Shown one piece after another: positions 1 through 64,000 of a stretch of DNA of 64,000 nt. Numbering within the stretch: position 1 is the stretch's first letter; each line of letters starts with the position of its first letter. The translations under genes and the position numbers were made by a program. The notes under the pieces were generated by a model. It saw nothing but the letters and a program-made list of their open reading frames with translations, was not told the origin of the DNA and did no database searches. Location of the stretch: the sequence record MN850651.1; one strand, 5' to 3'. The stretch comes from Escherichia phage moskry.

Positions 1-358
1 GAGAATACGTCTTACCAATACCGGCTGCACCTGAAATAATGAGTGAACGAATTTTGCCATCGATAATGCCATTCGTCATCATGTTCATTACTTTAAAGCG
101 TTTGTTGATACGAGTTTTCATATCTTCAGTGCTTTCAACAACTGCAACTGGTGATGTCTCAACTCTTTCCATTACGATGTCTGATTTGAAGACCCATACT
201 CCACGTTCAGAACCATCAATCATAACGAAAATTTTACCGTCACCTAAGTGGGAACATTCAGGATTAAGCTTTGCTGGGAACCAGGTCTTTGTGGCAACAT
301 AAGAACCAGAGATTTCGTTATTACGATAGATACCTTTTTTGATTTGAACGTTGAACAT
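1..358 (-). CDS. P-loop NTPase, N-terminal 119 aa only (gene runs off the window start)
   Basis: Minus-strand frame open from ATG 358 to position 1; Walker A GAAGIGKTYS at the window edge; SD GGAG upstream; alternative ATG at 379. Confidence 0.5.
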   Translation of the reverse strand, partial: MFNVQIKKGIYRNNEISGSYVATKTWFPAKLNPECSHLGDGKIFVMIDGSERGVWVFKSDIVMERVETSPVAVVESTEDMKTRINKRFKVMNMMTNGIIDGKIRSLIISGAAGIGKTYS

Positions 359-387
359 TTTATTCTCCAATTTACTCATTTCGTTTC

Positions 388-426
388 GATAGGTCTATAA
401 TAACATATCCTAAAAGCATGTACACT
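388..426 (-). promoter_or_regulatory. PeSL-like early promoter cassette (degenerate copy)
   Basis: Minus-strand reading gives TGTACA -35-like, ~17 nt, TATTAT -10-like, then leader CGAAACGAAATGAGTAAATTGGAGAATAAAATG shared with other copies. Confidence 0.45.
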
Positions 427-445
427 ACTTTTTAAAAATATTTTA

Positions 446-472
446 ACCCCCTAAAGGGACCCGAAGGTCCCC
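446..472 (-). terminator. Conserved stem-loop element (GGGACC-CGAA-GGTCCC), terminator-like, copy 1
   Basis: Perfect 6-bp stem just 3' of the stop of gene 477..758; near-identical element at 18815..18841; no clean U-run. Confidence 0.35.
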
Positions 473-476
473 ACAT

Positions 477-758
477 TTACTTATCACACTTAGCAACATA
501 ATTAGGCATATCACAGAATACGGAGCGAGTAACTACTCGACCCTTTGACCATGCTTCAGTTGCTTGTCCGGCCGTGCTATTAATATAGCTTGATTTAATG
601 TTCTCAATACCCTGAGAATGTGATGCATTTACCGAACCATTGGAAGGCCCAGAAGACTGGCTACCACCAGCTCCTGCACTACCGCTGGCTGCACCCGTGG
701 TAGCACCAACAGAGAATGCCATCATTACTGCGAATAAACCAATTACTAATTTTTTCAT
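477..758 (-). CDS. Small secreted or lipoprotein-like protein, Gly/Ser-rich
   Basis: ATG start; N-terminal MKKLVIGLFAVMMAFSVGA signal-like hydrophobic segment; 93 aa. Confidence 0.45.
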   Translation of the reverse strand: MKKLVIGLFAVMMAFSVGATTGAASGSAGAGGSQSSGPSNGSVNASHSQGIENIKSSYINSTAGQATEAWSKGRVVTRSVFCDMPNYVAKCDK

Positions 759-789
759 ATTTACCTCAAGTTAATGGTTATTTATCTAT

Positions 790-1779
790 TTATTTATAGT
801 AAGAATTATGATTTTCGAGATAGACTTGCTCAAGGAAATCATCCCAGAAACTCATATCTACTTTTTGTTGCATACCATTCTTGGCAGCTCGTTCTGATGC
901 TTGTTCAACTTGGTCAACGATATCTTCTAGGAATTCTTGTACAGTTTTAAACGTATGTTTACCAAGCTTAACATCGAGAATAAATGGAGCATCCTGAAGT
1001 GGGTAAACCAGGTCGCCGGTTTTGTAAATTTCTAATAGTTGAAGTCCACCACGACATGCATGACTCAATGCTTTCCAGTCAATACCTTCGTTGGCTTCTG
1101 CCTTACGAGCACGTTCACCATAGTTCTCTTCCAGTTTAACCAGGATGGCATTGAACTCTTTATTGGTTAACGTGTCTTGGAACTTACGGTCTAACAGATT
1201 ATAGAATGTTTGCTTACCTGTTTTCTCGTTTTCGGTTTCAACCCACGAAGCAAATTCACCTACAGGCAGAACATTCTTCATATGTGATAAACGAATTACT
1301 GCACCATTATCAAAGTATTGTCCCCATTCATTAGAACGTTTAAGGGCTTGACGAAGAACAGCCAGTCGAGAACCCTTGACACCGTATTTAGAAGCTTGCT
1401 TACGGACATACCCTAAATAAGATTTCATGTTAGTGGTATAGAAACGAGACCTGTTATCTTGAATATACTTCCATACATCAGGCAAATCAGATTTAACTAC
1501 TAGACTTTGTGGAGTGTGAAGCATATCTAATGCGACGGTTTCACCATCCGTAGCTAGTTTAAAGAAATATTTGAGACTATACAACTCATGGTCCACGTCG
1601 TCTTTTGTGTTCTTAGAAGATGTGTTATTCGTGTTCTTGCTCATATGTTCTTTAACGTTACCGGTCAAGATATCACGAGCATGAGGGACATAAATTTCTT
1701 TAAAATCAACGTCAGATTCTGGGGTAGACGTTCCATAAAGGTGGCTACCAAAGTAGCCTTTCATAATTGTTTTCATCAT
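790..1779 (-). CDS. Pol-beta-type nucleotidyltransferase-like protein
   Basis: 329 aa; ATG ATG start; N-terminal motif YFGSHLYGTSTPESDVDF fits the GS-x(9-13)-DxD signature of the nucleotidyltransferase fold. Confidence 0.55.
   Translation of the reverse strand: MMKTIMKGYFGSHLYGTSTPESDVDFKEIYVPHARDILTGNVKEHMSKNTNNTSSKNTKDDVDHELYSLKYFFKLATDGETVALDMLHTPQSLVVKSDLPDVWKYIQDNRSRFYTTNMKSYLGYVRKQASKYGVKGSRLAVLRQALKRSNEWGQYFDNGAVIRLSHMKNVLPVGEFASWVETENEKTGKQTFYNLLDRKFQDTLTNKEFNAILVKLEENYGERARKAEANEGIDWKALSHACRGGLQLLEIYKTGDLVYPLQDAPFILDVKLGKHTFKTVQEFLEDIVDQVEQASERAAKNGMQQKVDMSFWDDFLEQVYLENHNSYYK
791..798 (-). promoter_or_regulatory. Candidate late promoter (TATAAATA on minus strand)
   Basis: Plus strand reads TATTTATA about 33 nt upstream of ATG 758; matches T4 late promoter consensus. 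Confidence 0.35.
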
Positions 1780-2249
1780 TTAGCCTTATATTCAAGAGTA
1801 GGACAGACTTTTTCTTTACGAGCTTTAAGGTATTCGCCTATTAATGATTTCTTACGTTCAATAGGCTCAAGTCCATTTTTAATTCGTTCTTGGTTTTGTG
1901 CAATGAACTCAATTTCTTTATAATATTTTCTGTCGTTATATTTGTCTAACAACCAAGACGGACCAATTACCAACCCGGTAGCAATAAAAGCCATGACTGC
2001 TACCATTAAAATGCCTACACCGATTGAAGCCGGAACTAATGACCATAGACTGCTAAAAACAAAGAATTTAGTTAAAATTTCCTGGCCAATGATTGTGACT
2101 GCGGCTAAAATCGCAAATCCAATAATTGAAACAGCCAATACCGGGATTAACGTTTTCCAAAAATAAGCACACAACGTTTTCGGACGATTCCATGTACTAT
2201 TGAACGCGGCATAAAGTTTAAAGTGCCAAGAGTTTTCATTGATAATCAT
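1776..2249 (-). CDS. Membrane protein, hypothetical
   Basis: 157 aa; ATG start; two long hydrophobic segments. Confidence 0.5.
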   Translation of the reverse strand: MIINENSWHFKLYAAFNSTWNRPKTLCAYFWKTLIPVLAVSIIGFAILAAVTIIGQEILTKFFVFSSLWSLVPASIGVGILMVAVMAFIATGLVIGPSWLLDKYNDRKYYKEIEFIAQNQERIKNGLEPIERKKSLIGEYLKARKEKVCPTLEYKAK

Positions 2250-2258
2250 AATAATTCC

Positions 2259-2792
2259 TTATTTCAAAGTTGGGATAATAGAATCGAGATAAGCTTTAAG
2301 AGCAACTGCCTCATCTTTGTCTAATGTAATGATATGTTGACGAAGGTCATCAATTTGGCGAATAACTACGACATCACCATCTTCATAAGAAGGATTAACG
2401 CCTAGGACTGTTGTATAGTCAGGGCGGTCCTGATTTGTAATAAAAGCATTACGGCATTTAGCCCATTGAAGTTTGGCCTTTTTGGCTGTTTCAGATTCCA
2501 TTAATTCTTTCACCTTAGTGACAAATGTTTTCCAATTATTGATAGAAAAACATTCGTCTTCAGTTTCGATATTGGCTGCGTTGTAAAGACCAGGATAAAA
2601 ACGAACTTGGAGGTCTTCACCAATGTTAATTACCTCTCGACGACGTCCAGACGGATTGAGTTTCAAAATCTTGTCCAGTTCCATAGGAAGAATAGTAGCA
2701 GCATCATCTTCTTGTGTCAGAACATACACATAACCACGTTTTTCGATACATAAATCACCAAACAACTCGGTTGTTTCAATTACAGTTTTCAT
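2259..2792 (-). CDS. Hypothetical protein
   Basis: ORF track starts at TTG 2804; first ATG is codon 5 (MKTVIETT), giving 177 aa. Confidence 0.5.
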   Translation of the reverse strand: MKTVIETTELFGDLCIEKRGYVYVLTQEDDAATILPMELDKILKLNPSGRRREVINIGEDLQVRFYPGLYNAANIETEDECFSINNWKTFVTKVKELMESETAKKAKLQWAKCRNAFITNQDRPDYTTVLGVNPSYEDGDVVVIRQIDDLRQHIITLDKDEAVALKAYLDSIIPTLK

Positions 2793-2793
2793 A

Positions 2794-2973
2794 TTATTCA
2801 CCAATTAAAGTTTCAACAAAATTCACCAAATCATTCAGACAAGCATCAACCTGTTTTTCATAAAAGTCTTCGTTATCATTTACTGCGTGATAAGCTACAT
2901 CATTCAAATCCGAATCGGCTTCACGTAAGTCATGGATAAGGTCCATCAATTTATTAGCTTGTTCACGGGTCAT
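2794..2973 (-). CDS. Small acidic protein (59 aa), below ORF-track cutoff
   Basis: ATG at 2973; translation MTREQANKLMDLIHDLREADSD...; stop TAA overlaps next ATG (TAATATG). Confidence 0.35.
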   Translation of the reverse strand: MTREQANKLMDLIHDLREADSDLNDVAYHAVNDNEDFYEKQVDACLNDLVNFVETLIGE

Positions 2974-3099
2974 TTTACCATACTCGTTTCAATAAGATTC
3001 ACTATGCCGTTTACCATGTTATAAGTAAACATCGGATAATTGTATTGTACTACAACATAAGCGATAAGCAAAAGTTTCATTTTGTTCTCCGTTTGTTTT

Positions 3100-3139
3100 G
3101 ATAGGACTACTATAACATAGTCCTACCAAGATGTAAACT
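3100..3139 (-). promoter_or_regulatory. PeSL-like early promoter cassette
   Basis: Minus reading: GTTTACA, 17 nt, TATAGT; inverted repeat TAGGACTA/TAGTCCTA around -10; followed by leader CAAAACAAACGGAGAACAAAATG. Confidence 0.5.
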
Positions 3140-3341
3140 ACCGATTGTGTTTTAAATGTTGATAAAGTTCTTCAACTTGTTTAGGGTCCAAAACAATTAG
3201 GTCATTTTCTTGACGAAGATAAATCCATCCCTTATCCCCAGGTCCATTTTTACAAAACATCACCACCATATCATCTTCAGCGCTTTCAGGTAAAAGTTCA
3301 AGTACACCGTCTTCAGATTTTCCAGTATAATCGTAAAGCAT
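3138..3341 (-). CDS. Hypothetical small protein
   Basis: ORF 3138..3368; ATG at codon 10 (3341) has SD GAGGA and avoids overlap with the upstream gene; alternative ATG at 3368. Confidence 0.4.
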   Translation of the reverse strand: MLYDYTGKSEDGVLELLPESAEDDMVVMFCKNGPGDKGWIYLRQENDLIVLDPKQVEELYQHLKHNR

Positions 3342-3348
3342 AATATCC

Positions 3349-3528
3349 TCACATAATCTCGTTAACATACATTTGCAATTCGGTGTGGGCGTCAGCCATC
3401 TTTTTCATAGCTCTGTTAATGTCGATGTCTCCATCTTCGCAACCATGAGCATTTTCCCAATCAGATACCGCATTAGCGTACTCTTCAATCAAAAACATTA
3501 ACTTAGAAATTTTTTCTTTACGTGACAT
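3349..3528 (-). CDS. Small protein at the rI.-1 position
   Basis: ORF track starts at TTG 3597 inside the upstream cassette; ATG at 3528 is preceded by SD GAGGAG; 59 aa. Confidence 0.45.
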   Translation of the reverse strand: MSRKEKISKLMFLIEEYANAVSDWENAHGCEDGDIDINRAMKKMADAHTELQMYVNEIM

Positions 3529-3532
3529 AACG

Positions 3533-3585
3533 TTCTCCTCTAGTAAGTAAGGTTTACTATAACACAACCTGAGGAGAAGTAAACT
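3533..3585 (-). promoter_or_regulatory. PeSL-like cassette with SD-containing stem
   Basis: Minus reading: GTTTACT, 17 nt, TATAGT; arms TTCTCCTC/GAGGAGAA, the 3' arm being the SD of the ATG at 3528. Confidence 0.5.
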
Positions 3586-3595
3586 GATAGATGCC

Positions 3596-3622
3596 AAAAA
3601 GCCCCAACCATAAGGAAGGGGC
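3596..3622 (-). terminator. Intrinsic terminator (minus strand)
   Basis: Stem AGCCCC/GGGGCT with A-run on plus strand (U-run on the minus transcript), 3' of the stop of rI. Confidence 0.6.
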
Positions 3623-3629
3623 TAGTAAA

Positions 3630-3932
3630 TTAGATAGATGTAGGCTCTAATTTTATTTTCATGAACTCGGCAAATTGTCTGGCAGTTTTTATGCCTTGTT
3701 CATGACATTCAAATGCATCATCACAGGGGCTATTTTTGTAATGCTTTGCCATATACTTATAGAATTTTTCAGAATTCTCGACATTTTGAATTTCAAACAA
3801 AGTATATACGTTTTTAATCCCTGATTCCATAAAGTTATCAAAATATGGGTCAACATATGCAGTGCCAACAATAGGAGTTGTTGCTGCAAAAAACCCCAGC
3901 ATCGCCATGACAGCTATCGCTCTTAAGGCCAT
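3630..3932 (-). CDS. rI: Antiholin RI (lysis inhibition)
   Basis: 100 aa; ATG with SD AGGAGG; recalled T4 RI similarity (MAL..A..AMLG..., DP.FD.FMESGI, NSPC..FEC); N-terminal signal-anchor. Confidence 0.8.
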   Translation of the reverse strand: MALRAIAVMAMLGFFAATTPIVGTAYVDPYFDNFMESGIKNVYTLFEIQNVENSEKFYKYMAKHYKNSPCDDAFECHEQGIKTARQFAEFMKIKLEPTSI

Positions 3933-3944
3933 ATAGGCCTCCTG

Positions 3945-4157
3945 TTAATTTTGGCCAGTATTTATTTTTCGCCTTTGGACGGCCTTAACATCTGTGAGGT
4001 ATTTTTCCAGCTTGCGCTTGCGTGTATAATCAGCTTTAGAACCAGTTTGACGGATATCCTCGTTTAAATGAGAAATAGAATGTCCTAATTCTCTTCGGAT
4101 TTCATCCAATTGGGTTACAGTAAGATTACGAAGTTGTCTTTCGTTTAATTGCTGCAT
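3945..4157 (-). CDS. rI.1-like small basic protein
   Basis: 70 aa; ATG start; sits between rI and tk as in T4. Confidence 0.5.
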
Positions 4158-4184
4158 ATATACCTCTTGGTTAGATATTAGTAT

Positions 4185-4766
4185 TTATAACAACCCTGTC
4201 AAATCATTCCAATGCTTCCGGCATAATGACACATATCTATCGGTATCACCAATTTCAATTTGACTGCCATCTGTAATTGGAAGTCCGTCTTCCGTGACTC
4301 TAGCTACCATTGTGGCCTTTTTACCACAATGACAGACACCTTTAAGTTCAACAAGCTTATCAGCAATAGCCATTAATGCTTGAGAACCTTCAAATAGATT
4401 ACCTTTAAAATCTGTTCGTAGTCCATATGCCATTACCGGCACATTGTATACGTCAACAATACGACTAAGTTGATACACCTTTTCAGTAGTTAAGAACTGA
4501 GCTTCGTCAACAAATACACAGTGAATATCCTTTTGTGCTGCAGCCCATTTATAGAATTCAAAGATATCCATGTCTTTTGTAATTATATTGGCGTCCTGAC
4601 GAATACCAATACGAGAGACTATTTCACCTTTTGAATCGCGAGTATCAATAGCCGGTTTAAGAACTAATACACCCATGCCACGTTCTTTATAGTTATGTGC
4701 GGCAGTAAGTAATGAAGCAGACTTACCAGCGTTCATAGCGGCATATGTAAAAATTAAACTAGCCAT
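4185..4766 (-). CDS. tk: Thymidine kinase
   Basis: 193 aa; P-loop AMNAGKS; C-terminal CHCG..C zinc motif; same length and position as T4 tk. Confidence 0.9.
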   Translation of the reverse strand: MASLIFTYAAMNAGKSASLLTAAHNYKERGMGVLVLKPAIDTRDSKGEIVSRIGIRQDANIITKDMDIFEFYKWAAAQKDIHCVFVDEAQFLTTEKVYQLSRIVDVYNVPVMAYGLRTDFKGNLFEGSQALMAIADKLVELKGVCHCGKKATMVARVTEDGLPITDGSQIEIGDTDRYVSLCRKHWNDLTGLL

Positions 4767-4956
4767 AAGAGTCCTTAGTTAAATTTTCTAAATATGTTTC
4801 CAAATCATTTTCAGCTTTATCGATAGATTTTACTAATTCGTAATATGTTTCGGCATCTCCATAATCAGAAGATAATTCAAAAGACAAATCCTTTTCTAAA
4901 CTAATAATTTCACCAACTAAAAATAATATTTCGTTCTTTTGTTCGCGAGTAATCAT
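4759..4956 (-). CDS. Small acidic protein (tk.1 position)
   Basis: 65 aa; ATG start; shares an N-terminal REQKNEILFL-type motif with the next ORF. Confidence 0.45.
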   Translation of the reverse strand: MITREQKNEILFLVGEIISLEKDLSFELSSDYGDAETYYELVKSIDKAENDLETYLENLTKDSYG

Positions 4957-5144
4957 AAGGAATTTATATAATCAATGAGTTCTTGTTCTTTATTATCGAA
5001 TTCTTTAGAAAGTTCTTCGTACTCGTTTGCGCTAAAAGGACCGCATTCATTACAAACTTTTTCCAATTCGCTATTTTTATCCATAACTTCGTGGATAAGA
5101 GAAAAGAGTCTGTCTTTTTGTTCTTTACTTAAACTCATAACCAT
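4953..5144 (-). CDS. Small acidic protein, paralog of 4759..4956
   Basis: ORF track starts at TTG 5159; ATG at codon 6 (5144); SKEQKDRLFSLIHEV motif; CNEC pair. Confidence 0.45.
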   Translation of the reverse strand: MVMSLSKEQKDRLFSLIHEVMDKNSELEKVCNECGPFSANEYEELSKEFDNKEQELIDYINSL

Positions 5145-5347
5145 GTCACCTTTAAGCAATATTCTTCTACATGTTGTTTACGGCCTTTCTTATCAATAAA
5201 GGTATATTCAACGAATGTTCCGATGTAGTCTTTATCTACATCATGTGGACTATTAATTGGACATTTAGTACGACAAATGCGTTCCCATTGACGAATAATT
5301 ACTGCCTTATTCTTTGGATCGTATGGATGTGGATAATGTATATTCAT
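5135..5347 (-). CDS. Hypothetical small protein
   Basis: ATG at codon 6 (5347) abuts the stop of the macro-like gene; 70 aa; Cys-x3-Cys pair. Confidence 0.4.
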   Translation of the reverse strand: MNIHYPHPYDPKNKAVIIRQWERICRTKCPINSPHDVDKDYIGTFVEYTFIDKKGRKQHVEEYCLKVTWL

Positions 5348-5841
5348 AATAACGGTTCCCAATCAACAATCACAATTTCTAGTTTAGTAGAATACGTATC
5401 TAAAATCTCTTCGATGACATCCCAGTTTCCACCACCAATACCTGCGCCAATTCTTGGCATATAAATTACAGGCTTTGTTATCTTATTCTTTCCGAATTCA
5501 TTTAATTCTATTATACAATTCATTAAAGCAGAGTACTCAAAATTAGGTCCAGGCTCAAACTGCGTATAAAGATTAAAGCAATAAGCTTTATGGGTCTTAA
5601 AATATTTTTCATAAACCGAATAAGACCCGAGTTTAGACTCGTCTCCATATGCAGTTTGAAGTTTATCGGCTTCCAGAATTTTTGGATAAGCCTTTGCTAA
5701 TTGTCCTGCCACACCGGCGCCCATTGTATGAAAACAATTACACCCATGAGCAATATTATTACCTTTAGAAAACAGGGCGACAATATCGCCCTTGATATAG
5801 TTTTTAATCACTTGCTGCAAGTCCTCTATTATAAGAGTCAA
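5344..5841 (-). CDS. Macro-domain-like protein (possible ADP-ribose binding/hydrolase)
   Basis: Motifs NIAHGCNCFHTMGAGVAGQL and PRIGAGIGGGNW resemble macro-domain Gly-rich loops; start is TTG 5841 or GTG 5811, no ATG. Confidence 0.45.
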   Translation of the reverse strand: MTLIIEDLQQVIKNYIKGDIVALFSKGNNIAHGCNCFHTMGAGVAGQLAKAYPKILEADKLQTAYGDESKLGSYSVYEKYFKTHKAYCFNLYTQFEPGPNFEYSALMNCIIELNEFGKNKITKPVIYMPRIGAGIGGGNWDVIEEILDTYSTKLEIVIVDWEPLL

Positions 5842-6151
5842 CTAGACGGTCTACCATAGAATTGCATGCTGCCTTATCTTTAGGTTCCGCCACCGAGCAT
5901 TCTAATATTTGCCATTTTTTATAGTATCTTTTAATTAAGGTAGACGCCTTGAACCTACTAGACGCCCCATCTTTTTCTCCGTCTTTATACGCATATAACA
6001 ATTTTTGTGAAAAATCTACTTTACACTCTTGACTTTTACCACAATAATCAGACGCCGTTCTGTTTGTATACTCCGTTACATCAGTATATGTAGTATTAGC
6101 AAGAGCGTTAAATGAAACCAAGCCAACTATTAAAGCCAACATTTTGGTCAT
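5804..6151 (-). CDS. Secreted small protein with four Cys (same position and length as T4 vs, identity unverified)
   Basis: 115 aa; ATG start; N-terminal MTKMLALIVGLVSFNALA signal-like segment. Confidence 0.45.
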   Translation of the reverse strand: MTKMLALIVGLVSFNALANTTYTDVTEYTNRTASDYCGKSQECKVDFSQKLLYAYKDGEKDGASSRFKASTLIKRYYKKWQILECSVAEPKDKAACNSMVDRLVDSYNRGLAASD

Positions 6152-6690
6152 TCTTTTATTTCCAGTAGTTTATTTGATTTAAGGTAATTAGCCTTTTCTA
6201 GGACTTCAGAAGCATATTTACTTCCAGCACTCGTCTTCCATCCCGCATTATATGAGGATATAGCTTTTCTTATATCCCCGTTATGTATATTTAACCAATA
6301 AGAAAATTCTATATAAGCCCATCTGGCTGAATTAGACCGCTTAGATAGCATTTTCTTAATTTGGGCATCAGTCATATTGTAACCAAGCTGGTTAATTCTT
6401 GCCCTCATTGTTGGTAGATAATTTTGGAACATTCCATACGCATGGTGACCTTTCTTATCTTTAAGATTAATACCGGCAGATGATTCTTGCCATAGTATTG
6501 CGGCCATTATGTATCCAAGTCCTTTCTTATGCATATTTTCATGCGTTTTAAATTTTCCATCCTTAGAAAACTGTTCCCCAAACTGATAAGCATAATTCAA
6601 GTTATCGAGTTGGACATTACTAAAAGTATGCTCGGAGCTATGTGCTGATAATGAAAGAGCAAATAGACCAGCGAGTAGTGCTTTTCTCAT
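6148..6690 (-). CDS. Periplasmic lytic-transglycosylase (SLT)-like protein
   Basis: 180 aa; signal-like N-terminus; WQESSAG and YGMFQ motifs resemble the SLT catalytic-Glu region. Confidence 0.5.
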   Translation of the reverse strand: MRKALLAGLFALSLSAHSSEHTFSNVQLDNLNYAYQFGEQFSKDGKFKTHENMHKKGLGYIMAAILWQESSAGINLKDKKGHHAYGMFQNYLPTMRARINQLGYNMTDAQIKKMLSKRSNSARWAYIEFSYWLNIHNGDIRKAISSYNAGWKTSAGSKYASEVLEKANYLKSNKLLEIKE

Positions 6691-6698
6691 GTTTACCT

Positions 6699-7157
6699 CT
6701 AGATTTTAATCACTGCTTTAGAAGCTTTTCCTGGTAGTCGTTTACTGTTAATAATAGCCATTCTGCATTGAAGAGTCTTCATTTTGAATGCCGGATTTTC
6801 GCGACAAACTGTAAGTCCCAACCAAAGATTTCCATCAGTTATTTCTAAACGGCCTGGACGGTATTCGACACCTTCGACAAAATCTTCATCAACATCTGGA
6901 CGTGCCGGCATTGATAAAAATTCTGCAACTTCTTTAACATGATTTTTTACTTTACGAAATAATTCAAAAACGTAATTCTCATCTATTTCTCTCTGGATGG
7001 CACGATCTAAGAGATGTTGAGAATACTTGATATGAAAGCCTGGTAGTCCAAGAGACTTTGCAGCATCTTTTATACTGGCATTTATTTTGCGGAACTCCGT
7101 TTCAAAGATTCGACGGAGTTTATTACGGCGGATAAAAACTTCCGAATTGATAGTCAT
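6699..7157 (-). CDS. regB: Site-specific RNA endonuclease RegB
   Basis: 152 aa; ATG start; long identical stretches to recalled T4 RegB (MTIN.EVFIRRNKLRR, YSQHLLDRAIQREID, GVEYRPGRLEITDGNLWLG, LQCRMAIINS.RLPGKASKAVIK). Confidence 0.85.
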   Translation of the reverse strand: MTINSEVFIRRNKLRRIFETEFRKINASIKDAAKSLGLPGFHIKYSQHLLDRAIQREIDENYVFELFRKVKNHVKEVAEFLSMPARPDVDEDFVEGVEYRPGRLEITDGNLWLGLTVCRENPAFKMKTLQCRMAIINSKRLPGKASKAVIKI

Positions 7158-7163
7158 TTTGAT

Positions 7164-7215
7164 TTCTCCTCTAGTTGACAGGTCTATAGTAACACAACTA
7201 GAGGAGATGTAAACT
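7164..7215 (-). promoter_or_regulatory. PeSL-like cassette with SD-containing stem (upstream of regB)
   Basis: Minus reading: GTTTACA, 18 nt, TACTAT; 13-bp arms TCTCCTCTAGTTG/CAACTAGAGGAGA, the 3' arm being the regB SD. Confidence 0.5.
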
Positions 7216-7217
7216 GC

Positions 7218-7427
7218 TTATTCTTGGAATGGTGTGAGTTTTCCAGCTATCGAACAAATTTCTACCATTGCAGGATAAAACTCTTTCACTTGTTCAAGGC
7301 GCTGGACAGCGTACCGCATTTCGCCTTCTTCAAGACAAGCCACCTGGTCATCGAGCAAATATTTATGGTAACCAGTACAGGCTTCACTAATGATACGTTG
7401 GAATTCTTGCAAACTTTCAATTTTCAC
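7218..7427 (-). CDS. Hypothetical small protein
   Basis: 69 aa; apparent GTG start with SD GAGGA 9 nt upstream. Confidence 0.4.
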   Translation of the reverse strand: MKIESLQEFQRIISEACTGYHKYLLDDQVACLEEGEMRYAVQRLEQVKEFYPAMVEICSIAGKLTPFQE

Positions 7428-7693
7428 TAGTATTTTTCCTCAGGTCGAAATACTGCACGACACGCCCACATGCTGGCTTCTTTTAGATGTTGCTTAGCGT
7501 ACTTAAGAGCCTGCACTGCATCCATATCTTCTTTGGTTTGTTGCTCTGTTTCGTTTTCTTTCAAGATATATGCTTCTTCAATCAGAGCATCAAACAACAA
7601 TCCAAGACGGACTTCAGCATCTTTAATAGCGTTCACTTTACCGATTTTATCATCAGTATGCGGCTTGTAGCCTTTGATGTCTTCAATCGACAT
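7427..7693 (-). CDS. Hypothetical protein
   Basis: ORF track starts at TTG 7861; ATG at codon 57 (MSIEDIKG) fits the overlap with the upstream gene; 88 aa. Confidence 0.35.
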   Translation of the reverse strand: MSIEDIKGYKPHTDDKIGKVNAIKDAEVRLGLLFDALIEEAYILKENETEQQTKEDMDAVQALKYAKQHLKEASMWACRAVFRPEEKY

Positions 7694-7907
7694 AAGGAAT
7701 TTCCTCATCAGTGGCAAGGTCATATTCGACCAATTGGATAGGCTCATTAATACCATATCCACGTACAGTGATATCAGTTGTCGGATAGTTTCCAGTAATA
7801 TCACCCATTCTAAATGATTCAATGAATGATTGCTCGCCTGAGCAACTAAACCAGGCGGCAAAACATTTTAAAACATCTTCAGACCCTTCTATAATCAATT
7901 TAGCCAT
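7683..7907 (-). CDS. Hypothetical small protein
   Basis: 74 aa; ATG overlaps the stop of the GrcA-like gene. Confidence 0.4.
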   Translation of the reverse strand: MAKLIIEGSEDVLKCFAAWFSCSGEQSFIESFRMGDITGNYPTTDITVRGYGINEPIQLVEYDLATDEEIPYVD

Positions 7908-8269
7908 TATAGACTCTCAGTAAAGGTACGAGCGATAACGTCGCGCTGCTGTTCTGGAGTCAGAGAGTTAAAGCGAACTGCATAACCGGATACACGAATG
8001 GTCAGCTGCGGATATTTTTCCGGATGCTTAACTGCATCTTCCAGAGTTTCACGACGCAGAACATTAACGTTCAGGTGTTGACCACCTTCAATTTTAACTT
8101 TAGGTTGATGTTCAATTTCAATTTCACGGGCATTCAAACCGTAGAAAATTTCCGGGTCTACAATAGCGTCTTCTTTAAAAGTCTTAGAGACAATAATCCG
8201 GGCTTGAGTACCGTCTTCAAAATAAATAGTGCCTTTGTGTGTGCCTTCAAGAATTTGATATGCTTTCAT
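7907..8269 (-). CDS. grcA: Autonomous glycyl-radical cofactor (GrcA/YfiD)-like protein
   Basis: 120 aa; ATG with SD GAGG; C-terminal about 60 aa ([60 protein letters not shown]) matches recalled E. coli GrcA, including the RVSGYAV glycyl-radical motif. Confidence 0.8.
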
Positions 8270-8275
8270 ATAACC

Positions 8276-8584
8276 TCAATTAGAAAATAAATTTATCCAA
8301 GTTTTTTCTTTAATCAAAAATGGGTCGGAATTAAACGCCATTAAACTTTGAGTGATTAATCCCTTAAATGGCCCATCAATAAATTCCATTTTGAAATGTG
8401 GAATACTAGTCATCAACCGTGCATTAGGAGCAGTACAAAGAACCTGCTGCCCTGCGAACGGACCTTTAGTCAAACGATATCGTTTAGGTTTAAAATGGTA
8501 AATCTCGTAATTTTCTACAAGGGCCCTTTTATTGCATACTGGGCTGTTATAACAATACTCAAAAACTTCAATAGTGGTCATCAT
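8276..8584 (-). CDS. Hypothetical protein
   Basis: ORF 8276..8632; ATG pair at codons 17-18 adjoins the stop of the upstream gene; about 102 aa. Confidence 0.4.
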   Translation of the reverse strand: MMTTIEVFEYCYNSPVCNKRALVENYEIYHFKPKRYRLTKGPFAGQQVLCTAPNARLMTSIPHFKMEFIDGPFKGLITQSLMAFNSDPFLIKEKTWINLFSN

Positions 8585-9120
8585 TGCATTCCAATCACAA
8601 AAAATTGAGGACGAGCAATACCGCCGTTGCAATATTTACTTTTGCAACAGTGTTGGACTGTTTTAATATGGATGTCGTAAATCTTATCCATATCAGGAGC
8701 TTTAATAGGCTCGTCAATTATATACAGAATACGAGAAAGCGTTAATCCACGGAATTTATGTCCTTCATTACCAATAAAACTACGGACAGAATCAGTAAAT
8801 AAACGGAATCGAATATCATCGCTAGAATAACGAGAAAATTCTTTTTCAATGTTGCCAGCAGAAATTTTAGCATAAGCTGAAGTATTAGAAAGAACAATAA
8901 CTGTTCCACCATCATACAGCCAATTAGCAGCAAAATTAGTTACTGCGGTCGATTTACCTGATTGTCTGCCGCCGTCTAAACGAAGTGTACAGTACTGCTT
9001 GAGTACGTCTTCGAATGGTGGGATATAACCGTTCTTACAAATTTCTTCTACTCTAGCATCAGAATGGTGTGTAAAAGCATTCATCAGGGATAGATAAGGA
9101 CCAGTTAAAAATGTTCTCAT
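8581..9120 (-). CDS. P-loop NTPase or kinase-like protein
   Basis: 179 aa; ATG start; Walker A LDGGRQSGKST. Confidence 0.5.
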   Translation of the reverse strand: MRTFLTGPYLSLMNAFTHHSDARVEEICKNGYIPPFEDVLKQYCTLRLDGGRQSGKSTAVTNFAANWLYDGGTVIVLSNTSAYAKISAGNIEKEFSRYSSDDIRFRLFTDSVRSFIGNEGHKFRGLTLSRILYIIDEPIKAPDMDKIYDIHIKTVQHCCKSKYCNGGIARPQFFVIGMQ

Positions 9121-9288
9121 TTAGTTTCTCTTAAGGTTGGGGCCATTCCATGGCGCATGAATTGTCCATTTCTGTATTTACCCATTACCGCACTTGGGCA
9201 CGACCTTATTACAGGTTGGAAAAGGTACATCACTCAGAGGACTCGACGTTCATGAGGAGAGGTTGCGTTTCCCTTTATTAGGCAAGAA

Positions 9289-9618
9289 TTATACTCTAGG
9301 CTTTTGAGCTTGTTTGGTATTGGATTCCCATGCGGCTTTGGTAATTTTGTTAGCGGCATAACCAAAGGCATTAGATAGAACACCTTTAGAGTTGAATACA
9401 TCCAATCCAATAAGTACACCGGCTGTGTTAAATTTAGGAGCAAAGTACGCATTAGTTTTAGAAAGAGCTTTTTTCAATTCAGGGTCTTGAACCAAGCTAT
9501 CAAAAACACCTTTACTATTTACTTTATATGTTACTTTGGGATTTTTACCTTCTTCGATAGCAGCTTTCTGTTCCGCAGATAATGTAACTTCAGTGATAAA
9601 CTCCTGATATGTTTTCAT
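9289..9618 (-). CDS. Internal-protein-like (capsid targeting sequence) protein
   Basis: 109 aa; N-terminus MKTYQEFITE matches the recalled T4 internal-protein CTS (MKTYQEFIAE) with an L/I-x-E cleavage context. Confidence 0.6.
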   Translation of the reverse strand: MKTYQEFITEVTLSAEQKAAIEEGKNPKVTYKVNSKGVFDSLVQDPELKKALSKTNAYFAPKFNTAGVLIGLDVFNSKGVLSNAFGYAANKITKAAWESNTKQAQKPRV

Positions 9619-9643
9619 TTTGTTCCTATTGTTTTAATTTATG

Positions 9644-9958
9644 TTATTCTTTAGGGAAGTTTTTAGAGTATGCGTCATAAAGTTTATTACCGATGCGACG
9701 GAAGACTTTAGCTGCAAAACGGTTTTCAGGGTTTTTAATCATGATTTGCATCATGTAAGTTCCTGCATCCGAAAGAGCTTCTTCATAGTACCCATTAATT
9801 TCTTTAAGAGTCCTACGTTTACCACCAGGACCATCAACAGTAATTTTCCATTTACCTGTAGAAGTGCGGCTCGGTGGCTCAACTTGTTCAATCCAAATAT
9901 AACCACCTTCAACGCGTTGGTTGGCGGATTCTGCAATAAATTCTTTATACGTTTTCAT
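9644..9958 (-). CDS. Internal-protein-like (CTS) protein
   Basis: 104 aa; N-terminus MKTYKEFIAE; basic body. Confidence 0.6.
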   Translation of the reverse strand: MKTYKEFIAESANQRVEGGYIWIEQVEPPSRTSTGKWKITVDGPGGKRRTLKEINGYYEEALSDAGTYMMQIMIKNPENRFAAKVFRRIGNKLYDAYSKNFPKE

Positions 9959-9979
9959 TTTTGTTTCCTTGTTTGTTTT

Positions 9980-10019
9980 GATAGAGTAATTATACCATAT
10001 TAATACTTAAGCGTAAACA
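9980..10019 (-). promoter_or_regulatory. Early promoter cassette (PeSL-like)
   Basis: Minus reading: GTTTAC, about 18 nt, TATAAT; directly 5' of the CTS gene starting at 9958. Confidence 0.5.
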
Positions 10020-10021
10020 AT

Positions 10022-10282
10022 TTAAGCTTTACCGCCAGAAATAATTCCGAAGTTGTTAAAATCATATCCAATATCGTCAACATCTACTTTAGGACTTGCT
10101 ACAACATAAGCAATTTCACTACGTTTTGCATAGGTGTTGATTTCTTTACCATCGCCACCTAAGAAAGAATACCCATTACGTTTTAATGAGCCAAAGTCTT
10201 CCGCATCACCAATGAAAGCTTTAACTTTAAATTTAGGGTCTTTGGCATCTGCTTCATTGATAAATTCTTGATACATTTTCAT
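10022..10282 (-). CDS. Internal-protein-like (CTS) protein
   Basis: 86 aa; N-terminus MKMYQEFINE. Confidence 0.6.
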   Translation of the reverse strand: MKMYQEFINEADAKDPKFKVKAFIGDAEDFGSLKRNGYSFLGGDGKEINTYAKRSEIAYVVASPKVDVDDIGYDFNNFGIISGGKA

Positions 10283-10288
10283 TTTTCC

Positions 10289-10702
10289 TTAGTAAATTGA
10301 TTTACCATAGTATTTGTACCAAGTCGGACGTTGAGCAATTTTTTCATCTAAGCGTGCTTGACTTATCGCAATGGACGCTTCGGACGGGACATAATTATTA
10401 CGAAATTCGGCAGGGATGTCGGAAATATCCTGGACTGTCGTGTCCTTGATTTTGAAACCACGTTTCAAGCATTCAGCGATTAGCTCGATTTGTCGTAAAC
10501 GTAAAAATTCGAGTTTGTCGTAAAAGAATGTTACGTGACCTGTGCCTAAGATAAATGTTGGAGAGATTTTAAAATCCTTTACACGTTTACCGTTTTGAAC
10601 ATGTTTACGGACTGCACCAAATACGCGTGGTAATTCACGATACTCAGCCATAAGATGTTGGTCGGCCAGTTCAGAAACAAGTGTTAAATTGATACGGGTC
10701 AT
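10289..10702 (-). CDS. denV: Endonuclease V (pyrimidine-dimer DNA glycosylase)
   Basis: ATG at codon 5 of the ORF track; 137 aa; near-identical to recalled T4 DenV ([35 protein letters not shown]...). Confidence 0.9.
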
Positions 10703-10707
10703 AATTT

Positions 10708-10760
10708 CCTCCAAGTAGTTGATGAATGTATAGTATCAAAACCCTTGGAGGAAGTAAACA
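10708..10760 (-). promoter_or_regulatory. PeSL-like cassette with SD-containing stem (upstream of denV)
   Basis: Minus reading: GTTTAC, TACTAT-like -10; arms CCTCCAAG/CTTGGAGG, the latter being the denV SD. Confidence 0.5.
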
Positions 10761-11042
10761 CTATTTTTCTGAAGCGCCTGAAATATATTTTTCAAGACGT
10801 TGTTTCATTAGCGAGCCGTTCTTAGCGATTTCTTCCGGTTTATCGCACATACGTAACAAGGCTTCAAGCTTAGCGATATCGCTAGTACGTTCAAATTTGC
10901 GAGTATCTATCTTACTAGCAAGTTCAGAAATACGTGCTAGTAGACTTTCGGCTTCAACCAAAGCTGCACCTAGCTTAGTTGCAAATGTGTCAGTAGCTTC
11001 GTTAAGAATAGATTCTGATAAAAATTCACTATATGTTTTCAT
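10761..11042 (-). CDS. Internal-protein-like (CTS) protein
   Basis: ATG at codon 6 ([10 protein letters not shown]); 93 aa; 4-nt overlap with the 3' end of gene e. Confidence 0.55.
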
Positions 11043-11527
11043 ATATACGCTTTCCAAGTTCCTGTTTTAAATGTTGAGATTACACGTTTCGCGCGATTAG
11101 GTGTCTGACGATACCATTTAGATTGGGCTAGATTTACTGCCGCTTCATCCCAACGTTTCTGATGAAGCATACGAAGAGAATTAGTAAAACCGGCGACGCC
11201 TGCTACACCCATTTGGAAGACCATATTGACCAATGCACAACGACGAACCGCATCTAAAGAATCATATACCGGTTTAAGTTTAGCATTACCCAAGATTCCG
11301 CGAACGGCTTTATCAACGTCTTCATTAAATAGCTTTTCAGCCTCATCAAGGGTAATTGTACCGTTGCATTTACGTCCGATCATTCTGTCAAGTTCAGCTT
11401 TAGCTACGGCTAAAGACGGGTTCTTTGTTACTAAATGGCCTATGCCAATCGTCCAAAAGCCTTCGGTGTCTTTGTATAAAGTCAGTCTAAGACCTTCGTC
11501 ATTACGAAGCATTTCAAATATATTCAT
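11039..11527 (-). CDS. e: Endolysin (T4 lysozyme)
   Basis: ATG at codon 5 (MNIFEMLR); 162 aa; about 80 percent identical to recalled T4 lysozyme, including DEGLRL.YKDTEG..TIGIGHL and catalytic Glu11/Asp20. Confidence 0.95.
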
Positions 11528-11528
11528 A

Positions 11529-11554
11529 ATACCTCCCACGTTTATAGGAGGTAT
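11529..11554 (-). promoter_or_regulatory. RBS-sequestering hairpin upstream of e
   Basis: Arms ATACCTCC/GGAGGTAT; on the mRNA the 3' arm is the e SD; loop contains TATAAAC, close to a late-promoter core. Confidence 0.5.
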
Positions 11555-11561
11555 TTATTAC

Positions 11562-12020
11562 TTATAGGAGGGTGGTGATCACCTTATATAATGATTTGCC
11601 CATTACATATTCCCATTGAGAAGGTTTAATTAAAGCGAATGCATCAAATTCAGGAATCTGTCGTCCGTCTGGGAATGTATGATAGGAATTACAAACACTG
11701 TTTCTGAATTGCTCGTGCTCTACAGGGATGGTATATAGGAACAGATGAATATTCTTATTGTCTGAGTAATGATGTTCGCCTAGGTCTTTCAGGAAGGCAG
11801 GGTCATATTGTGTAAACCCAGTTTCTTCTTCGCATTCACGAATAGCGGCTTCGATAGGAGATTCGCCAGGTTCGACACGGCCTTTAGGAATATCCCACCG
11901 ATGAGCTAATGCACCTTTAGGACGAGAACCAGTTACACGCCCCATGAATAATTCTTTATCTTCGGTAAGGAAAATAATACCGGCTGATAGTTCTTTCACT
12001 TTATTTTTCTTACTCATCAT
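11562..12020 (-). CDS. nudE: Nudix hydrolase
   Basis: 152 aa; Nudix box GRVEPGESPIEAAIRECEEETG; position just upstream of e as in T4. Confidence 0.8.
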   Translation of the reverse strand: MMSKKNKVKELSAGIIFLTEDKELFMGRVTGSRPKGALAHRWDIPKGRVEPGESPIEAAIRECEEETGFTQYDPAFLKDLGEHHYSDNKNIHLFLYTIPVEHEQFRNSVCNSYHTFPDGRQIPEFDAFALIKPSQWEYVMGKSLYKVITTLL

Positions 12021-12261
12021 CTCGGTCCCATGATTTGGCCATTAATTCGGACATAAATTCTTCAATGCGCGTTTCTTTAGATGGACTTTCACTATTAGAG
12101 ACCGCAAGTTTGTAATCTGCAATAGGACAGAACATATCAAGGTCCATATTAAGGTCGTCTTTGATTTTTTCTTCTGACACATCTTTATCATATGTGTACA
12201 GATAACTATCACATGATTCTGATTTAATGTAAATTGCTATACTCATCTCAAATTCCTGCAT
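12010..12261 (-). CDS. Small acidic protein
   Basis: 83 aa; ATG start; highly acidic. Confidence 0.4.
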   Translation of the reverse strand: MQEFEMSIAIYIKSESCDSYLYTYDKDVSEEKIKDDLNMDLDMFCPIADYKLAVSNSESPSKETRIEEFMSELMAKSWDRDDE

Positions 12262-12734
12262 TCGGTAATAAAACGTTCAACTTCATTATTCTTGGCCTTT
12301 ATCCTGTCTTTACGTTCCTGTAAACTACTTTTAACAAGATTAATAATGATGCCTACAGTACCTCCACCAATTATACCGCCAATTATACTTACGATAGCAG
12401 ATGCTAATAAGATAGCAATAATATCAACAAAACCGAAAGAACTCACCTTAGTACTAAAAAACCACACTGACGGTACAAATATAATCCATCCTGTTATCCA
12501 TTGGCACTTATTGAAAAACTTTTCAAGCTCAGCTTGAGTTGTTCGTATTACTTCATCGATAGGTTGATATCCATTAATGTATCTGTTCACAATAATACCT
12601 GCTGGCTGGTCGATTTTAAATTCTTGGCAAATACGTTTCACTAAGTAGGATGGACATCCTGTCCAATCCACTGAATAGTACGAAATACCTTCATTGCCGT
12701 CGTCAATATTAGACCAATATAGTTTGTTAATCAT
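12243..12734 (-). CDS. Membrane protein with glycine-zipper segment
   Basis: 163 aa; ATG start; C-terminal IIAILLASAIVSIIGGIIGGGTVGIII transmembrane glycine zipper. Confidence 0.45.
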   Translation of the reverse strand: MINKLYWSNIDDGNEGISYYSVDWTGCPSYLVKRICQEFKIDQPAGIIVNRYINGYQPIDEVIRTTQAELEKFFNKCQWITGWIIFVPSVWFFSTKVSSFGFVDIIAILLASAIVSIIGGIIGGGTVGIIINLVKSSLQERKDRIKAKNNEVERFITECRNLR

Positions 12735-13420
12735 TACCAGCCTTCCATAGGGAATTCTAGATAAACTTGAGCGTTGACACGAATTTCATTGGTAATCTTT
12801 TTAACTCGGTCTGTATTACGAGATACACGTCCGAACCAACGCCATCCATTACTAATTGCACGAGAACCAGTGTGCCATGTTTGCCAATCAAACTGAAGAA
12901 GAGTACGGTCCGGAGCTTCCCATTTCTCTAGTTCACCTTTTTCAATTTTTTCGAGGACTTCTTTGTGCCACTGACGATAGATAAGTTCGCCATCAGGAAT
13001 CTGACTGAACTCTGCAGTTCCTGTTGCAAAATGAGTAGGACACACATCAGCGTTAACAAGACCAAGAATGTGTTCAGACAAATAGCGAGGATTGTCATAG
13101 TCAGGTTGTCCTGCAGTAATAAAGTGTTGACCAACCGGAATATCCGGGCGTGGTACATCGTCATGGTGATAACCTGGGATAGCAGGGTACCAACCGGGCA
13201 TCAGCATGTGGACTCGTGAATCAAATACAACCTGGTCGGTGTTCCAATCATCTGGCAAGTTCATGATGAAGCTGCGAGTAATAGGACCGCCGTTATTATA
13301 AGCAAATTCTAAACTACAGTTGAAGAACATAGGCTCGTTTTTAATCTGGTCGTTTTTAATCGCATGAGCAAAACCACCTACTGCACGAGCTTGACTATTA
13401 AACACTTTAGAACTATTCAT
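12734..13420 (-). CDS. Hypothetical protein (His/Asp-rich, possible metal-dependent enzyme)
   Basis: 228 aa; ATG start; YHHDDVP and THFATG motifs; no confident family. Confidence 0.45.
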   Translation of the reverse strand: MNSSKVFNSQARAVGGFAHAIKNDQIKNEPMFFNCSLEFAYNNGGPITRSFIMNLPDDWNTDQVVFDSRVHMLMPGWYPAIPGYHHDDVPRPDIPVGQHFITAGQPDYDNPRYLSEHILGLVNADVCPTHFATGTAEFSQIPDGELIYRQWHKEVLEKIEKGELEKWEAPDRTLLQFDWQTWHTGSRAISNGWRWFGRVSRNTDRVKKITNEIRVNAQVYLEFPMEGW

Positions 13421-13421
13421 A

Positions 13422-13727
13422 TTATTTTCCTCGACATTCTTTAATGAAATTTTCTAGATTGGTAGATTCAATAGCTTTTTTACGAGCTTCTGCGTGTTCT
13501 TCTTCGGACAATTTACGTTTATAATTGACCCAGACATTATGGTCGAAACCAGACGTGGCATATAATAACAAAGCTCCAACGAATAGCAAAAATGGTGATA
13601 AAAATATACAACCAGGAACACCATCCATACTGTAAGCCTTTTGTAATACTGCAACAGAAAGAGTTGCGTAAAAAGGTGATGCAAGTATTGTTAAAAGACC
13701 AATTCGGTTGGTTTCGCCTAATTTCAT
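13422..13727 (-). CDS. Membrane protein, hypothetical
   Basis: 101 aa; ATG with SD GAGGAG; two hydrophobic helices. Confidence 0.45.
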   Translation of the reverse strand: MKLGETNRIGLLTILASPFYATLSVAVLQKAYSMDGVPGCIFLSPFLLFVGALLLYATSGFDHNVWVNYKRKLSEEEHAEARKKAIESTNLENFIKECRGK

Positions 13728-13746
13728 AATATTCTCCTCATGTTTT

Positions 13747-13786
13747 AATAGGACTACTATAACATAGCCCTATCAGTTTGTACACT
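13747..13786 (-). promoter_or_regulatory. PeSL-like early promoter cassette
   Basis: Minus reading: GTGTACA, 17 nt, TATAGT; imperfect inverted repeat TAGGGCTA/TAGTCCTA. Confidence 0.5.
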
Positions 13787-13986
13787 TATTTTGACATTTC
13801 TTCGATGTCACGACGATACCCATCACGAACTTCACGAAGAGCTTCAAGGCCACACATAGGCTCGATACCAGTAATGTGAACTTGATTAATCTGATACTCT
13901 ACATCTTCTAACTGAGCGAAAACATAACGACGTTCTGCTGCACAACCAGGTTTAGCTTTACCGAAACGTTTATTCAAAGTAGTCAT
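13786..13986 (-). CDS. Hypothetical small protein
   Basis: ORF track begins at GTG 14004; ATG at codon 7 (13986) follows SD GGAG; 66 aa. Confidence 0.4.
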   Translation of the reverse strand: MTTLNKRFGKAKPGCAAERRYVFAQLEDVEYQINQVHITGIEPMCGLEALREVRDGYRRDIEEMSK

Positions 13987-14015
13987 TTTTATATCTCCAT
14001 TCACTCATTTGTTTT

Positions 14016-14055
14016 GATAGGTCTATAGTATCAACAACTACAGACCTTGTAAACT
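14016..14055 (-). promoter_or_regulatory. PeSL-like early promoter cassette
   Basis: Minus reading: GTTTACA, 17 nt, TACTAT; inverted repeat GGTCTGTAG/CTATAGACC; leader CAAAACAAATGAGTGAATGGAGATATAAAAATG. Confidence 0.5.
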
Positions 14056-14066
14056 GTTTTGTGAAA

Positions 14067-15023
14067 TTATTTGAAAGGTTTTACCATATGAAAGTTTTGT
14101 TTGAAACGCTTGACGTAATCGTCGTGTCCTAAGCTTTGGTACATACTTACTACTTTGCTATAATTTTCCCAAGCGAACTCACGGAACCATCCTGATGTGA
14201 TTGATGTACAGACCTTTTCAAGGGCCATCATAAAACTATCACGTGGATGGATTTTAAAGTCATTAGGAATCTGAGAACGTTCTAATGCTAGTACACATGA
14301 TTCTTCATATACACCGGCCAATTTGACCATTTCTGGTAATGATTCGAACTTCTCGCGTGAGGTCATGACTTCAGAACCATCTTTCATGTAAAATGTATAC
14401 GCTGGACGGTCTGTTAGTGCAATGGCTTCGTGAATAGTATCATGGTCATATGTATAGATGTCATCTTTAAAGAACGCACTTTTAGAAGTGTCAAGAACAG
14501 GGTGAGCATAGTTCAAAGTTTCTTTTTGGCGTTTCAGCATAATTTCAGTAAGTTCATCGTTCAGTGTAACACCTTTACCACGAAGATACTGAATATGGTT
14601 CATAGTCTTTAAAAAGAATGGATTATTTTTCTTGAAACGATGAGACATCTTAATTGCAAGACATATCTCAGGAGTTGCCCAGTAAAACCCGTTCAAACGG
14701 TCTTTAGACAAATTTTTCTCAGCGTATTTTAAAAGGTCATAAGAAGACGTGAAATCTTCAGGAGTGAGTTCACCGACTAATTCACGGACATTAGTGATTG
14801 CCGGAACAATATATGCTTCAAAATGAGTTTCGCGTCCATTATGGAAGCATTTGAAAACTTGGACATCAGGGTTATCTTGGTGAACATATACACCCATCAT
14901 TTGATTTTTGAATGCATTCCAAGAACCTTGGTCCGCAATAAAGTCCCAATCACTATTTTTAATAGCGCTAGAATCAATAAGACCGTGATAGTGAAGTGCA
15001 CGAGAACCAATAACTAACATCAT
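14067..15023 (-). CDS. Possible second nucleotidyltransferase-fold protein
   Basis: 318 aa; ATG ATG start with SD GAGGA; N-terminal IGSRALHYHGLIDSSAIKNSDWDF loosely fits GS..DxD. Confidence 0.4.
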   Translation of the reverse strand: MMLVIGSRALHYHGLIDSSAIKNSDWDFIADQGSWNAFKNQMMGVYVHQDNPDVQVFKCFHNGRETHFEAYIVPAITNVRELVGELTPEDFTSSYDLLKYAEKNLSKDRLNGFYWATPEICLAIKMSHRFKKNNPFFLKTMNHIQYLRGKGVTLNDELTEIMLKRQKETLNYAHPVLDTSKSAFFKDDIYTYDHDTIHEAIALTDRPAYTFYMKDGSEVMTSREKFESLPEMVKLAGVYEESCVLALERSQIPNDFKIHPRDSFMMALEKVCTSITSGWFREFAWENYSKVVSMYQSLGHDDYVKRFKQNFHMVKPFK

Positions 15024-15051
15024 AATATTTTCCTCGGATTAATTCATTAAC

Positions 15052-15303
15052 TTAAATTTCACGACATGCGATATTATATTCATCCCAGAGGTCATCATGT
15101 GAAGCCTCTACCAATGGAACGATTGTACCGTTTATGTCTTCATTATAAGGGCAAATTGTACAGTGCGCATCTTCGAATCGGATGCCTTTGTGTTCAGATT
15201 TTTTATAACGCATATCGAATATCTTTGCAAACTTTTCACGAGTAATGGTTTTACCAACTACTTCGGTTCCGATACTTTCGTAATAAATCATTGTGGACTC
15301 CAT
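15052..15303 (-). CDS. Hypothetical small protein
   Basis: 83 aa; ATG at 15303 is embedded in the cassette leader; alternative ATG at 15291 (codon 5) has SD GGAG. Confidence 0.4.
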   Translation of the reverse strand: MESTMIYYESIGTEVVGKTITREKFAKIFDMRYKKSEHKGIRFEDAHCTICPYNEDINGTIVPLVEASHDDLWDEYNIACREI

Positions 15304-15310
15304 TTAATTT

Positions 15311-15350
15311 GATAGGACTACTATAACATAGCCCTATCTTGTTGTAAACT
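15311..15350 (-). promoter_or_regulatory. PeSL-like early promoter cassette
   Basis: Minus reading: GTTTACA, 17 nt, TATAGT; inverted repeat around -10. Confidence 0.5.
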
Positions 15351-15353
15351 GTT

Positions 15354-15551
15354 TTAGCAAGAATAACTAGATGATACCCAGCCTTGAACAGTGATACTAT
15401 TGTTGGATAATGAGATCGCGTCCTGGAGATTCAGACCTGCGTTATCTTCAATCCACAATGTAACTTCTTCGCGTTCTTCTGTTGCAATTTGGAACAGGTT
15501 TTCCAGAGCAGCTACTGCCGTACGTACAGCACAATCTAATTCACGAGACAT
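15354..15551 (-). CDS. Small protein, member C of a tandem paralog triplet
   Basis: 65 aa; C-terminus QGWVSSSYSC shared with the two upstream ORFs. Confidence 0.45.
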   Translation of the reverse strand: MSRELDCAVRTAVAALENLFQIATEEREEVTLWIEDNAGLNLQDAISLSNNSITVQGWVSSSYSC

Positions 15552-15560
15552 ATGATTTCC

Positions 15561-15833
15561 TTAACAAGTGTGAGAAGATGCAACCCAACCGCCATCTTCA
15601 AGGCTCAAGTTGTAGTCGTATTGGTAAACGTCAGCCCATTCAGCATAGCCGTTTTTTGTACAACGTTCAAGATCGGCTTTAAGATGTCCGGGTGAATGAT
15701 AGGTTCCACCCATACCATAAGCTGGATACAAGTCGAATGTTGTGTTTTGTTTATCAGCAATTTCTTTGGCAGCCTCAATAGCTGCATAGATTTTTGCTAC
15801 GGCTTCAGCCAGTTCGGTTTGTTCTTTAGACAT
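15561..15833 (-). CDS. Small protein, member B of a tandem paralog triplet
   Basis: 90 aa; C-terminus GGWVASSHTC. Confidence 0.45.
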   Translation of the reverse strand: MSKEQTELAEAVAKIYAAIEAAKEIADKQNTTFDLYPAYGMGGTYHSPGHLKADLERCTKNGYAEWADVYQYDYNLSLEDGGWVASSHTC

Positions 15834-15842
15834 AATGATTCC

Positions 15843-16148
15843 TTAGCACAACGCAGAAGACGAAACCCAAGCACCTTCAGTAATAACGTAACCATTACCT
15901 TCACGCTTAACATCGCCACCATTATTTTCAATTTCATCTTTCATCCACTGGGATACGATTTCACCCTTAGGATAATAAGTACGACCGCTACCATAATCAC
16001 CTACAGAAAATGATACGGCATATTGGTCTGCGATCTTTGTTGCTTCTTCTTCGATACGTTCAGCTTGATTCAGAAGTTTATAAATTGCATCTGAAGCGGA
16101 TTTGGCATCATTAAACTCTGGTACTTTAATTTCAATAATCTTACTCAT
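15843..16148 (-). CDS. Small protein, member A of a tandem paralog triplet
   Basis: 101 aa; ATG start; C-terminus GAWVSSSALC. Confidence 0.45.
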   Translation of the reverse strand: MSKIIEIKVPEFNDAKSASDAIYKLLNQAERIEEEATKIADQYAVSFSVGDYGSGRTYYPKGEIVSQWMKDEIENNGGDVKREGNGYVITEGAWVSSSALC

Positions 16149-16206
16149 TTTCTACATTCCTTAATAAAGTTTTCGATTGTTTCATTTTCACGTCTAGCTA
16201 GGAGTT

Positions 16207-16238
16207 CATTATAACTAATCATTTGAGAAGCGTAAACA
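16207..16238 (-). promoter_or_regulatory. Early promoter (sigma70-like)
   Basis: Minus reading: GTTTAC, about 18 nt, TATAAT; 5' of the paralog triplet. Confidence 0.5.
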
Positions 16239-16246
16239 GCATAAAT

Positions 16247-16639
16247 TCAGTTCAGGCTTTTGCATCTTATCTCCTTAACGAATTCCATGGCTTCGTCATA
16301 TTCATATTTTTTAACAGCCTCGTCATATTGAGCTCTTGCTTTTGCACATTGAATTTTCCATTCGCGTACTCGAGCTCTATAATGTCGTCCTTGGTACCAA
16401 TATCCCACCCAATTAATAGGCATTAATAAAAATGGCACAATAAACGACCCGGCTATAATAAGTAAAAACACTGCATCAGACGATATAACTTCACTAGAAT
16501 CTAAAACAGCTCCTATAATCATAAAGATTAAAAATGCTAAAGCTAAAATAGGGCCAAATAGTACTTCGTTTGGGATTAATTTACGTTTGTATTCGTATGC
16601 CCAGGGCTTAATTGGCATGTACAGGGTTGGCTTTGACAT
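16247..16639 (-). CDS. Membrane protein, hypothetical
   Basis: ORF track 16247..16669 starts at TTG; first ATG at codon 11; hydrophobic core then a basic C-terminus; start uncertain. Confidence 0.35.
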   Translation of the reverse strand: MSKPTLYMPIKPWAYEYKRKLIPNEVLFGPILALAFLIFMIIGAVLDSSEVISSDAVFLLIIAGSFIVPFLLMPINWVGYWYQGRHYRARVREWKIQCAKARAQYDEAVKKYEYDEAMEFVKEIRCKSLN

Positions 16640-17210
16640 ATTCTCTACATTCCATAATAAATTGCTCAAGGATTAAATTGTTAGTGAAATTAGGACTAAC
16701 AACCATAGTTTCATAAAGCGCATCAATAGCACTTAAAGCATCAACTCTCTTAAGCAAAGGCTTGCCTTCATACATAGTTTCAGAATCGACGATTAAAGTG
16801 AAGTAGTATTTTTTATTATTGACCAGAACTTCTGTATCAATATAAAACATGTTAGACCTTAAAAGCTTGTCTCTAAAACCATAATAATCTTTAGAGCATT
16901 CGCTGATATATTCCCATTCAGTGTTTAAACAACAAACAGACCATGTAGGAGCAACGAACTCAGTGAATCTAATATCATGGTCTGCAACTAGTTTAGCAAT
17001 AGCTCCGATATCATGAATCATAATACCTGGGGCTAATAAAGATTTTCTGCTATGGCTAGCCGTTTTCTCAGTAGTCTCATAAGAAGACGACCAGTACCAT
17101 TTACGTCCAGTTGCAACATATCGTAATGAATCAACTAAAGACGTAGGTGGATTTACCTTATCTCGGAACTCTTCGAACATTGAGTCAATATCATTATTTT
17201 GGTTTCGCAT
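16608..17210 (-). CDS. Hypothetical protein
   Basis: ORF track starts at TTG 17231; ATG at codon 8 follows SD AAGGAG; 200 aa. Confidence 0.4.
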   Translation of the reverse strand: MRNQNNDIDSMFEEFRDKVNPPTSLVDSLRYVATGRKWYWSSSYETTEKTASHSRKSLLAPGIMIHDIGAIAKLVADHDIRFTEFVAPTWSVCCLNTEWEYISECSKDYYGFRDKLLRSNMFYIDTEVLVNNKKYYFTLIVDSETMYEGKPLLKRVDALSAIDALYETMVVSPNFTNNLILEQFIMECREYVKANPVHAN

Positions 17211-17229
17211 GTTAACTCCTTTATTATCC

Positions 17230-17251
17230 AAAAGGAGGACCGGAGTCCTCC
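17230..17251 (-). terminator. Intrinsic terminator (minus strand)
   Basis: Stem GGAGGAC/GTCCTCC, loop CGGA, A-run on plus strand (U-run on the minus transcript), 3' of gene 17260..17853. Confidence 0.55.
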
Positions 17252-17259
17252 GTATTATT

Positions 17260-17853
17260 TTATTTCAAAGAGTTAATATATTCTTGTACATCTGCAGAAG
17301 TGGTTTCGACACCAGCTGGAGTGCCATTGAACGTTTCAACACGAGTCAGAGTGTCTTCGATATCAACCTTAGTCAGTGCAGCGATTTCAATTACATCATC
17401 AGCCGTAGAGATACCAAGGGCATTAGCTGCTCGAGTTTCACGAATGTATTCGAGTTTGATTGCCAGATTCTGACGAGCATCGTCAAGTTCAACCACCTTA
17501 CGAGCAATTTCAATTCGCATAGCGGCATACCCGTCAGCTTTTGTATTAAGTTGTTCGGCAGTTCGACGATACAGAAGACCAAGCTTAGCATGCATGGTAA
17601 CATCTTGTCCTTCGGCCAGGAGCTTACGAATTTCACGTTCCTTAGAAGCGGCTTGCTTGTTCTTTTCATTAACAAGTTCGCGAATACGTTTTTCTTCATT
17701 AATAGATTTAACAGAAGCCGTTTTTAGTTCTTTGATTTGGGTAATCAACTTATCTGCAGCTGCGTTATACTGTTCTTCGACAGTCAGATTTTTAGCCATA
17801 GCAGTACCCAGTTTAGTGCGGATGAATTCAACAAGTTTCTTCAGTGTGTTCAT
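17260..17853 (-). CDS. Coiled-coil protein (possibly PspA/IM30-like)
   Basis: ATG at codon 6 (MNTLKKL); about 197 aa; predominantly helical heptad-like sequence; family assignment tentative. Confidence 0.4.
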
Positions 17854-17887
17854 ATTATTACCTTTCAATTGGTGGTTTATTATCCAA

Positions 17888-17923
17888 CGAGAGCATTATA
17901 CTCTGCTCTCAAGAGTTTGTAAA
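17888..17923 (-). promoter_or_regulatory. Early promoter with flanking inverted repeat
   Basis: Minus reading: TTTACA, 17 nt, TATAAT; arms GAGAGC/GCTCTC flank the -10. Confidence 0.5.
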
Positions 17924-18151
17924 TTATTTTTTAATCAAATTGACATAAAACTTGGCGTCTTCGGGGTGCATGCCTTCGCAGTATTCTTCAACCATGAACT
18001 TCTTAACAGCTTCATAAGGACCACTCAGATTAAGCTCGGTTGTCCAGAACTTGGAATCTTGTACTGAATCGATACGAACTTCAGGGTGACGGTTGCGAAT
18101 AACTTCTTCTGTGTATTCATAATCAACGACATCAATACTAACTTTAGCCAT
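17924..18151 (-). CDS. Hypothetical small protein
   Basis: 75 aa; ATG start preceded by GGAAAACAAA leader. Confidence 0.45.
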   Translation of the reverse strand: MAKVSIDVVDYEYTEEVIRNRHPEVRIDSVQDSKFWTTELNLSGPYEAVKKFMVEEYCEGMHPEDAKFYVNLIKK

Positions 18152-18170
18152 TTTGTTTTCCTCTTGATTT

Positions 18171-18210
18171 GATAGGACTACTATAACATAAACTTACTTA
18201 GATGTAAATT
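18171..18210 (-). promoter_or_regulatory. PeSL-like early promoter cassette
   Basis: Minus reading: ATTTACA, 17 nt, TATAGT; left arm GATAGGACTA conserved, right arm degenerate. Confidence 0.45.
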
Positions 18211-18362
18211 ATTTCAACGTCACCTTTAGCTGCTTTATAACCTTCAGCCCAAGATACAACAGAGTTTTTATCTGAGGATTCAAATTCAGGCATTGGACTT
18301 TCACCAATATTCACACAGTATGTTTCTTCATTTTCATCGAACCAAATAATTAAAGTAGTCAT
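18198..18362 (-). CDS. Small protein (54 aa), below ORF-track cutoff
   Basis: ATG at 18362 lies in the conserved leader GTCATTTTGTTTACTCCTCTG (plus strand), also found at 55251; 3' end overlaps the downstream cassette. Confidence 0.3.
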   Translation of the reverse strand: MTTLIIWFDENEETYCVNIGESPMPEFESSDKNSVVSWAEGYKAAKGDVEIIYI

Positions 18363-18370
18363 TTTGTTTA

Positions 18371-18422
18371 CTCCTCTGTAGTTGTTAAGTCTATAGTATC
18401 ACCATCCTTGGTGATTGTACAT
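18371..18422 (-). promoter_or_regulatory. PeSL-like cassette, near-duplicate of 55261..55312
   Basis: Plus-strand CTCCTCTGTAGTTG(T/A)TAAGTCTATAGTATCA shared with the copy at 55261; TGTACA -35-like. Confidence 0.45.
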
Positions 18423-18430
18423 CATTATTT

Positions 18431-18736
18431 TTAATTTTTCCAACTTAACAACTTGTAGTGTCCTTCATTCATACGTGGTTTATCCCAAGAAATACTAATA
18501 TATGATTCACTGTCAATAGAAATCGCCGGGTTTTTCTCTACCGTAAGACCTTCACTTTCCAGCCATTCAATAGTATTTGCGCATAAATCAGAAGAACACC
18601 TCATCGGGAACCGGCAAGATTTTTCACCTTTAGCTGCAGTGTTATACATCTTTTCTAAAATACGCTTTTGCACGTTTTTAAAAATAGTTTCAGCAGATTC
18701 TTCAGATTTTTTATTCAGTTCAGTGTAAAGACTCAT
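18431..18736 (-). CDS. Hypothetical protein
   Basis: 101 aa; ATG start; Cys-rich centre (CRFPMRCSSDLC). Confidence 0.45.
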   Translation of the reverse strand: MSLYTELNKKSEESAETIFKNVQKRILEKMYNTAAKGEKSCRFPMRCSSDLCANTIEWLESEGLTVEKNPAISIDSESYISISWDKPRMNEGHYKLLSWKN

Positions 18737-18755
18737 AATATTCTCCTCATGTTTT

Positions 18756-18794
18756 GATGGGTCTATAGTAACACATCTAGGGAAGAAGTAAACA
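18756..18794 (-). promoter_or_regulatory. PeSL-like early promoter cassette
   Basis: Minus reading: GTTTAC, spacer, TACTAT-like -10. Confidence 0.45.
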
Positions 18795-18814
18795 ACTTTT
18801 TCAGTAAGTTATAG

Positions 18815-18841
18815 ACCCCCTAATGGGGACCGAAGTCCCCA
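18815..18841 (-). terminator. Conserved stem-loop element (GGGGAC-CGAA-GTCCCC), copy 2
   Basis: Same CCCCCTAA-GGGGACCGAAG-TCCCCA unit as 446..472, again just 3' of a gene stop. Confidence 0.35.
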
Positions 18842-18845
18842 TTCT

Positions 18846-19478
18846 TTACTTACGAGTTTTTGCATACTGAGCAGCGTCAGCAGCCAAACGACCTGCCTGA
18901 CGAAGTTTTTCTTTAATCTCATCATGAAGTGGTTGAGTATACTTCAAACCTTCGATAGTCAAATAAAGACGATAAAGGTCTGGGGTATCAAGGTTGTTGA
19001 TATGTTGGCCATTACGAAGACTATTGAATTCACGAACGAGTGAAGATGTATCGGATTCAATATCACGAACAAGCGAAGATAGTTGTTTATATTTTTTTTC
19101 CAGGCTAGAAGTATCAAACTTAAGAGCAGGAGCTTTAGGAGTTGCTTTTACTTCAGGCTTAGGCTTAGGTTCAGGTTTTGCTATTGCTTTAGGGGTCGCA
19201 GGTTTAGGAATGGTAGGAGCAGGTTTTACTTTAGGCGAACCCGATTTAGCAGAAACACCACCACTAACAATATCTTTGAATGCTTTAGAAGCTCTGTAAT
19301 ATTCTTTTTGGCTGGAAGTGTCGATACCGTACATGGCTTGAACGTTTTTGAAAAACTCTGTACTAGTTTTTGTACCAGAAATAGCATCGTAAGCAGCTTG
19401 CCATTTCTCTTTTGTCATACGTACGCCGGCTTCGGTGATTACTTCCGTTTCGGCTAAAAATTCATTAAAAGTATACAT
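18846..19478 (-). CDS. Internal-protein-like (CTS) protein with Pro/Lys-rich linker
   Basis: 210 aa; N-terminus MYTFNEFLAE is CTS-like; central PKVKPAPTIPKPATPKAIAKPEPKPKPEVKATPKAP low-complexity tract. Confidence 0.55.
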   Translation of the reverse strand: MYTFNEFLAETEVITEAGVRMTKEKWQAAYDAISGTKTSTEFFKNVQAMYGIDTSSQKEYYRASKAFKDIVSGGVSAKSGSPKVKPAPTIPKPATPKAIAKPEPKPKPEVKATPKAPALKFDTSSLEKKYKQLSSLVRDIESDTSSLVREFNSLRNGQHINNLDTPDLYRLYLTIEGLKYTQPLHDEIKEKLRQAGRLAADAAQYAKTRK

Positions 19479-19513
19479 TGATGGTCCTTAGAAAGTGGGT
19501 TTATTGTTTACTA

Positions 19514-19521
19514 TATTTATA
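19514..19521 (-). promoter_or_regulatory. Late promoter (TATAAATA on minus strand)
   Basis: Plus strand TATTTATA about 36 nt upstream of ATG 19478. Confidence 0.5.
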
Positions 19522-19522
19522 C

Positions 19523-19550
19523 AAAAAAGCCCCAACCTTTCGGAAGGGGC
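19523..19550 (-). terminator. Intrinsic terminator at the end of the tRNA cluster
   Basis: Stem GCCCC/GGGGC with a 6-A run on plus strand (U-run on the minus transcript). Confidence 0.6.
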
Positions 19551-19593
19551 TATATACCTTGTCGGGGTTCCACCTGCTAAGGCAAGTGTTTGT

Positions 19594-19685
19594 ACGAAAC
19601 GCCGGGATTCGAACCCGGTTATTAAGTAGTTGACGCTACTCAATATTTTTAAAAGGCCATATCTCGACCATATCCGAACGTTCCG
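19594..19685 (-). ncRNA. tRNA-like structured RNA (type II tRNA, pseudo-tRNA or rnaC/rnaD-like)
   Basis: Canonical T-arm CCGGG-TTCGAAT-CCCGG; 7-bp acceptor pairing CGGAACG/CGTTTCG; 6-bp variable-arm-like stem; the anticodon arm does not fold canonically (12-nt loop). Confidence 0.3.
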
Positions 19686-19853
19686 TCAAAAACGCTACTC
19701 GGCTTACGGCAAAGATATTTCCTCGAATCGATAATTCGGTGCGCCGTTTCTGCTGTGATGTAAGGGGATATTAACAAATCGTAAAGATTTATTAAGACCA
19801 GTCCTTACTCAGGGAACATCAGTCCGACGACTTACCGGTAGCGACCCGGCTTC

Positions 19854-20198
19854 TTATTTTGACATATCATCAATTTGCTCTCGACGCCGACGCCATAGAT
19901 TAATCGCTTCATTAACACATTCGGCGTTTGGTATATGACGGCAATAATATAATGATTCGCGTTTCTGGAACCGATGTTGCAATGGGATTTCGTTTAAAAG
20001 GTCTTTACGGTCAAAGTATTCAAAACTAGTTAACCCAGAACGGTTTTTAAGGAACTTCCAATGACCGAATTCATTTTGAACATAGATGTAATCTGCATGT
20101 TGGTATAACAAATTAATCAATCGGTCTGAAATAACTGTATCATGTTCGTTAAAATAAAACGTTAAATCATGAACTACTAAGTAAACATTACCTTTCAT
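19854..20198 (-). CDS. Hypothetical protein within the tRNA cluster
   Basis: ORF track start at 20246 overlaps tRNA-Arg; ATG at codon 17 (MKGNVYLVV) gives 114 aa. Confidence 0.4.
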   Translation of the reverse strand: MKGNVYLVVHDLTFYFNEHDTVISDRLINLLYQHADYIYVQNEFGHWKFLKNRSGLTSFEYFDRKDLLNEIPLQHRFQKRESLYYCRHIPNAECVNEAINLWRRRREQIDDMSK

Positions 20199-20216
20199 AT
20201 TTTCCTCACTTGAAGT

Positions 20217-20293
<77 letters not shown>

Positions 20294-20299
20294 AATATA

Positions 20300-20373
20300 T
20301 GACCCAGACCAGATTCGAACTGGTAACCTTTCCCTTATGAGGGGACTGCTGCTAACCATTGAGCTACAGGGCC
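20300..20373 (-). tRNA. tRNA with CAU anticodon (Ile or Met type)
   Basis: 74 nt; T arm ACCAG-TTCGAAT-CTGGT; anticodon loop CTCATAA; acceptor GGCCCTG/CTGGGTC with one mismatch; CCA not encoded. Confidence 0.65.
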
Positions 20374-20452
20374 TAAATAACTTTCTATTATGAAAGGCAC
20401 TTTAGAGCACCTTTGGTAATAGAGGGTATGAATTAATAATAACACATAATTC

Positions 20453-20968
20453 TTAAAGCAAATCAATCATTTTAACAGTCGGCAAAACGATTTCTTCTTC
20501 AATATAAGCAAATTCAACACATTCAACTACACGCAAGAAATCATAATCATAATATTCAGAAGCATTGCCAAGAATATCAGTGAGACCTTCTGATACCAAA
20601 TATCCATTCTCACGGAACAGGTCAAATACACGTGATTCGTCTTCTTCAGATTTATTACCGAGGTCGACTTCAATATCAAAGACCTTTTTAATGAATTCTG
20701 GATAAAGATGGTCTGAGAACAGTCCTTCAACCAAGTATTCATAGATTAAAAGCGAGCAATCACTGAATAGTGTATTACCACAGTAACGTTCAGCTTTAGT
20801 ACTAGAATGACGACTCTTAAATTTCTTCAAGAGATATTTAAACTGTTGGAGCTCATGCTCTTCTACACCAAATAATGTTTTGGTTTTATAGTTGTCACCG
20901 TCATTTTCCGAAGTAGTGACATCAATTACGTAACCCTTAGGAATTGTACTGCCTAAACAAATATTCAT
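20453..20968 (-). CDS. Hypothetical protein
   Basis: 171 aa; ATG start; acidic. Confidence 0.45.
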   Translation of the reverse strand: MNICLGSTIPKGYVIDVTTSENDGDNYKTKTLFGVEEHELQQFKYLLKKFKSRHSSTKAERYCGNTLFSDCSLLIYEYLVEGLFSDHLYPEFIKKVFDIEVDLGNKSEEDESRVFDLFRENGYLVSEGLTDILGNASEYYDYDFLRVVECVEFAYIEEEIVLPTVKMIDLL

Positions 20969-20972
20969 TTAC

Positions 20973-21263
20973 TCACCGTACCATATTAATGTAATTATAT
21001 TCAATGCAACGTAATTTCAAAGGATTCTTGAAAATATCATATTCAAGAGGGCCTTTTTCTGTTTCAATAAAGAAATCAAAGTTCACACTATTAAATTTGC
21101 GGTCTTCCCAAAGTAATTTAACCTGTGAAGATGAACGGTCGACGTAAACCTTTTCAACTTCAAAGTGGGTCAAAATACCATAGTAATCGACTAGTGCTTT
21201 AGCTGCAGCTCGGTCGCTTTCATATCCATTCTCAACGGATTTTACCTTAGCATAAAGAATCAT
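20973..21263 (-). CDS. Hypothetical protein
   Basis: 96 aa; ATG start. Confidence 0.45.
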   Translation of the reverse strand: MILYAKVKSVENGYESDRAAAKALVDYYGILTHFEVEKVYVDRSSSQVKLLWEDRKFNSVNFDFFIETEKGPLEYDIFKNPLKLRCIEYNYINMVR

Positions 21264-21622
21264 GAATGTTCCACCATTTCAAAGGTATGAGCATCAACAA
21301 TATGATACCAGTCAAAATTTTCTTCTGCGTTTTTATAAATTTCGCGAAGAGCCTCAACAGTTTTTCCTGTAGCAACAAGATCATCAATACCGCCAAGAGG
21401 ATAACAGTCGTAACCAGCAAACAGAAGGAAATTAATAGTTTCTGTAGGTTCTGGATGCAGAATACCGTTATCATCTACCACTTCAAAGAAAGTGTAAGAA
21501 GGAGTACAAGTTTTAATCCAAGCCCAGGCTTGAGCTGCTGAATCAAATGGCCTGCGTATCAAACGACAATCAGGGTCTTTAGAAGGATTTGCTTCAAAAT
21601 CTGCATATACATGATATTTCAT
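21260..21622 (-). CDS. Hypothetical protein
   Basis: 120 aa; ATG start overlapping the upstream stop. Confidence 0.45.
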   Translation of the reverse strand: MKYHVYADFEANPSKDPDCRLIRRPFDSAAQAWAWIKTCTPSYTFFEVVDDNGILHPEPTETINFLLFAGYDCYPLGGIDDLVATGKTVEALREIYKNAEENFDWYHIVDAHTFEMVEHS

Positions 21623-21808
21623 TTACTCACCTTTTGCAATTTTATCCATAACGATAGCGATTAAGCCGATTAGAAATGCTACTACCAATGAGATAGAATT
21701 TTCTGTTGTTGTCAGTAGTCCACAAATGAATCCTACAAACATCGAAAAACTAAAAGCCATTGAAGCAATTACTACAGCAACATTACGAATCAGTTCAGCG
21801 CGTTTCAT
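21623..21808 (-). CDS. Small membrane protein
   Basis: ORF track start at 21829 is the ATG inside the cassette leader; ATG at codon 8 follows SD GGAG; 61 aa with one transmembrane helix. Confidence 0.4.
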   Translation of the reverse strand: MKRAELIRNVAVVIASMAFSFSMFVGFICGLLTTTENSISLVVAFLIGLIAIVMDKIAKGE

Positions 21809-21836
21809 TTTATTTCTCCATTTACTCATTTGTTTT

Positions 21837-21876
21837 GATAGGACTACTATAACATAGTCCTATCAGCATGTAAACT
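21837..21876 (-). promoter_or_regulatory. PeSL-like early promoter cassette (perfect copy)
   Basis: Minus reading: GTTTACA, 17 nt, TATAGT; perfect 10-bp inverted repeat GATAGGACTA/TAGTCCTATC; leader CAAAACAAATGAGTAAATGGAGAAATAAAATG. Confidence 0.55.
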
Positions 21877-21878
21877 AC

Positions 21879-22166
21879 TTACAGAAGAGTTTTTGCAATA
21901 ATTTTAAGCTGAGCTACAGAAATATGCTTAGCTTTAAACAGTGCAGTCTCTTCAGCCGGAGAGATAACAATAGTAGCGCCATCTTTCTTAGCAGACCATC
22001 CATCCCCTAAGTAAACAGTACCTTTTACTTCTTCGCCGTCAACCAGGCCAATCATTGGTTTACCCTCACGTCCTTTATTTGCTTTAATAACTTCGGAAGT
22101 AAGGGTTGCTTCGGTTAGAGTAGAAACATTAGCATCAGGTGATATAAATTCTTTATAGGTTTTCAT
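21879..22166 (-). CDS. Internal protein I-like (CTS) protein
   Basis: 95 aa; N-terminus MKTYKEFIS; adjacent to 57B as ipI is in T4; length matches recalled T4 IPI. Confidence 0.55.
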   Translation of the reverse strand: MKTYKEFISPDANVSTLTEATLTSEVIKANKGREGKPMIGLVDGEEVKGTVYLGDGWSAKKDGATIVISPAEETALFKAKHISVAQLKIIAKTLL

Positions 22167-22191
22167 TTTATTTCCTTGAGGTCGTTTATTT

Positions 22192-22231
22192 GATAGGATG
22201 ATAGTAACACACCATCATCCTTATGTAAACT
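22192..22231 (-). promoter_or_regulatory. PeSL-like early promoter cassette
   Basis: Minus reading: GTTTACA, 17 nt, TACTAT; inverted repeat GATGATGGTG-like around -10. Confidence 0.5.
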
Positions 22232-22243
22232 GTTTTGTGAAAA

Positions 22244-22929
<686 letters not shown>

Positions 22930-22933
22930 TTTA

Positions 22934-23668
22934 TTACCTTAAGATTGTTTCAATTTTAGAATAAAGCTCTTCTAAAGAGCCGTCGTTTGTAATAACTAAA
23001 TCGCCTTCTTCAATAGGCAACCCAGCTTCTGTAATATGTTTATCGGTGGATTCCGTACCAGAGCGAACCACATGAATAACTGTAGCACCCATCGCTCTAG
23101 CGGTTTCCATTTCATGGACTTGACGTGTATCGGTTACGACATAGTAATCGAAATCACTTCCAATATAATCCATATAGTTTAATGCAAAAAGCTTAACCCA
23201 ATACATACGGTCAAATAAATTAACGACAACATCCGTACCGAGGGCTTGCATAAGACGGCGGATTGACCATGTGTCGTTGATATTATTTATAGCTTCACGC
23301 AGGGCTTCATATGGTTTAATATCTAGATACGAATATCCACCTTCTAACGATGATAATACTTTAACATTATTAATCGGTAAATATTGACTTTGTAAATAAA
23401 TTAGCGCTTCTTCCATTAATTCAATAACATCCAACTTATTGATATTTAATGGCGTTTCACGGTCGTATCCAACACCTTCAAAGTATTCATATTTCAACTC
23501 AGTGAATACATCAGGGTTTTCAGCATGTTTACGTCCCCAGGCTATTGCTAGAGCGTCTTTAATCGGATAGGCCAATTGGTATTTTACGGATTTAAAGTTT
23601 GAATTGATGTAATCAGCAGTGGTGTCTTTACCACTACGTTTGATGCCGCTTAAAAAGATTAGCTCCAT
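22934..23668 (-). CDS. 1: dNMP kinase (gp1)
   Basis: 244 aa; ATG start; N-terminal P-loop IFLSGIKRSGKDTTADY as in T4 gp1. Confidence 0.85.
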   Translation of the reverse strand: MELIFLSGIKRSGKDTTADYINSNFKSVKYQLAYPIKDALAIAWGRKHAENPDVFTELKYEYFEGVGYDRETPLNINKLDVIELMEEALIYLQSQYLPINNVKVLSSLEGGYSYLDIKPYEALREAINNINDTWSIRRLMQALGTDVVVNLFDRMYWVKLFALNYMDYIGSDFDYYVVTDTRQVHEMETARAMGATVIHVVRSGTESTDKHITEAGLPIEEGDLVITNDGSLEELYSKIETILR

Positions 23669-23721
23669 AGGTTTTCCTCATATAATTTATGAGTGATTAT
23701 AACATACGGAGCTAGAAGCGA

Positions 23722-24306
23722 TTAACGCAAGGAAGGGTGTCTAGAAATGGATTTAGATTCGGCTGCCTGACGTGGTTGTTGAGATACAATGACTTCGCCA
23801 TCCTTTTCTATCGTCATATACGCGTAGTGAATAGTTGCTACGCACGTAACGGCAGGGTCAGAGTCTTCAGTGTAACTAAATTCAATTTCACTCAAATCAG
23901 AAATCCATGGTTTATAGAAATTTGCCGTCAAAACGACTTCTGTCTTATTGTTGTTTAAAATGTGCAAAGTAACAAACTCAGGACCATCGGAGTGGGCCGT
24001 ATTGTGTCCGGTTATATAGTTATTAGTGCTGAGCATCCATTTATACATGTTCATCCAGGACATCATGTCTTCATCAACTATAAATCGTACAATAAAAGGG
24101 TCATATTCAAATGTGGTGCCTGCACGCATTGCACGTCCTAACCCCATTGTGCCTGTCACAGTTTCAACAACAGGAATTCTCACACCTGGCAATGGAGCCG
24201 TTTGGGCATTGAGCACAAAACCTGAAGTTCGTGTACTATCCGGGATATCCACAACAAAGTTTGTTATATTTGTTTGGTTAAAAATCTGTCTCGCTGGACG
24301 AGTCAT
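23722..24306 (-). CDS. 3: Tail completion / sheath stabiliser gp3
   Basis: ORF track begins at GTG 24312; ATG at codon 3; about 194 aa; assignment by gene order 1-3-2-4. Confidence 0.55.
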   Translation of the reverse strand: MTRPARQIFNQTNITNFVVDIPDSTRTSGFVLNAQTAPLPGVRIPVVETVTGTMGLGRAMRAGTTFEYDPFIVRFIVDEDMMSWMNMYKWMLSTNNYITGHNTAHSDGPEFVTLHILNNNKTEVVLTANFYKPWISDLSEIEFSYTEDSDPAVTCVATIHYAYMTIEKDGEVIVSQQPRQAAESKSISRHPSLR

Positions 24307-24408
24307 AAGCACCTCAAAAACGCTTTAATAAAAATACAGTATAATGGTTTTAGGTCTCTTCCATTAATCTGGTTCAACAGAATATCAGAAGAACGGAAGA
24401 GAATAGAA

Positions 24409-25230
24409 TTAAGATTTCCAAACAGTATTCGCAGAGAAACGTTTTCCTTTTGACATAAACTGCTGAGTAGGTAACATGATTATGTTAGCCCAGTCTTTAG
24501 GAGCTATTTCTGTTATTGTTCCTCTAATGTGGCCTGGCAGGTATGCTTTAATCATTTTGTCAGCACCTTGAAATCCTTTCACCTTGCTCCAGTCTATCTT
24601 CAACTTTGTGTTATTAGTAATAGTAGTTGTGCTAGCATATTGCTTCAGCAATTCTTCAAGAAACTGTTGACGTGCTTTAGGTGGGATATAGTGCAAGTTT
24701 AACCCGTACATCAAATTATGTTTACCTAATCCCAAATAAATAATTAAAGGATATCGGTCCCAATACGGCAGAGTATCTTTATGTTTAGCATCATACACGT
24801 AAGTATAAATTTTGCCTGGCGTAGGCTTGACTACTTTATGACCTTTTACACTTTTCTTAATTGTTTCAACAAACCACTTAGATGATTTGTTGTTTACTGC
24901 TGCGCCTTCATTTCTAATCTTTTCTCGTATTGAACTGCGAAACGAGTTTATCATCAGAAGTTGACGTTCTTGCTTATTGAGTTTATTTTTAGGTTTAGAT
25001 TCAAGCGTTTCAATTTTCTGTGCAGTCTTAATAGATGATGCATATCTAGACATTGCAGATGTAAACGACGAGTATTTTATTCCTTTTGATTCTGCAAATG
25101 CTTTTGCAGTGATTCCTTTCTCTTTAGCTTTCTTGTATTCTAATCCTATCTCAATCCATTTTCTTTCATTCATAGACTGAGCAATCTTAGGGGCTTGTAC
25201 GCCTTCAGATATAATTTGGAATATGCTCAT
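24409..25230 (-). CDS. 2: DNA end protector gp2
   Basis: 273 aa (T4 gp2 is 274); ATG start; basic; gene order. Confidence 0.7.
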
Positions 25231-25232
25231 AA

Positions 25233-25682
25233 TTACCCCTTGTATCCGAGTTTTCTAAGTCCGTCTTCGGTTAGAACTCGAAATTTTATATTTCTCTTTT
25301 CAGCAACAGCCGAGGCAGCTTTCCATTTGTCACAGTTCACAGACCAGGTATATATTTCATTCATATAACGTTTCTTTGCTGCAGTCGTAAGATTTGCAGG
25401 CTTAATAGGTGGTTGAGTTTCTTTCTTTGGTTTTATTTCTACAAAGAACTCTTGACCTGATGCATCTTTCATCCATATGTCCATATAGTATCGACGTTTC
25501 TTACCTTCAGCATTACAAAAATATGGAATTACTGCCGTTTCACTACCCCATGCAATAATTTCTGGATTTTTATCCAACCATTCGAAAAAGAATTTTTCCC
25601 AGTTTGAACGATACGTTATTTTGGTATGGTCTCCACGGTATTTTTTTAAATTTTTTGGGACCCATTTACCAGAGTAGGCCAT
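25233..25682 (-). CDS. 4: Head completion protein gp4
   Basis: ORF track starts at an upstream alternative codon; ATG at codon 49 ([11 protein letters not shown]) follows SD GGAGG; 149 aa (T4 gp4 is 150). Confidence 0.65.
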
Positions 25683-25693
25683 GTTGTCCTCCT

Positions 25694-25701
25694 TATAAAT
25701 A
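25694..25701 (+). promoter_or_regulatory. Late promoter TATAAATA for gene 53
   Basis: Exact TATAAATA 43 nt upstream of the gene 53 start; SD GAAGGAGA follows. Confidence 0.6.
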
Positions 25702-25708
25702 GTATTAT

Positions 25709-25716
25709 TATTTATA
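25709..25716 (-). promoter_or_regulatory. Late promoter TATAAATA for gene 4 (divergent)
   Basis: Plus strand TATTTATA 27 nt upstream of ATG 25682. Confidence 0.55.
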
Positions 25717-25743
25717 CCAATTTCATATTGGAAGGAGACTATC

Positions 25744-26319
25744 TTGTTATTTACATTCTTCGACCCAATAGGATATAGTGCTAAAACAGTTAATAAGAAC
25801 GCACCTACTATTCCTATGACAGACATATTTCGTAACTATAAAGAGTACTTTAAGCGTGTTGCTGCCAATTATAGATTACGTTCTTATTATATTAAAGGCT
25901 CTCCGCGTCCTGAAGAACTAGCAAACATAATTTATGGAAACCCTCAATTATACTGGGTTCTTTTGATGTGTAACGATAACTACGACCCGTATTATGGTTG
26001 GATTACATCTCAGGAAGCAGCGTATCAAGCTTCTATTCAGAAATATGCAAATGCTGGTGGAGACCAAATTCTTTACCATATTAATGAGAACCGTGAGAAA
26101 TTTTACAATTTGGTTTCATATCCAGACGAGCCTTTAGTGTGGTACGATAAAGGTGATGAAGCTCGTAAGTATCCGCAATATAAAGGACCTTTAGCTGCAG
26201 TAGATACTTATGAAGCTGCAGTATTAGATAATGAAAAACTTCGTAAAATAAAAATTGTTGCAAAAGAAGATATAAACTCGTTTATCACAGATTTGATTCG
26301 TGAGATGGAGATTGCATAA
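25744..26319 (+). CDS. 53: Baseplate wedge protein gp53
   Basis: 191 aa; apparent TTG start with SD GAAGGAGA 6 nt upstream; N-terminus MLFTFFDP matches recalled T4 gp53; stop overlaps the gene 5 ATG. Confidence 0.7.
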   Translation: MLFTFFDPIGYSAKTVNKNAPTIPMTDIFRNYKEYFKRVAANYRLRSYYIKGSPRPEELANIIYGNPQLYWVLLMCNDNYDPYYGWITSQEAAYQASIQKYANAGGDQILYHINENREKFYNLVSYPDEPLVWYDKGDEARKYPQYKGPLAAVDTYEAAVLDNEKLRKIKIVAKEDINSFITDLIREMEIA

Positions 26320-28052
26320 TGGAAATGATTAGCAGTAGCCTTAATTGGTTCGTGGGTGTTGTCGAGGACAGAATGGACCCATTAAAACAAGGGCGAGTTC
26401 GAGTGCGAGTAGTTGGACTTCATCCCGCACAGAGAGTACAAGGCGACGTGCAGGGTATTCCTACAGAAAAACTTCCATGGATGACTGTTATTCAACCTAT
26501 TACGTCTGCATCAATGTCAGGTATTGGTGGTTCTGTTACAGGTCCTGTTGAAGGAACTCGAGTATATGGTCATTTCTTAGACAAATGGAAAACAAACGGG
26601 ATTGTACTTGGTACATATGGCGGAATCGTACGTGAAAAGCCTAATAGACTTGAAGGTTTTTCAGACCCGACAGGTCAGTATCCGCGACGTTTAGGTAATG
26701 ATACGAACGTATTAAACCAAGGTGGTGAAGCTGGTTATTATTCGAACTCTAACGTAATTCAAGATAACAACTTAGATTATGGTATAAACCCAGACGATAC
26801 AGATTTAGCAAATATTCCAGAAGATGATGACCCTAATTTTACAATAACGGAAATGTTACGTCGTGATGAAGGTCTTCGTGATAAAGTGTATTGGGACCAT
26901 CTCGGGTATCCTACAGTAGGTATTGGACACCTTATCGTAATGGAAAAGACCCGAGATATGTCTCGAATTAATAAATTGTTATCTGATCAAGTAGGGCGTG
27001 AAGTAACAGGAAATCCGGGAACTATTACATTAGAAGAAGCAACAGCGTTATTTGAGAAGGACCTTGCTAAGATGCAGAAAGACATTCGTTCTAATTCTAA
27101 AGTAGGTCCTGTTTATGCTAAAATGAACAGATCTCGCCAAATGGCATTAGAAAACATGTGCTTCCAAATGGGCGTTGGTGGTGTAGCAAAATTCAATACT
27201 ATGCTTAAAGCAATGGCCGAAGGTGATTGGAAAACTGCATACAAATCTGGGCGCGATTCATTATGGTTCCAACAGACTAAAGGACGCGCTTCACGTGTAA
27301 CAACAATTATTTTAACCGGTAACATGGAATCATACGGTGTTCCTGTTAAAACACCGCCTTCACCAGGAGTTGGTGCCGATTTAGTTACTAGAAATACCGA
27401 TTCAGAAGACCCGGCTGGTCCTCCTGTTCCATTAGATTCACGCATCCTTTTTAAAGAACCGGAATCAAGTTATCGTGGTGAGTATCCATACGTTCATGCT
27501 ATGGAAACAGAAAGTGGTCATATCCAAGAATTTGACGATACTCCAGGTAATGAACGTTATCGTTTAGTTCATCCAACAGGGTCATATGAGGAAGTTTCTC
27601 CGTCTGGGCGACGTACTCGTAAAACTGTAGAAGACCTTTTTGACATCACTAATGGTGATGGGAACTTCTTGATTTCTGGCGATAAGCTTGTTAACGTTGG
27701 TGCTAATGAAATATATTATAACATGGCAGACCGCCTCCATCAAATAGACGGCAATGACACAATCTTTATTCGTGGTAACCAATCTAAAACTGTTGAAGGC
27801 GATGGAACTCTTTACGTTAAGGGTAATATCAAAATAGTTGTTGACGGAAATGCAGATATTCTTGTTAAAGGTGATGCTAAAACTCAGGTCGAAGGGAATC
27901 ATGATTACACCGTCAACGGAAACGTTAAATGGACTGTTAATGGTAATGTTGATATGACTGTTGCCGGGGATTGGGCAGAAACAATGTCTACAATGAGCTC
28001 AGTAGCTTCAGGACAATACACTGTTGACGGATCTCGTATTGATATTGGGTAA
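26319..28052 (+). CDS. 5: Baseplate hub and tail lysozyme gp5
   Basis: 577 aa (T4 gp5 is 575); central lysozyme motif DEGLRDKVYWDHLGYPTVGIGHL; C-terminal V.G.-type beta-helix repeats. Confidence 0.9.
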   Translation: MEMISSSLNWFVGVVEDRMDPLKQGRVRVRVVGLHPAQRVQGDVQGIPTEKLPWMTVIQPITSASMSGIGGSVTGPVEGTRVYGHFLDKWKTNGIVLGTYGGIVREKPNRLEGFSDPTGQYPRRLGNDTNVLNQGGEAGYYSNSNVIQDNNLDYGINPDDTDLANIPEDDDPNFTITEMLRRDEGLRDKVYWDHLGYPTVGIGHLIVMEKTRDMSRINKLLSDQVGREVTGNPGTITLEEATALFEKDLAKMQKDIRSNSKVGPVYAKMNRSRQMALENMCFQMGVGGVAKFNTMLKAMAEGDWKTAYKSGRDSLWFQQTKGRASRVTTIILTGNMESYGVPVKTPPSPGVGADLVTRNTDSEDPAGPPVPLDSRILFKEPESSYRGEYPYVHAMETESGHIQEFDDTPGNERYRLVHPTGSYEEVSPSGRRTRKTVEDLFDITNGDGNFLISGDKLVNVGANEIYYNMADRLHQIDGNDTIFIRGNQSKTVEGDGTLYVKGNIKIVVDGNADILVKGDAKTQVEGNHDYTVNGNVKWTVNGNVDMTVAGDWAETMSTMSSVASGQYTVDGSRIDIG

Positions 28053-28055
28053 TAT

Positions 28056-28571
28056 ATGGCACAAATACTTCCTTTAAATACCGACTTAGGAGAAGACATG
28101 GAAGGGGCGTCTATTGACGTCCTTTTTACTCCACAGTTAGAAACAACCGAAACTTTAGTGTCAATAAATATAACAGATTATGAACCGACACAAGGCATTA
28201 CGGTAGATGGTAATCGTTTATATGGAACATATGAAAGTGTGTTTAGCTTTTCTTCGGATGCATTGAAATACCGATTAAATGATGATTTTGAAACCGCATC
28301 TTCATGGGATGATTTACCAAAAGATGAATCCACACAGTTATATTTGTGGAGAGCTCCTCAGAATCTTCGTAAAGTGTTTAGTTATACGGTTGAAATGATT
28401 TATAACTACCAAGAAGAAAGTTCATCAGGCGGTTCTAGAAGTGACTCTGGTACAGAACCTCCACCGGCTCCAGTACAAAAAACTCTTACTAAGGTTTATA
28501 CAAAAACTATAGTAGGAAATTGGAGCAAATGGGCTCATCAATTACGAAACTATGTTTATGCGAGGCCGTGA
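28056..28571 (+). CDS. 5.1-like hypothetical protein
   Basis: 171 aa; ATG start; position between gene 5 and 5.4 as in T4. Confidence 0.5.
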
Positions 28572-28573
28572 AA

Positions 28574-28867
28574 ATGTCTGGCTTAAGTTACGACAAGTGC
28601 GTTACAACAGGTCATGAAGCATGGCCTCCTACGGTAATTAACGCTTCTCAATCTAAAGTATTCACCGGCGGTATTCCTGTTCTTGTGGCAGGAGACCAAA
28701 TAACACCTCATACAGAAATTAAAAAACCATACGAGACTCATGGAGGTGTTACTGAACCTCGTACATCTAAAGTATATGTCACCGGTAAAAAGGCCGTTCA
28801 AATGGCTGACCCAATTTCATGCGGGGATACTGTTTCTCAGGCCTCGTCAAAAGTCTTTATCAAATAG
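28574..28867 (+). CDS. 5.4: Baseplate spike-tip protein gp5.4-like
   Basis: ATG at codon 19 of the ORF track gives 97 aa, the T4 gp5.4 length; position immediately before gene 6. Confidence 0.6.
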
Positions 28868-28875
28868 GAATTAAA

Positions 28876-30849
28876 ATGGCAAACACTCCTGTAAATTATC
28901 AATTAACCCGAACAGCGAATGCTATTCCCGAGATTTTTATCGGGGGCACATTTGCCGAAATCAAACAGAACATTATCGAATGGCTTAATGGGCAGAATGA
29001 ATTTCTTGATTATGATTTTGAAGGTTCACGCTTAAACGTATTGTGCGACCTTTTAGCATATAACACTCTTTACATCCAACAGTTCAGTAATAGTGCAGTG
29101 TATGAAAGTTTTATGCGTACTGCAAACTTGCGTAGTTCTGTTGTACAAGCGGCTCAAGATAACGGATATCTGCCTTCATCTAAATCAGCAGCACAAACAG
29201 AAATTATGCTCACATGTACGGATGCATTAAATAGAAACTATATCACCATTCCACGTGGCACTCGTTTCTTAGCATACGCTAAAGATACTTCTGTTAACCC
29301 ATATAACTTTGTTTCTACCGAAGATGTCATTGTAGTTAAAGACAAAAATAACCAATATTTTCCACGTCTTCGATTAGCTCAAGGACGTATTGTTCGCACT
29401 GAATTAACATTTGATAGATTAAAACCTATCATTATTCGTGATAAGAATATTGACCGTAATTTGGTTAAGTTGTATGTTGACGGAGCAGAATGGATTAACT
29501 GGACTCGTAAGTCGATGGTTCACGCTGGTTCTACGTCAACAATCTATTATATGCGTGAAACAGTTGATGGGAACACCGAATTTTATTTTGGTGAAGGCGA
29601 AATCTCTATTAACACATCAGAAGGTGCGTTAACATCTAACTATATTGGTGGCCTTAAACCTGTTCAGGGTTCTAAAATCGTAATTGAGTATATTTCTACT
29701 AATGGCGCAGATGCTAACGGTGCTGTAGGATTTTCTTATGCTGATACATTAGCTAATATCACGGTAATCGATATTAACGAGAACCCTAGCAATAACCCGG
29801 ACTTTGTTGGGGCCGACGGTGGTGGTGACCCTGAAGATATTGAACGTATCCGCGAATTAGGCACAATTAAACGCGAAACTCAACAACGTTGTGTAACCGC
29901 TTCCGACTATGACACATTCGTCTCTGAGCGGTTTGGTTCTATTATTCAAGCGGTTCAAACATTCACGGATTCATCTAAACCAGGGTACGCATATATTGCT
30001 GCTAAGCCTAAATCTGGATTGTATTTGACTTCTGTCCAACGCGATGATATCAAAAACTATTTAAATGATTATAACTTAGGGACTATTACACCTGTTGTTA
30101 TTTCGCCTGATTATTTGTTTATCAAAATGAATATCAAAGTTACATACGCGTTGAATAAACTCCAAGAATCAGAACAATATCTTGAAGGGCAGATTATTAA
30201 TAAAATAGACCGATATTATATCGAAGATGTAGAAATTTTTAACTCATCGTTTGCAAAATCTAAAATGCTAACTTATGTCGATGATGCAGATATTTCTATT
30301 ATTGGTTCTTCAGCTACTATTCAAATGGTTCGCGAAGTACAAAACTTCTATAAAACGCCTGAGGCCGGTATTAAATACAATAATCAGATTAAAGATAGAT
30401 CGATGGAATCTAATATATTCTCGTTTGATTCGCACAGACCTAATCCAGAAAATGCAAACGAAACTATTAAATACGGTGTTCGCATAGTATCTTCTGACCG
30501 TAATGACCGTGGCATAGGTCAAGTTATTATTGGTCCATTTGCAGACGGTGATGTTGTTGAAAACGAAAATATACAACCTTATACAGGTAATGATTTTAAT
30601 AAACTTACTGTTACTGACGGACGAAACAAATACTATTCAATTGGTGAAGTGAATTATCCTGCCGATTCGATTTATTGGAACATTGCTAAAATTGACCTCA
30701 CTTCAGACCGTTTTGAAGTTCAAACAATTGAACTTTATTCCGACCCTGCAGATGATATTATTTTTACAAAGGATGGTTCTTTAATCGTATTCGAAAATGA
30801 CTTACGTCCTCAGTACTTAACTATAGATTTGGAGCCTATTTCACAATGA
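28876..30849 (+). CDS. 6: Baseplate wedge protein gp6
   Basis: ATG at codon 20 of the ORF track; 657 aa (T4 gp6 is 660); gene order. Confidence 0.8.
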   Translation: MANTPVNYQLTRTANAIPEIFIGGTFAEIKQNIIEWLNGQNEFLDYDFEGSRLNVLCDLLAYNTLYIQQFSNSAVYESFMRTANLRSSVVQAAQDNGYLPSSKSAAQTEIMLTCTDALNRNYITIPRGTRFLAYAKDTSVNPYNFVSTEDVIVVKDKNNQYFPRLRLAQGRIVRTELTFDRLKPIIIRDKNIDRNLVKLYVDGAEWINWTRKSMVHAGSTSTIYYMRETVDGNTEFYFGEGEISINTSEGALTSNYIGGLKPVQGSKIVIEYISTNGADANGAVGFSYADTLANITVIDINENPSNNPDFVGADGGGDPEDIERIRELGTIKRETQQRCVTASDYDTFVSERFGSIIQAVQTFTDSSKPGYAYIAAKPKSGLYLTSVQRDDIKNYLNDYNLGTITPVVISPDYLFIKMNIKVTYALNKLQESEQYLEGQIINKIDRYYIEDVEIFNSSFAKSKMLTYVDDADISIIGSSATIQMVREVQNFYKTPEAGIKYNNQIKDRSMESNIFSFDSHRPNPENANETIKYGVRIVSSDRNDRGIGQVIIGPFADGDVVENENIQPYTGNDFNKLTVTDGRNKYYSIGEVNYPADSIYWNIAKIDLTSDRFEVQTIELYSDPADDIIFTKDGSLIVFENDLRPQYLTIDLEPISQ

Positions 30850-33800
30850 CAGTAAAAGCGCCAGCAGTCACAAGTCTCAGAATATCCAAGTTGTCCGCTA
30901 ACCAAGTTCAAATACGCTGGGATGACGTTGGTGCTAATTTCTACTATTTCGTAGAAATCGCTGAGACTAAAACGGCAGACGGTGGAATAATTCCCCCTGC
31001 CAGCTACAGATGGATAAATTTAGGATATACTCCTAATAGCAACTGGTTCGAAAATAGCTTAGACCCATTAACTTCTTATATTATTCGTGTATCAACTGCC
31101 GCCGAAGGCTTTGAGAGATCTGATTGGGTATATACCGAAATATTTGAATCATTTCAGACTAACGCGTATACATTTCAACATATGATTGAAATGCAATTGG
31201 CTAACACTTTTATTAGAGAAAAATTTACAAATAACAACATGGCTTATGTCGATTTTAATAACGACACTATAATGGCAGCTCTAATGAATGAATCGTTCCA
31301 ATTTAGCCCTGCTTATGCAGATATTTCATCTATTAAAAATTTCATTATTGGCGAAAATGAGTATCATGAAATTCAAGGTTCGATTCAACAGGTGTGTCAT
31401 GATATAAACCGTGTTTATTTGATGGAATCCGAAGGAATTCTTTATTTGTTTGAACGGTATCAGCCTGTGGTTAAAGTCTCTAATGATAAGGGACAAACCT
31501 GGAAATCGGTTAAATTGTTTAATGACCGTGTAGGGTACCCTGTATCAAGAACAGTGTATTACCAGACAGATTACACCACGTATGTTCTTGGGTACGATAA
31601 ATTATTTTACGGCCGTAAATCAACTGACGTTCGTTGGTCTGCTGATGATGTGAGATTTAGTTCTCAAGATATAACATTTGCTAAAATTGGTGACCAGTTA
31701 AATTTAGGATATGATGTAGAAATATTTGGTAACTATGCATCATTACCTGCTAACGTATCACGTATTGCAGAAGCTATCGTTTGCAATGACGATTATGTAT
31801 ACGTTGCTGCTCGAGATAAAGTTCGTTTTATTAAAACTAGTAATGCCCCTATTGATTCAGACCCGTTATCTCCGACATATTCCGAACGTTTGTTTGAACA
31901 AGAAACATTTAACATCACAGGTAACCCTAAGGCAGTTTGCTATAAAATGGATTCTGTCGGTGGTAAAATATTTGCACTGATTATTGGTGAAGTTGTTAAT
32001 CTTAATGACGACCCGAGGACCACTCCTATTGTCGATTCTGCTGATAAGGGTGTTTACGTTCTAGACCATGATGCTGGCACATTTAAACGTGTGTTTGGTA
32101 ATACTGAAGAAGAACGCCGTCGTATTGAACCTGGGTACACCAGTATGTCTACTGATGGTGTTGAGTTATCTATTTCATCTAGTAATTTTAAATTTTTAGA
32201 ATCAGATATTGTTGATGACCCAAAAACACAAATCAAGTACGGTTTAATCGGTGCTGTTAAATATGAGTATCCTCGCGAATGGTTGGCTGATAAACATTAT
32301 CATATGATGGCATTTATTTCAACTGAAGACTCTCAATGGGAATCGTTCACTCCACAACCGATGGAATACTACGCCGAGCCATTCTTTAGTTATTCTAGAA
32401 AGTCTGGTACTCGATGTTGGATTAATAACTCAGACAAGGCCGTTGTAATTTATTCTGATTTACTTTACACTAAGGTTATTGAGAATCATCCACTTAGTTC
32501 TTCAGACCGTGAAGTTCATGAATATTGGAAAGACGGTGACTGTACAATAGTGATGCCTAACGTAGATTTCACCGGATTTAAAAAATATGCATCCGGCATG
32601 ATTTTCTATAAATCATCAGGTGAGATTATTTCTTATTATGATTTTAGTTATCGTGTTAGAGATAATGTTTCTATAATTTGGAAGCCTACTAATATATTCT
32701 TAACAGCATCGTTACAAAACCAAGAAAAAGATACCACATGGACTCCTGTAGAAGAGAACGGTATTGCAGACCCAGATTTACGACCATTGCTCACTACAAT
32801 GATGCCGGAGTCTTATCTTTTAGATAATACAAACTTCGAAGCATTCTGCGAGGCTTATATTCAGTATCTTTCTGACGGTTATGGGACCCATTATAACAAC
32901 CTTTTGAATCTTATTAAAAATCAGTATCCGCGAGAAGAACATGCGTGGGAATATTTATGGTCCGAGATTTATAAACGAAACATTTACTTAAACGCCGAAA
33001 AACGCGATTTAGTGTCTCGTTTCTTTGAATCAAGAAGTTATGACTTCTATTCAACTAAAGGAACTGAAGCATCATATAAATTCTTGTTTAAAGTGCTTTA
33101 TAACGAAGATGTTGAAATTGAAATTGAATCTAGTTCTGGGACCGAATATGATATCATCATTGAATCTGATTCGCTGACAGAAGATTTGGTCGGACAAACC
33201 ATATACACCGCGACAGGACGTTGTAATGTGACGTATATCGAGAGAAGTTACTCTAAAGGTAAATTACAATGGACTGTAACAATTCACAACCTCTTAGGAC
33301 GTTTAATCCAAGGACAGGAAGTTAAAGCTGAAAGACTCCCTGGTTTTGAAGGTGAAATTGTTCGTGGTATTAAAGGTAAAGAGCTTTCTCAGAACAACAT
33401 CGATTACATAAATCGTGGTAGAGCATACTACGTAATGAAGATTAAATCTAAACTTCCATCATCTCGTTGGAAATCAGACGTATTACGTTTTGTTCATCCG
33501 GTTGGATTTGGATTTATCGCAATTACCCTTCTCACAATGTTTATTAACACCGGATTAACACTTAAACATGTTGAAACCATTATTAATAAATACAAAAACT
33601 ATAAGTGGGATTCTGGATTACCGACTAAATATGCAGACCGAGTGGCTAAATTAGACCCACAAGGAAATGTTGAGTTTGACCCTATTACAGGTAAAGCGAT
33701 ATATGAAATAGGCCCTATGGCTGGTCAAGATTATCCATTACCTGAAGATTATAACGCTGAAAACAATAACTCCATATTTCAAGGTCAACTTCCATCGGAA

Positions 33801-33944
33801 CGACGTAAACTGATGAGCCCATTATTTGATGCGTCCGGAACAACATTCTCTAGATTTAGAGATTTGGTTGAACAGCGGTTAATCGATAATGTAGGAAATC
33901 CAAGAGACCCCGTGAATCCACCACAGGTTAAATTAGATGAATGA
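30846..33944 (+). CDS. 7: Baseplate wedge initiator gp7
   Basis: 1032 aa, identical to the T4 gp7 length; gene order. Confidence 0.85.
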   Translation: MTVKAPAVTSLRISKLSANQVQIRWDDVGANFYYFVEIAETKTADGGIIPPASYRWINLGYTPNSNWFENSLDPLTSYIIRVSTAAEGFERSDWVYTEIFESFQTNAYTFQHMIEMQLANTFIREKFTNNNMAYVDFNNDTIMAALMNESFQFSPAYADISSIKNFIIGENEYHEIQGSIQQVCHDINRVYLMESEGILYLFERYQPVVKVSNDKGQTWKSVKLFNDRVGYPVSRTVYYQTDYTTYVLGYDKLFYGRKSTDVRWSADDVRFSSQDITFAKIGDQLNLGYDVEIFGNYASLPANVSRIAEAIVCNDDYVYVAARDKVRFIKTSNAPIDSDPLSPTYSERLFEQETFNITGNPKAVCYKMDSVGGKIFALIIGEVVNLNDDPRTTPIVDSADKGVYVLDHDAGTFKRVFGNTEEERRRIEPGYTSMSTDGVELSISSSNFKFLESDIVDDPKTQIKYGLIGAVKYEYPREWLADKHYHMMAFISTEDSQWESFTPQPMEYYAEPFFSYSRKSGTRCWINNSDKAVVIYSDLLYTKVIENHPLSSSDREVHEYWKDGDCTIVMPNVDFTGFKKYASGMIFYKSSGEIISYYDFSYRVRDNVSIIWKPTNIFLTASLQNQEKDTTWTPVEENGIADPDLRPLLTTMMPESYLLDNTNFEAFCEAYIQYLSDGYGTHYNNLLNLIKNQYPREEHAWEYLWSEIYKRNIYLNAEKRDLVSRFFESRSYDFYSTKGTEASYKFLFKVLYNEDVEIEIESSSGTEYDIIIESDSLTEDLVGQTIYTATGRCNVTYIERSYSKGKLQWTVTIHNLLGRLIQGQEVKAERLPGFEGEIVRGIKGKELSQNNIDYINRGRAYYVMKIKSKLPSSRWKSDVLRFVHPVGFGFIAITLLTMFINTGLTLKHVETIINKYKNYKWDSGLPTKYADRVAKLDPQGNVEFDPITGKAIYEIGPMAGQDYPLPEDYNAENNNSIFQGQLPSERRKLMSPLFDASGTTFSRFRDLVEQRLIDNVGNPRDPVNPPQVKLDE

Positions 33945-34941
33945 TTCAAGTGTTATCTATCGTGCAATAGTTACATCAAAATTTAGAACAGAGAAAATGC
34001 TGAATTTTTATAATTCAGTTGGGGATGGAGATGATAAGAACTCCATTTATATTACGTTTGGACGTTCAGAGCCTTGGGCGTCAAATGAAAATGAGGTGGG
34101 CTTCGCCCCACCTTATCCTACAGATTCTGTTCTTGGTGTTACTGATATGTGGACCCACATGATGGGTACCGTTAAAGTTTTACCTTCAATGTTAGATTCT
34201 GTTATTCCTAGACGTGATTGGGGAGATGTGCGATATCCAGACCCTTACACGTTTAGAATTAACGATATAGTCGCATGTAATACTGCTCCGTACAACGCGA
34301 CAGAAGTTGGAGCCGGTTGGTTAATTTACCGTTGTTTAGATGTCCCTGACGTAGGGCTCTGTTCAATAGAATCTTTAGATAATAAAGATGAATGTCTTAA
34401 ATTGGGTGGTAAATGGACTCCGTCTGTTCGTTCTATGTCTCCTCCTGAAGGCAGAGGCGATGCTAATGGGGTTATCGAAACCGGTGATGGATATATTTGG
34501 GAATATCTTTATGAGATTCCTGCCGATGTGTCAATTAACCGTTGCACTAATGAATATCTTGTAGTTCCGTGGCCGGAAGAAATTAAAGAAGACCCCACCC
34601 GTTGGGGATATGAAAATAACTTAACTTGGCAACAAGACGACTACGGCTTGATTTATCGTGTTAAAGCTAATACAATGCGGTTTAAAGCATATTTTGATTC
34701 TGTTTATTTCCCTGAGGCAGCTTTGCCTGGTAACAAGGGATTTAGACAGATATCAATTATCGCAAACCCATTAGAAGCTAAGAAAAATCCAAATGACCCT
34801 AATGTTAAAGCAGAAAAGGATTATTACGACCCTAGAGACCTGCAACGTCATTCTGGTGAAATGATTTATATGGAAAACCGACCACCTGTTATTATGGCAA
34901 TGGACCAAACAGAAGAAATTAACATTTTGTTTATGTTTTAA
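33937..34941 (+). CDS. 8: Baseplate wedge protein gp8
   Basis: 334 aa, the T4 gp8 length; gene order. Confidence 0.85.
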   Translation: MNDSSVIYRAIVTSKFRTEKMLNFYNSVGDGDDKNSIYITFGRSEPWASNENEVGFAPPYPTDSVLGVTDMWTHMMGTVKVLPSMLDSVIPRRDWGDVRYPDPYTFRINDIVACNTAPYNATEVGAGWLIYRCLDVPDVGLCSIESLDNKDECLKLGGKWTPSVRSMSPPEGRGDANGVIETGDGYIWEYLYEIPADVSINRCTNEYLVVPWPEEIKEDPTRWGYENNLTWQQDDYGLIYRVKANTMRFKAYFDSVYFPEAALPGNKGFRQISIIANPLEAKKNPNDPNVKAEKDYYDPRDLQRHSGEMIYMENRPPVIMAMDQTEEINILFMF

Positions 34942-34944
34942 TTA

Positions 34945-34968
34945 GGGAGCCTTCGGGCTCCCATTTTT
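34945..34968 (+). terminator. Intrinsic terminator after gene 8
   Basis: Stem GGGAGCC-TTCG-GGCTCCC followed by a T-run. Confidence 0.7.
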
Positions 34969-34973
34969 GTGTC

Positions 34974-34981
34974 TATAAATA
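34974..34981 (+). promoter_or_regulatory. Late promoter TATAAATA for gene 9
   Basis: Exact TATAAATA 33 nt upstream of ATG 35014. Confidence 0.65.
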
Positions 34982-35013
34982 GAATATAATATCGGACAAC
35001 AAAAGGCAGAATT

Positions 35014-35886
35014 ATGGCATTTTTTAAGCAAACTCCTAAACAATTAATCGATACCGGCGAAATTGGTAATGCCTCAACAGGTGATATCTTATTCGACGGT
35101 GGTAATAAAATAAATGACGATATCAACGCTATTTACAATGCATTTGGCGATCAACGTAAAATGGCCGTAGCAGATGGAACCGGACCTACAGGTCAAACTA
35201 TTCATGCCACAGGTTATTATCAAAAAGGAAAGGCGGTCGATTATCAAACTCCTATTAAACCAGGCACTATGCATGATATTGATGCTTCTGATGGTGGTGT
35301 GATTGTTATTATTGACCGTCCTGAATTAGGTGACTCCGTAGAATTCATAAACTCTAATGGGTCTATTTCTGTTAACAATCCTTTAAGTATCCAAGTAACT
35401 GATGGTTCAATTAAAGGTGTTCTTAATAATCTTGTTATTTCCACCCCTTATACCCATGTTGTTCTTCGTTGTGTTGAAATTAATGGGCCGACTTCAGTAT
35501 GGAATTATTCTACTGATAGCATGTTTGGGCAGAAAGAATCTCCTGTCGATGGGACTTGGAGTCTTACAGGAAACACAGTTTCTATTCCTCTGTTTTATCG
35601 CACAGATTATAACATGGCTAAATTGCTTGTTACATGTCAATCCGCTGACGGTAGAAAAATAAAAACATGTGAAATAAATATTCTAATAGATACAATTAAC
35701 TCAGAAGTTCTTTCTACCGAATTTGCAGTAATGCGAGTTGGTAATGTAGATGAAACCGACGAGATTGCTAATATTAGCTTTAGTATTATTAACAACTTTG
35801 CTACTATGACGATTACATCCGATATTATTGGATTACGTTCGGCAGTTAAAATTATCTCAACTCAGAAAATTGGGGTCGCTCAATAA
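35014..35886 (+). CDS. 9: Baseplate wedge / long tail fibre socket gp9
   Basis: 290 aa (T4 gp9 is 288); gene order. Confidence 0.8.
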   Translation: MAFFKQTPKQLIDTGEIGNASTGDILFDGGNKINDDINAIYNAFGDQRKMAVADGTGPTGQTIHATGYYQKGKAVDYQTPIKPGTMHDIDASDGGVIVIIDRPELGDSVEFINSNGSISVNNPLSIQVTDGSIKGVLNNLVISTPYTHVVLRCVEINGPTSVWNYSTDSMFGQKESPVDGTWSLTGNTVSIPLFYRTDYNMAKLLVTCQSADGRKIKTCEINILIDTINSEVLSTEFAVMRVGNVDETDEIANISFSIINNFATMTITSDIIGLRSAVKIISTQKIGVAQ

Positions 35887-37691
35887 TGAAACAAAATATT
35901 AAAATTGGTAACGTCGTTGATGACGGACAAGGCGATTACCTTCGTCGAGGTGGTGAAAAAATAAATGAGAACTTTGACGAAATCTATTATGAATTAGGTG
36001 ATGGTGAAGTTCCTTATGCCGCTGGTGCATGGAAGACTTATGATGCGGCTGATGGTCTTAATCTTAAGGCTGCTTGGGGTAAATCTTATGCAATTAATAC
36101 TACTTCTGGGCGAGTTTCGGTAAATCTTCCTAAAGGGACAATTGCAGACTATAATAAAGTTATTCGTGCCCGTGACGTATTTGCAACTTGGAACATTAAC
36201 CCTGTTACTTTAATTCCGGCAAACGGAGACACGATTAAAGGTTCTTCATCTCCGGTGGAAATTAACGTTCAGTTCTCTGATTTAGAATTAGTTTATTGTG
36301 CTCCTGGACGTTGGGAATACATCAAGAACAAACAAATTGACAAAATAGTTAGCTCTGACATTAGTAACGTTGCTCGTAGAGAATATCTGGTTGAAACCCA
36401 AGGTCAGACCGATTTCATGGATGTTTTTAACGGGACCTCTTATAACGTTAACAACATTCGCGTAAAACATCGTGGCAACGAATTGTACTATGGTGATGTA
36501 TTCAGTGATAACAGTGATTTTGGTTCTCCAGGCGCTAATCCTGGTGAACTGGTTGCACTCGATGGATTTAATATTAGATTACGCCAACCGTGTAATGTTG
36601 GGGACACTGTACAAATTGAGACATTCCTAGATGGTGTTTCTCAGTGGCGTAGTTCATATACTCGTCGCCAAGTTCGCATTTTAGATAGTAAATTGACTGC
36701 TAAAAAGTCTATTGACGGAAGTATTTACGTCACTGATTTGAGTACGTTCCGGTCTATTCCATTTACAGCATTTGGTATTAATCCTACGGAACCACCTAAC
36801 CCTAATTCGTTAGAAGTTCGCTTCAATGGTATTCTCCAAGAATTAGCTGGTACTGTTGGAACTCCTATTTTCCGTTGTGAAGGTGTGGATGCTGATTCTG
36901 AAGAGTCATGCGCTAATCTCGGTGGGACGTGGACTCAATCGTATACAGATTATGCGATTGAATATACTGATAATATCCCTAGCGCAATTCTGTTTGACCG
37001 TCAATTTGAAGACCAAGACATTATTACCATCACATGGTTTAATAACGATTTAGGAACTCTTCTTGAAATGGAAGAAATCCTTGATGTCGCTGATGAGAAA
37101 TATGTTTCTCAAGGGTCTAACATTGAAATTACTGGTGACGTTGCATTAACCGATTTCGATAAAATTGGATGGCCTAATGTAGAACCTGTTCCTAAGTATG
37201 AACGTGAATTCTCGACTATCTCAGCAATATTTGATACAATTTATCCTGTCGGGACTATTTACGAAAATGCGGTTAACCCTAATAATCCGGCAACTTATTT
37301 AGGTTTTGGTTTGTGGAAAATTTGGGGACAAGGCAAAGTATTAGCAGGTTGGAATGACGACGCATCCGATCCTAATTTTGCATTAAATAATAATGACCTT
37401 GACGTCAATGGTAACCCTACTCATACCGCAGGTGGTACCGTTGGTGTAACAACCATCACATTAGAAAATGCTGATTTACCAGCTACACAAACCGATGAAA
37501 AGGTTCTTATTTCTGATGATAATGGTACAGTAATTATAGGCGGTTGCCAATATGACCCGGATGAAGAAGGTCCTATTTACACTAAATATCGTGAAGACCA
37601 TGCAAAGACTAATGGATCTCATGTTCCAGCGCGTTCTATAACTAATATTCAGCCATCTATAACTGTATACCGTTGGGTAAGGATTGCATAA
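35886..37691 (+). CDS. 10: Baseplate wedge and tail pin gp10
   Basis: 601 aa (T4 gp10 is 602); gene order. Confidence 0.85.
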
Positions 37692-38350
37692 TGACTGTAC
37701 TTAATACAAAGGCGGGAGTTATTTCCCGTCATGCTGATTTTTTGAATTACAGAAAAAATCCAGCTCAAATTGATGTTTTAAACAACCAAGCTGTAGGTTC
37801 CGTGACTATTTCTCAGTTAGCTCGCGGTTTTTATGATGCTAACGTAGAATCTGCAATAAATGATGTCCATAATATGGCACGAGCTGATATTGGTACTGTT
37901 GTCACAAACACTTCAGGCGTATCGCCTGAAGGTACAGCACAAGTTGATTATTGGACTTTTTCTGGTGATGTTCTCGACGATACTTTGACCACTGGAACGC
38001 CAGTCGTTATTAACGTATTTGGACTTGCTGTTAAAGCAACAATCGGTATGACTGATAACGAATTAACGGCACAAGTTCGTATAGCTTTACAAGAAGCCAT
38101 TGCTAATCAAATCGCTATTTCTTCTTATAAAGACCATCCATCCGAAGGTAATAAACTTCAGGTGACATATTTAGATAACCAACGTCATGTGTTGCCAACA
38201 TATGCTTCGTTTGGTGTAACAATTTCGCAAGAAATTTTGTCTGAAGCAAAATCCGGATACGGAACATGGAATTTATTAGGTGCCCAAACGGTTACTCTTG
38301 ATAACCATGATACTCCTACCGTTTTCTACCACTTTGTGAGAGCCTCATGA
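37691..38350 (+). CDS. 11: Baseplate wedge and tail pin gp11
   Basis: ATG at codon 7 of the ORF track gives 219 aa, the T4 gp11 length; stop of gene 10 overlaps the ATG. Confidence 0.8.
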
Positions 38351-39930
38351 GTAATAACAATACATACCAACACGTTTCAAATGAATCTATTTACGTTGAA
38401 TTCGACCCTACTGGGTCGAATTTTCCAGATACAGTCACTAATGTCCAAGCCGCATTAGCTGCTATTTCTCCTTCAGGTGTTAATGGCGTACCGGAAGCAA
38501 CAACTACTACACCTGGAATTATTCAAATAGCCACTCCACAAGAAGTTATTGATGGATTAGATAATAGTAAAGCTGTTACTCCGGCATCACTGAATGCTCG
38601 TCTACAATATCCTAATGCAACCGAAACTCAATATGGTTTAACTCGTTATGCTACTGAAGATGAAGCAGTAGCCGGAGCTATTGACGATGCATCAATTACT
38701 CCGCTTAAATTGAATCAAAAAATAGACAATGTATTCCAGACAAAAGTATCAACAGAAGCAACAAATGGTGTAATTAAAATTTCAACTTCTGCTGCGGCAT
38801 TAGCTGGTTCTGACGATACAACGGCAATGACCCCGTTAAAAACACAACAATTAGCAATTAAACTTATTTCACAAATTGCTCCAAATAATGGTGACGCCAC
38901 CGAATCTATTACCGGTGTTGTTCGTTTGGCTACAGTTGCTCAAGCACAACAAGGCACCCTGCGTGAAGGCTATGCAATTTCACCTTATACCTTTATGAAT
39001 TCAGTAGCATCAGAAACTAATAAAGGTGTCGTTAAACTAGGGACACAGACTGAAGTAAATAGTAACAACTCTTCAGTTGTAGTGACTGGCGCAACATTAA
39101 ACGGGCGTGGGGCTACAACTTCTTTACGTGGAGTTGTTCGTTTAACTACACAAGCGGGTAGCCAATCAGGTGGTGATGGTTCTTCTGCCCTTGCTTGGAA
39201 TGCTGATGTTATCCACCAACGAGGTGGACAAACTATTAATGGCACGCTTCGCATTAATAATACGTTGACGGTTGGTTCTGGTGGAGCTAATATAACTGGT
39301 AATGTCAATATGACTGGTGGTTATATTCAAGGCAATCGTATTGTGACTCAAAATGAATTAGACCGAATTCTTCCAGTTGGCGCTATTACAATGTGGGCTG
39401 CAGATAGTTTACCGAGTTCTGACTGGCGCTTCTGTCACGGTGGGACCGTTTCTGCTTCAGAATGTCCGGTATATGCTTCCAGAATTGGGACACGATATGG
39501 TGGTAGTTCTTCTAACCCAGGCTTGCCTGATATGCGTGGATTATTTGTTCGCGGCTCAGGTCGTGGTAACCATTTAACTAACCCTAATGTTAATGGTAAT
39601 GACCAATTCGGTAAGCCTCGTCTGGCGGTAGGTTGTACCGGTGGATATGTTGGTGAGGTGCAAAAACAACAGATGTCATATCATAAGCATGCTGGCGGTT
39701 TTGGTGAACATGACGATGCAGGAGCATTCGGTAATACTCGTCGTTCAAACTTTGTTGGTACTCGTAAAGGACTTGACTGGGATAACCGTTCGTATTTTAC
39801 TAACGATGGATATGAAATTGATCCAGCGTCTCAGCGTAACTCTAAATATACCCTGAATCGTCCTGAATTAATTGGAAATGAAACACGTCCATGGAACATT
39901 TCTTTAAACTATATCATTAAGGTAAAATAA
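38347..39930 (+). CDS. 12: Short tail fibre gp12
   Basis: 527 aa, the T4 gp12 length; Gly/Thr-rich repetitive fibre-like sequence. Confidence 0.85.
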
Positions 39931-41378
39931 TGGCTGATATAACTCTGGTAGATTTACCATATGTTGACGGCCCGCCAGACGCGGGTCAGAGTCGTATTGA
40001 ATGGATTAAAAACGATGAAGAAATAACAGGTGCTGACACAAAATACGGTTCTGAAGGTGTAATGAACCGTCCTATTGTTGAAGTTCAACGTAACGTAGAA
40101 GCGTTAGATGTTAATATTAAAACTATAGCATCTTCTTTGAATACGGCCAATGAAGATATCAAAGTTATTCAAGGTATTTTAGATGTTTCTGGGGATGTTG
40201 ATGCTCTTTCACAGATAGGTCAGAACACCCAAGATATCGATGTCATTAAAGTCACAGTTCAAACCCATGCCAGTGAATTGAATGATTTGAATGAACATAT
40301 TGATGCGAATACTGATGATATTGGTGTTTATAATCAGGAAACAGATTCAGTTTATAGAACGGTTCGTAACGACCTGCTTTGGATTAAAAATGAATTAGGA
40401 CAATATACCGGTCAAGATATTAATGGGGTTCCTACTCCAGGAAATGATAGCACTGGTATGAAACGCCGTATTATGACTAATAGCTCCGTAATTGTTGACC
40501 ACGGTGTTCGTTTAACCGATTTAGAAACTAAATTTGCTGATTCTGACGTCGGCTCTTTAACTATTGAAGTCGAACACTTGCGCGAAGAAATGGGACCTCG
40601 CACTTCTTTCACTACTCCAGTGTTTAGTCGTCTTTCCAGTATTGATTTAACTTTATCGCGTCAAAATGCTGACTTGGATGGCATTAAACAGTCTATTGGG
40701 TATCCTAATACGACTTCTATTATTACTACAACTAATGCGAATAGTTCAGCAATAAACGACATTAATCTTGAGCTCAATCAATCAGGCGGTATTAAACCTC
40801 GTTTGACTACAGTAGAAACTGCCATTGGCGCCGATGATTTGCCTACTACAATCCAAGGACGTATTAAACTCAATACTGATGCTATCGGAGCATTGAATAC
40901 TGTTGTCGGCTCTGATTCTTCGTCAGGATTGCGTTTTAATGTGTCATGGTTAAATAACGTAGTTGGTGTTGACGCTTCAGGTGGGAAACCGGAACCAGAC
41001 GGCTCTTTGCTTTATCGTACTCGAGAGCTTGAAGGAACTATCGGTGGGCTGAGTAATGACATTCAGAACATTCAAACTGATGTTGGGACTAATTCCACAG
41101 GAATTAAGGGTTCTGTAAACACATTAAATACTCTTATAAATGGCACCAACCCAAATGGTTCGACTGTTGAAGAACGCGGTATATTGCCTACAGTTAAAAG
41201 TCATGATACGACAATTAATGGTTTAACTTCTAGAATTGCTACTCTTGAAACTGATTTGGCCGCTGCAGAAGCTGAAATCCAAACTCTTAAGGACGCTGGA
41301 TATATTGAAGATGCTCCTTCAGACGGTAAATTCTATGTTCGCAAAGATGGTGCATGGGTTGAACTTCCTACAGCTTAA
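39930..41378 (+). CDS. wac: Fibritin (neck whiskers)
   Basis: 482 aa (T4 Wac is 487); extended coiled-coil repeats; C-terminal GYIEDAPSDGKFYVRKDGAWVELPTA resembles the recalled foldon. Confidence 0.85.
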   Translation: MADITLVDLPYVDGPPDAGQSRIEWIKNDEEITGADTKYGSEGVMNRPIVEVQRNVEALDVNIKTIASSLNTANEDIKVIQGILDVSGDVDALSQIGQNTQDIDVIKVTVQTHASELNDLNEHIDANTDDIGVYNQETDSVYRTVRNDLLWIKNELGQYTGQDINGVPTPGNDSTGMKRRIMTNSSVIVDHGVRLTDLETKFADSDVGSLTIEVEHLREEMGPRTSFTTPVFSRLSSIDLTLSRQNADLDGIKQSIGYPNTTSIITTTNANSSAINDINLELNQSGGIKPRLTTVETAIGADDLPTTIQGRIKLNTDAIGALNTVVGSDSSSGLRFNVSWLNNVVGVDASGGKPEPDGSLLYRTRELEGTIGGLSNDIQNIQTDVGTNSTGIKGSVNTLNTLINGTNPNGSTVEERGILPTVKSHDTTINGLTSRIATLETDLAAAEAEIQTLKDAGYIEDAPSDGKFYVRKDGAWVELPTA

Positions 41379-41384
41379 TGAAAA

Positions 41385-41398
41385 GGGCCTTCGGGCCC
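41385..41398 (+). terminator. Stem-loop after wac (weak terminator)
   Basis: GGGCC-TTCG-GGCCC hairpin; no T-run. Confidence 0.35.
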
Positions 41399-41410
41399 TA
41401 AAGGATTTAT

Positions 41411-42337
41411 ATGTCAGGTTATAATGCACAAAACCCTAAAGAATTAAAGGATGTAATATTACGTCGTTTAGGCGCTCCTATTGTAAATGTTGAATTAACT
41501 ACAGACCAAATTTATGATTGTATTTCACGAGCGTTAGAACTTTATGGCGAATACCATTTTGACGGGTTGAATAAAGGTTTCCATGTATTTTTTGTTGATG
41601 ACGAAGAAAAATACCGTCACGGCGTATTTGATATGCGTGGTTCTAACGTATTTGCTGTAACAAGAATTATAAGAACAAACGTTGGCTCTATTACTTCAAT
41701 GGATGGTAATGCAACTTATCCATGGTTCACTGATTTCCTTTTAGGAATGGCAGGTGTTTCAGGTGGTATGGGTAGTAATTGTGGTAAATTCTACGGCCCG
41801 AACGCTTTTGGCGCTGACCTCGGGTATTATTCTCAATTAGTATCTTATATGGGTATGCTTCAAGATATGATTGCTCCTCTTCCAGATTTTTGGTTTAACT
41901 CTGCAAACGAGCAATTAAAAGTAATGGGTAACTTTAGACAGAAAGATGTCATTATCGTTGAATCGTACGTTCGCTCTTATATCGAGACCCATAAGATGGT
42001 AGGAAATACAGTAGGGTACGGTCAGGTCGGTCCTCGTGATTCATGGTCTATTTCTGAACGTTATGATAATCCAGACCATAATTTGGTCGGACGTCGAGTT
42101 GGTGAAGATCCTGCAACTAAACAAGGCGCATATAACAACCGCTGGGTTAAAGATTATGCAACTGCATTAGCTAAAGAGCTTAATGGACAAATTCTTGCTA
42201 AACATCAAGGTATGATGTTACCGGGTGGCGTCACTGTTGATGGTGTTCGATTAATTGAAGAAGCTCGTTTAGAGAAAGAAGCTTTACGAGAAGAGTTATA
42301 TTTACTGGACCCTCCTGCAGGTATTTTGGTAGGTTAA
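41411..42337 (+). CDS. 13: Neck protein gp13
   Basis: 308 aa (T4 gp13 is 309); gene order. Confidence 0.8.
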
Positions 42338-42338
42338 T

Positions 42339-42974
42339 ATGGCAACATACTACAGATTGTATATTACAACATTTGAAACATCCACCGGTATAAAGATTTA
42401 TGGTGGTAAACACAAATCAGTTTACGAAGACCCTTCAAAAGACCCTTATACTGGGTCTGGTACCTTTATACGAAGGGCCAAAAGAAAATACGGTCCGTCT
42501 TGTATAAAAGAAATTATATGGTCTAAGCCATTTGAATCTAAAGCTCTAATGGATGAAGCTGAAGAGTTACTGGTAGATGAATTATCCATTTTAGAAAATT
42601 GCGCAAATCTTGTTAAAGGTGGTGCAGGCGGAAGGTCGTATATTAACCCAGAAGATAATCCATCTATAGGACAAAAACGTTCAGTCCAAACTAAAAAGAA
42701 AATGTCTGACGCCGCAAAATCAAGAAAATGGACTGAAGAAGGGTTAAGAAAACGTAAAGAATCTACAGCAAGAATGTGGAAAGATTTCAAACATAGACAT
42801 CCTGATTTTTCTGGTTCAAAAAATCCAGCAGCTCGAAAAGTTAGTGTAAATGGTAAAATATTTAACACCTGCAAAGAATGTGGTGAAGAATTTAATATCA
42901 CATCAAGCGCGGTTATAGGCCGATGCAAAAACAACAAACCTAAATGGGCAGGATGGAATTATGTCGACGTATAA
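42339..42974 (+). CDS. GIY-YIG family homing endonuclease (seg-like)
   Basis: 211 aa; ATG 1 nt after the gene 13 stop; N-terminal [21 protein letters not shown] fits the GIY-x(10)-YIG pattern; basic C-terminus with CxxC..C; 3' end overlaps the gene 14 ATG by 14 nt. Confidence 0.6.
42339..42974 (+). mobile_element. Putative free-standing homing endonuclease gene insertion between genes 13 and 14
   Basis: T4 has 13 followed directly by 14 (recalled); this extra ORF fills the junction exactly. Confidence 0.45.
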
Positions 42975-43725
42975 TTCAAATTTATTTGCAAAGTTAGAAA
43001 ACCGAGAAGGCTATTCTAAAACTAATGAAACCGAGATTTTAAACAAATACGTGAACTTCAACAAATACGAAAATAGTCAGACATTAGCCGATGTTCTAGT
43101 GGCAGAAAGCATACAGATGCGCGGTATTGAATGTTTTTATGTTCCACGTGAATATGTTGCCGTGGACCTTATCTTTGGTGAGGACCTTAAAAATAAATTT
43201 ACTAAAGCATGGAAATTTGCGGCATATCTGAACTCATTTGAAGGTTATGAAGGAGCGAAATCGTTCTTCAGCAACTTCGGAATGCAAGTTCAAGACGAAG
43301 TTACATTATCTATTAACCCGGGTCTTTTCAAACACCAGGTCAACAATCAGGAGCCCAAGGAAGGTGATTTAATATACTTCCCAATGGACAACAGTTTGTT
43401 TGAGATTAACTGGGTTGAACCATATGACCCATTCTATCAAGTAGGTAAAAATGCGATTCGTAAAATTACTGCAGGCAAGTTTATTTACTCTGGCGAAGAA
43501 ATCAATCCGGTGCTTCAGAAAAATGAAGGTATCAATATACCTGAATTTAGTGACTTGGAACTTAACCCTGTTAGAAATCTTGACGGTATCCATGACATTA
43601 ATATCGATGAATATTCTGAAGTTGAGCAAATCAATTCAGAGGCAAGTGAATACGTTGAGCCGTATGTAGTAGTTAACAACCGTGGTAGACAAAATTCACC
43701 ATTTGACGATGGGTTTATGAATTAA
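42961..43725 (+). CDS. 14: Neck protein gp14
   Basis: 254 aa (T4 gp14 is 256); gene order. Confidence 0.8.
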
Positions 43726-43774
43726 TAAATAGATAAGATAAAGCAAACACCGGTCGAAAGGCCGGTTAGGAGAA

Positions 43775-44599
43775 ATGATGTTTGGTTATTTTTACAACTC
43801 GTCGTTCAGGCGATATATCACAATGATGGGCGATTTGTTTTCAAATATCCAAGTTAACCGTCAATTGTCTACAGGCAATAAATTAATTAGAGTTCCTATT
43901 ACGTATGCATCTAAAGAGCACTTTATGATGAAACTTAATAAATGGACCTCTATAAACTCACAAGAAGATGTGGCTAAAGTCGAAACTATTCTACCACGTA
44001 TAAATCTCCAAATGGTAGATTTCGTTTATAACCCAACGTTTAAAACGAATATATTGAATAACTCTCTTTTGAGTAAATCGACTAAGGATATTGTAGACCA
44101 ATACAACCCATCACCAATTAAAATGATTTTTGAACTGAGCATCTTTACTCGTTATGAAGATGATATGTTCCAAATCGTTGAGCAAATTATTCCATATTTT
44201 CAGCCGCATTTTAATACGACTATGATTGAGCAATATGGGCAGGATATTCCATTTGAAAGGGATATTAAAGTCGTATGGATGGCAGCAGCAATGGATGAAC
44301 AAATAGACGGTGATAATTTATCCCGTCGACGTTTAGAGTGGTCATTAACATTTGAAGTAAATGGATGGATGTATCCTCCGGTAGGCGCAGCTGAAGGCCT
44401 TATTAAAACGACTTATCTTGATTTTCATGCTAATGAACGAGACCTTCAAACAGCCGCCAGTGTTTTTGAATCAGTTGATACAGAAATTAAACCGAGAGAC
44501 GTTGAAGCACAAGATTGGAATGGCGAAGTTGAACAAACTTATACTCATGATATTCCAATCCCGACTCCACCAACCCCTCCTGGTCCTAGAAAACAATAA
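43775..44599 (+). CDS. 15: Tail sheath stabiliser / tail terminator gp15
   Basis: 274 aa (T4 gp15 is 272); gene order. Confidence 0.8.
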   Translation: MMFGYFYNSSFRRYITMMGDLFSNIQVNRQLSTGNKLIRVPITYASKEHFMMKLNKWTSINSQEDVAKVETILPRINLQMVDFVYNPTFKTNILNNSLLSKSTKDIVDQYNPSPIKMIFELSIFTRYEDDMFQIVEQIIPYFQPHFNTTMIEQYGQDIPFERDIKVVWMAAAMDEQIDGDNLSRRRLEWSLTFEVNGWMYPPVGAAEGLIKTTYLDFHANERDLQTAASVFESVDTEIKPRDVEAQDWNGEVEQTYTHDIPIPTPPTPPGPRKQ

Positions 44600-46922
<2,323 letters not shown>

Positions 46923-46952
46923 ATAAAATAAAGCAAATTAAGAGGAATTAAA

Positions 46953-48935
46953 ATGGCACTTCTCTCTCCGGGCGTTGAGCTCAAAGAAACTACCGTACAG
47001 AGTACTGTAGTTAATAACTCCACTGGTACTGCTGCCCTGGCTGGAAAATTCCAATGGGGACCTGCATTCCAGATTAAACAAATCACTGATGAAGTTGCAT
47101 TAGTTGATATGTTTGGTACTCCTAATACGGATACAGCAGATTATTTCATGTCTGCTATGAACTTCCTTCAATATGGTAATGACCTTCGTGTTGTACGCGC
47201 AGTTGATCGTGATACTGCTAAGAACTCATCTCCTGTAGCAGGCAATATTGAATTCACAATCTCTGCTACTGGTAGTAACTATGCAGTTGGTGATAAAATT
47301 ATCGTTAAGTATTTGACCGAAACTGTTGAAGCAGATGGTTATGTCACTTCAGTTGATGTCGATGGTAAAATTCTTAACATTTATATCCCAACCGGTAAAA
47401 TTATTGCTCGTGCAAAAGAAATTAATGAATATCCGGCATTGGGTTCTAACTGGACCGCCGAAGTTGCCAGTTCTTCTTCTGGTCTCTCTGGCGTTATTAC
47501 AATTGGTTCTATCGTAACCGATTCGGGTATTCTGTTAACTGAAGTTGAAACTTCTGAAGAAGCTATTACTTCTCTAACTTTCCAAGAATCTATTAAAAAA
47601 TATGGTGTCCCAGGCGTAGTTGCTCTTTATCCTGGTGAACTTGGCGACCAGCTCGAAATTGAAATCGTATCTAAAGCAGACTATGACAAAGGTGCTTCAG
47701 CCCAGTTAAAAATTTATCCTGATGGTGGTACTCGTGCATCTACTGCTAAAGCAATCTTTGGGTATGGCCCACAAACTGATGACCAATATGCAATTATCGT
47801 TCGTCGTAACGATGCTGTAGTTCAGAGCGTAGTTCTTTCTACTAAACGTGGTGAACGCGATATTTATGGTAGTAATATCTTTATTGATGATTTCTTTGCT
47901 AAAGGCGCAAGCAATTATATTTTCGCTACTGCACAAGGTTGGCCAAAAGGTTTCTCTGGCGTAATCAAACTGGGTGGTGGCTTATCATCTAATGAAACGG
48001 TTGACGCTGGTGATTTAATGGAAGCTTGGGATTTGTTTGCTGACCGTGAATCTGTTAATGCGCAGTTGTTTATTGCCGGTTCTTGTGCAGGTGAATCTTT
48101 AGAAGTTGCTTCTACAGTTCAGAAACATGTTGTAGCAATTGGTGATTCTCGCCAAGATTGCTTGGTTCTTTGCTCACCGCCACGTGCAACTATAGTCGGT
48201 ATTCCTGTTAATCGTGCAGTTGATAATCTGGTTGATTGGCGTACTGCGTCAGGAACTTACACCGATAATAACTTTAATGTAAGTTCTACTTATGCCGCTA
48301 TTGACGGTAACTATAAATATCAATATGACAAATATAATGATGTGAATCGTTGGGTTCCATTAGCCGCTGATATCGCTGGACTTTGTGCTCGTACAGACAA
48401 TATTTCTCAGCCTTGGATGTCTCCAGCCGGTTATAACCGTGGACAAATTCTTAACGTTATTAAGCTTGCAATTGAAACTCGCCAAGCACAACGTGATCGT
48501 TTGTATCAGGAAGCTATTAACCCTGTTACTGGTACCGGTGGTGATGGATATGTTCTGTACGGTGATAAAACTGCCACTTCTGTTCCTTCGCCATTTGACC
48601 GTATTAACGTACGTCGTTTGTTTAACATGGTTAAAACGAACATTGGTTCAGCATCTAAATATCGCCTGTTTGAATTGAACAACGCATTTACCCGTTCTTC
48701 TTTCCGTACAGAGACTTCTCAATATCTACAGGGTATTAAAGCTCTCGGTGGTGTATATAACTTTAAAGTTGTTTGTGATACTACCAATAACACTCCAGCA
48801 GTTATCGACCGTAATGAATTTGTAGCTACTTTCTACTTACAACCTGCCCGCTCGATAAATTATATTACGTTGAACTTTGTAGCAACAGCAACTGGTGCCG
48901 ATTTCGACGAACTAATTGGTGCTGTAGGTGGTTAA
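46953..48935 (+). CDS. 18: Tail sheath protein gp18
   Basis: 660 aa (T4 gp18 is 659); gene order. Confidence 0.9.
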   Translation: MALLSPGVELKETTVQSTVVNNSTGTAALAGKFQWGPAFQIKQITDEVALVDMFGTPNTDTADYFMSAMNFLQYGNDLRVVRAVDRDTAKNSSPVAGNIEFTISATGSNYAVGDKIIVKYLTETVEADGYVTSVDVDGKILNIYIPTGKIIARAKEINEYPALGSNWTAEVASSSSGLSGVITIGSIVTDSGILLTEVETSEEAITSLTFQESIKKYGVPGVVALYPGELGDQLEIEIVSKADYDKGASAQLKIYPDGGTRASTAKAIFGYGPQTDDQYAIIVRRNDAVVQSVVLSTKRGERDIYGSNIFIDDFFAKGASNYIFATAQGWPKGFSGVIKLGGGLSSNETVDAGDLMEAWDLFADRESVNAQLFIAGSCAGESLEVASTVQKHVVAIGDSRQDCLVLCSPPRATIVGIPVNRAVDNLVDWRTASGTYTDNNFNVSSTYAAIDGNYKYQYDKYNDVNRWVPLAADIAGLCARTDNISQPWMSPAGYNRGQILNVIKLAIETRQAQRDRLYQEAINPVTGTGGDGYVLYGDKTATSVPSPFDRINVRRLFNMVKTNIGSASKYRLFELNNAFTRSSFRTETSQYLQGIKALGGVYNFKVVCDTTNNTPAVIDRNEFVATFYLQPARSINYITLNFVATATGADFDELIGAVGG

Positions 48936-48967
48936 TAAGACGCCTGATGGGCTATTTCGGTAGCCCA

Positions 48968-48975
48968 TATAAATA
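48968..48975 (+). promoter_or_regulatory. Late promoter TATAAATA for gene 19
   Basis: Exact TATAAATA right after hairpin GGGCTA-TTTCGG-TAGCCC; 73 nt upstream of ATG 49048. Confidence 0.6.
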
Positions 48976-49047
48976 TACTATATCGTTTAAAAATTAATTC
49001 TATGGGCATCCGGTTAATCCTAGGCCCATATTACTACAGAGGCTAAT

Positions 49048-49539
49048 ATGTTTGTAGATGACGTAACTCGTGCCTTCGAATCTGGTGATTTCGCTCGCCC
49101 TAACCTGTTCGAAGTAGAAATCTCTTATCTTGGGCAAAACTTTAGCTTCCAGTGTCGTGCTACGGCTCTTCCTGCTGCGATAGTTGAAAAGGTTCCTGTT
49201 TCTTATATGAACCGTAAAATTAACGTGGCTGGTGATCGTACATTCGATGATTGGACTATTACAGTAATGAACGATGATGCTCATAGCATTCGTCAGAAAT
49301 TTGTTGATTGGCAAGGTATTGCAGCAGGACAAGGTAATGAAATTACCGGTGGTAAACCTGCTGAATATAAAAAGTCTGCTATCGTTCGTCAATTTGCTCG
49401 TGATGCTAAAACGGTCACTAAAGAAGTTGAAATTGTCGGCTTGTGGCCTACTAACGTTGGTGAAGTATCTCTTGATTGGGATTCTAATAACGAGATTGAA
49501 ACGTTCGAAGTAACTCTTGCTCTTGATTGGTGGGAATAA
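49048..49539 (+). CDS. 19: Tail tube protein gp19
   Basis: 163 aa, the T4 gp19 length; gene order. Confidence 0.9.
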   Translation: MFVDDVTRAFESGDFARPNLFEVEISYLGQNFSFQCRATALPAAIVEKVPVSYMNRKINVAGDRTFDDWTITVMNDDAHSIRQKFVDWQGIAAGQGNEITGGKPAEYKKSAIVRQFARDAKTVTKEVEIVGLWPTNVGEVSLDWDSNNEIETFEVTLALDWWE

Positions 49540-49587
49540 TCTGGTTGGGGAGAAATCCCCAGCTTCCCGTGATGACGGAGAAGTCCA

Positions 49588-49595
49588 TATAAATA
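49588..49595 (+). promoter_or_regulatory. Late promoter TATAAATA for gene 20
   Basis: Exact TATAAATA 29 nt upstream of ATG 49624; preceded by hairpin GGGGAGAAATCCCC. Confidence 0.6.
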
Positions 49596-49623
49596 TAACT
49601 ATAATTCCCATTCGGAGAATACA

Positions 49624-51195
49624 ATGAAATTTAATATCTTAAGTTTGTTTGCTCCATGGGCAAAAATGGACGAACGTGATTACAAAGACCAAGAAAAAGA
49701 AAATTTAGAATCTATCACCACACCAAAATTAGACGACGGCGCTAAAGAATACGAAGTATCTGAAAATGAAGCACAGCAAACATATAATGCTATGTTTCAG
49801 AGAATGTTTGGTAGTCAAGAACCAGGGCTCAAATCAACCCGTGAATTAATCGATACGTATCGAAATTTGATGACGAACTATGAAGTGGATAACGCGGTCT
49901 CTGAAATAGTTTCTGATGCTATCGTGTATGAAGATGATACAGAAGTCGTTTCTATAAATTTAGACAACACAAAATTTAGTCCAAATATAAAATCAATGAT
50001 GTTGGATGAATTTAACGAAGTGTTGAATCATTTATCTTTCCAACGTAAAGGTTCAGACCATTTTAGGCGTTGGTATGTAGATTCTCGAATTTTCTTCCAT
50101 AAAATTATTGACCCTAAACGCCCTAAAGAAGGTATTAAAGAGCTTCGTCGTTTAGACCCACGTCAAGTTCAATATGTCCGTGAAGTTATTACAACCACTG
50201 AAGCCGGTGTTAAAATAGTCAAGGGTTATAAAGAATATTTCATTTATGACACATCACACGAATCTTATGCTTGTGATGGTCGCATATATGAAGCTGGCAC
50301 AAAAATAAAAATCCCTAAAGCCGCGATTGTTTACGCCCATTCTGGTTTAGTTGATTGTTGTGGTAAAAATATCATCGGTTATTTGCATCGGGCTATTAAG
50401 CCAGCGAACCAATTAAAACTTCTTGAAGATGCTGTCGTAATTTATCGTATTACTCGTGCTCCCGATCGTCGTGTATGGTACGTTGATACAGGTAATATGC
50501 CTTCAAGAAAAGCAGCAGAACATATGCAACATGTTATGAATACGATGAAAAACCGTATTGCATATGATGCTACTACAGGCAAGATTAAAAACCAGCAGCA
50601 TATTATGTCGATGACCGAAGATTATTGGTTACAACGACGTGATGGTAAAGCAGTAACAGAAGTTGATACATTACCAGGCGCAGATAATACCGGAAATATG
50701 GAAGATGTACGTTGGTTCCGTAATGCGCTTTATATGGCTTTACGTATTCCTATTACCCGTATTCCAAGTGACCAAGGTGGTATACAGTTTGATGCTGGTA
50801 CTTCTATTACACGAGATGAATTGTCATTTGGTAAATTTATTCGTGAGCTGCAACATAAATTTGAAGAGATATTCCTAGACCCGCTTAAAACCAATTTAAT
50901 TCTTAAAGGAATTATTACAGAAGATGAGTGGAATGATGAAATAAATAATATTAAGATAAAATTTCATCGGGATAGTTATTTCTCGGAATTAAAGGATGCT
51001 GAGATTCTGGAGCGTCGCATTAATATGCTTCAGATGGCCGAACCATTTATTGGTAAATATATTTCTCACAGAACAGCTATGAAAGATATTCTTCAGATGT
51101 CTGACGAGGAAATTGAACAAGAGGCTAAGCAAATTGAAGAAGAGTCGAAAGAGGCTCGTTTCCAAGACCCCGACCAAGAACAAGAGGATTTTTAA
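49624..51195 (+). CDS. 20: Portal vertex protein gp20
   Basis: 523 aa (T4 gp20 is 524); gene order. Confidence 0.9.
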
Positions 51196-51431
51196 TGGAC
51201 GATTTAATTCAAGCTATTAAATCAAACGACCTCGTTGCTACTCGAAAGTTTTTTGAAAGTGCAATGGCAGAAAAAACGGTTCGTTTGATTGAAGCACGCA
51301 AAGCAGAAATCGCTTCTCAATTTTTGATTGAAGGCGAAGAACCTGAAGAAGAAAAGAAAGCTAAAGCTTCGGAAGACGACGCTGATGAAGGCGATGACGA
51401 CGAAGACGAAGATGATGAGGACGATGAATAA
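51195..51431 (+). CDS. 67: Prohead core protein gp67
   Basis: 78 aa with a poly-acidic C-terminal tail ([18 protein letters not shown]); position between 20 and 68. Confidence 0.75.
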
Positions 51432-51856
51432 TGTATCTTATCCCTGAATCTTATGAATTGGTACTCGAAAATGTCGAAGCACTTATTCCTGAAGCACAGG
51501 GCCGAATCGATGCATTGTCTTCTGCTCTCGATATTGACGATATAAATACTATTATCGAGAACATGCTTGAAACTGAAACGGATTTAGCTGTTGCAATGGC
51601 TTCCATTATTAATGAAGAACAGTTAAATGAGTTTATTGTTAAACATGTTTCTTCTCGTGGTGAAGTCACCCGCACTAAAGACCGTAAAACTCGTGAACGT
51701 AATGCGTTCCAAACCACTGGTCTTTCTAAAGCAAAACGTAGACAAATCGCTCGTAAGGTCGTTAAAGCTAAAAAAGCTAACCCTTCAGGCCAAGTTAAAG
51801 GCTTGCGTAAGCGTAAAAAGGCTCTTAAACGTCGTAAAGCATTAGGATTAAGCTAA
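51431..51856 (+). CDS. 68: Prohead core protein gp68
   Basis: 141 aa, the T4 gp68 length; basic C-terminus. Confidence 0.75.
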
Positions 51857-52497
51857 TGAATAAACCCGAGTTACTTATTGAAACTTGGGGTCAACCCGGT
51901 GAGATTATTGATGGCGTTCCAATGTTGGAATCTCATGATGGAAAAGATTCTGGCTTAAAACCAGGGCTTTATATAGAAGGTATTTTTCTTCAGGCAGAGG
52001 TTGTTAACCGAAATAAACGTTTATATCCTAAACGCGTTTTGGAAAAAGCAGTAAGTGACTATATTAAAGAACAAGTCGCAACCAAACAAGCCCTTGGAGA
52101 ATTAAACCATCCACCTCGTGCAAATGTTGACCCTATGCAAGCCGCTATCATTATTGAAGATATGTGGTGGAAAGGAAACGATGTATATGGACGTGCTAGA
52201 ATTATTGAAGGCGACCATGGTCCCGGCGATAAATTAGCTGCTAATATACGAGCTGGTTGGATTCCAGGTGTTTCCTCTCGTGGTCTTGGTTCTTTAACCG
52301 ACACCAATAAAGGGTACCGTATCGTGAACGAAGGATTTAAATTAACCGTCGGCGTAGATGCCGTATGGGGACCTTCTGCTCCAGATGCTTGGGTTACTCC
52401 TAAACAAATATCAGAATCAGAAAATTCGGTGGAAATCACCAAAAACAGTGCTGACGAAGCATTTAAAGCTCTCGCAGAGAGTTTAAAAGCATTATAA
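51856..52497 (+). CDS. 21: Prohead core scaffold protease gp21
   Basis: 213 aa (T4 gp21 is 212); gene order 68-21-22-23. Confidence 0.85.
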   Translation: MNKPELLIETWGQPGEIIDGVPMLESHDGKDSGLKPGLYIEGIFLQAEVVNRNKRLYPKRVLEKAVSDYIKEQVATKQALGELNHPPRANVDPMQAAIIIEDMWWKGNDVYGRARIIEGDHGPGDKLAANIRAGWIPGVSSRGLGSLTDTNKGYRIVNEGFKLTVGVDAVWGPSAPDAWVTPKQISESENSVEITKNSADEAFKALAESLKAL

Positions 52498-52500
52498 ATA
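52493..52500 (+). promoter_or_regulatory. Late promoter TATAAATA for gene 22
   Basis: Exact TATAAATA overlapping the gene 21 stop, 31 nt upstream of ATG 52531. Confidence 0.6.
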
Positions 52501-52530
52501 ATAATGTAATCTAAACCACAGGACACTAAA

Positions 52531-53343
52531 ATGATCAAAGAACAACTTTTGAAAGAAGCTCAGAACATCGAGACTTCAGTTGCTCTTAATAGTGTTTTCG
52601 AATCAGTAGAACTGTCTCCGGACGTTAAAGCTAATTTCAGCACTGTATTCGAAGCCACCGTTAAGCAGGAAGCAGTCAAACTGGCTGAATCTCATATCAA
52701 AGCCATCGCCGAAAAGGCCGAAGAAGAAGTTGAAAAGGCTAAAGAAGATGCTGAAGAGAAAGCTGATAAAAAATTGGCTGAACAAGCTTCTAAATTCCTA
52801 GACCATCTTGCAAAAGAATGGCTCGCAGAAAACCAAATCGCAGTTGATAAAGGCATTAAAGCTGATTTGTTCGAATCCATGCTTGGTGGTCTGAAAGAAC
52901 TGTTTGTTGAACATAACGTTGTTGTTCCAGAAGAATCCGTAGATGTTGTAGCAGAAATGGAAGAAGAGCTGGCCGAACATAAAGAAGAAACCGCTCGTTT
53001 GTTCGAAGAAGTTACCAAACGTGATGCATATATCAATTACGTTCAGCGTGAAACCGCTATTAATGAAAGCGTAAAAGACCTGACTGAATCTCAGAAAGAA
53101 AAAGTTATTGGCCTGGTTGAAGGTATGGATTATTCTGACGCATTTGGTACTAAGTTAACTGCTATTGTAGAAATGGTTAAAGGTTCTACTAAAGAAGAAG
53201 CCGCTATTACCGAAAGTATAAATACAGTTGACAATGACGCTGCCGGTCTTAATTTTGTTGCCGAAGCAGTTGACACTACCACAACTCAGGTAGAACAGAA
53301 TTCTAATGTAAGTTTATATGCGAAAGTCGCATCTCGTTTCTAA
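52531..53343 (+). CDS. 22: Prohead core scaffold protein gp22
   Basis: 270 aa (T4 gp22 is 269); acidic coiled coil. Confidence 0.85.
   Translation: MIKEQLLKEAQNIETSVALNSVFESVELSPDVKANFSTVFEATVKQEAVKLAESHIKAIAEKAEEEVEKAKEDAEEKADKKLAEQASKFLDHLAKEWLAENQIAVDKGIKADLFESMLGGLKELFVEHNVVVPEESVDVVAEMEEELAEHKEETARLFEEVTKRDAYINYVQRETAINESVKDLTESQKEKVIGLVEGMDYSDAFGTKLTAIVEMVKGSTKEEAAITESINTVDNDAAGLNFVAEAVDTTTTQVEQNSNVSLYAKVASRF
53217..53224 (+). promoter_or_regulatory. Candidate late promoter TATAAATA within the 3' end of gene 22 (for gene 23)
   Basis: Exact TATAAATA about 137 nt upstream of ATG 53361. Confidence 0.45.
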
Positions 53344-53360
53344 TTTAAAGGTTAACACAA

Positions 53361-54929
53361 ATGACTACTATCAAAACTAAAGCTCAGCTCGTAGACAAAT
53401 GGAAAGAACTGCTGGAAGGTGAAGGCCTGCCGGAAATCGCTAATAGCAAGCAGGCTATTATCGCTAAAATCTTCGAAAACCAGGAAAAAGATTTCGAAGT
53501 ATCCCCTGAATATAAAGACGAGAAAATCGCTCAGGCATTTGGTTCTTTCTTGACCGAAGCTGAAATTGGTGGTGACCATGGTTATAATGCTCAGAACATC
53601 GCAGCAGGTCAAACCTCTGGTGCAGTAACCCAAATTGGGCCGGCAGTTATGGGTATGGTTCGTCGTGCTATTCCTAATCTGATTGCTTTTGATATTTGTG
53701 GTGTTCAGCCTATGAACAGCCCGACCGGTCAGGTATTTGCTCTCCGTGCAGTATATGGTAAAGACCCTATCGCTGCTGGCGCTAAAGAAGCTTTCCATCC
53801 GATGTATGCCCCAGACGCGATGTTCTCTGGTCAGGGTGCTGCTAAGAAATTCCCAGCTCTGGCTGCTGACACTACTACTGTTGTAGGTGATATCTATACT
53901 CACTTCTTCCAAGAAACTGGTACCGTATATCTGCAAGCTTCTGCTATCGTAACACTTGATTCTAGTGCAACTGATGCAGCTAAATTAGATGCAGAAGTTA
54001 AGAAACAAATGGAAGCTGGTGCACTGGTAGAAATCGCTGAAGGTATGGCTACTTCTATCGCTGAACTTCAGGAAGGTTTCAACGGTTCTACCGATAACCC
54101 ATGGAATGAAATGGGCTTCCGTATCGATAAACAAGTTATCGAAGCTAAATCTCGTCAGCTGAAAGCTGCTTACTCTATCGAATTAGCACAAGACCTCCGT
54201 GCAGTACACGGTATGGATGCTGATGCTGAACTGAGCGGTATTCTGGCTACAGAAATTATGCTAGAAATCAACCGTGAAGTTGTTGATTGGATTAACTACT
54301 CTGCACAGGTTGGTAAATCTGGTATGACCCTGACTCCGGGTTCTAAAGCTGGCGTATTTGACTTCCAGGACCCGATTGATATCCGTGGTGCTCGTTGGGC
54401 CGGTGAAAGCTTTAAATCTCTGTTGTTCCAGATTGATAAAGAAGCAGTTGAAATTGCTCGTCAAACCGGTCGTGGTGAAGGTAACTTCATTATCGCTTCC
54501 CGTAACGTAGTTAACGTACTGGCTTCAGTTGATACTGGTATTTCTTACGCTGCGCAGGGTCTGGCTTCTGGTTTTAATACCGACACTACTAAGTCTGTAT
54601 TTGCCGGTGTACTTGGTGGTAAATACCGCGTATACATCGACCAGTATGCTAAACAGGATTACTTCACCGTTGGTTACAAAGGCGCTAACGAAATGGATGC
54701 AGGTATTTACTATGCTCCTTACGTTGCACTTACCCCGCTGCGTGGTTCCGATCCTAAGAACTTCCAGCCGGTAATGGGCTTCAAAACTCGTTACGGTATC
54801 GGTGTTAACCCGTTTGCTGAAAGTTCCCTGCAGGCTCCAGGTGCTCGCATCCAGTCCGGTATGCCGTCTATCCTGAACAGCCTTGGTAAGAACGCTTACT
54901 TCCGCCGTGTATATGTAAAAGGCATCTAA
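53361..54929 (+). CDS. 23: Major capsid protein gp23
   Basis: 522 aa (T4 gp23 is 521); N-terminus closely matches recalled T4 gp23 (KWK.LLEGEGLPEIANSKQAIIAKIFENQEKDF...). Confidence 0.95.
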   Translation: MTTIKTKAQLVDKWKELLEGEGLPEIANSKQAIIAKIFENQEKDFEVSPEYKDEKIAQAFGSFLTEAEIGGDHGYNAQNIAAGQTSGAVTQIGPAVMGMVRRAIPNLIAFDICGVQPMNSPTGQVFALRAVYGKDPIAAGAKEAFHPMYAPDAMFSGQGAAKKFPALAADTTTVVGDIYTHFFQETGTVYLQASAIVTLDSSATDAAKLDAEVKKQMEAGALVEIAEGMATSIAELQEGFNGSTDNPWNEMGFRIDKQVIEAKSRQLKAAYSIELAQDLRAVHGMDADAELSGILATEIMLEINREVVDWINYSAQVGKSGMTLTPGSKAGVFDFQDPIDIRGARWAGESFKSLLFQIDKEAVEIARQTGRGEGNFIIASRNVVNVLASVDTGISYAAQGLASGFNTDTTKSVFAGVLGGKYRVYIDQYAKQDYFTVGYKGANEMDAGIYYAPYVALTPLRGSDPKNFQPVMGFKTRYGIGVNPFAESSLQAPGARIQSGMPSILNSLGKNAYFRRVYVKGI

Positions 54930-54953
54930 TCTTAATTGATTAAATCTTATTTT

Positions 54954-54983
54954 GGGAGACTTCGGTCTCCCATTTTTGGTTTT
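54954..54983 (+). terminator. Intrinsic terminator after gene 23
   Basis: Stem GGGAGAC-TTCG-GTCTCCC followed by a T-rich run. Confidence 0.7.
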
Positions 54984-55251
54984 ATTTCTGTGCAATTTTG
55001 ATGTAAGTTTTCAAAATATTTTGCCAATTAGGCATACCTTCTTGGATATATGCTGGAGAACCGTCTTTGTTTTTGAATGATGCAAGTTTATCAGTGGCCC
55101 AATAACCTTTAGCTCGAGCTTCAGAATCAACTTTCATCCATACTTTGTTGAAGGCATTACCATTAACTTTTGCACCATATTTTTCTACTAACTTAACTGC
55201 TTCAGCTTCCAGAACTTTTAAAGTATCTCGTAAGAAACGTGCTTTAGTCAT
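54982..55251 (-). CDS. Small basic protein on the opposite strand between genes 23 and 24
   Basis: 89 aa; ATG in the same leader (GTCATTTTGTTTACTCCTCTG on plus strand) as the ORF at 18362; SD GAGGAG. Confidence 0.5.
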   Translation of the reverse strand: MTKARFLRDTLKVLEAEAVKLVEKYGAKVNGNAFNKVWMKVDSEARAKGYWATDKLASFKNKDGSPAYIQEGMPNWQNILKTYIKIAQK

Positions 55252-55260
55252 TTTGTTTAC

Positions 55261-55312
55261 TCCTCTGTAGTTGATAAGTCTATAGTATCATATACCAAAT
55301 ACGTTGTAAACA
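55261..55312 (-). promoter_or_regulatory. PeSL-like early promoter cassette inside the late module
   Basis: Near-duplicate of 18371..18422; minus reading GTTTACA, spacer, TACTAT-like -10. Confidence 0.5.
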
Positions 55313-55317
55313 ATCTT

Positions 55318-55325
55318 TATAAATA
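55318..55325 (+). promoter_or_regulatory. Late promoter TATAAATA for gene 24
   Basis: Exact TATAAATA 28 nt upstream of ATG 55353. Confidence 0.6.
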
Positions 55326-55352
55326 ATCTATATCACATAAGGAAAAAATGCA

Positions 55353-56636
55353 ATGAGTAAAATCCAAAAATTATTGCGTGAATCTACAACGTCTACTAGC
55401 AACTCAATTGGTCGCCCAAATCTCGTTGCTTTGACTCGCGCTACGACTAAATTAATATATTCTGACATTGTAGCAACACAAAGAACTAATCAACCTGTTG
55501 CTGCTTTTTATGGTATCAAATATCTTAACCCAGATAACGAATTCACATTTAAAACTGGCGCTACTTATGCGGGTGAAGCTGGATACGTAGACCGAGAAAA
55601 AATTACTGAGCTCACAGAAGAATCAAAAGTCACACTAAATAAAGGCGATTTTTTCAAATATAATAATATCGTCTATAAAGTGTTAGAAGATACACCATTT
55701 GCAGATATTCAAGAAAGTGATCTAGAATTAGCTCTTCAGATTGCAGTCGTTCATTTAAAGGTACGGTTATTTTCAGATGCAGCGGTAACAAGCAAATTTG
55801 AAAGCTCTGATAGCGAAATTTCTGATGCAAGATTCCAGATTAATAAATGGCAAACTTCAGTCAAATCTCGTAAACTTAAAACTGGTCTCACGGTTGAATT
55901 AGCGCAAGATTTGGAAGCGAATGGATTTGATGCCCCTAACTTCTTAGAAGATTTGCTTGCTACTGAAATGGCAGATGAAATTAATAAAGATATTCTTCAG
56001 TCTTTAATTACTGTATCGAAACGTTATAAAGTTACTGGAATTACTGACACTGGATTTATTGACTTGAGCTATGCGTCAGCTCCAGAAGCAGGTCGTTCAT
56101 TATATCGAATGGTGTGTGAAATGGTATCACACATTCAAAAAGAGACAACTTATACTGCAACGTTTTGTGTAGCCTCAGCTCGTGCAGCTGCTATTCTTGC
56201 TGCTTCTGGTTGGTTAAAACATAAGCCAGAAGATGACAAGTATCTTTCACAAAATGCTTATGGATTCTTGGCAAATGGATTACCTCTTTACTGCGATACC
56301 AACAGCCCGTTAGATTATGTTATTGTGGGTGTTGTAGAAAATCTCGGCGAAAAAGAAATTGTAGGGTCCATCTTTTATGCTCCATACACTGAAGGAGTAG
56401 ATTTAGATGACCCAGAACATGTCGGTGCTTTTAAAGTTGTAGTTGATCCAGAAAGCTTGCAACCGTCTATCGGATTATTGGTTAGATATGCTTTATCAGC
56501 AAATCCTTACACAGTAGCAAAAGACGAAAAAGAAGCGAGAATAATTGATGGTGGGGACATGGATAAAATGGCAGGACGTTCAGACTTGTCTGTTTTACTC
56601 GGTGTTAAATTGCCTAAAATTATTATAGATGAATAA
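55353..56636 (+). CDS. 24: Capsid vertex protein gp24
   Basis: 427 aa, the T4 gp24 length; gp23-like fold expected; follows gene 23. Confidence 0.85.
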   Translation: MSKIQKLLRESTTSTSNSIGRPNLVALTRATTKLIYSDIVATQRTNQPVAAFYGIKYLNPDNEFTFKTGATYAGEAGYVDREKITELTEESKVTLNKGDFFKYNNIVYKVLEDTPFADIQESDLELALQIAVVHLKVRLFSDAAVTSKFESSDSEISDARFQINKWQTSVKSRKLKTGLTVELAQDLEANGFDAPNFLEDLLATEMADEINKDILQSLITVSKRYKVTGITDTGFIDLSYASAPEAGRSLYRMVCEMVSHIQKETTYTATFCVASARAAAILAASGWLKHKPEDDKYLSQNAYGFLANGLPLYCDTNSPLDYVIVGVVENLGEKEIVGSIFYAPYTEGVDLDDPEHVGAFKVVVDPESLQPSIGLLVRYALSANPYTVAKDEKEARIIDGGDMDKMAGRSDLSVLLGVKLPKIIIDE

Positions 56637-56639
56637 ACA

Positions 56640-56669
56640 AAAAAAAAAGGGACCTTACGGTCCCTTTTT
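56640..56669. terminator. Bidirectional intrinsic terminator
   Basis: A9 run, stem GGGACC-TTAC-GGTCCC, T5 run; lies between convergent genes 24 (plus) and rnlB (minus). Confidence 0.75.
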
Positions 56670-56671
56670 CG

Positions 56672-57670
56672 TTATGATACTAATTCAATCCATGCAGGAC
56701 GCAGAACATCTTGCACCATTCTGACTAATTCTTTCTTAACAAGATTCGGATTATCAGATGATGTTAATACAATACCTTCACGAGAAGTTTCTTCCAGAAT
56801 ATCTTGAACAGTCAATCCCATCACTTTGCCAAAATCTTTTGGCGTTACAGTCCCAATCTTAGAAATCACATTATTAATACGATTTAATGTAACATAACAA
56901 GCTAGAACATCAAGCAAGTTTTTGTCAGTTTCGGTTAATGGAACCTGAGTTTTAATAGGCTTATCAGACTTTTTCTTTTCACTGAATTTAGAGTTCTTGC
57001 ACTTAATAGCTACACGAGTACCGTTTGGCAGCCATTTAGGGAAACAGGGCTTCAGAACATAACCTTCTGCCGTATTATCGCCAATAACATTAGCATCAAA
57101 TACGCAATTATTTGCTTCGACAAGGTCTTCCGATGCCGTGGCGTTATAAGCGGCTAAGACGGAATCAAGGTCATTTGGAATCATGATAAGAGAATCAAAT
57201 GTTCCACGTCCAAGCATTGGTGCCATTTTAAAACCGAATTCATTACAGAAATCTTGCATTTCGTAATCGGTCAAATACGTATTATCACCACTTTCTGTAT
57301 TGATAAGGATATCGAACACGTAAAAATCTTTTTCACCGTAGTCAACACCTTTCTGGATTCCACCACCAGCGAATTCACCGAATACTTGATATGATACGGC
57401 TCGAGCTGTGTACATGAATTCCTGAACGGCTTTAATAGCTTTATCATACTTCTTGAGTATGATTTCATAACCATAAAAATCTTCTGCTGGAAGAATAGGG
57501 CCTGTGCGCTTGGCGCATGTGACGTTGTCACGTTCAATTATTAACGAGAAGTTAGTCCCATGGATTTTCTCACGTGCTACCCAAACACCAGTAGTCAAAC
57601 CATTAGTGTAGAGTTTTTCAATAAACTTAGAGTTGTAGTGGTTTTCAAGACTGCTGTATTTCTTAAACAT
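56672..57670 (-). CDS. rnlB: RNA ligase 2
   Basis: 332 aa (T4 Rnl2 is 334); nucleotidyltransferase lysine motif KIHGTNF; long identical stretches to recalled T4 Rnl2 at both ends. Confidence 0.9.
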
Positions 57671-57761
57671 AAATCACCATTATAAATAATAATATCAAAA
57701 TAATTAGCAGAGACTCTGTCTCCGACCAGATGTTTAATTTGAATGGATAGAACCTAGATTC

Positions 57762-57788
57762 ATTATACCATCAAAAAATGTAAAGCAT
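57762..57788 (-). promoter_or_regulatory. Candidate MotA-type middle promoter for rnlB
   Basis: Minus reading ATGCTTTA (MotA-box-like), 13 nt, TATAAT. Confidence 0.3.
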
Positions 57789-57789
57789 A

Positions 57790-58041
57790 TTAGAACTTGA
57801 TTTCTATCCAATGACCATCACGCTGGTCGTGATTAATTTTATACTGAAAGCCATTATCACGTAACCACTGCCCGACTTGCTCAGTGATAGTTAAATCATT
57901 CTTTGACGGATAGTATGTAAATTGTGTCTGGCCTTTATCAGCGGCTTTCTCTGCCATCACAGAGAAGTTAGTAATAAAATCACTCAACAAATTAGCTTTA
58001 GTGGCCAGAGCCCTTTCTCTTAATTCCTGTGCAAAACTCAT
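57790..58041 (-). CDS. Hypothetical protein (24.2 position)
   Basis: 83 aa; ATG start. Confidence 0.5.
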   Translation of the reverse strand: MSFAQELRERALATKANLLSDFITNFSVMAEKAADKGQTQFTYYPSKNDLTITEQVGQWLRDNGFQYKINHDQRDGHWIEIKF

Positions 58042-58232
58042 TTCTTCACCTTTTTGTTAATCAAACGTTTACGGTATACAACTTTTTCTTTTGCTTTAAA
58101 CTTTGACCGAGCTGTCTCGGCTTTAGTCCATAGTAATCCAACTTCTTTAGGTTGTAAACCGATTTTTTGAGCAATTTCTACGAATGAAAATCCCGCCTCA
58201 TGTAATGTATAAACTTCAACTTCAGCTCTCAT
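58038..58232 (-). CDS. Hypothetical small basic protein (24.3 position)
   Basis: ORF track starts at TTG 58238; ATG at codon 3; 64 aa. Confidence 0.45.
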   Translation of the reverse strand: MRAEVEVYTLHEAGFSFVEIAQKIGLQPKEVGLLWTKAETARSKFKAKEKVVYRKRLINKKVKK

Positions 58233-58310
58233 AATCAATCCCGTATTATTTGGTTTGTGCCATTATATACATCAATCTCAAGATGTGTTTTGTATGCTTT
58301 AAAAACGAAG

Positions 58311-58329
58311 AAAGGGGCCGAAGCCCCTT
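58311..58329 (-). terminator. Intrinsic terminator after hoc
   Basis: Stem AGGGGC-CGAA-GCCCCT followed on the minus transcript by a U-rich run. Confidence 0.55.
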
Positions 58330-58331
58330 GA

Positions 58332-59750
58332 TTATGGATATGTATAGATGATACCAGTTTCCAAAGCAGTTTTATGGATGATGTATCCATTACGTGATTC
58401 TTGAACATCAACTTCTGGATAATCTTTCATCATCTTCTGAAGAGTGTAACGATGCAGGTAGTATTTACTATCTGGATCTTCAGTTTTCCAATCTTTACCT
58501 TCTTCAGTCATTTTTTGGATTTCATCCATAACCCACCATCCGCACCAGATGTAAGCTGAAGTACGATGTGGAAGAGGATGAACATAAGGTAATTCACCTT
58601 CTGGTTCTGGAGCAACTTTATCGGTTACCTGAACTTGACCTTCTGCTGTAATAGTTTTGCTATCGTAATCAGTTGCAGTAATAGTTGCAGTAACTTCAAT
58701 AGTTTGACTTCCAATAGATGAGGTATCAACGGTATATACATTAGTTGACCCTTCTACAGGAGAAGAATCTTTCTTCCATGAATACTCAATTTGCGCTTCT
58801 TCTGGAGCATCAGTGACATTAGCGGTAAATGTAGCCGAAGCATCTTGCTGAACGTTAATAGAAGGAGGAGTCAATGTAACCCGTGGATTCATTGTCTTCT
58901 TATTAACCGTTAATGATACTTCATTCGAAGTAACTTCCTTTGCATCATAATCTGTCGCGGTTACTTGGGCTACACATTTAATTCTTTTTACCCCGCTTGT
59001 AGTCGGAGTATAGCTAAATGTAGAGTTAGTTTCTCCACCAACCTGTGAATCATCTACATACCACTGATACGTAGCAGACGCTCCAACCGGTTGAGAAGCT
59101 AAGGCAGCAGTAAATTGAACTGGGGTTCCAATTACTCCGGCTGAAGGACTATTGGGAGTTACTGCCAACGTAGTTGTCTGTGTCTTTTTATTAACAGTCA
59201 GTGACACTTCATTAGAAGTAACGCTTAGTGCGTCATAATCTGTTGCGGTTACTTGAGCCACACACTTAATTCTTTTTACCCCGCTTTCGGCAGGAGTGTA
59301 ATTGAACGTAGCGTTAGTTGCTTCACCAACAGGAGAATCATCTACATACCATTGATAAGTAGCGTTTGCGCCTGATGGCTGCGAAGCTAAAGCGGCAGTA
59401 AATTGAATAGCTGTTCCTATTACTCCAGCGTCAGGGCTATTAGGAGTTACAGCTAAGGTAGTCGTTTGTGTCTTGTTTTGAACTGTGATAGTTGTAGTAG
59501 CTTCTGCTGTTTCAGCTTCAGCTTCTGGAACTGTATTTGTTGCAACTACTTTAATAGTCTTTTGACCGGCAGGTCCTTTTAGTACATAACTAAAAGTTGC
59601 TTCAGCTCCATCTTGTGGAACATCATCCACAGACCAAGCATATGTAATAGGTCCATCTCCAGTTTGACCACTGGGTGTAGCAGTAAACTGCTTAGTCTCA
59701 TCTATAACTCCAGTAGGTGTTTTAGGAGTTATATCAACTGTAAAAGCCAT
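58332..59750 (-). CDS. hoc: Head outer capsid protein Hoc with an extra Ig-like domain
   Basis: 472 aa (recalled T4 Hoc is 376); N- and C-termini match recalled T4 Hoc; two near-identical 96-aa Ig-like repeats. Confidence 0.85.
   Translation of the reverse strand: MAFTVDITPKTPTGVIDETKQFTATPSGQTGDGPITYAWSVDDVPQDGAEATFSYVLKGPAGQKTIKVVATNTVPEAEAETAEATTTITVQNKTQTTTLAVTPNSPDAGVIGTAIQFTAALASQPSGANATYQWYVDDSPVGEATNATFNYTPAESGVKRIKCVAQVTATDYDALSVTSNEVSLTVNKKTQTTTLAVTPNSPSAGVIGTPVQFTAALASQPVGASATYQWYVDDSQVGGETNSTFSYTPTTSGVKRIKCVAQVTATDYDAKEVTSNEVSLTVNKKTMNPRVTLTPPSINVQQDASATFTANVTDAPEEAQIEYSWKKDSSPVEGSTNVYTVDTSSIGSQTIEVTATITATDYDSKTITAEGQVQVTDKVAPEPEGELPYVHPLPHRTSAYIWCGWWVMDEIQKMTEEGKDWKTEDPDSKYYLHRYTLQKMMKDYPEVDVQESRNGYIIHKTALETGIIYTYP
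58894..59469 (-). repeat. Tandem direct repeat, 2 x 288 bp, within hoc
   Basis: Units starting 58894 and 59182 are about 85 percent identical; each encodes one KKTQTTTLAVTPNSP...SLTVNKKT Ig-like domain. Confidence 0.7.
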
Positions 59751-59759
59751 AACTTATCC

Positions 59760-60428
59760 TTATTTTAATGTTACGAAAGAAGAATTACGAGTTTCACGAA
59801 TTAGAACTGATCCATCGCGATTAATATAATAAATTAAGCTAAATAATGTTTGGTGAGCAGAAGCATGCACAAAACTAGTTGGGCGAGATTTCCAATCTGG
59901 GGTTTCGGCTATCCATTGATAAATCCACCAAGGAACAGTAACATATCCTGGGCCTTTGCCTAATTTAATGAGTGTAGGACTAAAATTTTCAGGCAGAACA
60001 AATTTTACTTCTTTATTTACCTCTGGTTCAGGCTCTTTTTCGGATTCAACAATCTGAGTAATTGCTTCTTCGAATTTATCATGGTCGAATTCTTTTTCTT
60101 GTTCGACAACTTCTAATACTTCAACTTGTTCTGTTGGAGAATCAAACAACAGAATAGCTTCTTCTTTAACTTCTTCGTTGGTGAAATTAACACCGTCCAC
60201 ATCATCTGCGGCAGTAATTAAATCGGTGATAGATAATCCATCAGTTTCAGGTAATGGTTCATCAGCCAGTGCGTTAAGAGCTTCTTCGATATCAATAACA
60301 ATATTATCGAATGATTTTGTTTTCTTAACACTAATGCCAAATTGTTCCGCGTATTCAAACAGTTTAGCTTTGGCTTCCTTTTTATCAGAAAGAGCACGTA
60401 ACTCTTCAATATAGTCTTTATCGATCAT
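59760..60428 (-). CDS. inh: Inhibitor of prohead protease (Inh)
   Basis: 222 aa (T4 Inh is 226); acidic; position between hoc and uvsW. Confidence 0.6.
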   Translation of the reverse strand: MIDKDYIEELRALSDKKEAKAKLFEYAEQFGISVKKTKSFDNIVIDIEEALNALADEPLPETDGLSITDLITAADDVDGVNFTNEEVKEEAILLFDSPTEQVEVLEVVEQEKEFDHDKFEEAITQIVESEKEPEPEVNKEVKFVLPENFSPTLIKLGKGPGYVTVPWWIYQWIAETPDWKSRPTSFVHASAHQTLFSLIYYINRDGSVLIRETRNSSFVTLK

Positions 60429-60441
60429 GGTATTTCCTCAT

Positions 60442-60449
60442 TATAAATA
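60442..60449 (+). promoter_or_regulatory. Late promoter TATAAATA for uvsW
   Basis: Exact TATAAATA 30 nt upstream of ATG 60479. Confidence 0.55.
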
Positions 60450-60478
60450 TAACTATATTTATTACATGGTAATTTGAC

Positions 60479-61993
60479 ATGACTGACATTAAAGTACATT
60501 TTCATGATTTTAGTCACGTGCGCATTGAATGCGACGAAAGTACGTTTTACGAACTTCGTGACTTTTTTAGCTTTGAAGCTGACGGGTATAAATTTAACCC
60601 AAAATATCGCTATGGGCAATGGGATGGTAGAATTCGACTTTTAGATTACAATCGTTTGTTACCATATGGACTTGTAGGTCAAATAAAAAAGTTCTGTAAC
60701 AATATGAGTTATTCTGTATGGATTGACCCTAAAATCTTTGAGACTGAAGACCTTACCAGGGAAGATTTTGACGCATGGCTTTCTAAACAAGAAATTTATT
60801 CTGGCAACGCCAAAATTGAACCACATTGGTATCAAAAAGATGCAGTATATGAAGGACTAGTTAATCGTCGTCGAATTTTAAACCTTCCAACATCAGCAGG
60901 TAAATCACTAATCCAAGCACTTTTAGCTCGATATTATCTAGAGAACTATGAAGGTAAAATTCTCATTATCGTCCCTACAACGGCATTGACAACTCAGATG
61001 GCTAATGATTTTGTTGATTATCGCTTGTTTAGTCATTCGATGATTAAGAAAATTGGCGGTGGTGCTGATAAAGCGGACAGAGCTAAAAACGACGCTCCAA
61101 TTATTGTTGGCACATGGCAAACGGTAGTTAAGCAGCCTAAAGAATGGTTCTCTCAGTTCGGTATGATGATGAACGATGAATGCCACTTAGCAACAGGCAA
61201 AAGTATTTCTTCAATCATCTCAGGATTAAATAATTGCATGTTTAAATTCGGTTTATCCGGCTCATTAAGAGACGGAAAAGCCAATGTAATGCAGTATGTA
61301 GGCATGTTCGGCGAAATCTTCCGTCCTGTTAGCACGTCTAAATTAATGGAAGATGGACAGGTAACTGAGCTTAAGATTAATAGTATTTTCCTTCGTTATC
61401 CAGATGAATTCGCCATTAAATTAAAAGGTAAAACATACCAAGAAGAAGTTAAAATTATTACCGGACTAAAACGTCGTACAAAGTGGATTGCTCAACTTTC
61501 AGTCAAATTGGCTAAGAAAGACGAGAACGCCTTTGTAATGTTTAAACACGTTACACACGGTAAAGAAATATTTGAAGCTATTAAAGAGCTTGGATACGAA
61601 AAAGTTTATTACGTATCAGGTGAAGTTGATACTGAAACACGTAACGCGCTTAAAGTCATGGCAGAAAATGGTAAAGGCATTATTATTGTCGCATCATACG
61701 GAGTATTCTCTACTGGTATTTCAGTCAAGAATCTTCATCATGTTATTTTTGCTCATGGTGTTAAATCAAAAATTATCGTACTTCAAACCGTAGGTCGTGT
61801 GCTTCGTAAGCACGGTTCTAAAGCTGTTGCTACAGTTTGGGATCTCATAGATGACGCAGGTGTAAAACCTAAATCATTAAATACTAAAAAGAAGTATACT
61901 CATCTTAATTACTTGTTAAAACACGGTATTGATCGTATCCAACGTTACGCTGATGAGAAATTTAACTATGTAATGAAAACAATTAATTTATAA
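60479..61993 (+). CDS. uvsW: Helicase UvsW
   Basis: 504 aa; SF2 helicase motifs (Walker A PTSAGKS, DECH box, TVGRVLR arginine finger region). Confidence 0.85.
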   Translation: MTDIKVHFHDFSHVRIECDESTFYELRDFFSFEADGYKFNPKYRYGQWDGRIRLLDYNRLLPYGLVGQIKKFCNNMSYSVWIDPKIFETEDLTREDFDAWLSKQEIYSGNAKIEPHWYQKDAVYEGLVNRRRILNLPTSAGKSLIQALLARYYLENYEGKILIIVPTTALTTQMANDFVDYRLFSHSMIKKIGGGADKADRAKNDAPIIVGTWQTVVKQPKEWFSQFGMMMNDECHLATGKSISSIISGLNNCMFKFGLSGSLRDGKANVMQYVGMFGEIFRPVSTSKLMEDGQVTELKINSIFLRYPDEFAIKLKGKTYQEEVKIITGLKRRTKWIAQLSVKLAKKDENAFVMFKHVTHGKEIFEAIKELGYEKVYYVSGEVDTETRNALKVMAENGKGIIIVASYGVFSTGISVKNLHHVIFAHGVKSKIIVLQTVGRVLRKHGSKAVATVWDLIDDAGVKPKSLNTKKKYTHLNYLLKHGIDRIQRYADEKFNYVMKTINL

Positions 61994-62018
61994 GGGCTTC
62001 GGCCCTTAGGAGATAAAA

Positions 62019-62249
62019 ATGGTACTTGAATTTAAACAATTTTTATACGAAGCATCTATTGACGAATTCATGGGTAAAATTGCTAGTTGTCATACCTTAG
62101 AAGGGCTTGAAGAATTGGAAGCTTATTATAAGAAACGTATAAAAGAAACGGAATTAAAAGATACAGATGATATTTCTGTCAGGGATGCCTTAGCAGGTAA
62201 GCGTGCCGAACTTGAAGGCGATGATGAGGATGTGGAAGAAGACTTCTAA
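62019..62249 (+). CDS. uvsW.1: UvsW.1
   Basis: 76 aa, the recalled T4 UvsW.1 length; acidic C-terminus; SD GGAG. Confidence 0.7.
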   Translation: MVLEFKQFLYEASIDEFMGKIASCHTLEGLEELEAYYKKRIKETELKDTDDISVRDALAGKRAELEGDDEDVEEDF

Positions 62250-62251
62250 TT

Positions 62252-62287
62252 AAAAAAAGGCCCGACCTTTTTGGAAGGGCCAAAAAC
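62252..62287. terminator. Bidirectional stem-loop terminator
   Basis: A7 run, stem GGCCC/GGGCC with a 13-nt loop, then an A-run; lies between convergent genes. Confidence 0.45.
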
Positions 62288-62307
62288 CATAGGCAAAAAA
62301 GGTAACA

Positions 62308-62475
62308 CTATAGTAAAAGTTGGGTTTCGTTCAATTGCTCTTCTGAACTTTCTGAAACCGGCAATTGTTGGACATAATTATAACAAGGACCAGGATGTGC
62401 TGGACCTTTGTCTGTTTCAACAACCAATGCAGAATCGATTGGAGTTTTACAGACAACACAAATCTTATCTGACAT
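62308..62475 (-). CDS. Small zinc-ribbon-like protein (uvsY.-1 position), below ORF-track cutoff
   Basis: 55 aa; ATG with SD AGGAGG; CVVC...C motif; late promoter motif upstream. Confidence 0.5.
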   Translation of the reverse strand: MSDKICVVCKTPIDSALVVETDKGPAHPGPCYNYVQQLPVSESSEEQLNETQLLL

Positions 62476-62504
62476 GATTGCCTCCTAAGTTGAAATTACA
62501 TATC

Positions 62505-62512
62505 TATTTATA
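62505..62512 (-). promoter_or_regulatory. Late promoter (TATAAATA on minus strand)
   Basis: Plus strand TATTTATA 30 nt upstream of ATG 62475. Confidence 0.45.
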
Positions 62513-62732
62513 CCACTCGCATGCACATATCGATACCCATATCTTTTGTATAAAAATACTCGTCGATGTACCCAGCAAACTTCCCTTTAATATAAAGGAC
62601 GTCTTCGCCACAAGGATGGTCTGCCAGGATACGAATATCCTGACGACGTAGACGATACTTTTCCATTAAGAATTTAATTTCAGTTTCAAATTCTTCATCA
62701 TTATTAAAGGCATCTTCAATTGAATAACGCAT
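62508..62732 (-). CDS. Hypothetical small protein (uvsY.-2 position)
   Basis: 74 aa; ATG overlapping the uvsY stop. Confidence 0.5.
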   Translation of the reverse strand: MRYSIEDAFNNDEEFETEIKFLMEKYRLRRQDIRILADHPCGEDVLYIKGKFAGYIDEYFYTKDMGIDMCMRVV

Positions 62733-63145
62733 TATTGCCCCGCTTCAAATTCTCGCATATCCTGGATATGTTTAAGTGCAAAACTACGAGATTTAACTGC
62801 GTCAAGTGCACCACTACAGAACTCAAGTAAAATTCCCCAGTATTGTAAAGTAGTCTCTATTTTAAGCACATCTTTATCTGCAGCCAGGACAGTTTTCATT
62901 TCAGATTTCTCGTATCGGTCCATACTGAATTCATCACCATCACCTCGTCCCGAGTAGTAGTCTAATCTCGCTTTTAGAGCAGTTTTCTTCTGAGTCTCTA
63001 TACGCAACATTTCTTTACGAATAAATGAGTGCTTACGTAACCATTTGCTGTATAACTTAACATTATTCGCCGTCTCGTATTGCAACTTTGTCGTATCAAT
63101 AACTAAGTCTGCGTCTAACTCTTCCTGTAAATCTTCCAGCTTCAT
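62732..63145 (-). CDS. uvsY: Recombination mediator UvsY
   Basis: ATG at codon 28 of the ORF track gives 137 aa, the T4 UvsY length; near-identical to recalled T4 UvsY (KLEDLQEEL..., LDYYSGRGDGDEFSMDRYEKSEMKTVL). Confidence 0.9.
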   Translation of the reverse strand: MKLEDLQEELDADLVIDTTKLQYETANNVKLYSKWLRKHSFIRKEMLRIETQKKTALKARLDYYSGRGDGDEFSMDRYEKSEMKTVLAADKDVLKIETTLQYWGILLEFCSGALDAVKSRSFALKHIQDMREFEAGQ

Positions 63146-63225
63146 AATATTCTCTCTTTTAACTAATAATCTCCCGGCTGTATCGGAAGGACCTAAAACC
63201 ATTATACATAGGTTGCCTTGAAGCA

Positions 63226-63624
63226 TTACACTCTATTGCTTGATGCTAACTGAAGTTTGATTTGTTCGATATCATCAGGGTTATCTACGACCGAAAATCT
63301 AATCTCTACTATAACTGTATAGTCATCATATACTGGCGTTACACTTACAGAAAGTTTGTCGATGCGCGGCTCATAGTTACGGACGGCTGCCTGGATATTA
63401 CGCTCAATCGTATCGGCTGTAAGTGGTGACATGTTCTCGAAAAGTTCATCAACCAAATCGCATCCAAATTCAGGGTCGAAGGGGCGTGAGCCTTTTCTAG
63501 TTGTCACTATGCCAAGAAGACTATTTTTAATAGAACGAAGTCCTACAGAACGAGCAACGTCCTTGTTCCAATCCATACGCATTTCTGGGTCGATATCTGA
63601 ATAAAGTTTATTGATATTAGACAT
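63226..63624 (-). CDS. 25: Baseplate wedge protein gp25
   Basis: 132 aa, the T4 gp25 length; position after uvsY. Confidence 0.85.
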   Translation of the reverse strand: MSNINKLYSDIDPEMRMDWNKDVARSVGLRSIKNSLLGIVTTRKGSRPFDPEFGCDLVDELFENMSPLTADTIERNIQAAVRNYEPRIDKLSVSVTPVYDDYTVIVEIRFSVVDNPDDIEQIKLQLASSNRV

Positions 63625-64000
63625 TATAGTAACTCAAAGAATTCTTTGAGGCCTCGTATTGTGTGAACGTGTGACGCCCCACATTTGGGACATTTAATAG
63701 GGGTTGCCAGATAAATTGATGGCGACACCAAAAGATTTTTAATATTGATCATATCATCTTCTGTTATAAGGCCGTAAAGGTCGTTTATTTCTGCTTCAGT
63801 TAAATCTTCAACAGCGATGGACTCTCCATTTACAAAAACGGCCTCAATACATGAAGCAATCATTAATGCGATATTTTTATCGTCAAATAATTTAGGTTGA
63901 CGGAACTTAATTTTAATACCACTAAACGAATACCAGGGATCGGCCTGTTCATCTAATTGAGTGTGCAATAAATTCATATAGACTTGAAATGAATGCCCAC
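63624..64000 (-). CDS. 26: Baseplate hub protein gp26, C-terminal part (gene start lies beyond the window end)
   Basis: 117-aa ORF open to the window edge (last codon at 63977, alternative start); stop overlaps the gene 25 ATG; C-terminal CPKCGASH motif. Confidence 0.6.
   Translation of the reverse strand, partial: GHSFQVYMNLLHTQLDEQADPWYSFSGIKIKFRQPKLFDDKNIALMIASCIEAVFVNGESIAVEDLTEAEINDLYGLITEDDMINIKNLLVSPSIYLATPIKCPKCGASHVHTIRGLKEFFELL

Follow-up and report, generated by a model that had tools for sequence, protein, structure and literature searches.

The locus between genes 13 and 14

The DNA analysed here is a window of 64,000 nucleotides from Escherichia phage moskry (MN850651.1), which is a Mosigvirus, that is, an RB69-like T-even phage; the records nearest to it are S143_2 (99.6%) and RPN187 (99.3%). 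Within the neck region, with fibritin upstream and gp15 downstream, an open reading frame of 211 amino acids with an ATG start is wedged between genes 13 and 14. Gene 13 stops with TAA at 42335-42337, a single spacer base T (42338) follows, and the last 14 nt of the open reading frame (42961-42974) overlap with gene 14, whose ATG is at 42961. These coordinates agree with the initial annotation, which had placed the frame 1 nt past the gene 13 stop and overlapping gene 14 by 14 nt. The features discussed below are the following.

41411-42337, plus strand: gene 13, neck protein/head-tail adaptor (PHROG 211, head-tail adaptor Ad2, 2e-43)
42328-42350, plus strand: apparently captured translation start, from alignments with relatives without the endonuclease gene
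42339-42974, plus strand: predicted free-standing Seg-type GIY-YIG homing endonuclease gene, 211 aa (PHROG, BLASTP, hhalign, structural model)
42339-42638, plus strand: predicted N-terminal GIY-YIG nuclease domain, residues 1-100 (RLY 6-8, YGG 21-23, DxYxGSG 35-41, E75, N90)
42651-42785, plus strand: predicted helical linker with a NUMOD3-like motif, residues ~105-149 (sub-threshold Pfam NUMOD3 match, helices of the model)
42813-42950, plus strand: predicted C-terminal I-TevI-type helix-turn-helix DNA-binding domain, residues ~159-204
42950-42963, plus strand: probable replacement start of gene 14 inside the endonuclease gene's final codons (AGGA 42950-42953, 7-nt spacer, ATG 42961)
42961-43008, plus strand: recoded 5′ end of gene 14, found in carriers only; putative disrupted target or co-converted donor tract
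42961-43725, plus strand: gene 14, neck protein/head closure (Pfam T4_neck-protein, 2e-127)

In T4 gene 14 follows gene 13 directly, as the initial annotation had stated, and the two genes are separated by the identical 1-nt spacer. We searched the 64-kb window with tblastn using SegC, SegF, SegH, the Phi1 'segC' and an HNH query. Only the locus described here was matched and no further Seg-like or HNH genes were found in the window. The positions where T4 carries segD (between genes 23 and 24) and segE (between inh and uvsW) had been described as free of endonucleases, and both gaps (54930-55352 and 60429-60478) are indeed empty. An intron-encoded arrangement of the I-TevI type is ruled out: genes 13 and 14 are separate and complete in all relatives, and neither a group I intron nor any other Rfam family was matched in 41000-44000 at E ≤ 1.

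Similarity of the protein to Seg endonucleases

The protein matches PHROG 314 'homing endonuclease' over residues 1-210 (1.3e-37), and its homologues were retrieved at E-values of 1e-37 to 1e-139. In BLASTP searches it is similar to T4 SegC (33% identity, residues 4-197, E = 2e-15), to T4 SegF (37% identity, residues 4-98, E = 2e-14) and to SegH of phage RB3 (33% identity, residues 1-165 plus the C-terminal helix-turn-helix, E = 6e-15). With hhalign, residues 1-100 aligned to a GIY-YIG profile over 84 columns with 97.1% probability (E = 7.4e-11), a value to be read with the caveat that the target proteins had been retrieved using the family profile of the open reading frame itself. The query was a profile of 12 sequences; the target was composed of seven proteins for which a PF01541 match had been precomputed (three of them were re-checked and lie above the Pfam cutoff), and of I-TevI. 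The I-TevI sequence used for comparison was verified against PDB 1mk0/1ln0. When the family profile was aligned to the single catalytic sequence of I-TevI the result was not significant (0.3% probability), hence a significant match to GIY-YIG required profiles on both sides. Together the BLASTP and hhalign results bear out the Seg-like GIY-YIG identity proposed in the initial annotation, and the GenBank records of near-identical phages already carry the label 'GIY-YIG endonuclease' or 'homing endonuclease'.

Curated domain models, in contrast, miss the nuclease domain. Neither Pfam PF01541 (GIY-YIG) nor PF19835 (SegE_GIY-YIG) matched the open reading frame at E ≤ 1, and the Pfam and NCBIfam scans returned no catalytic-domain match. 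The NCBIfam model for group-I-intron endonucleases matched the C-terminal half alone, below its cutoff. Searching PDB with phmmer and the single sequence gave noise and a weak match to the I-TevI DNA-binding domain; the 12-sequence profile improved the C-terminal match and still missed the catalytic domain. The initial annotation would have given up the assignment if a GIY-YIG profile match were missing, and the PF01541 match is missing. This yardstick is too strict, however, as the controls make clear: SegF has no Pfam match at all, SegH stays sub-threshold and among the three only SegC passes PF19835. SegF is biochemically proven, a case of 'intronless homing' (Belle et al. 2002, in the account of it given by PMC1564403), and is equally invisible to Pfam; we therefore do not take the missing match as a refutation. 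The curated Pfam models under-cover this subfamily, which is a weakness of the models and not of the assignment.

The best full-length match in T4 is SegC, a free-standing GIY-YIG protein encoded between genes 5.1 and 5.4, which has the same three-part architecture (Pfam matches SegE_GIY-YIG, NUMOD3 and I-TevI_DNA-bd). Both proteins share the motifs YxGxHK and DxYxGSG..AxKKYG. They differ in that SegC exceeds the Pfam SegE_GIY-YIG cutoff and in the GIY-to-YIG spacing, which is 10 residues in SegC and 12 in our protein. Because segC is located at a different locus, its target is presumably different too. The SegH gene of RB3, located between nrdD and nrdG, is likewise wedged within one operon and overlaps both neighbours, but the protein is longer (276 aa), has extra NUMOD3 repeats and is encoded at another locus. 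SegH was reportedly characterised by Sandegren and colleagues in 2005. T4 SegF (between genes 56 and soc) resembles our protein in its nuclease domain, in the 12-residue spacing and in lacking a Pfam match, whereas the two proteins are unrelated in their C-terminal halves, where no significant alignment was obtained, and the locus of segF is again another one. The td intron-encoded I-TevI of T4 is more distant: its catalytic-domain sequence similarity alone is not significant, the linker of our protein lacks the I-TevI zinc finger, the I-TevI residue R27 is not conserved in our protein, and no intron is present at the 13/14 locus. The protein thus appears to be a free-standing member of the Seg family, overall closest to SegC and in its nuclease domain closest to SegF. 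That it is a functional mobile endonuclease of the Seg type we consider likely.

Domains and conserved residues

A structural model (AlphaFold) was predicted with a confident fold, and its N-terminal part has the alpha/beta fold of I-TevI and of the UvrC N-terminus. The GIY-to-YIG motif reads RLY(6-8)-x12-YGG(21-23), and both tripeptides lie on predicted beta-strands (4-14 and 17-27). The N-terminal peptide quoted in the initial annotation is present; the spacing it was credited with, 10 residues, is in fact 12, as in SegF. Y8, Y21, G22 and G23 do not vary among 12 homologues. The same holds for E75, which is still nearly invariant in a set of 46, and N90 is fully conserved in these 46. E75 and N90 have numbering identical to the catalytic (metal-binding) glutamate and the conserved asparagine of I-TevI; the region around E75 is aligned with I-TevI residues 68-86. 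The catalytic arginine R27 of I-TevI has no clear counterpart. In MAFFT and hhalign alignments its position is taken by Y37 within the DxYxGSG motif, which is common to SegC, SegF and SegH, and the basic residues K24/H25/K26 and R45/R46 are near Y37.

The linker is predicted to be helical (116-127 and 133-149). A NUMOD profile match, proposed as a check of the initial annotation, was found at residues 105-123, yet the NUMOD3 score of 20.0 bits is just below the cutoff of 20.4. Further downstream the Pfam domain I-TevI_DNA-bd is also sub-threshold (22.6 bits, cutoff 27), and the 12-sequence profile matches the C-terminal domain in PDB 1i3j with 2.5e-5. The C-terminus had been described as a DNA-binding module with a CxxC..C motif. 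A DNA-binding module of the helix-turn-helix type of I-TevI is indeed predicted. The cysteines C178, C181 and C196 are present in the window copy, but only C181 is invariant among the 12 homologues, so that a zinc-binding CxxC..C module is rejected and the C-terminal module is best described as a helix-turn-helix rather than as a zinc finger. By sequence and model the architecture therefore appears to be a GIY-YIG nuclease domain, a helical NUMOD3-like linker and an I-TevI-type helix-turn-helix.

Structure of the junction

In relatives without the endonuclease gene the empty site reads TAA-T-ATG, as in T4. The non-carrier junction is ...GGTAGGTTAA-T-ATGGCAACTTATGAT..., and gene 14 begins with MATYDKNLF. 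In carriers the endonuclease gene starts with ATGGCAACATACTAC (MATYY), and its first four codons (M-A-T-Y) equal those of gene 14. The elements GGTAGG (42328-42333), TAA (42335-42337) and ATGGCAAC.TA correspond to the ribosome site and the first four codons of gene 14 in non-carriers. Thus, the endonuclease gene appears to have taken over the ribosome site, the ATG and the first four codons of gene 14.

At its other end the endonuclease gene terminates with W-N-Y-V-D-V-stop, and the ATG at which gene 14 restarts is embedded in these codons. The AGGA at 42950-42953 probably acts as the ribosome site for gene 14. A GGA..ATG arrangement is found likewise in the Gaprivervirus and Klebsiella-phage carriers described below. 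Gene 14 itself is altered: its first 48 nt have 16 differences (33%) to the non-carrier relatives, four of them inside the 14-nt overlap and twelve beyond, and the next 72 nt have a single one. Eight codons of this block are changed synonymously and four non-synonymously. A database search found the recoded variant of gene 14 in the 12 carrier records alone. Two further outcomes of the database search were negative: no donor of the block was found, the nearest non-carrier matches being 75-79% identical and from several genera, nor any phage which lacks the endonuclease gene and keeps the recoded block as a footprint of loss. On the left side the last 100 nt of gene 13 are identical to those of KAW3E185 and F27, both without the endonuclease gene, and the 3′ end of gene 13 would be the left homology arm, unchanged in comparison with these relatives.

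No late promoter (TATAAATA) for the endonuclease gene is nearby; the nearest TATAAATA upstream on the plus strand is at 34974. We also looked for an excess of sigma-70-like promoters and for a terminator near the endonuclease gene and found neither, and no significant RNA structure was found that would mask either of the two start codons.

Carriers and non-carriers among Mosigvirus

The endonuclease gene is present in 12 of the 242 phage records which match genes 13-14, at 98.2-99.6% identity. The carriers come from China, Thailand, the Philippines, Poland, Denmark and elsewhere. Mosigvirus records with at least 95% identity but without the gene number about 138 in the search with genes 13-14 and 148 in the search with the empty junction, and the length difference is exactly 622 bp. 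Occupancy is therefore about 8% among Mosigvirus (12 of ~160 close records). Overall the empty-junction search returned 606 phage records in which the 13/14 junction is uninterrupted. The initial annotation had considered the possibility that the frame is present in all close relatives. Alignment of the junction instead reveals an insertion polymorphism with a precise empty site, 12 carriers facing some 138-148 non-carriers.

We aligned 6 kb on either side of the gene from 12 carriers (the window and 11 records) and 7 non-carriers. Sites at which the two classes share no allele are confined to the left junction (42347-42355) and to 42982-43008. Gene 13 has no differentiation between the classes: the diversity within carriers equals the divergence of carriers from non-carriers, and a left-flank hitch-hiking signal is not seen in this alignment. 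To the right the carriers have one common haplotype up to about 43078, which is also present in some non-carriers; beyond, both classes are mosaic. In the left flank of 6 kb the window is nearest to non-carriers (99.1-99.3%; ECO26.1 and AV110 with 99.3%) and less similar to the other carriers (97.9-98.4%). In the right flank carriers and non-carriers are likewise interleaved by relatedness.

The endonuclease gene is far more uniform than its surroundings. Nucleotide diversity among carriers is 0.004-0.005 in the gene versus 0.015-0.019 in the adjacent gene 13, thus about 3-fold lower than in the flanks. All 12 copies are intact, and the polymorphisms comprise 12 synonymous and 4 conservative non-synonymous changes; purifying selection on the open reading frame seems evident. 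The low diversity of the gene, together with the finding that carriers are not each other's closest relatives in the backbone, suggests a recent horizontal spread. We read the element as a young and apparently selectively maintained one which spreads horizontally through older and diverse backbones, probably with very short co-conversion tracts. The low diversity could in part reflect purifying selection, although most variants are synonymous. Similarly, the perfect linkage of the 48-nt block could result from mere adjacency rather than from selection for immunity. An occupancy of about 8% is low for an efficient homing element.

The same junction in other T4-like phages

Homologues with 55-60% identity over the full length are found at the same junction in Gaprivervirus (vB_EcoM_VR26 and vB_EcoM_RZ), in a vB_EcoM_005-like phage and in Klebsiella-type phages. 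Outside Mosigvirus we compared the start and the 5′ end of gene 14 in VR26/RZ. The homologue there is 58% identical and has the chimeric MATYY start, matching the MATY of gene 14. The 5′ end of gene 14 has only 81-85% identity to non-carrier relatives, versus 92-98% in the flanks, and the recoded tract is longer (~115 nt) than the 48 nt of Mosigvirus. The divergence of the endonucleases (58% and 55%) tracks that of gp13/gp14 (62-66% and 52-53%), which fits a long residence and not recent jumps between genera.

Other endonucleases are located at this junction as well. The 'segC' of Phi1/RB49-type phages has the same 13/14 position, but with 29% identity it represents a separate Seg lineage. The Tequatrovirus vB_EcoM_G2540-3 carries a 270-aa HNH endonuclease at the junction (Pfam HNH_4, 24.4 bits, cutoff 22), and here the 5′ end of gene 14 is not recoded. 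A metagenomic copy identical to this HNH endonuclease is also located at a 13/14 junction. The presence of several endonuclease families marks the junction as a recurrent landing site. We also examined 66 T4-like loci from IMG/VR; in most of them the two neck genes lie 3-24 nt apart.

Discussion

We suggest that the element spreads in the following steps. The endonuclease gene would be transcribed together with the late neck operon without a promoter of its own, and would be translated from what elsewhere is the ribosome site of gene 14 with its first four codons. Its last codons would supply gene 14 with a new Shine-Dalgarno sequence and ATG, and in this way the essential neck genes would stay expressed. 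When a carrier and a non-carrier infect the same cell, the enzyme could bind the intact 13/14 junction via its helix-turn-helix and linker and cut nearby. Recombination-dependent repair of the T4 type would then use the carrier as template and transfer the gene together with at least 48 nt of the adjoining recoded gene 14. Immunity of the carrier would follow from the 622 bp that separate the two halves of its site and from the 33% recoding of the right half. Since the T4 13/14 junction is nearly identical in sequence to the target-like junction of non-carriers, T4-like phages are plausible targets too.

What the sequences display directly is the identity of the gene, its domains, the exact junctions, the insertion polymorphism, the perfectly linked recoded block, the low diversity of the element compared with its flanks and its discordance with the relatedness of the backbones. 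That the enzyme is catalytically active, where it cuts, that the recoded block acts in immunity and that the gene is over-transmitted in crosses, we infer. That an intact, selectively maintained homing gene of the Seg family resides in the late neck operon and homes as proposed we regard as likely to be correct. For the more specific proposition, namely that the empty 13/14 junction is the target and that the recoded block confers immunity, we see an even chance.

The gene could instead be a relic, domesticated or catalytically altered, that has ceased to drive homing but retains DNA binding by its helix-turn-helix, perhaps in a regulatory role; recombination and loss of the ordinary kind would then account for its patchy distribution. 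There is a model for such a role, as I-TevI acts as a regulator at its own operator. The lack of an alignable counterpart of the catalytic arginine R27, the absent Pfam GIY-YIG match, the low occupancy of ~8% and the absence of a co-conversion signal in gene 13 would all agree with a relic. Against it, the proven SegF and SegH have the same set of motifs and also fail Pfam. E75, N90 and the GIY/YIG tyrosines do not vary among the 12-46 homologues compared, synonymous changes outnumber conservative replacements (12 versus 4) over the whole open reading frame including the nuclease domain, and no degenerate copy was seen among 12. A diversity 3-fold below that of the flanks and a history discordant with the backbone also speak against a relic. 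We therefore consider this explanation unlikely.

The enzyme could also primarily serve the phage, as a weapon that excludes co-infecting relatives or by recombination and amplification near the cut, and homing would be a by-product. SegB has recently been reported to amplify anti-defence loci, which offers an analogy. At the neck locus, however, no defence or anti-defence gene is nearby and the flanks consist of essential neck genes; if the benefit were strong, a higher frequency among isolates would be expected, and selfish homing classically leaves just such a signature, a recoded site linked to the element and a precise empty site. A benefit to the phage as the primary role is thus, in our estimate, very unlikely. 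Nothing but the absent catalytic-domain match in Pfam would speak for a non-functional chance frame in AT-rich DNA or for an assembly artefact. The same insert was found in 12 independently sequenced phages from several countries, homologues are retrieved at 1e-64 to 1e-139, the predicted fold is confident and purifying selection evident; these observations refute a spurious origin and leave it practically no credit. Hence we prefer a homing endonuclease gene which is intact and maintained by selection.

Beyond Mosigvirus we tentatively put forward a wider reading, to which we give somewhat less than an even chance: the 13/14 junction would be a long-lived landing pad for several families, at least two Seg lineages and one HNH lineage, with the Seg cassette being self-contained, co-diverging with its hosts and immune through its leader. 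The cassette may consist of the captured gene 14 start, of a gene 14 re-issued from the cassette's own 3′ end and of a synonymously recoded leader of 48-115 nt as the determinant of immunity. If this is true, the cassette has co-diverged with its hosts over genus-level time despite an occupancy of only ~8%, and the junction would be a natural test case in phages for the model of a cycle of invasion, loss and re-invasion. A captured start codon, a recoded leader and a hotspot for several families are tidy but expected homing-endonuclease biology.

The literature searched contains no published description, experimental or otherwise, of an endonuclease at the 13/14 junction, nor biochemical or genetic work on this protein or its close homologues. 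A review from 2010 listed RB69 without homing endonuclease genes and saw no convincing evidence for the movement of homing endonucleases between genera (PMC2993671). As the type Mosigvirus RB69 was reported to be free of such genes, the gene at the 13/14 junction appears to document a recent invasion of Mosigvirus. It adds to the Seg family an endonuclease with a probable new target, a highly conserved junction that is uninterrupted in T4 and, altogether, in over 600 sequenced T4-like phages. The 12 carriers and the ~140 non-carriers, with their sharply bounded recoded block, form a ready-made natural system, and this natural set can be used to map the recognition site of a Seg protein, to study immunity by flanking recoding and to measure the lengths of co-conversion tracts. 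Genes of this kind also bias the inheritance of markers in mixed infections, as they occur with therapeutic cocktails of T4-like phages.

Other endonuclease genes in related phages

The junction between genes 13 and 14 is also occupied by another type of endonuclease. At exactly the same position as the Seg-type gene of the window, the Tequatrovirus vB_EcoM_G2540-3 encodes a 270-aa HNH endonuclease, and a metagenomic contig encodes a 100% identical copy, likewise between genes 13 and 14. We retrieved the HNH reading frame at two loci:

L093 (MK327944.1, vB_EcoM_G2540-3), 1691-2503: HNH endonuclease ORF, Pfam HNH_4 above its cutoff
L012, 2820-3632: HNH endonuclease ORF, Pfam HNH_4 above its cutoff

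The sole annotation of this protein is "hypothetical protein". At the loci which carry it, the 5′ end of gene 14 is unrecoded.

A further gene at this junction is "segC" of phage Phi1 (NC_009821.1; locus L005, 2501-3085). The segC gene of T4, however, lies between 5.1 and 5.4, and the Phi1 product shares only 29% identity with the endonuclease of the window. The label is based on similarity and not on position. Mosigvirus isolates differ in their homing endonuclease content, because AV110, SSE1, PHB12 and SA79RD have a distinct Seg-like gene at a segG-like position, between genes 33 and 59. Of these four, AV110 lacks the endonuclease gene between genes 13 and 14.

One locus with a homologue of the endonuclease has an unusual structure:

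L065, 4472-6066: endonuclease locus on an IMG/VR contig matching vB_EcoM_005 (MK295203.1)

Here a 33-codon duplicate of the 5′ end of gene 14 precedes the homologue as an in-frame fusion, and gene 13 contains an internal duplication. Either this structure is a true rearrangement which arose from an ectopic insertion, or the contig is misassembled.

Within the window, the endonuclease gene wholly contains a second reading frame, which is most likely a mirror ORF:

42446-42937, minus strand: antisense ORF of 163 aa

Possible transcription signals

Between the fibritin gene and gene 13 we found a GC-rich perfect palindrome. The record of KAW3E185, a relative without the endonuclease gene, marks it as a putative terminator:

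41384-41399: hairpin AGGGCC-TTCG-GGCCCT

Downstream of this hairpin there is no late-promoter consensus for gene 13. Across the whole window we counted 18 copies of the T4 late-promoter core TATAAATA against 8 expected; none of 100 shuffles attained 18. The majority of the sites share the orientation of a late gene and lie immediately 5′ of it. The scan of the whole window found no TATAAATA on the plus strand from 34981 to 46918.

Anomalies in database records

In PV204681.1 (vB_EcoM_JQD51; L076, 6001-8315) each GenBank product name stands one gene away from where it belongs. The name "endonuclease" is given to gene 13, "head closure protein" to the endonuclease and "tail sheath stabilization protein" to gene 14, and the displacement continues onward. 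In NicPhage (OY726582.1; L080, 8368-9316) two overlapping CDS make up gene 15, and the region has about 127 additional bases compared with the window; a frameshift, a duplication or a sequencing error is possible. Phage F2 (NC_054913.1; L078) is listed as Tequatrovirus efftwo, but around this locus it shares 99% identity with Mosigvirus phages; the listing is probably a taxonomic misassignment. Finally, the 99%-identical protein cluster P0001, which matches the endonuclease of the window, bears the NCBI name "hypothetical protein [Shigella flexneri]", and therefore a bacterial assembly contains T4-like phage DNA.

Follow-up and report, generated by a model that had tools for sequence, protein, structure and literature searches.

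A small gene with a predicted early promoter, antisense between the late head genes 23 and 24 of Escherichia phage moskry

Stereotyped early promoters of T4 that stand in front of novel ORFs are said to have been described by Miller and colleagues in 2003. In T4 and RB69, these promoters have a GTTTAC -35 element, an extended -10 element, an A/T-rich upstream region, and a novel ORF behind them. PeSLs (promoter-early stem-loop cassettes) combine a strong sigma-70-like early promoter with an adjoining stem-loop; their copies share both terminator and promoter, stand repeatedly before small genes of unknown function, lie mostly in hyperplastic regions, mark replacement boundaries, and recombine with one another to give mini-circles (Arbiol et al., 2010, PMC2839356; Comeau et al., 2014, PMC4122927). 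Cassette-mediated exchange has precedents in RB49/phi1 and in T4/PST (PMC2839356, PMC4122927). Between the major capsid gene 23 and the vertex gene 24, T4 carries segD, the gene of a free-standing GIY-YIG homing endonuclease (Edgell et al., 2010, PMC2988022). The protein family phrog_6003 comprises hypothetical proteins such as RB69ORF188c/189c and VR7 gp190.

The window analyzed in this study is a 64,000-nt stretch of Escherichia phage moskry (MN850651.1). A preliminary description had reported an early-type promoter and an 89-aa basic ORF, both on the minus strand, at the place between genes 23 and 24 that segD fills in T4. The ORF, its SD sequence, and its promoter were all found, and the antisense position of segD in this slot was verified in the T4 locus; the observation is confirmed, and the interpretation built on it is partly supported by the results presented below. 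The features of the locus are as follows.

53361-54929, plus strand: gene 23, major capsid protein (ORF list)
54902-54929, plus strand: final 28 nt of gene 23, forming the left end of the segment in which the window departs from LF82-1, ATK48, and JK45 (alignment with these phages)
54953-54972, both strands: G+C-rich hairpin TGGGAGAC-TTCG-GTCTCCCA (terminator scan; folding)
54982-55251, minus strand: gene for the 89-aa basic protein, starting with ATG, the A-type allele of phrog_6003 (ORF list)
55245-55290, minus strand: 46-nt repeat comprising the -10 element, the leader, the ATG, and four more bases, with a copy at 18356-18401
55252-55275, minus strand: 5' leader (sequence)
55282-55311, minus strand: T4-type early (sigma-70) promoter (promoter scan; sequence)
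55318-55325, plus strand: late promoter TATAAATA of gene 24 (sequence; SA79RD annotation)
55353-56636, plus strand: gene 24, vertex protein (ORF list)
56672-57670, minus strand: RNA ligase 2 (ORF list)

In the consensus scan, the early promoter consists of TTTACA (55310-55305), a 17-nt spacer, and TACTAT (55287-55282) with TG before the -10 element, matching 9 of 12 positions. Read as a T4-type promoter, it is composed of GTTTAC (55311-55306), N14, and then ATGATACTAT. The extended -10 element (TG-A-TACTAT) ends at 55282, a position from which transcription of the small gene would start near 55275, and the SD sequence GAGGAG (55265-55260) lies 8 nt before the ATG. The A/T-rich region upstream of the early promoter (55312-55335) includes the late promoter box of gene 24, which lies 6 nt beyond GTTTAC and 27 nt before the gene 24 ATG; the preliminary description was right that a late promoter abuts the early cassette. 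The two promoters diverge, and the GTAAAC-N6-TATAAATA layout is kept in all occupied slots, across genera and including T4. The window promoter is one of the stereotyped early promoters of T4 and RB69, and its location inside the late head-gene region is its sole oddity.

The hairpin at 54953-54972 is followed by a T-run on the plus strand and is, according to the terminator scan, a textbook intrinsic terminator of gene 23. It is kept in all relatives compared, including the phages with an empty slot. The corresponding minus-strand RNA folds with -13.5 kcal/mol (z = -5.2) and has no clean U-run. The hairpin is presumed to be the end of the minus-strand early transcript as well; because it has no proper U-run on that strand, termination there is an assumption, and read-through antisense to gene 23 could occur. 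GenBank records already list the gene along with its early promoter, the hairpin, and the late promoter; the SA79RD record, for one, gives the early promoter, the late promoter, and the hairpin as a terminator on both strands. For RB69, the counterparts were predicted in 2006, namely the early promoter Pe:109605 (HMM score 29.9) and the adjacent late promoter Pl:109573 (Nolan et al., 2006, PMC1524935 supplements).

At the homologous position of T4, upstream of segD, we found a sigma-70-like site of the same type, TTTACA-17-TATTAT with TG, which matches 10 of 12 positions.

7254-7282 of the NC_000866 stretch compared, minus strand: T4 sigma-70-like site upstream of segD

Time-resolved omics data class the segD RNA of T4 as early and its protein, which was detected, as middle (PMC9697503 supplements), while the 2010 review states that no segD-specific promoter could be found (PMC2988022). 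By analogy, an active early promoter in the 23/24 slot would fit the omics data and would be at odds with the statement of the review. Early expression of the small gene in Mosigvirus is likewise predicted from the promoter consensus and the T4 homologue. The window locus resembles the T4 segD locus in its slot, antisense orientation, hairpin, and promoter position next to the late promoter of gene 24, but the slot in the window contains no endonuclease gene, and its ORF is unrelated to SegD.

The 89-aa protein of 10.2 kDa has a pI of 9.8, with 17 K+R residues versus 9 D+E residues. It matches the phrog_6003 profile over its whole length (E=2.6e-45; residues 1-89 versus profile positions 1-90 of 90) and is a full-length family member of the A-type, not the B-type, lineage. 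Its length is kept among metagenomic relatives with 60-97% identity. The B-type lineage, which is found in Tequatro-, Gapriver-, and Dhakaviruses, is 33-37% identical to the A-type protein; both lineages are basic (pI 9.6-9.8), and NGNAxN, W51, and Q70 are invariant in both. Between the window ORF and that of the uncultured relative L010 (69% identical), the differences at codon positions 1, 2, and 3 number 22, 18, and 50. An AF2 model of the protein has a pLDDT of 90 and shows two helices, a beta-hairpin, and a third helix. Because of the full-length PHROG match, the kept length, the third-position bias, the invariant residues, and the pLDDT of 90, we regard the ORF at 54982-55251 as a real gene, for which sequence comparison makes protein-level constraint clear. 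About 120 phage records in GenBank annotate the A-type ORF as a hypothetical protein. Its small size, the lack of a known domain, and the broken copy in the RB69 reference could be taken as signs of a chance open frame rather than a gene. That reading is effectively refuted by the pattern of conservation, that is, by the profile match, the length kept over 60-97% identity, the second lineage at 33-37% with its invariant residues, and the third-position bias; the strong SD sequence, the dedicated promoter, and the confident model also argue against it.

A search of Pfam found no domain in the 89-aa protein except DUF4859, which was below threshold and was found in 3 of 15 family members, and no family of NCBIfam or PADLOC matched. 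The sequence profile search of the PDB gave nothing below E=0.02, and three fold searches gave no fold match. Neither a GIY-YIG domain (Pfam) nor similarity to the 219-aa SegD of LF82-1 was found. An exhaustive profile search of 1.84 billion proteins returned the family members and two giant Big_2/Ig-like repeat proteins, and nothing else; the giant proteins are spurious matches, with an hhalign probability of 1.8% and all-beta domains versus the helical model of the 89-aa protein.

In the RB69 reference (NC_004928, 5292-5532 of the stretch compared), the counterpart of 54982-55251 has lost 1 nt and gained 1 nt, and the broken gene is annotated as two tiny ORFs, 188c and 189c. The small gene is also split in phage mogra. 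These broken copies reflect either decay in laboratory strains or sequencing error.

T2, T4, and PEi20 lack the small gene, the RB69 reference has it frameshifted, and mogra has it split; as far as these genomes tell, it is therefore dispensable. Our best guess, of low confidence and drawn from its size, conserved basic charge, early timing, and dispensability and from nothing else, is an accessory, non-essential early role in which the protein binds nucleic acid or a host protein, in host takeover or counter-defence. The unit could instead act mainly as RNA, with early antisense transcription or promoter interference timing genes 23 and 24 and the ORF being secondary. Such a role would suit the overlap of the early -35 element and A/T-rich region with the late TATAAATA box, the divergent promoter pair that is kept across genera and even in T4, where the small gene is missing, and the possible read-through at a minus-strand hairpin without a U-run. 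It is hard to reconcile with an ORF under protein-level constraint that has a confident fold and with the loss or absence of the whole unit in T2 and PEi20, and Rfam gave no match near the gathering score at the small-gene unit; we consider it very unlikely.

A search with 501 bases around the locus matched 153 phage records, 120 of them over the full length with 95-99.8% identity. These 120, like the window, are all Mosigviruses (RB69-like T-even coliphages), for example EP32B, PhAPEC2, APCEc01, and JS09. At the protein level, the family was found in 239 phage records, about 120 of the A-type (at least 90%) and about 119 of the B-type (below 60%). In each of the 13 family-bearing loci compared, the gene is antisense to genes 23 and 24 and sits between them. 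It occupies this slot in Tequatrovirus EP01, Gaprivervirus VR20, and Dhakavirus Bp7, and the uncultured T4-like contigs L008 and L010 carry A-type relatives there with 60% and 69% identity, respectively.

The slot was found in five states. The A-type gene fills it in the window and about 120 records, RB69 included. The B-type gene is present alone in EP01, VR20, and Bp7, and it is followed by a segD-like GIY-YIG gene in LF82-1, ATK48, JK45, and 04086, where segD starts 3 nt after the B-type stop codon within the same early unit; SegD of this kind, at 80% identity or more, occurs in about 33-38 records. T4 and Manna have segD alone. In T2 and the Kanagawavirus PEi20 the slot is empty, and the 83-nt spacer consists of the hairpin and TATAAATA and nothing else. 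The region between genes 23 and 24 is therefore polymorphic across relatives (about 120 A-type versus about 33-38 B-type plus segD) rather than filled by one and the same ORF.

Compared with the empty slots, the window has about 330 bp of extra DNA (about 54983-55313), comprising the ORF, the leader, and the early promoter, and this unit is bounded exactly by the gene 23 terminator and the late TATAAATA of gene 24. Genes 23 and 24 are separate late units, and the empty slot is the terminator hairpin plus TATAAATA, so no operon is interrupted; the preliminary description, which saw an insertion into the structural operon, was mistaken on this point. The direction of the change, insertion versus loss in T2 and PEi20, is read from a few genomes. 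Four genera and uncultured relatives have the unit at this very position, and the leader differs in each of them; the unit is therefore an old, same-position, dispensable resident between two late transcription units and not a recent insertion. By the same comparison, the slot holds two deep allele lineages, A in the window and B elsewhere; on the downstream side of the B allele, segD has entered the slot, and in T4 it has taken the place of the small gene.

Two tandem copies of gene 24 lie beside the small gene in a Gaprivervirus, a Dhakavirus, and the uncultured contig L008. Shigella phage JK45 (MK962757) is filed as Tequatrovirus jaykay, yet over the end of gene 23, gene 24, and rnlB it is 98-100% identical to the Mosigvirus window, which puts its classification or mosaic make-up in question.

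The cassette at 55261-55312 had been called a near-duplicate of 18371-18422. This holds for the -10 element, the leader, and the ATG, where 55245-55290 and 18356-18401 are identical at 45 of 46 positions (repeat family D10 within the window), and it does not hold for the -35/spacer half (55291-55312 versus 18402-18422), which is poorly conserved, with 10 of 24 positions identical upstream of the -10 element. A 41-nt pattern from the repeat has these two sites in the window and no others, with 0 expected in shuffles. The unit behind the second copy is the following.

18198-18421, minus strand: partner unit, an early promoter with a TGTACA -35 element, the same leader, and a 54-aa ORF

The partner ORF (18198-18362) is RB69ORF145c, which is unrelated to the 89-aa ORF, and the weaker TGTACA -35 element of this copy leaves its promoter below the promoter-scan threshold. 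Between 0.4 and 22 kb, the minus strand of the window carries about 14 early promoter-leader units built along similar lines. Over the 41 nt, the 55/18.4-kb pair matches at 40 positions, and the next pairs match at 37, 35, and 34 of 41, so the pair is the top of a continuum and not a unique mobile element. The 55-kb copy of the window agrees at every one of the 46 positions with the 18-kb copy found in RB69 and NBG1, so the leader repeat predates the spread of the genus. Since the T2 orthologue of the 18-kb unit and the A-type relatives L008 and L010 have different leaders, one Mosigvirus leader was most likely copied onto the other, in either direction, in the Mosigvirus ancestor. The exact leader pattern was not found in IMG/VR. 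Leader copying does not show that the gene came with the cassette. We also considered the 18.4-kb unit as the donor of the gene and rejected it, the two ORFs being unrelated and both copies being ancestral to Mosigvirus (RB69 has both).

The block at 18198-18430 is 86% identical to T2-like phages (401-635 of the T2 stretch compared) from the stop codon to just past the -35 element, with the leader replaced, and looks like a promoter-plus-ORF module. A second matching block (80%) is present further along in the compared T2 stretch. In T2 the 54-aa ORF stands alone between e.6 and e.8, and RB69 has two more ORFs there (frd.3 and ORF146c). At the minus-strand early promoters ending at about 3078, 13725, 15289, 18149, and 21819, a 10-bp inverted repeat, GATAGGACTA ... 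TAGTCCTATC, brackets the -10 element. The 3' arm alone would be transcribed, and the repeat looks like a DNA-level palindrome, perhaps a protein-binding site.

The comparison with PeSLs gives likenesses and differences. Like a PeSL, the 55-kb unit has a strong sigma-70-like early promoter, an A/T-rich upstream region, and a repeated copy, and the promoter stands before a small gene. Of the replacement boundaries between close relatives, two independent right-hand crossovers lie in its leader, a third right junction lies near the start of gene 24, and the left one lies inside gene 23. In PeSLs, however, a stem-loop adjoins the promoter, whereas the terminator scan found no hairpin between 55312 and gene 24 nor beside 18422, and the only one at the 55-kb unit is 280 bp off, beyond the ORF, and belongs to gene 23. 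PeSL copies share the terminator and the promoter, and the repeat in the window is the -10 element with the transcribed leader. PeSLs lie mostly in hyperplastic regions; the 55-kb copy lies in the conserved head module, though before a gene of unknown function. Because neither copy has a stem-loop next to it and the 55-kb site belongs to the core head module, we do not file the 55-kb unit as a PeSL.

A recent PeSL-type insertion, in which a cassette copied from or recombined with the 18.4-kb unit brought a foreign early gene into the head cluster, could account for the 45/46 repeat within the window, for the 46/46 identity to the 18-kb copy of RB69 and NBG1, and for a unit that is an insertion relative to the empty slot. 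Two allele-swap junctions in the leader, described below, and the RB49/phi1 and T4/PST precedents would also fit. Nevertheless, the same family occupies the same slot, with its own leaders, in four genera and in uncultured relatives. Because four genera share the slot occupant with different leaders, the insertion is older than the leader repeat of Mosigvirus. Unrelated ORFs follow the repeated leaders, neither promoter has a stem-loop, the -35 halves differ, and one of the three mapped junctions lies outside the cassette. The recent cassette-mediated insertion proposed in the preliminary description is distinctly unlikely.

LF82-1, ATK48, and JK45 are 98-100% identical to the window in genes 23 and 24, yet they carry B plus segD instead of A, and the ends of the differing segment can be mapped in them. 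The left junction is common to all three: they match the window without exception as far as 54901, after which 8 synonymous differences follow in 28 nt, so that the gp23 end, FRRVYVKGI, is unchanged. The right junctions are spread over about 100 bp. In LF82-1 the switch lies inside GAGGAG, in ATK48 it lies in TATCAA of the leader, about 10 nt upstream of the LF82-1 switch, and in JK45 it lies near the gene 24 start, outside the cassette. Two of the three right-junction classes (LF82-1 and ATK48) thus fall in the 30-nt leader, which is what the PeSL exchange idea predicts (PMC2839356, PMC4122927). These leader junctions partly support exchange at regulatory cassettes. The JK45 junction and the left junction in gene 23 are equally compatible with ordinary homologous recombination or with conversion tracts left by an endonuclease cut.

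The gene 23 end also bears on segD. Dhakavirus 04086, which has segD, and Bp7, which lacks it, differ at 7 positions in the final 30 bases of gene 23 and at 1 in the 30 before them. This hints that the target of SegD lies in the last 30 nt of gene 23, and the 7-8 clustered synonymous changes could be a SegD target site or a co-conversion tract, with T2 as an exception. T2 has an empty slot and no segD, yet its gene 23 has the T4-type end. Because of this, the strict link between segD and the recoded end is weakened, and it is confounded with relatedness. On these data one may ask whether the polymorphism is driven by SegD, with a cut near the gene 23 end and a repair that copies segD and the B-type gene over A, the window then being the uninvaded and possibly cleavable allele. 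The position of segD 3 nt after the B-type stop codon in the same early unit is in keeping with this, as are the synonymous changes clustered in the last 30 nt of gene 23 in segD-bearing Mosigvirus and Dhakavirus genomes, whose gene 23 is otherwise 98-100% identical to that of genus-mates lacking segD, and the scatter of the right junctions over about 100 bp, which resembles conversion tracts. Free-standing endonuclease genes of T4 also typically target a neighboring gene (PMC2988022). The T4-type gene 23 end in T2 tells against it, and about 120 A-type versus about 33-38 segD-linked records is no sweep. In PMC9523250, Sokolov et al. (2018) are cited as reporting that T4 SegD does not promote the homing of segD. 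Taken together, SegD-driven exchange is quite possible, though we lean against it.

We put at about 0.8 the probability that the locus is a self-contained one-gene early unit, placed antisense between two late units, and an old dispensable resident of the slot whose alleles are exchanged by homologous recombination. Right after infection, the unmodified host sigma-70 RNA polymerase would start at the early promoter (55311-55282), and translation, driven by a leader of some 24 nt and its strong GAGGAG, would yield a basic soluble 89-aa protein with three helices and a beta-hairpin. The gene 23 terminator hairpin would also end, or at least weaken, early transcription. At a later stage, gp55-dependent transcription would proceed from TATAAATA, 6 nt away, in the opposite direction. 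Alleles would move by homologous recombination, with crossovers in the leader or promoter on one side and in the gene 23 end or hairpin on the other, and the exchange of segD-linked alleles may have been started by endonuclease cutting. The 46-nt identity would result from leader copying in the Mosigvirus ancestor, amid similarly built early promoter-leaders. Because the slot is empty, filled with the small gene, or filled with a homing endonuclease gene in related phages, the locus is an ordinary further example of the known modular gene exchange in T4-like phages.

The locus matters little in itself; the comparison gives three modest points. The otherwise very stable head module has, between genes 23 and 24, a variable slot with five states (empty, A, B, B plus segD, or segD alone). 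The crossovers that map to a few bases in the ribosome-binding site and leader are a clean natural example of short conserved regulatory sequences as exchange points. T4 segD sits behind a homologue of the window early promoter, which fits the published early class of segD RNA. A bolder proposal, which we hold to be rather unlikely, is that the promoter-leader cassette, free of a stem-loop, is itself the exchange unit, with the 30-nt leaders as portable crossover sites and the A-type as the segD-free, possibly SegD-cleavable, one of two alleles. If true, whole early genes, sometimes with a hitch-hiking segD, would be swappable even inside a conserved head-gene module.

Two further observations concern other parts of the window. 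Downstream of 24.2/24.3, at 58893-59468, there are two tandem 288-nt copies with 78% identity. G+C-rich hairpins of the GCCCC...GGGGC type were found at 3545-3624, 19519-19552, and 62249-62282; the one at 3545-3624 overlaps an early promoter unit, which is the composite layout that defines PeSLs, and this site looks like a PeSL, while the region near 19519-19552 may be another such composite.

Follow-up and report, generated by a model that had tools for sequence, protein, structure and literature searches.

The Hoc protein of T4-type heads occupies the mature capsid as one monomer per gp23* hexamer, at the centre of the hexamer. T4 capsid display and vaccine research use it as their platform, and it has been proposed as a mucus-adherence factor of gut T-even phages. 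In the 64,000-nt stretch of the genome of Escherichia phage moskry that was analysed here (the window), the hoc gene comprises 472 codons as compared to 376 in T4, and an original prediction made from the sequence alone ascribed the difference to a recently duplicated Ig-like domain.

The ORF at 58332-59750 was matched by phmmer to T4 Hoc in the PDB (5vf3_Z, 376 aa; E 8e-222), in agreement with the predicted assignment and with the predicted excess over T4. The alignment consists of two collinear pieces, in which residues 1-109 of the query correspond to T4 residues 1-109 and residues 189-472 to T4 residues 93-376. Because of this arrangement, and because T4 hoc measures 1131 nt, the 96 additional residues are a further copy of T4 domain 2. 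As had been predicted, the extra length is due to a duplicated Ig-like domain, here domain 2, whose second copy lies in tandem with the first and would add one domain to the capsid fibre. A protein identical to the window's Hoc is deposited for Escherichia phage moskry (QHR76646.1; MN850651) under the UniRef name "Highly immunogenic outer capsid protein", and RB30 Hoc (AAM52483, 472 aa) belongs to the same 90% protein cluster. The paper on moskry does not discuss hoc (PMC7552041).

The gene lies at the conserved genome position of Hoc, as judged by comparison with the T4 annotation, mobillu and F31. It is located between inh and 24.3/24.2/rnlB, with uvsW beyond inh on the other strand, and T4 has hoc in the same position (rnlB-24.2-24.3-hoc-inh). 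T4 additionally carries segE, a GIY-YIG homing endonuclease gene, between inh and uvsW; segE is absent from the window, where inh and uvsW are separated by a gap of 50 nt (60429-60478), and the same is true of mobillu and F31. A terminator-like hairpin directly follows the stop codon (Table 1), and terminators are annotated at the matching place in G2469 and fPS-2. Upstream of inh and of hoc, no match to the T4 late-promoter motif TATAAATA was found on the minus strand.

Table 1. Coordinates of hoc, its domains and adjacent elements within the 64,000-nt window.
Feature	Coordinates	Strand	Remarks
hoc CDS	58332..59750	-	472 aa + stop; ORF listing, match to T4 Hoc 5vf3_Z, exact protein QHR76646.1
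Ig-like domain 1 (D1) + linker, aa 1-92	59475..59750	-	aligned to T4 Hoc residues 1-109; beta-sandwich, pLDDT 83-94
Domain-2 unit A (D2A), aa 93-188	59187..59474	-	copy absent from T4; clade A; core motif DDSPVGEAT; NJ tree, diagnostic residues
Domain-2 unit B (D2B), aa 189-284	58899..59186	-	counterpart of T4 domain 2; clade B; core motif DDSQVGGET
Ig-like domain 3 (D3), aa 285-380	58611..58898	-	Ig_3/I-set at 289-373, T4 alignment, AF2 model
C-terminal capsid-binding domain, aa 381-472, + stop codon	58332..58610	-	T4 Hoc alignment, invariant columns
inh (prohead protease inhibitor)	59760..60428	-	9 nt upstream of hoc; synteny context
Terminator-like element: GC hairpin AAGGGGCTTCGGCCCCTT (58312-58329) + T-run	58302..58329	-	directly 3' of hoc stop codon

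The window gene is an intact five-domain Hoc, built of D1, D2A, D2B, D3 and a capsid-binding C-terminal domain. Pfam, AlphaFold2 (AF2) and Foldseek agree on the presence of an N-terminal string of Ig-like domains. On the repeated units, Pfam returned PKD at 39.5 bits (cut-off 23.5) and Ig_2 at 28.1 bits (cut-off 27); the Ig_3/I-set matches over D3 were weaker and lay below their cut-offs. An HMM made from units A and B scored approximately 199 bits on each unit (unit A, 199 bits) and approximately 30 bits on D1 and D3. In the AF2 model, four consecutive beta-sandwich domains span residues 1-91, 93-188, 189-284 and 285-376 with a pLDDT of 83-95, and a Foldseek comparison with the PDB gave its top matches to multi-Ig ectodomains, those of ICAM-5 (D1-D4), Dscam and ICAM-1 among them (probability 1.00). 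The expectation that each repeated unit encodes one Ig-like (or Ig/PKD-like) domain was thus borne out by Pfam, the unit HMM and the AF2 model.

The C-terminal domain was poorly modelled by AF2 (pLDDT below 50), because the input alignment of 18 near-identical five-domain Hocs is shallow, and the model was left aside both for this domain and for fibre length. The presumed fold of the C-terminal domain instead rests on sequence identity to T4 Hoc, whose residues 281-376 align with it almost identically. Its contact residues Y389, H391, R396, W405, W406, D409 and E451-G455 are kept and are invariant in the 18 five-domain Hocs. With an offset of 96 residues, they correspond to T4 Hoc Y293, H295, R300, W309, W310, D313 and E355-G359 (the ESRNG loop), whose roles in capsid contact have been described (PMC10385173). 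By analogy, the conserved C-terminal domain would dock at the centre of gp23 hexamers. A 12-nt near-tandem of 2.3 copies (GTAATCAGTTGCA; 58665-58693) was also observed inside D3, at a spot that is annotated as a repeat_region in phage mobillu, and is probably incidental.

The repeat itself was recovered by Tandem Repeats Finder as 2.0 copies of a 288-nt period (58893-59474, 79% matches), and by a second repeat search as 58893-59180 and 59181-59468 with 78% identity. When placed in codon register, units A and B are adjacent, in frame, 288 nt each and free of indels, with 224 of 288 nt (77.8%) and 82 of 96 aa (85.4%) identical. The two adjacent 288-bp units that had been predicted therefore exist, within 1-6 nt of the starts originally given; the predicted nucleotide identity of about 85 percent was too high (77.8-79% was measured) and describes the amino-acid identity instead. 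A chance repeat was rejected, as the 224 matches far exceed both the mean (74 +/- 7) and the maximum (112) of 10,000 shuffles. The next-best 288-nt self-match inside hoc reached 43%. The three domain junctions have the common sequence AA(T/C)AA(A/G)AAGACA, corresponding to N-K-(K)-T.

Comparison of the units among phages revealed distinct lineages. In a neighbour-joining tree of 33 units, the first units of all multi-copy genes fell into clade A and the second units into clade B, with the exception of Killian, whose second unit grouped with the third units of 568-aa genes in a subclade C. Single-copy units occurred in both clades, A and B. Unit A of the window is 98% identical to the A unit of mobillu, vs. 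78% to its own neighbour B, and unit B is 99% identical to the B unit of F31 and 91% identical (95% at the amino-acid level) to the single D2 of T4. Unit C forms a lineage of its own, with a Ks of ~0.5-0.7 to A and B. D2 was found as a single unit (A or B), as a pair (A-B or A-C) or as a triplet (A-B-C), corresponding to proteins of 376, 472 and 568 aa, and in all multi-copy genes examined A stood first, followed by B and/or C. The A-B-C order was seen in the six-domain Hocs (568-570 aa) of UGKSEcP2 (L028, 434-2146) and EC101 (L035, 440-2146), and Killian (L034, 301-1719) has a two-unit A-C gene. Among 84 single-copy units, taken from the best 120 database proteins plus T4 and including one truncated fragment (P0111), the core was of type A in 45 and of type B in 31. 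Mosaic units were also present, FL08 being A at its 5′ end and B at its 3′ end and fPS-2 the reverse. Such mosaics were mapped by nucleotide painting, since the three robust amino-acid positions that are diagnostic for A and B are too few for this purpose.

The divergence between the two units is large relative to that of their surroundings. Units A and B of the window differ at 64 nucleotides, 43 of which are third codon positions, and the Nei-Gojobori estimates are Ka 0.11, Ka/Ks 0.09 and Ks 1.15, the last being near saturation and imprecise over 96 codons. For comparison, we used a set of 20 hoc genes from genomes with one D2 unit (T4, JK38, PE37, Shinka, fPS-2, and FL08), two units (the window, RB27, PP01, AR1, F31, mobillu, UAB_60, and Killian) or three units (UGKSEcP2 and EC101), plus four IMG/VR contigs. 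Over all pairs of the 20 genomes, the median Ks was 0.23 for D1, 0.27 for D3 and 0.21 for the C-terminal domain, with maxima of 0.45-0.59, whereas the A-vs.-B Ks across genomes had a median of 1.03 (range 0.69-1.60). The A-B Ks of the window is thus roughly fourfold higher than the Ks of the hoc domains on either side in these Tequatrovirus and Mosigvirus genomes. The C-terminal domain is strongly conserved in protein sequence, with a Ka of 0.005 (all-pairs median) and 0.009 between the window and T4.

The five-domain form is widespread. Among the best 120 protein clusters, 77 were of 376 aa, 29 of 472 aa and 7 of 568 aa, i.e., with one, two and three D2 units; several of the 472-aa clusters hold 50-170 member sequences. 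We found 662 GenBank phage records matching hoc. Sixty of these, taken at even spacing, comprised ~21 with a hoc of 1419-1425 nt (including RB27, PP01, AR1, and Sf21), ~30 with one of ~1131 nt and 2 with the three-unit form. By extrapolation, the A-B tandem would be present in ~230 GenBank records from two genera. Many assemblies made independently, in different laboratories and years, contain the 1419-nt gene with 93-98.6% identity, and the AR1 genome record names RB30 Hoc as its best match. The five-domain Hoc is an ordinary, known allele that has long been in GenBank and occurs in about one-third of related phage genomes. Several GenBank matches (H6, H17, H31, H45, and H47) show a hoc span of 1418 or 1420 nt or have the matching region divided over two to three CDS features, which suggests frameshifted or split annotations arising from sequencing errors or pseudogenes. 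In addition, the hoc region of Shigella phage KNP5 (NC_055713; L029, 501-2572) extends over 2072 nt, with a 588-nt 3′ fragment as the only annotated Hoc, in a record that is unusually long (193,624 nt); an assembly problem or an insertion is possible, and the locus was excluded from the analysis.

Close relatives of the window's phage differ in the number of D2 units. The backbone of the window (40000-64000) is ~98% identical to the Mosigvirus genomes mogra, NicPhage, F31, vB_EQ1, and G2469. Within Mosigvirus, Hoc is 376 aa in NicPhage, G2469, 308Ecol101PP, AV110, and FL18, and 472 aa in F31, vB_EQ1, and G53. The single D2 units of four of these genomes (AV110, NicPhage, G2469, and FL18) were painted with the A or B state at each of the 64 positions that distinguish the two units of the window. 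In all four, the first 5-7 variable sites (unit nt 8-38) have the A state, and the sites thereafter have the B state (all 57 remaining sites in AV110 and nearly all in NicPhage, G2469, and FL18). The upstream flank of the AV110 unit, on the N-terminal side, is 99.6% identical to the window. An unequal crossover between A and B would remove exactly 288 nt and leave a unit of this kind, with an A 5′ end and a B 3′ end. On sequence grounds, the 376-aa Hocs of the close Mosigvirus relatives look like unequal-crossover deletion products of the A-B tandem. For the reverse change, A sequence would have to come in from another source, so that loss is the more parsimonious course in the lineage of AV110, NicPhage, G2469, and FL18. 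Single units of this composition could also have arisen if single-copy genes of the A and B types recombined as alleles.

Exchange of hoc between genera may contribute as well. The hoc gene of the window is 90-96% identical to that of many Tequatrovirus records (teqskov, 95.9%), with 284 records in the 90-95% band. For the 24-kb backbone, almost no records fall at 90-95% and 547 fall at 80-90%. This disparity between hoc, at 90-96% in Tequatrovirus, and a backbone mostly at 80-90% hints that hoc alleles have been exchanged between Tequatrovirus and Mosigvirus.

Taken together, we consider it highly probable (roughly 0.88) that the window carries a normal, intact hoc of the Mosigvirus type, in the form of a five-domain allele with an old D2 A-B tandem whose copy number changes by recombination. 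A and B would then be deep paralogous or allelic lineages that are under purifying selection and common to Tequatrovirus and Mosigvirus, and phage populations would be polymorphic for one, two or three D2 cassettes, corresponding to Hoc proteins of 376, 472 and 568 aa. Copy number would most likely shift via unequal homologous recombination between the cassettes and via exchange of hoc alleles in co-infections, and fresh duplication would probably not be the source of the changes.

It is also possible, though less likely, that A and B diverged as alternative single-copy D2 alleles and were later joined by one register-shifted crossover in a mixed infection. Under this scenario, A and B would have diverged prior to joining, so that the tandem would have looked old from the moment of its formation, and the Ks between A and B, greatly above that of the flanks, would be accounted for. 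Single-copy genes with either core are common, and the junction sequence described above could guide a crossover of this type. The fixed order of the units, with A first and then B and/or C, is nevertheless in line with an array that originated once, and the single units of the closest relatives are A at the 5′ end and otherwise B, as expected if they derive from a tandem. Joining of alleles on the one hand, and duplication followed by divergence on the other, predict nearly identical present-day data.

A recent in situ tandem duplication of domain 2 in the lineage of the window's phage, as put forward in the original prediction, is contradicted by the data. Such an event would explain why the units are adjacent, in frame, exactly 288 nt long and without indels. 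The "recent" reading fails, however, because the Ks between A and B is far above that of the flanks and because the A-B arrangement is found across many phages, RB27, PP01, and AR1 among them. The differences are moreover concentrated at third codon positions, the clades to which the units belong are common to many phages, the units resemble their counterparts elsewhere (98, 99, and 91%) much more than A resembles B, and the arrangement recurs in dozens of sampled genomes from two genera. As far as sequence comparison can date it, the A/B tandem appears to be old rather than recent. Repeat expansion in a short-read assembly, a possibility that had also been raised, has nothing in its favour except that tandem repeats are generally prone to errors in such assemblies and can be dismissed, given an intact ORF, an A-B form that is found in independent genomes, the same gene in many independent assemblies, a deposited protein that matches exactly, and copies that are 22% diverged, with 64 of 288 positions differing, so that reads would map uniquely.

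Returning to the old tandem that recombines, a broader version can be tentatively proposed, although we would give it somewhat less than even odds. In this version, D2 would consist of a small set of arrayed cassettes, the old paralogues A, B, and C, whose order is conserved and whose number (one to three) is reshuffled on short time-scales by unequal recombination within and between Tequatrovirus and Mosigvirus. The four-domain Hoc of T4 would be a deletion derivative of a multi-cassette ancestor, and copy number would tune the reach of the fibre and the valency of the mucin-binding D2. If such a cassette array is real, T4's own Hoc might have to be regarded as a reduced form.

An additional domain may have consequences for the shape and the surface of the fibre. 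The four-domain Hoc fibre of T4 is ~180 Å long (PMC10385173). The fibre of the window Hoc would be longer than T4's by one Ig domain, which as a rough estimate corresponds to ~40-45 Å more. In the Hoc of phage PNJ-9, the D2 residues S183-L184-T185 bind fucose residues on MUC2 (PMC11853027). The SLT motif occurs twice in the window Hoc, at 183-185 and 279-281, and is invariant or nearly so in the 18 five-domain Hocs. Because the motif is present at both places, a putative adhesive D2 surface, by analogy with PNJ-9, may be displayed twice per fibre. The domain that varies in copy number is D2, the one reported to bind MUC2. For phage therapy and display, it is relevant that a large share of natural T-even phages have a five-domain Hoc and a few have a six-domain one, and that domain number can differ between close relatives. 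The five-domain allele leaves the current understanding of Hoc unchanged. Hoc proteins are already known to have between one and ten Ig domains (PMC10385173), and a three-domain Hoc has been published for PNJ-9 (PMC11853027), hence variability in the number of Ig domains is not itself new. In the literature searched, which covered few subscription journals, we found no description of the D2 tandem or of the A/B/C cassette system. The proposed copy-number change via recombination between old paralogous A/B/C cassettes is, in our view, modestly new.

When compared to known systems, the window Hoc resembles T4 Hoc (376 aa; PDB 5vf3/8t1x; model of Fokine et al., 2023, PMC10385173) at nearly all residues over T4 93-376, which match or are conservatively replaced. 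T4 Hoc lacks unit A, and the window protein has one 96-aa D2-type domain more, situated between D1 and the T4-like D2. The Hocs of RB30, RB27, PP01, AR1, Sf21/Sf23, teqskov, mobillu, F31, and moskry (472 or 474 aa) have the same five-domain A-B architecture. Within this group, nucleotide identity of the genes to the window is 88-98.6%, and moskry has exactly the same protein; AR1 and Sf21 have two more codons in D1, with the architecture unchanged. The Hocs of UGKSEcP1/P2 and EC101 (568/570 aa) belong to the same family and the same D2 cassette system, with three units in the order A-B-C. More distant examples share with the window a conserved C-terminal anchor and a variable number of Ig domains, and belong to other clades in which other domains were gained or lost. 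The Hoc of PNJ-9 has three domains, lacks D3 and has the MUC2-binding D2 (PMC11853027), and those of Muldoon and PG7 have ten Ig domains and one Ig domain, respectively (PMC10385173). A scan of IMG/VR yielded 21 loci, few of them close, and was of use for comparison with a sister clade, whereas DNA analysis relied on individual GenBank records. Loci L007-L014 form this sister clade, ~48% identical to the window, with Hoc forms of 282, 373-377 and 471-472 aa; this length series was seen in L007, L008, L010, and L013, which match from position 2501 onward. The 472-aa form of the sister clade (L007/L008) has a duplicated D3-type domain rather than a duplicated D2, the neighbouring domains being 59-78% identical in amino-acid sequence, and its 282-aa form lacks D2. 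The D3-type duplication and the D2-less form of this clade indicate that Hoc proteins have repeatedly gained and lost entire domains.
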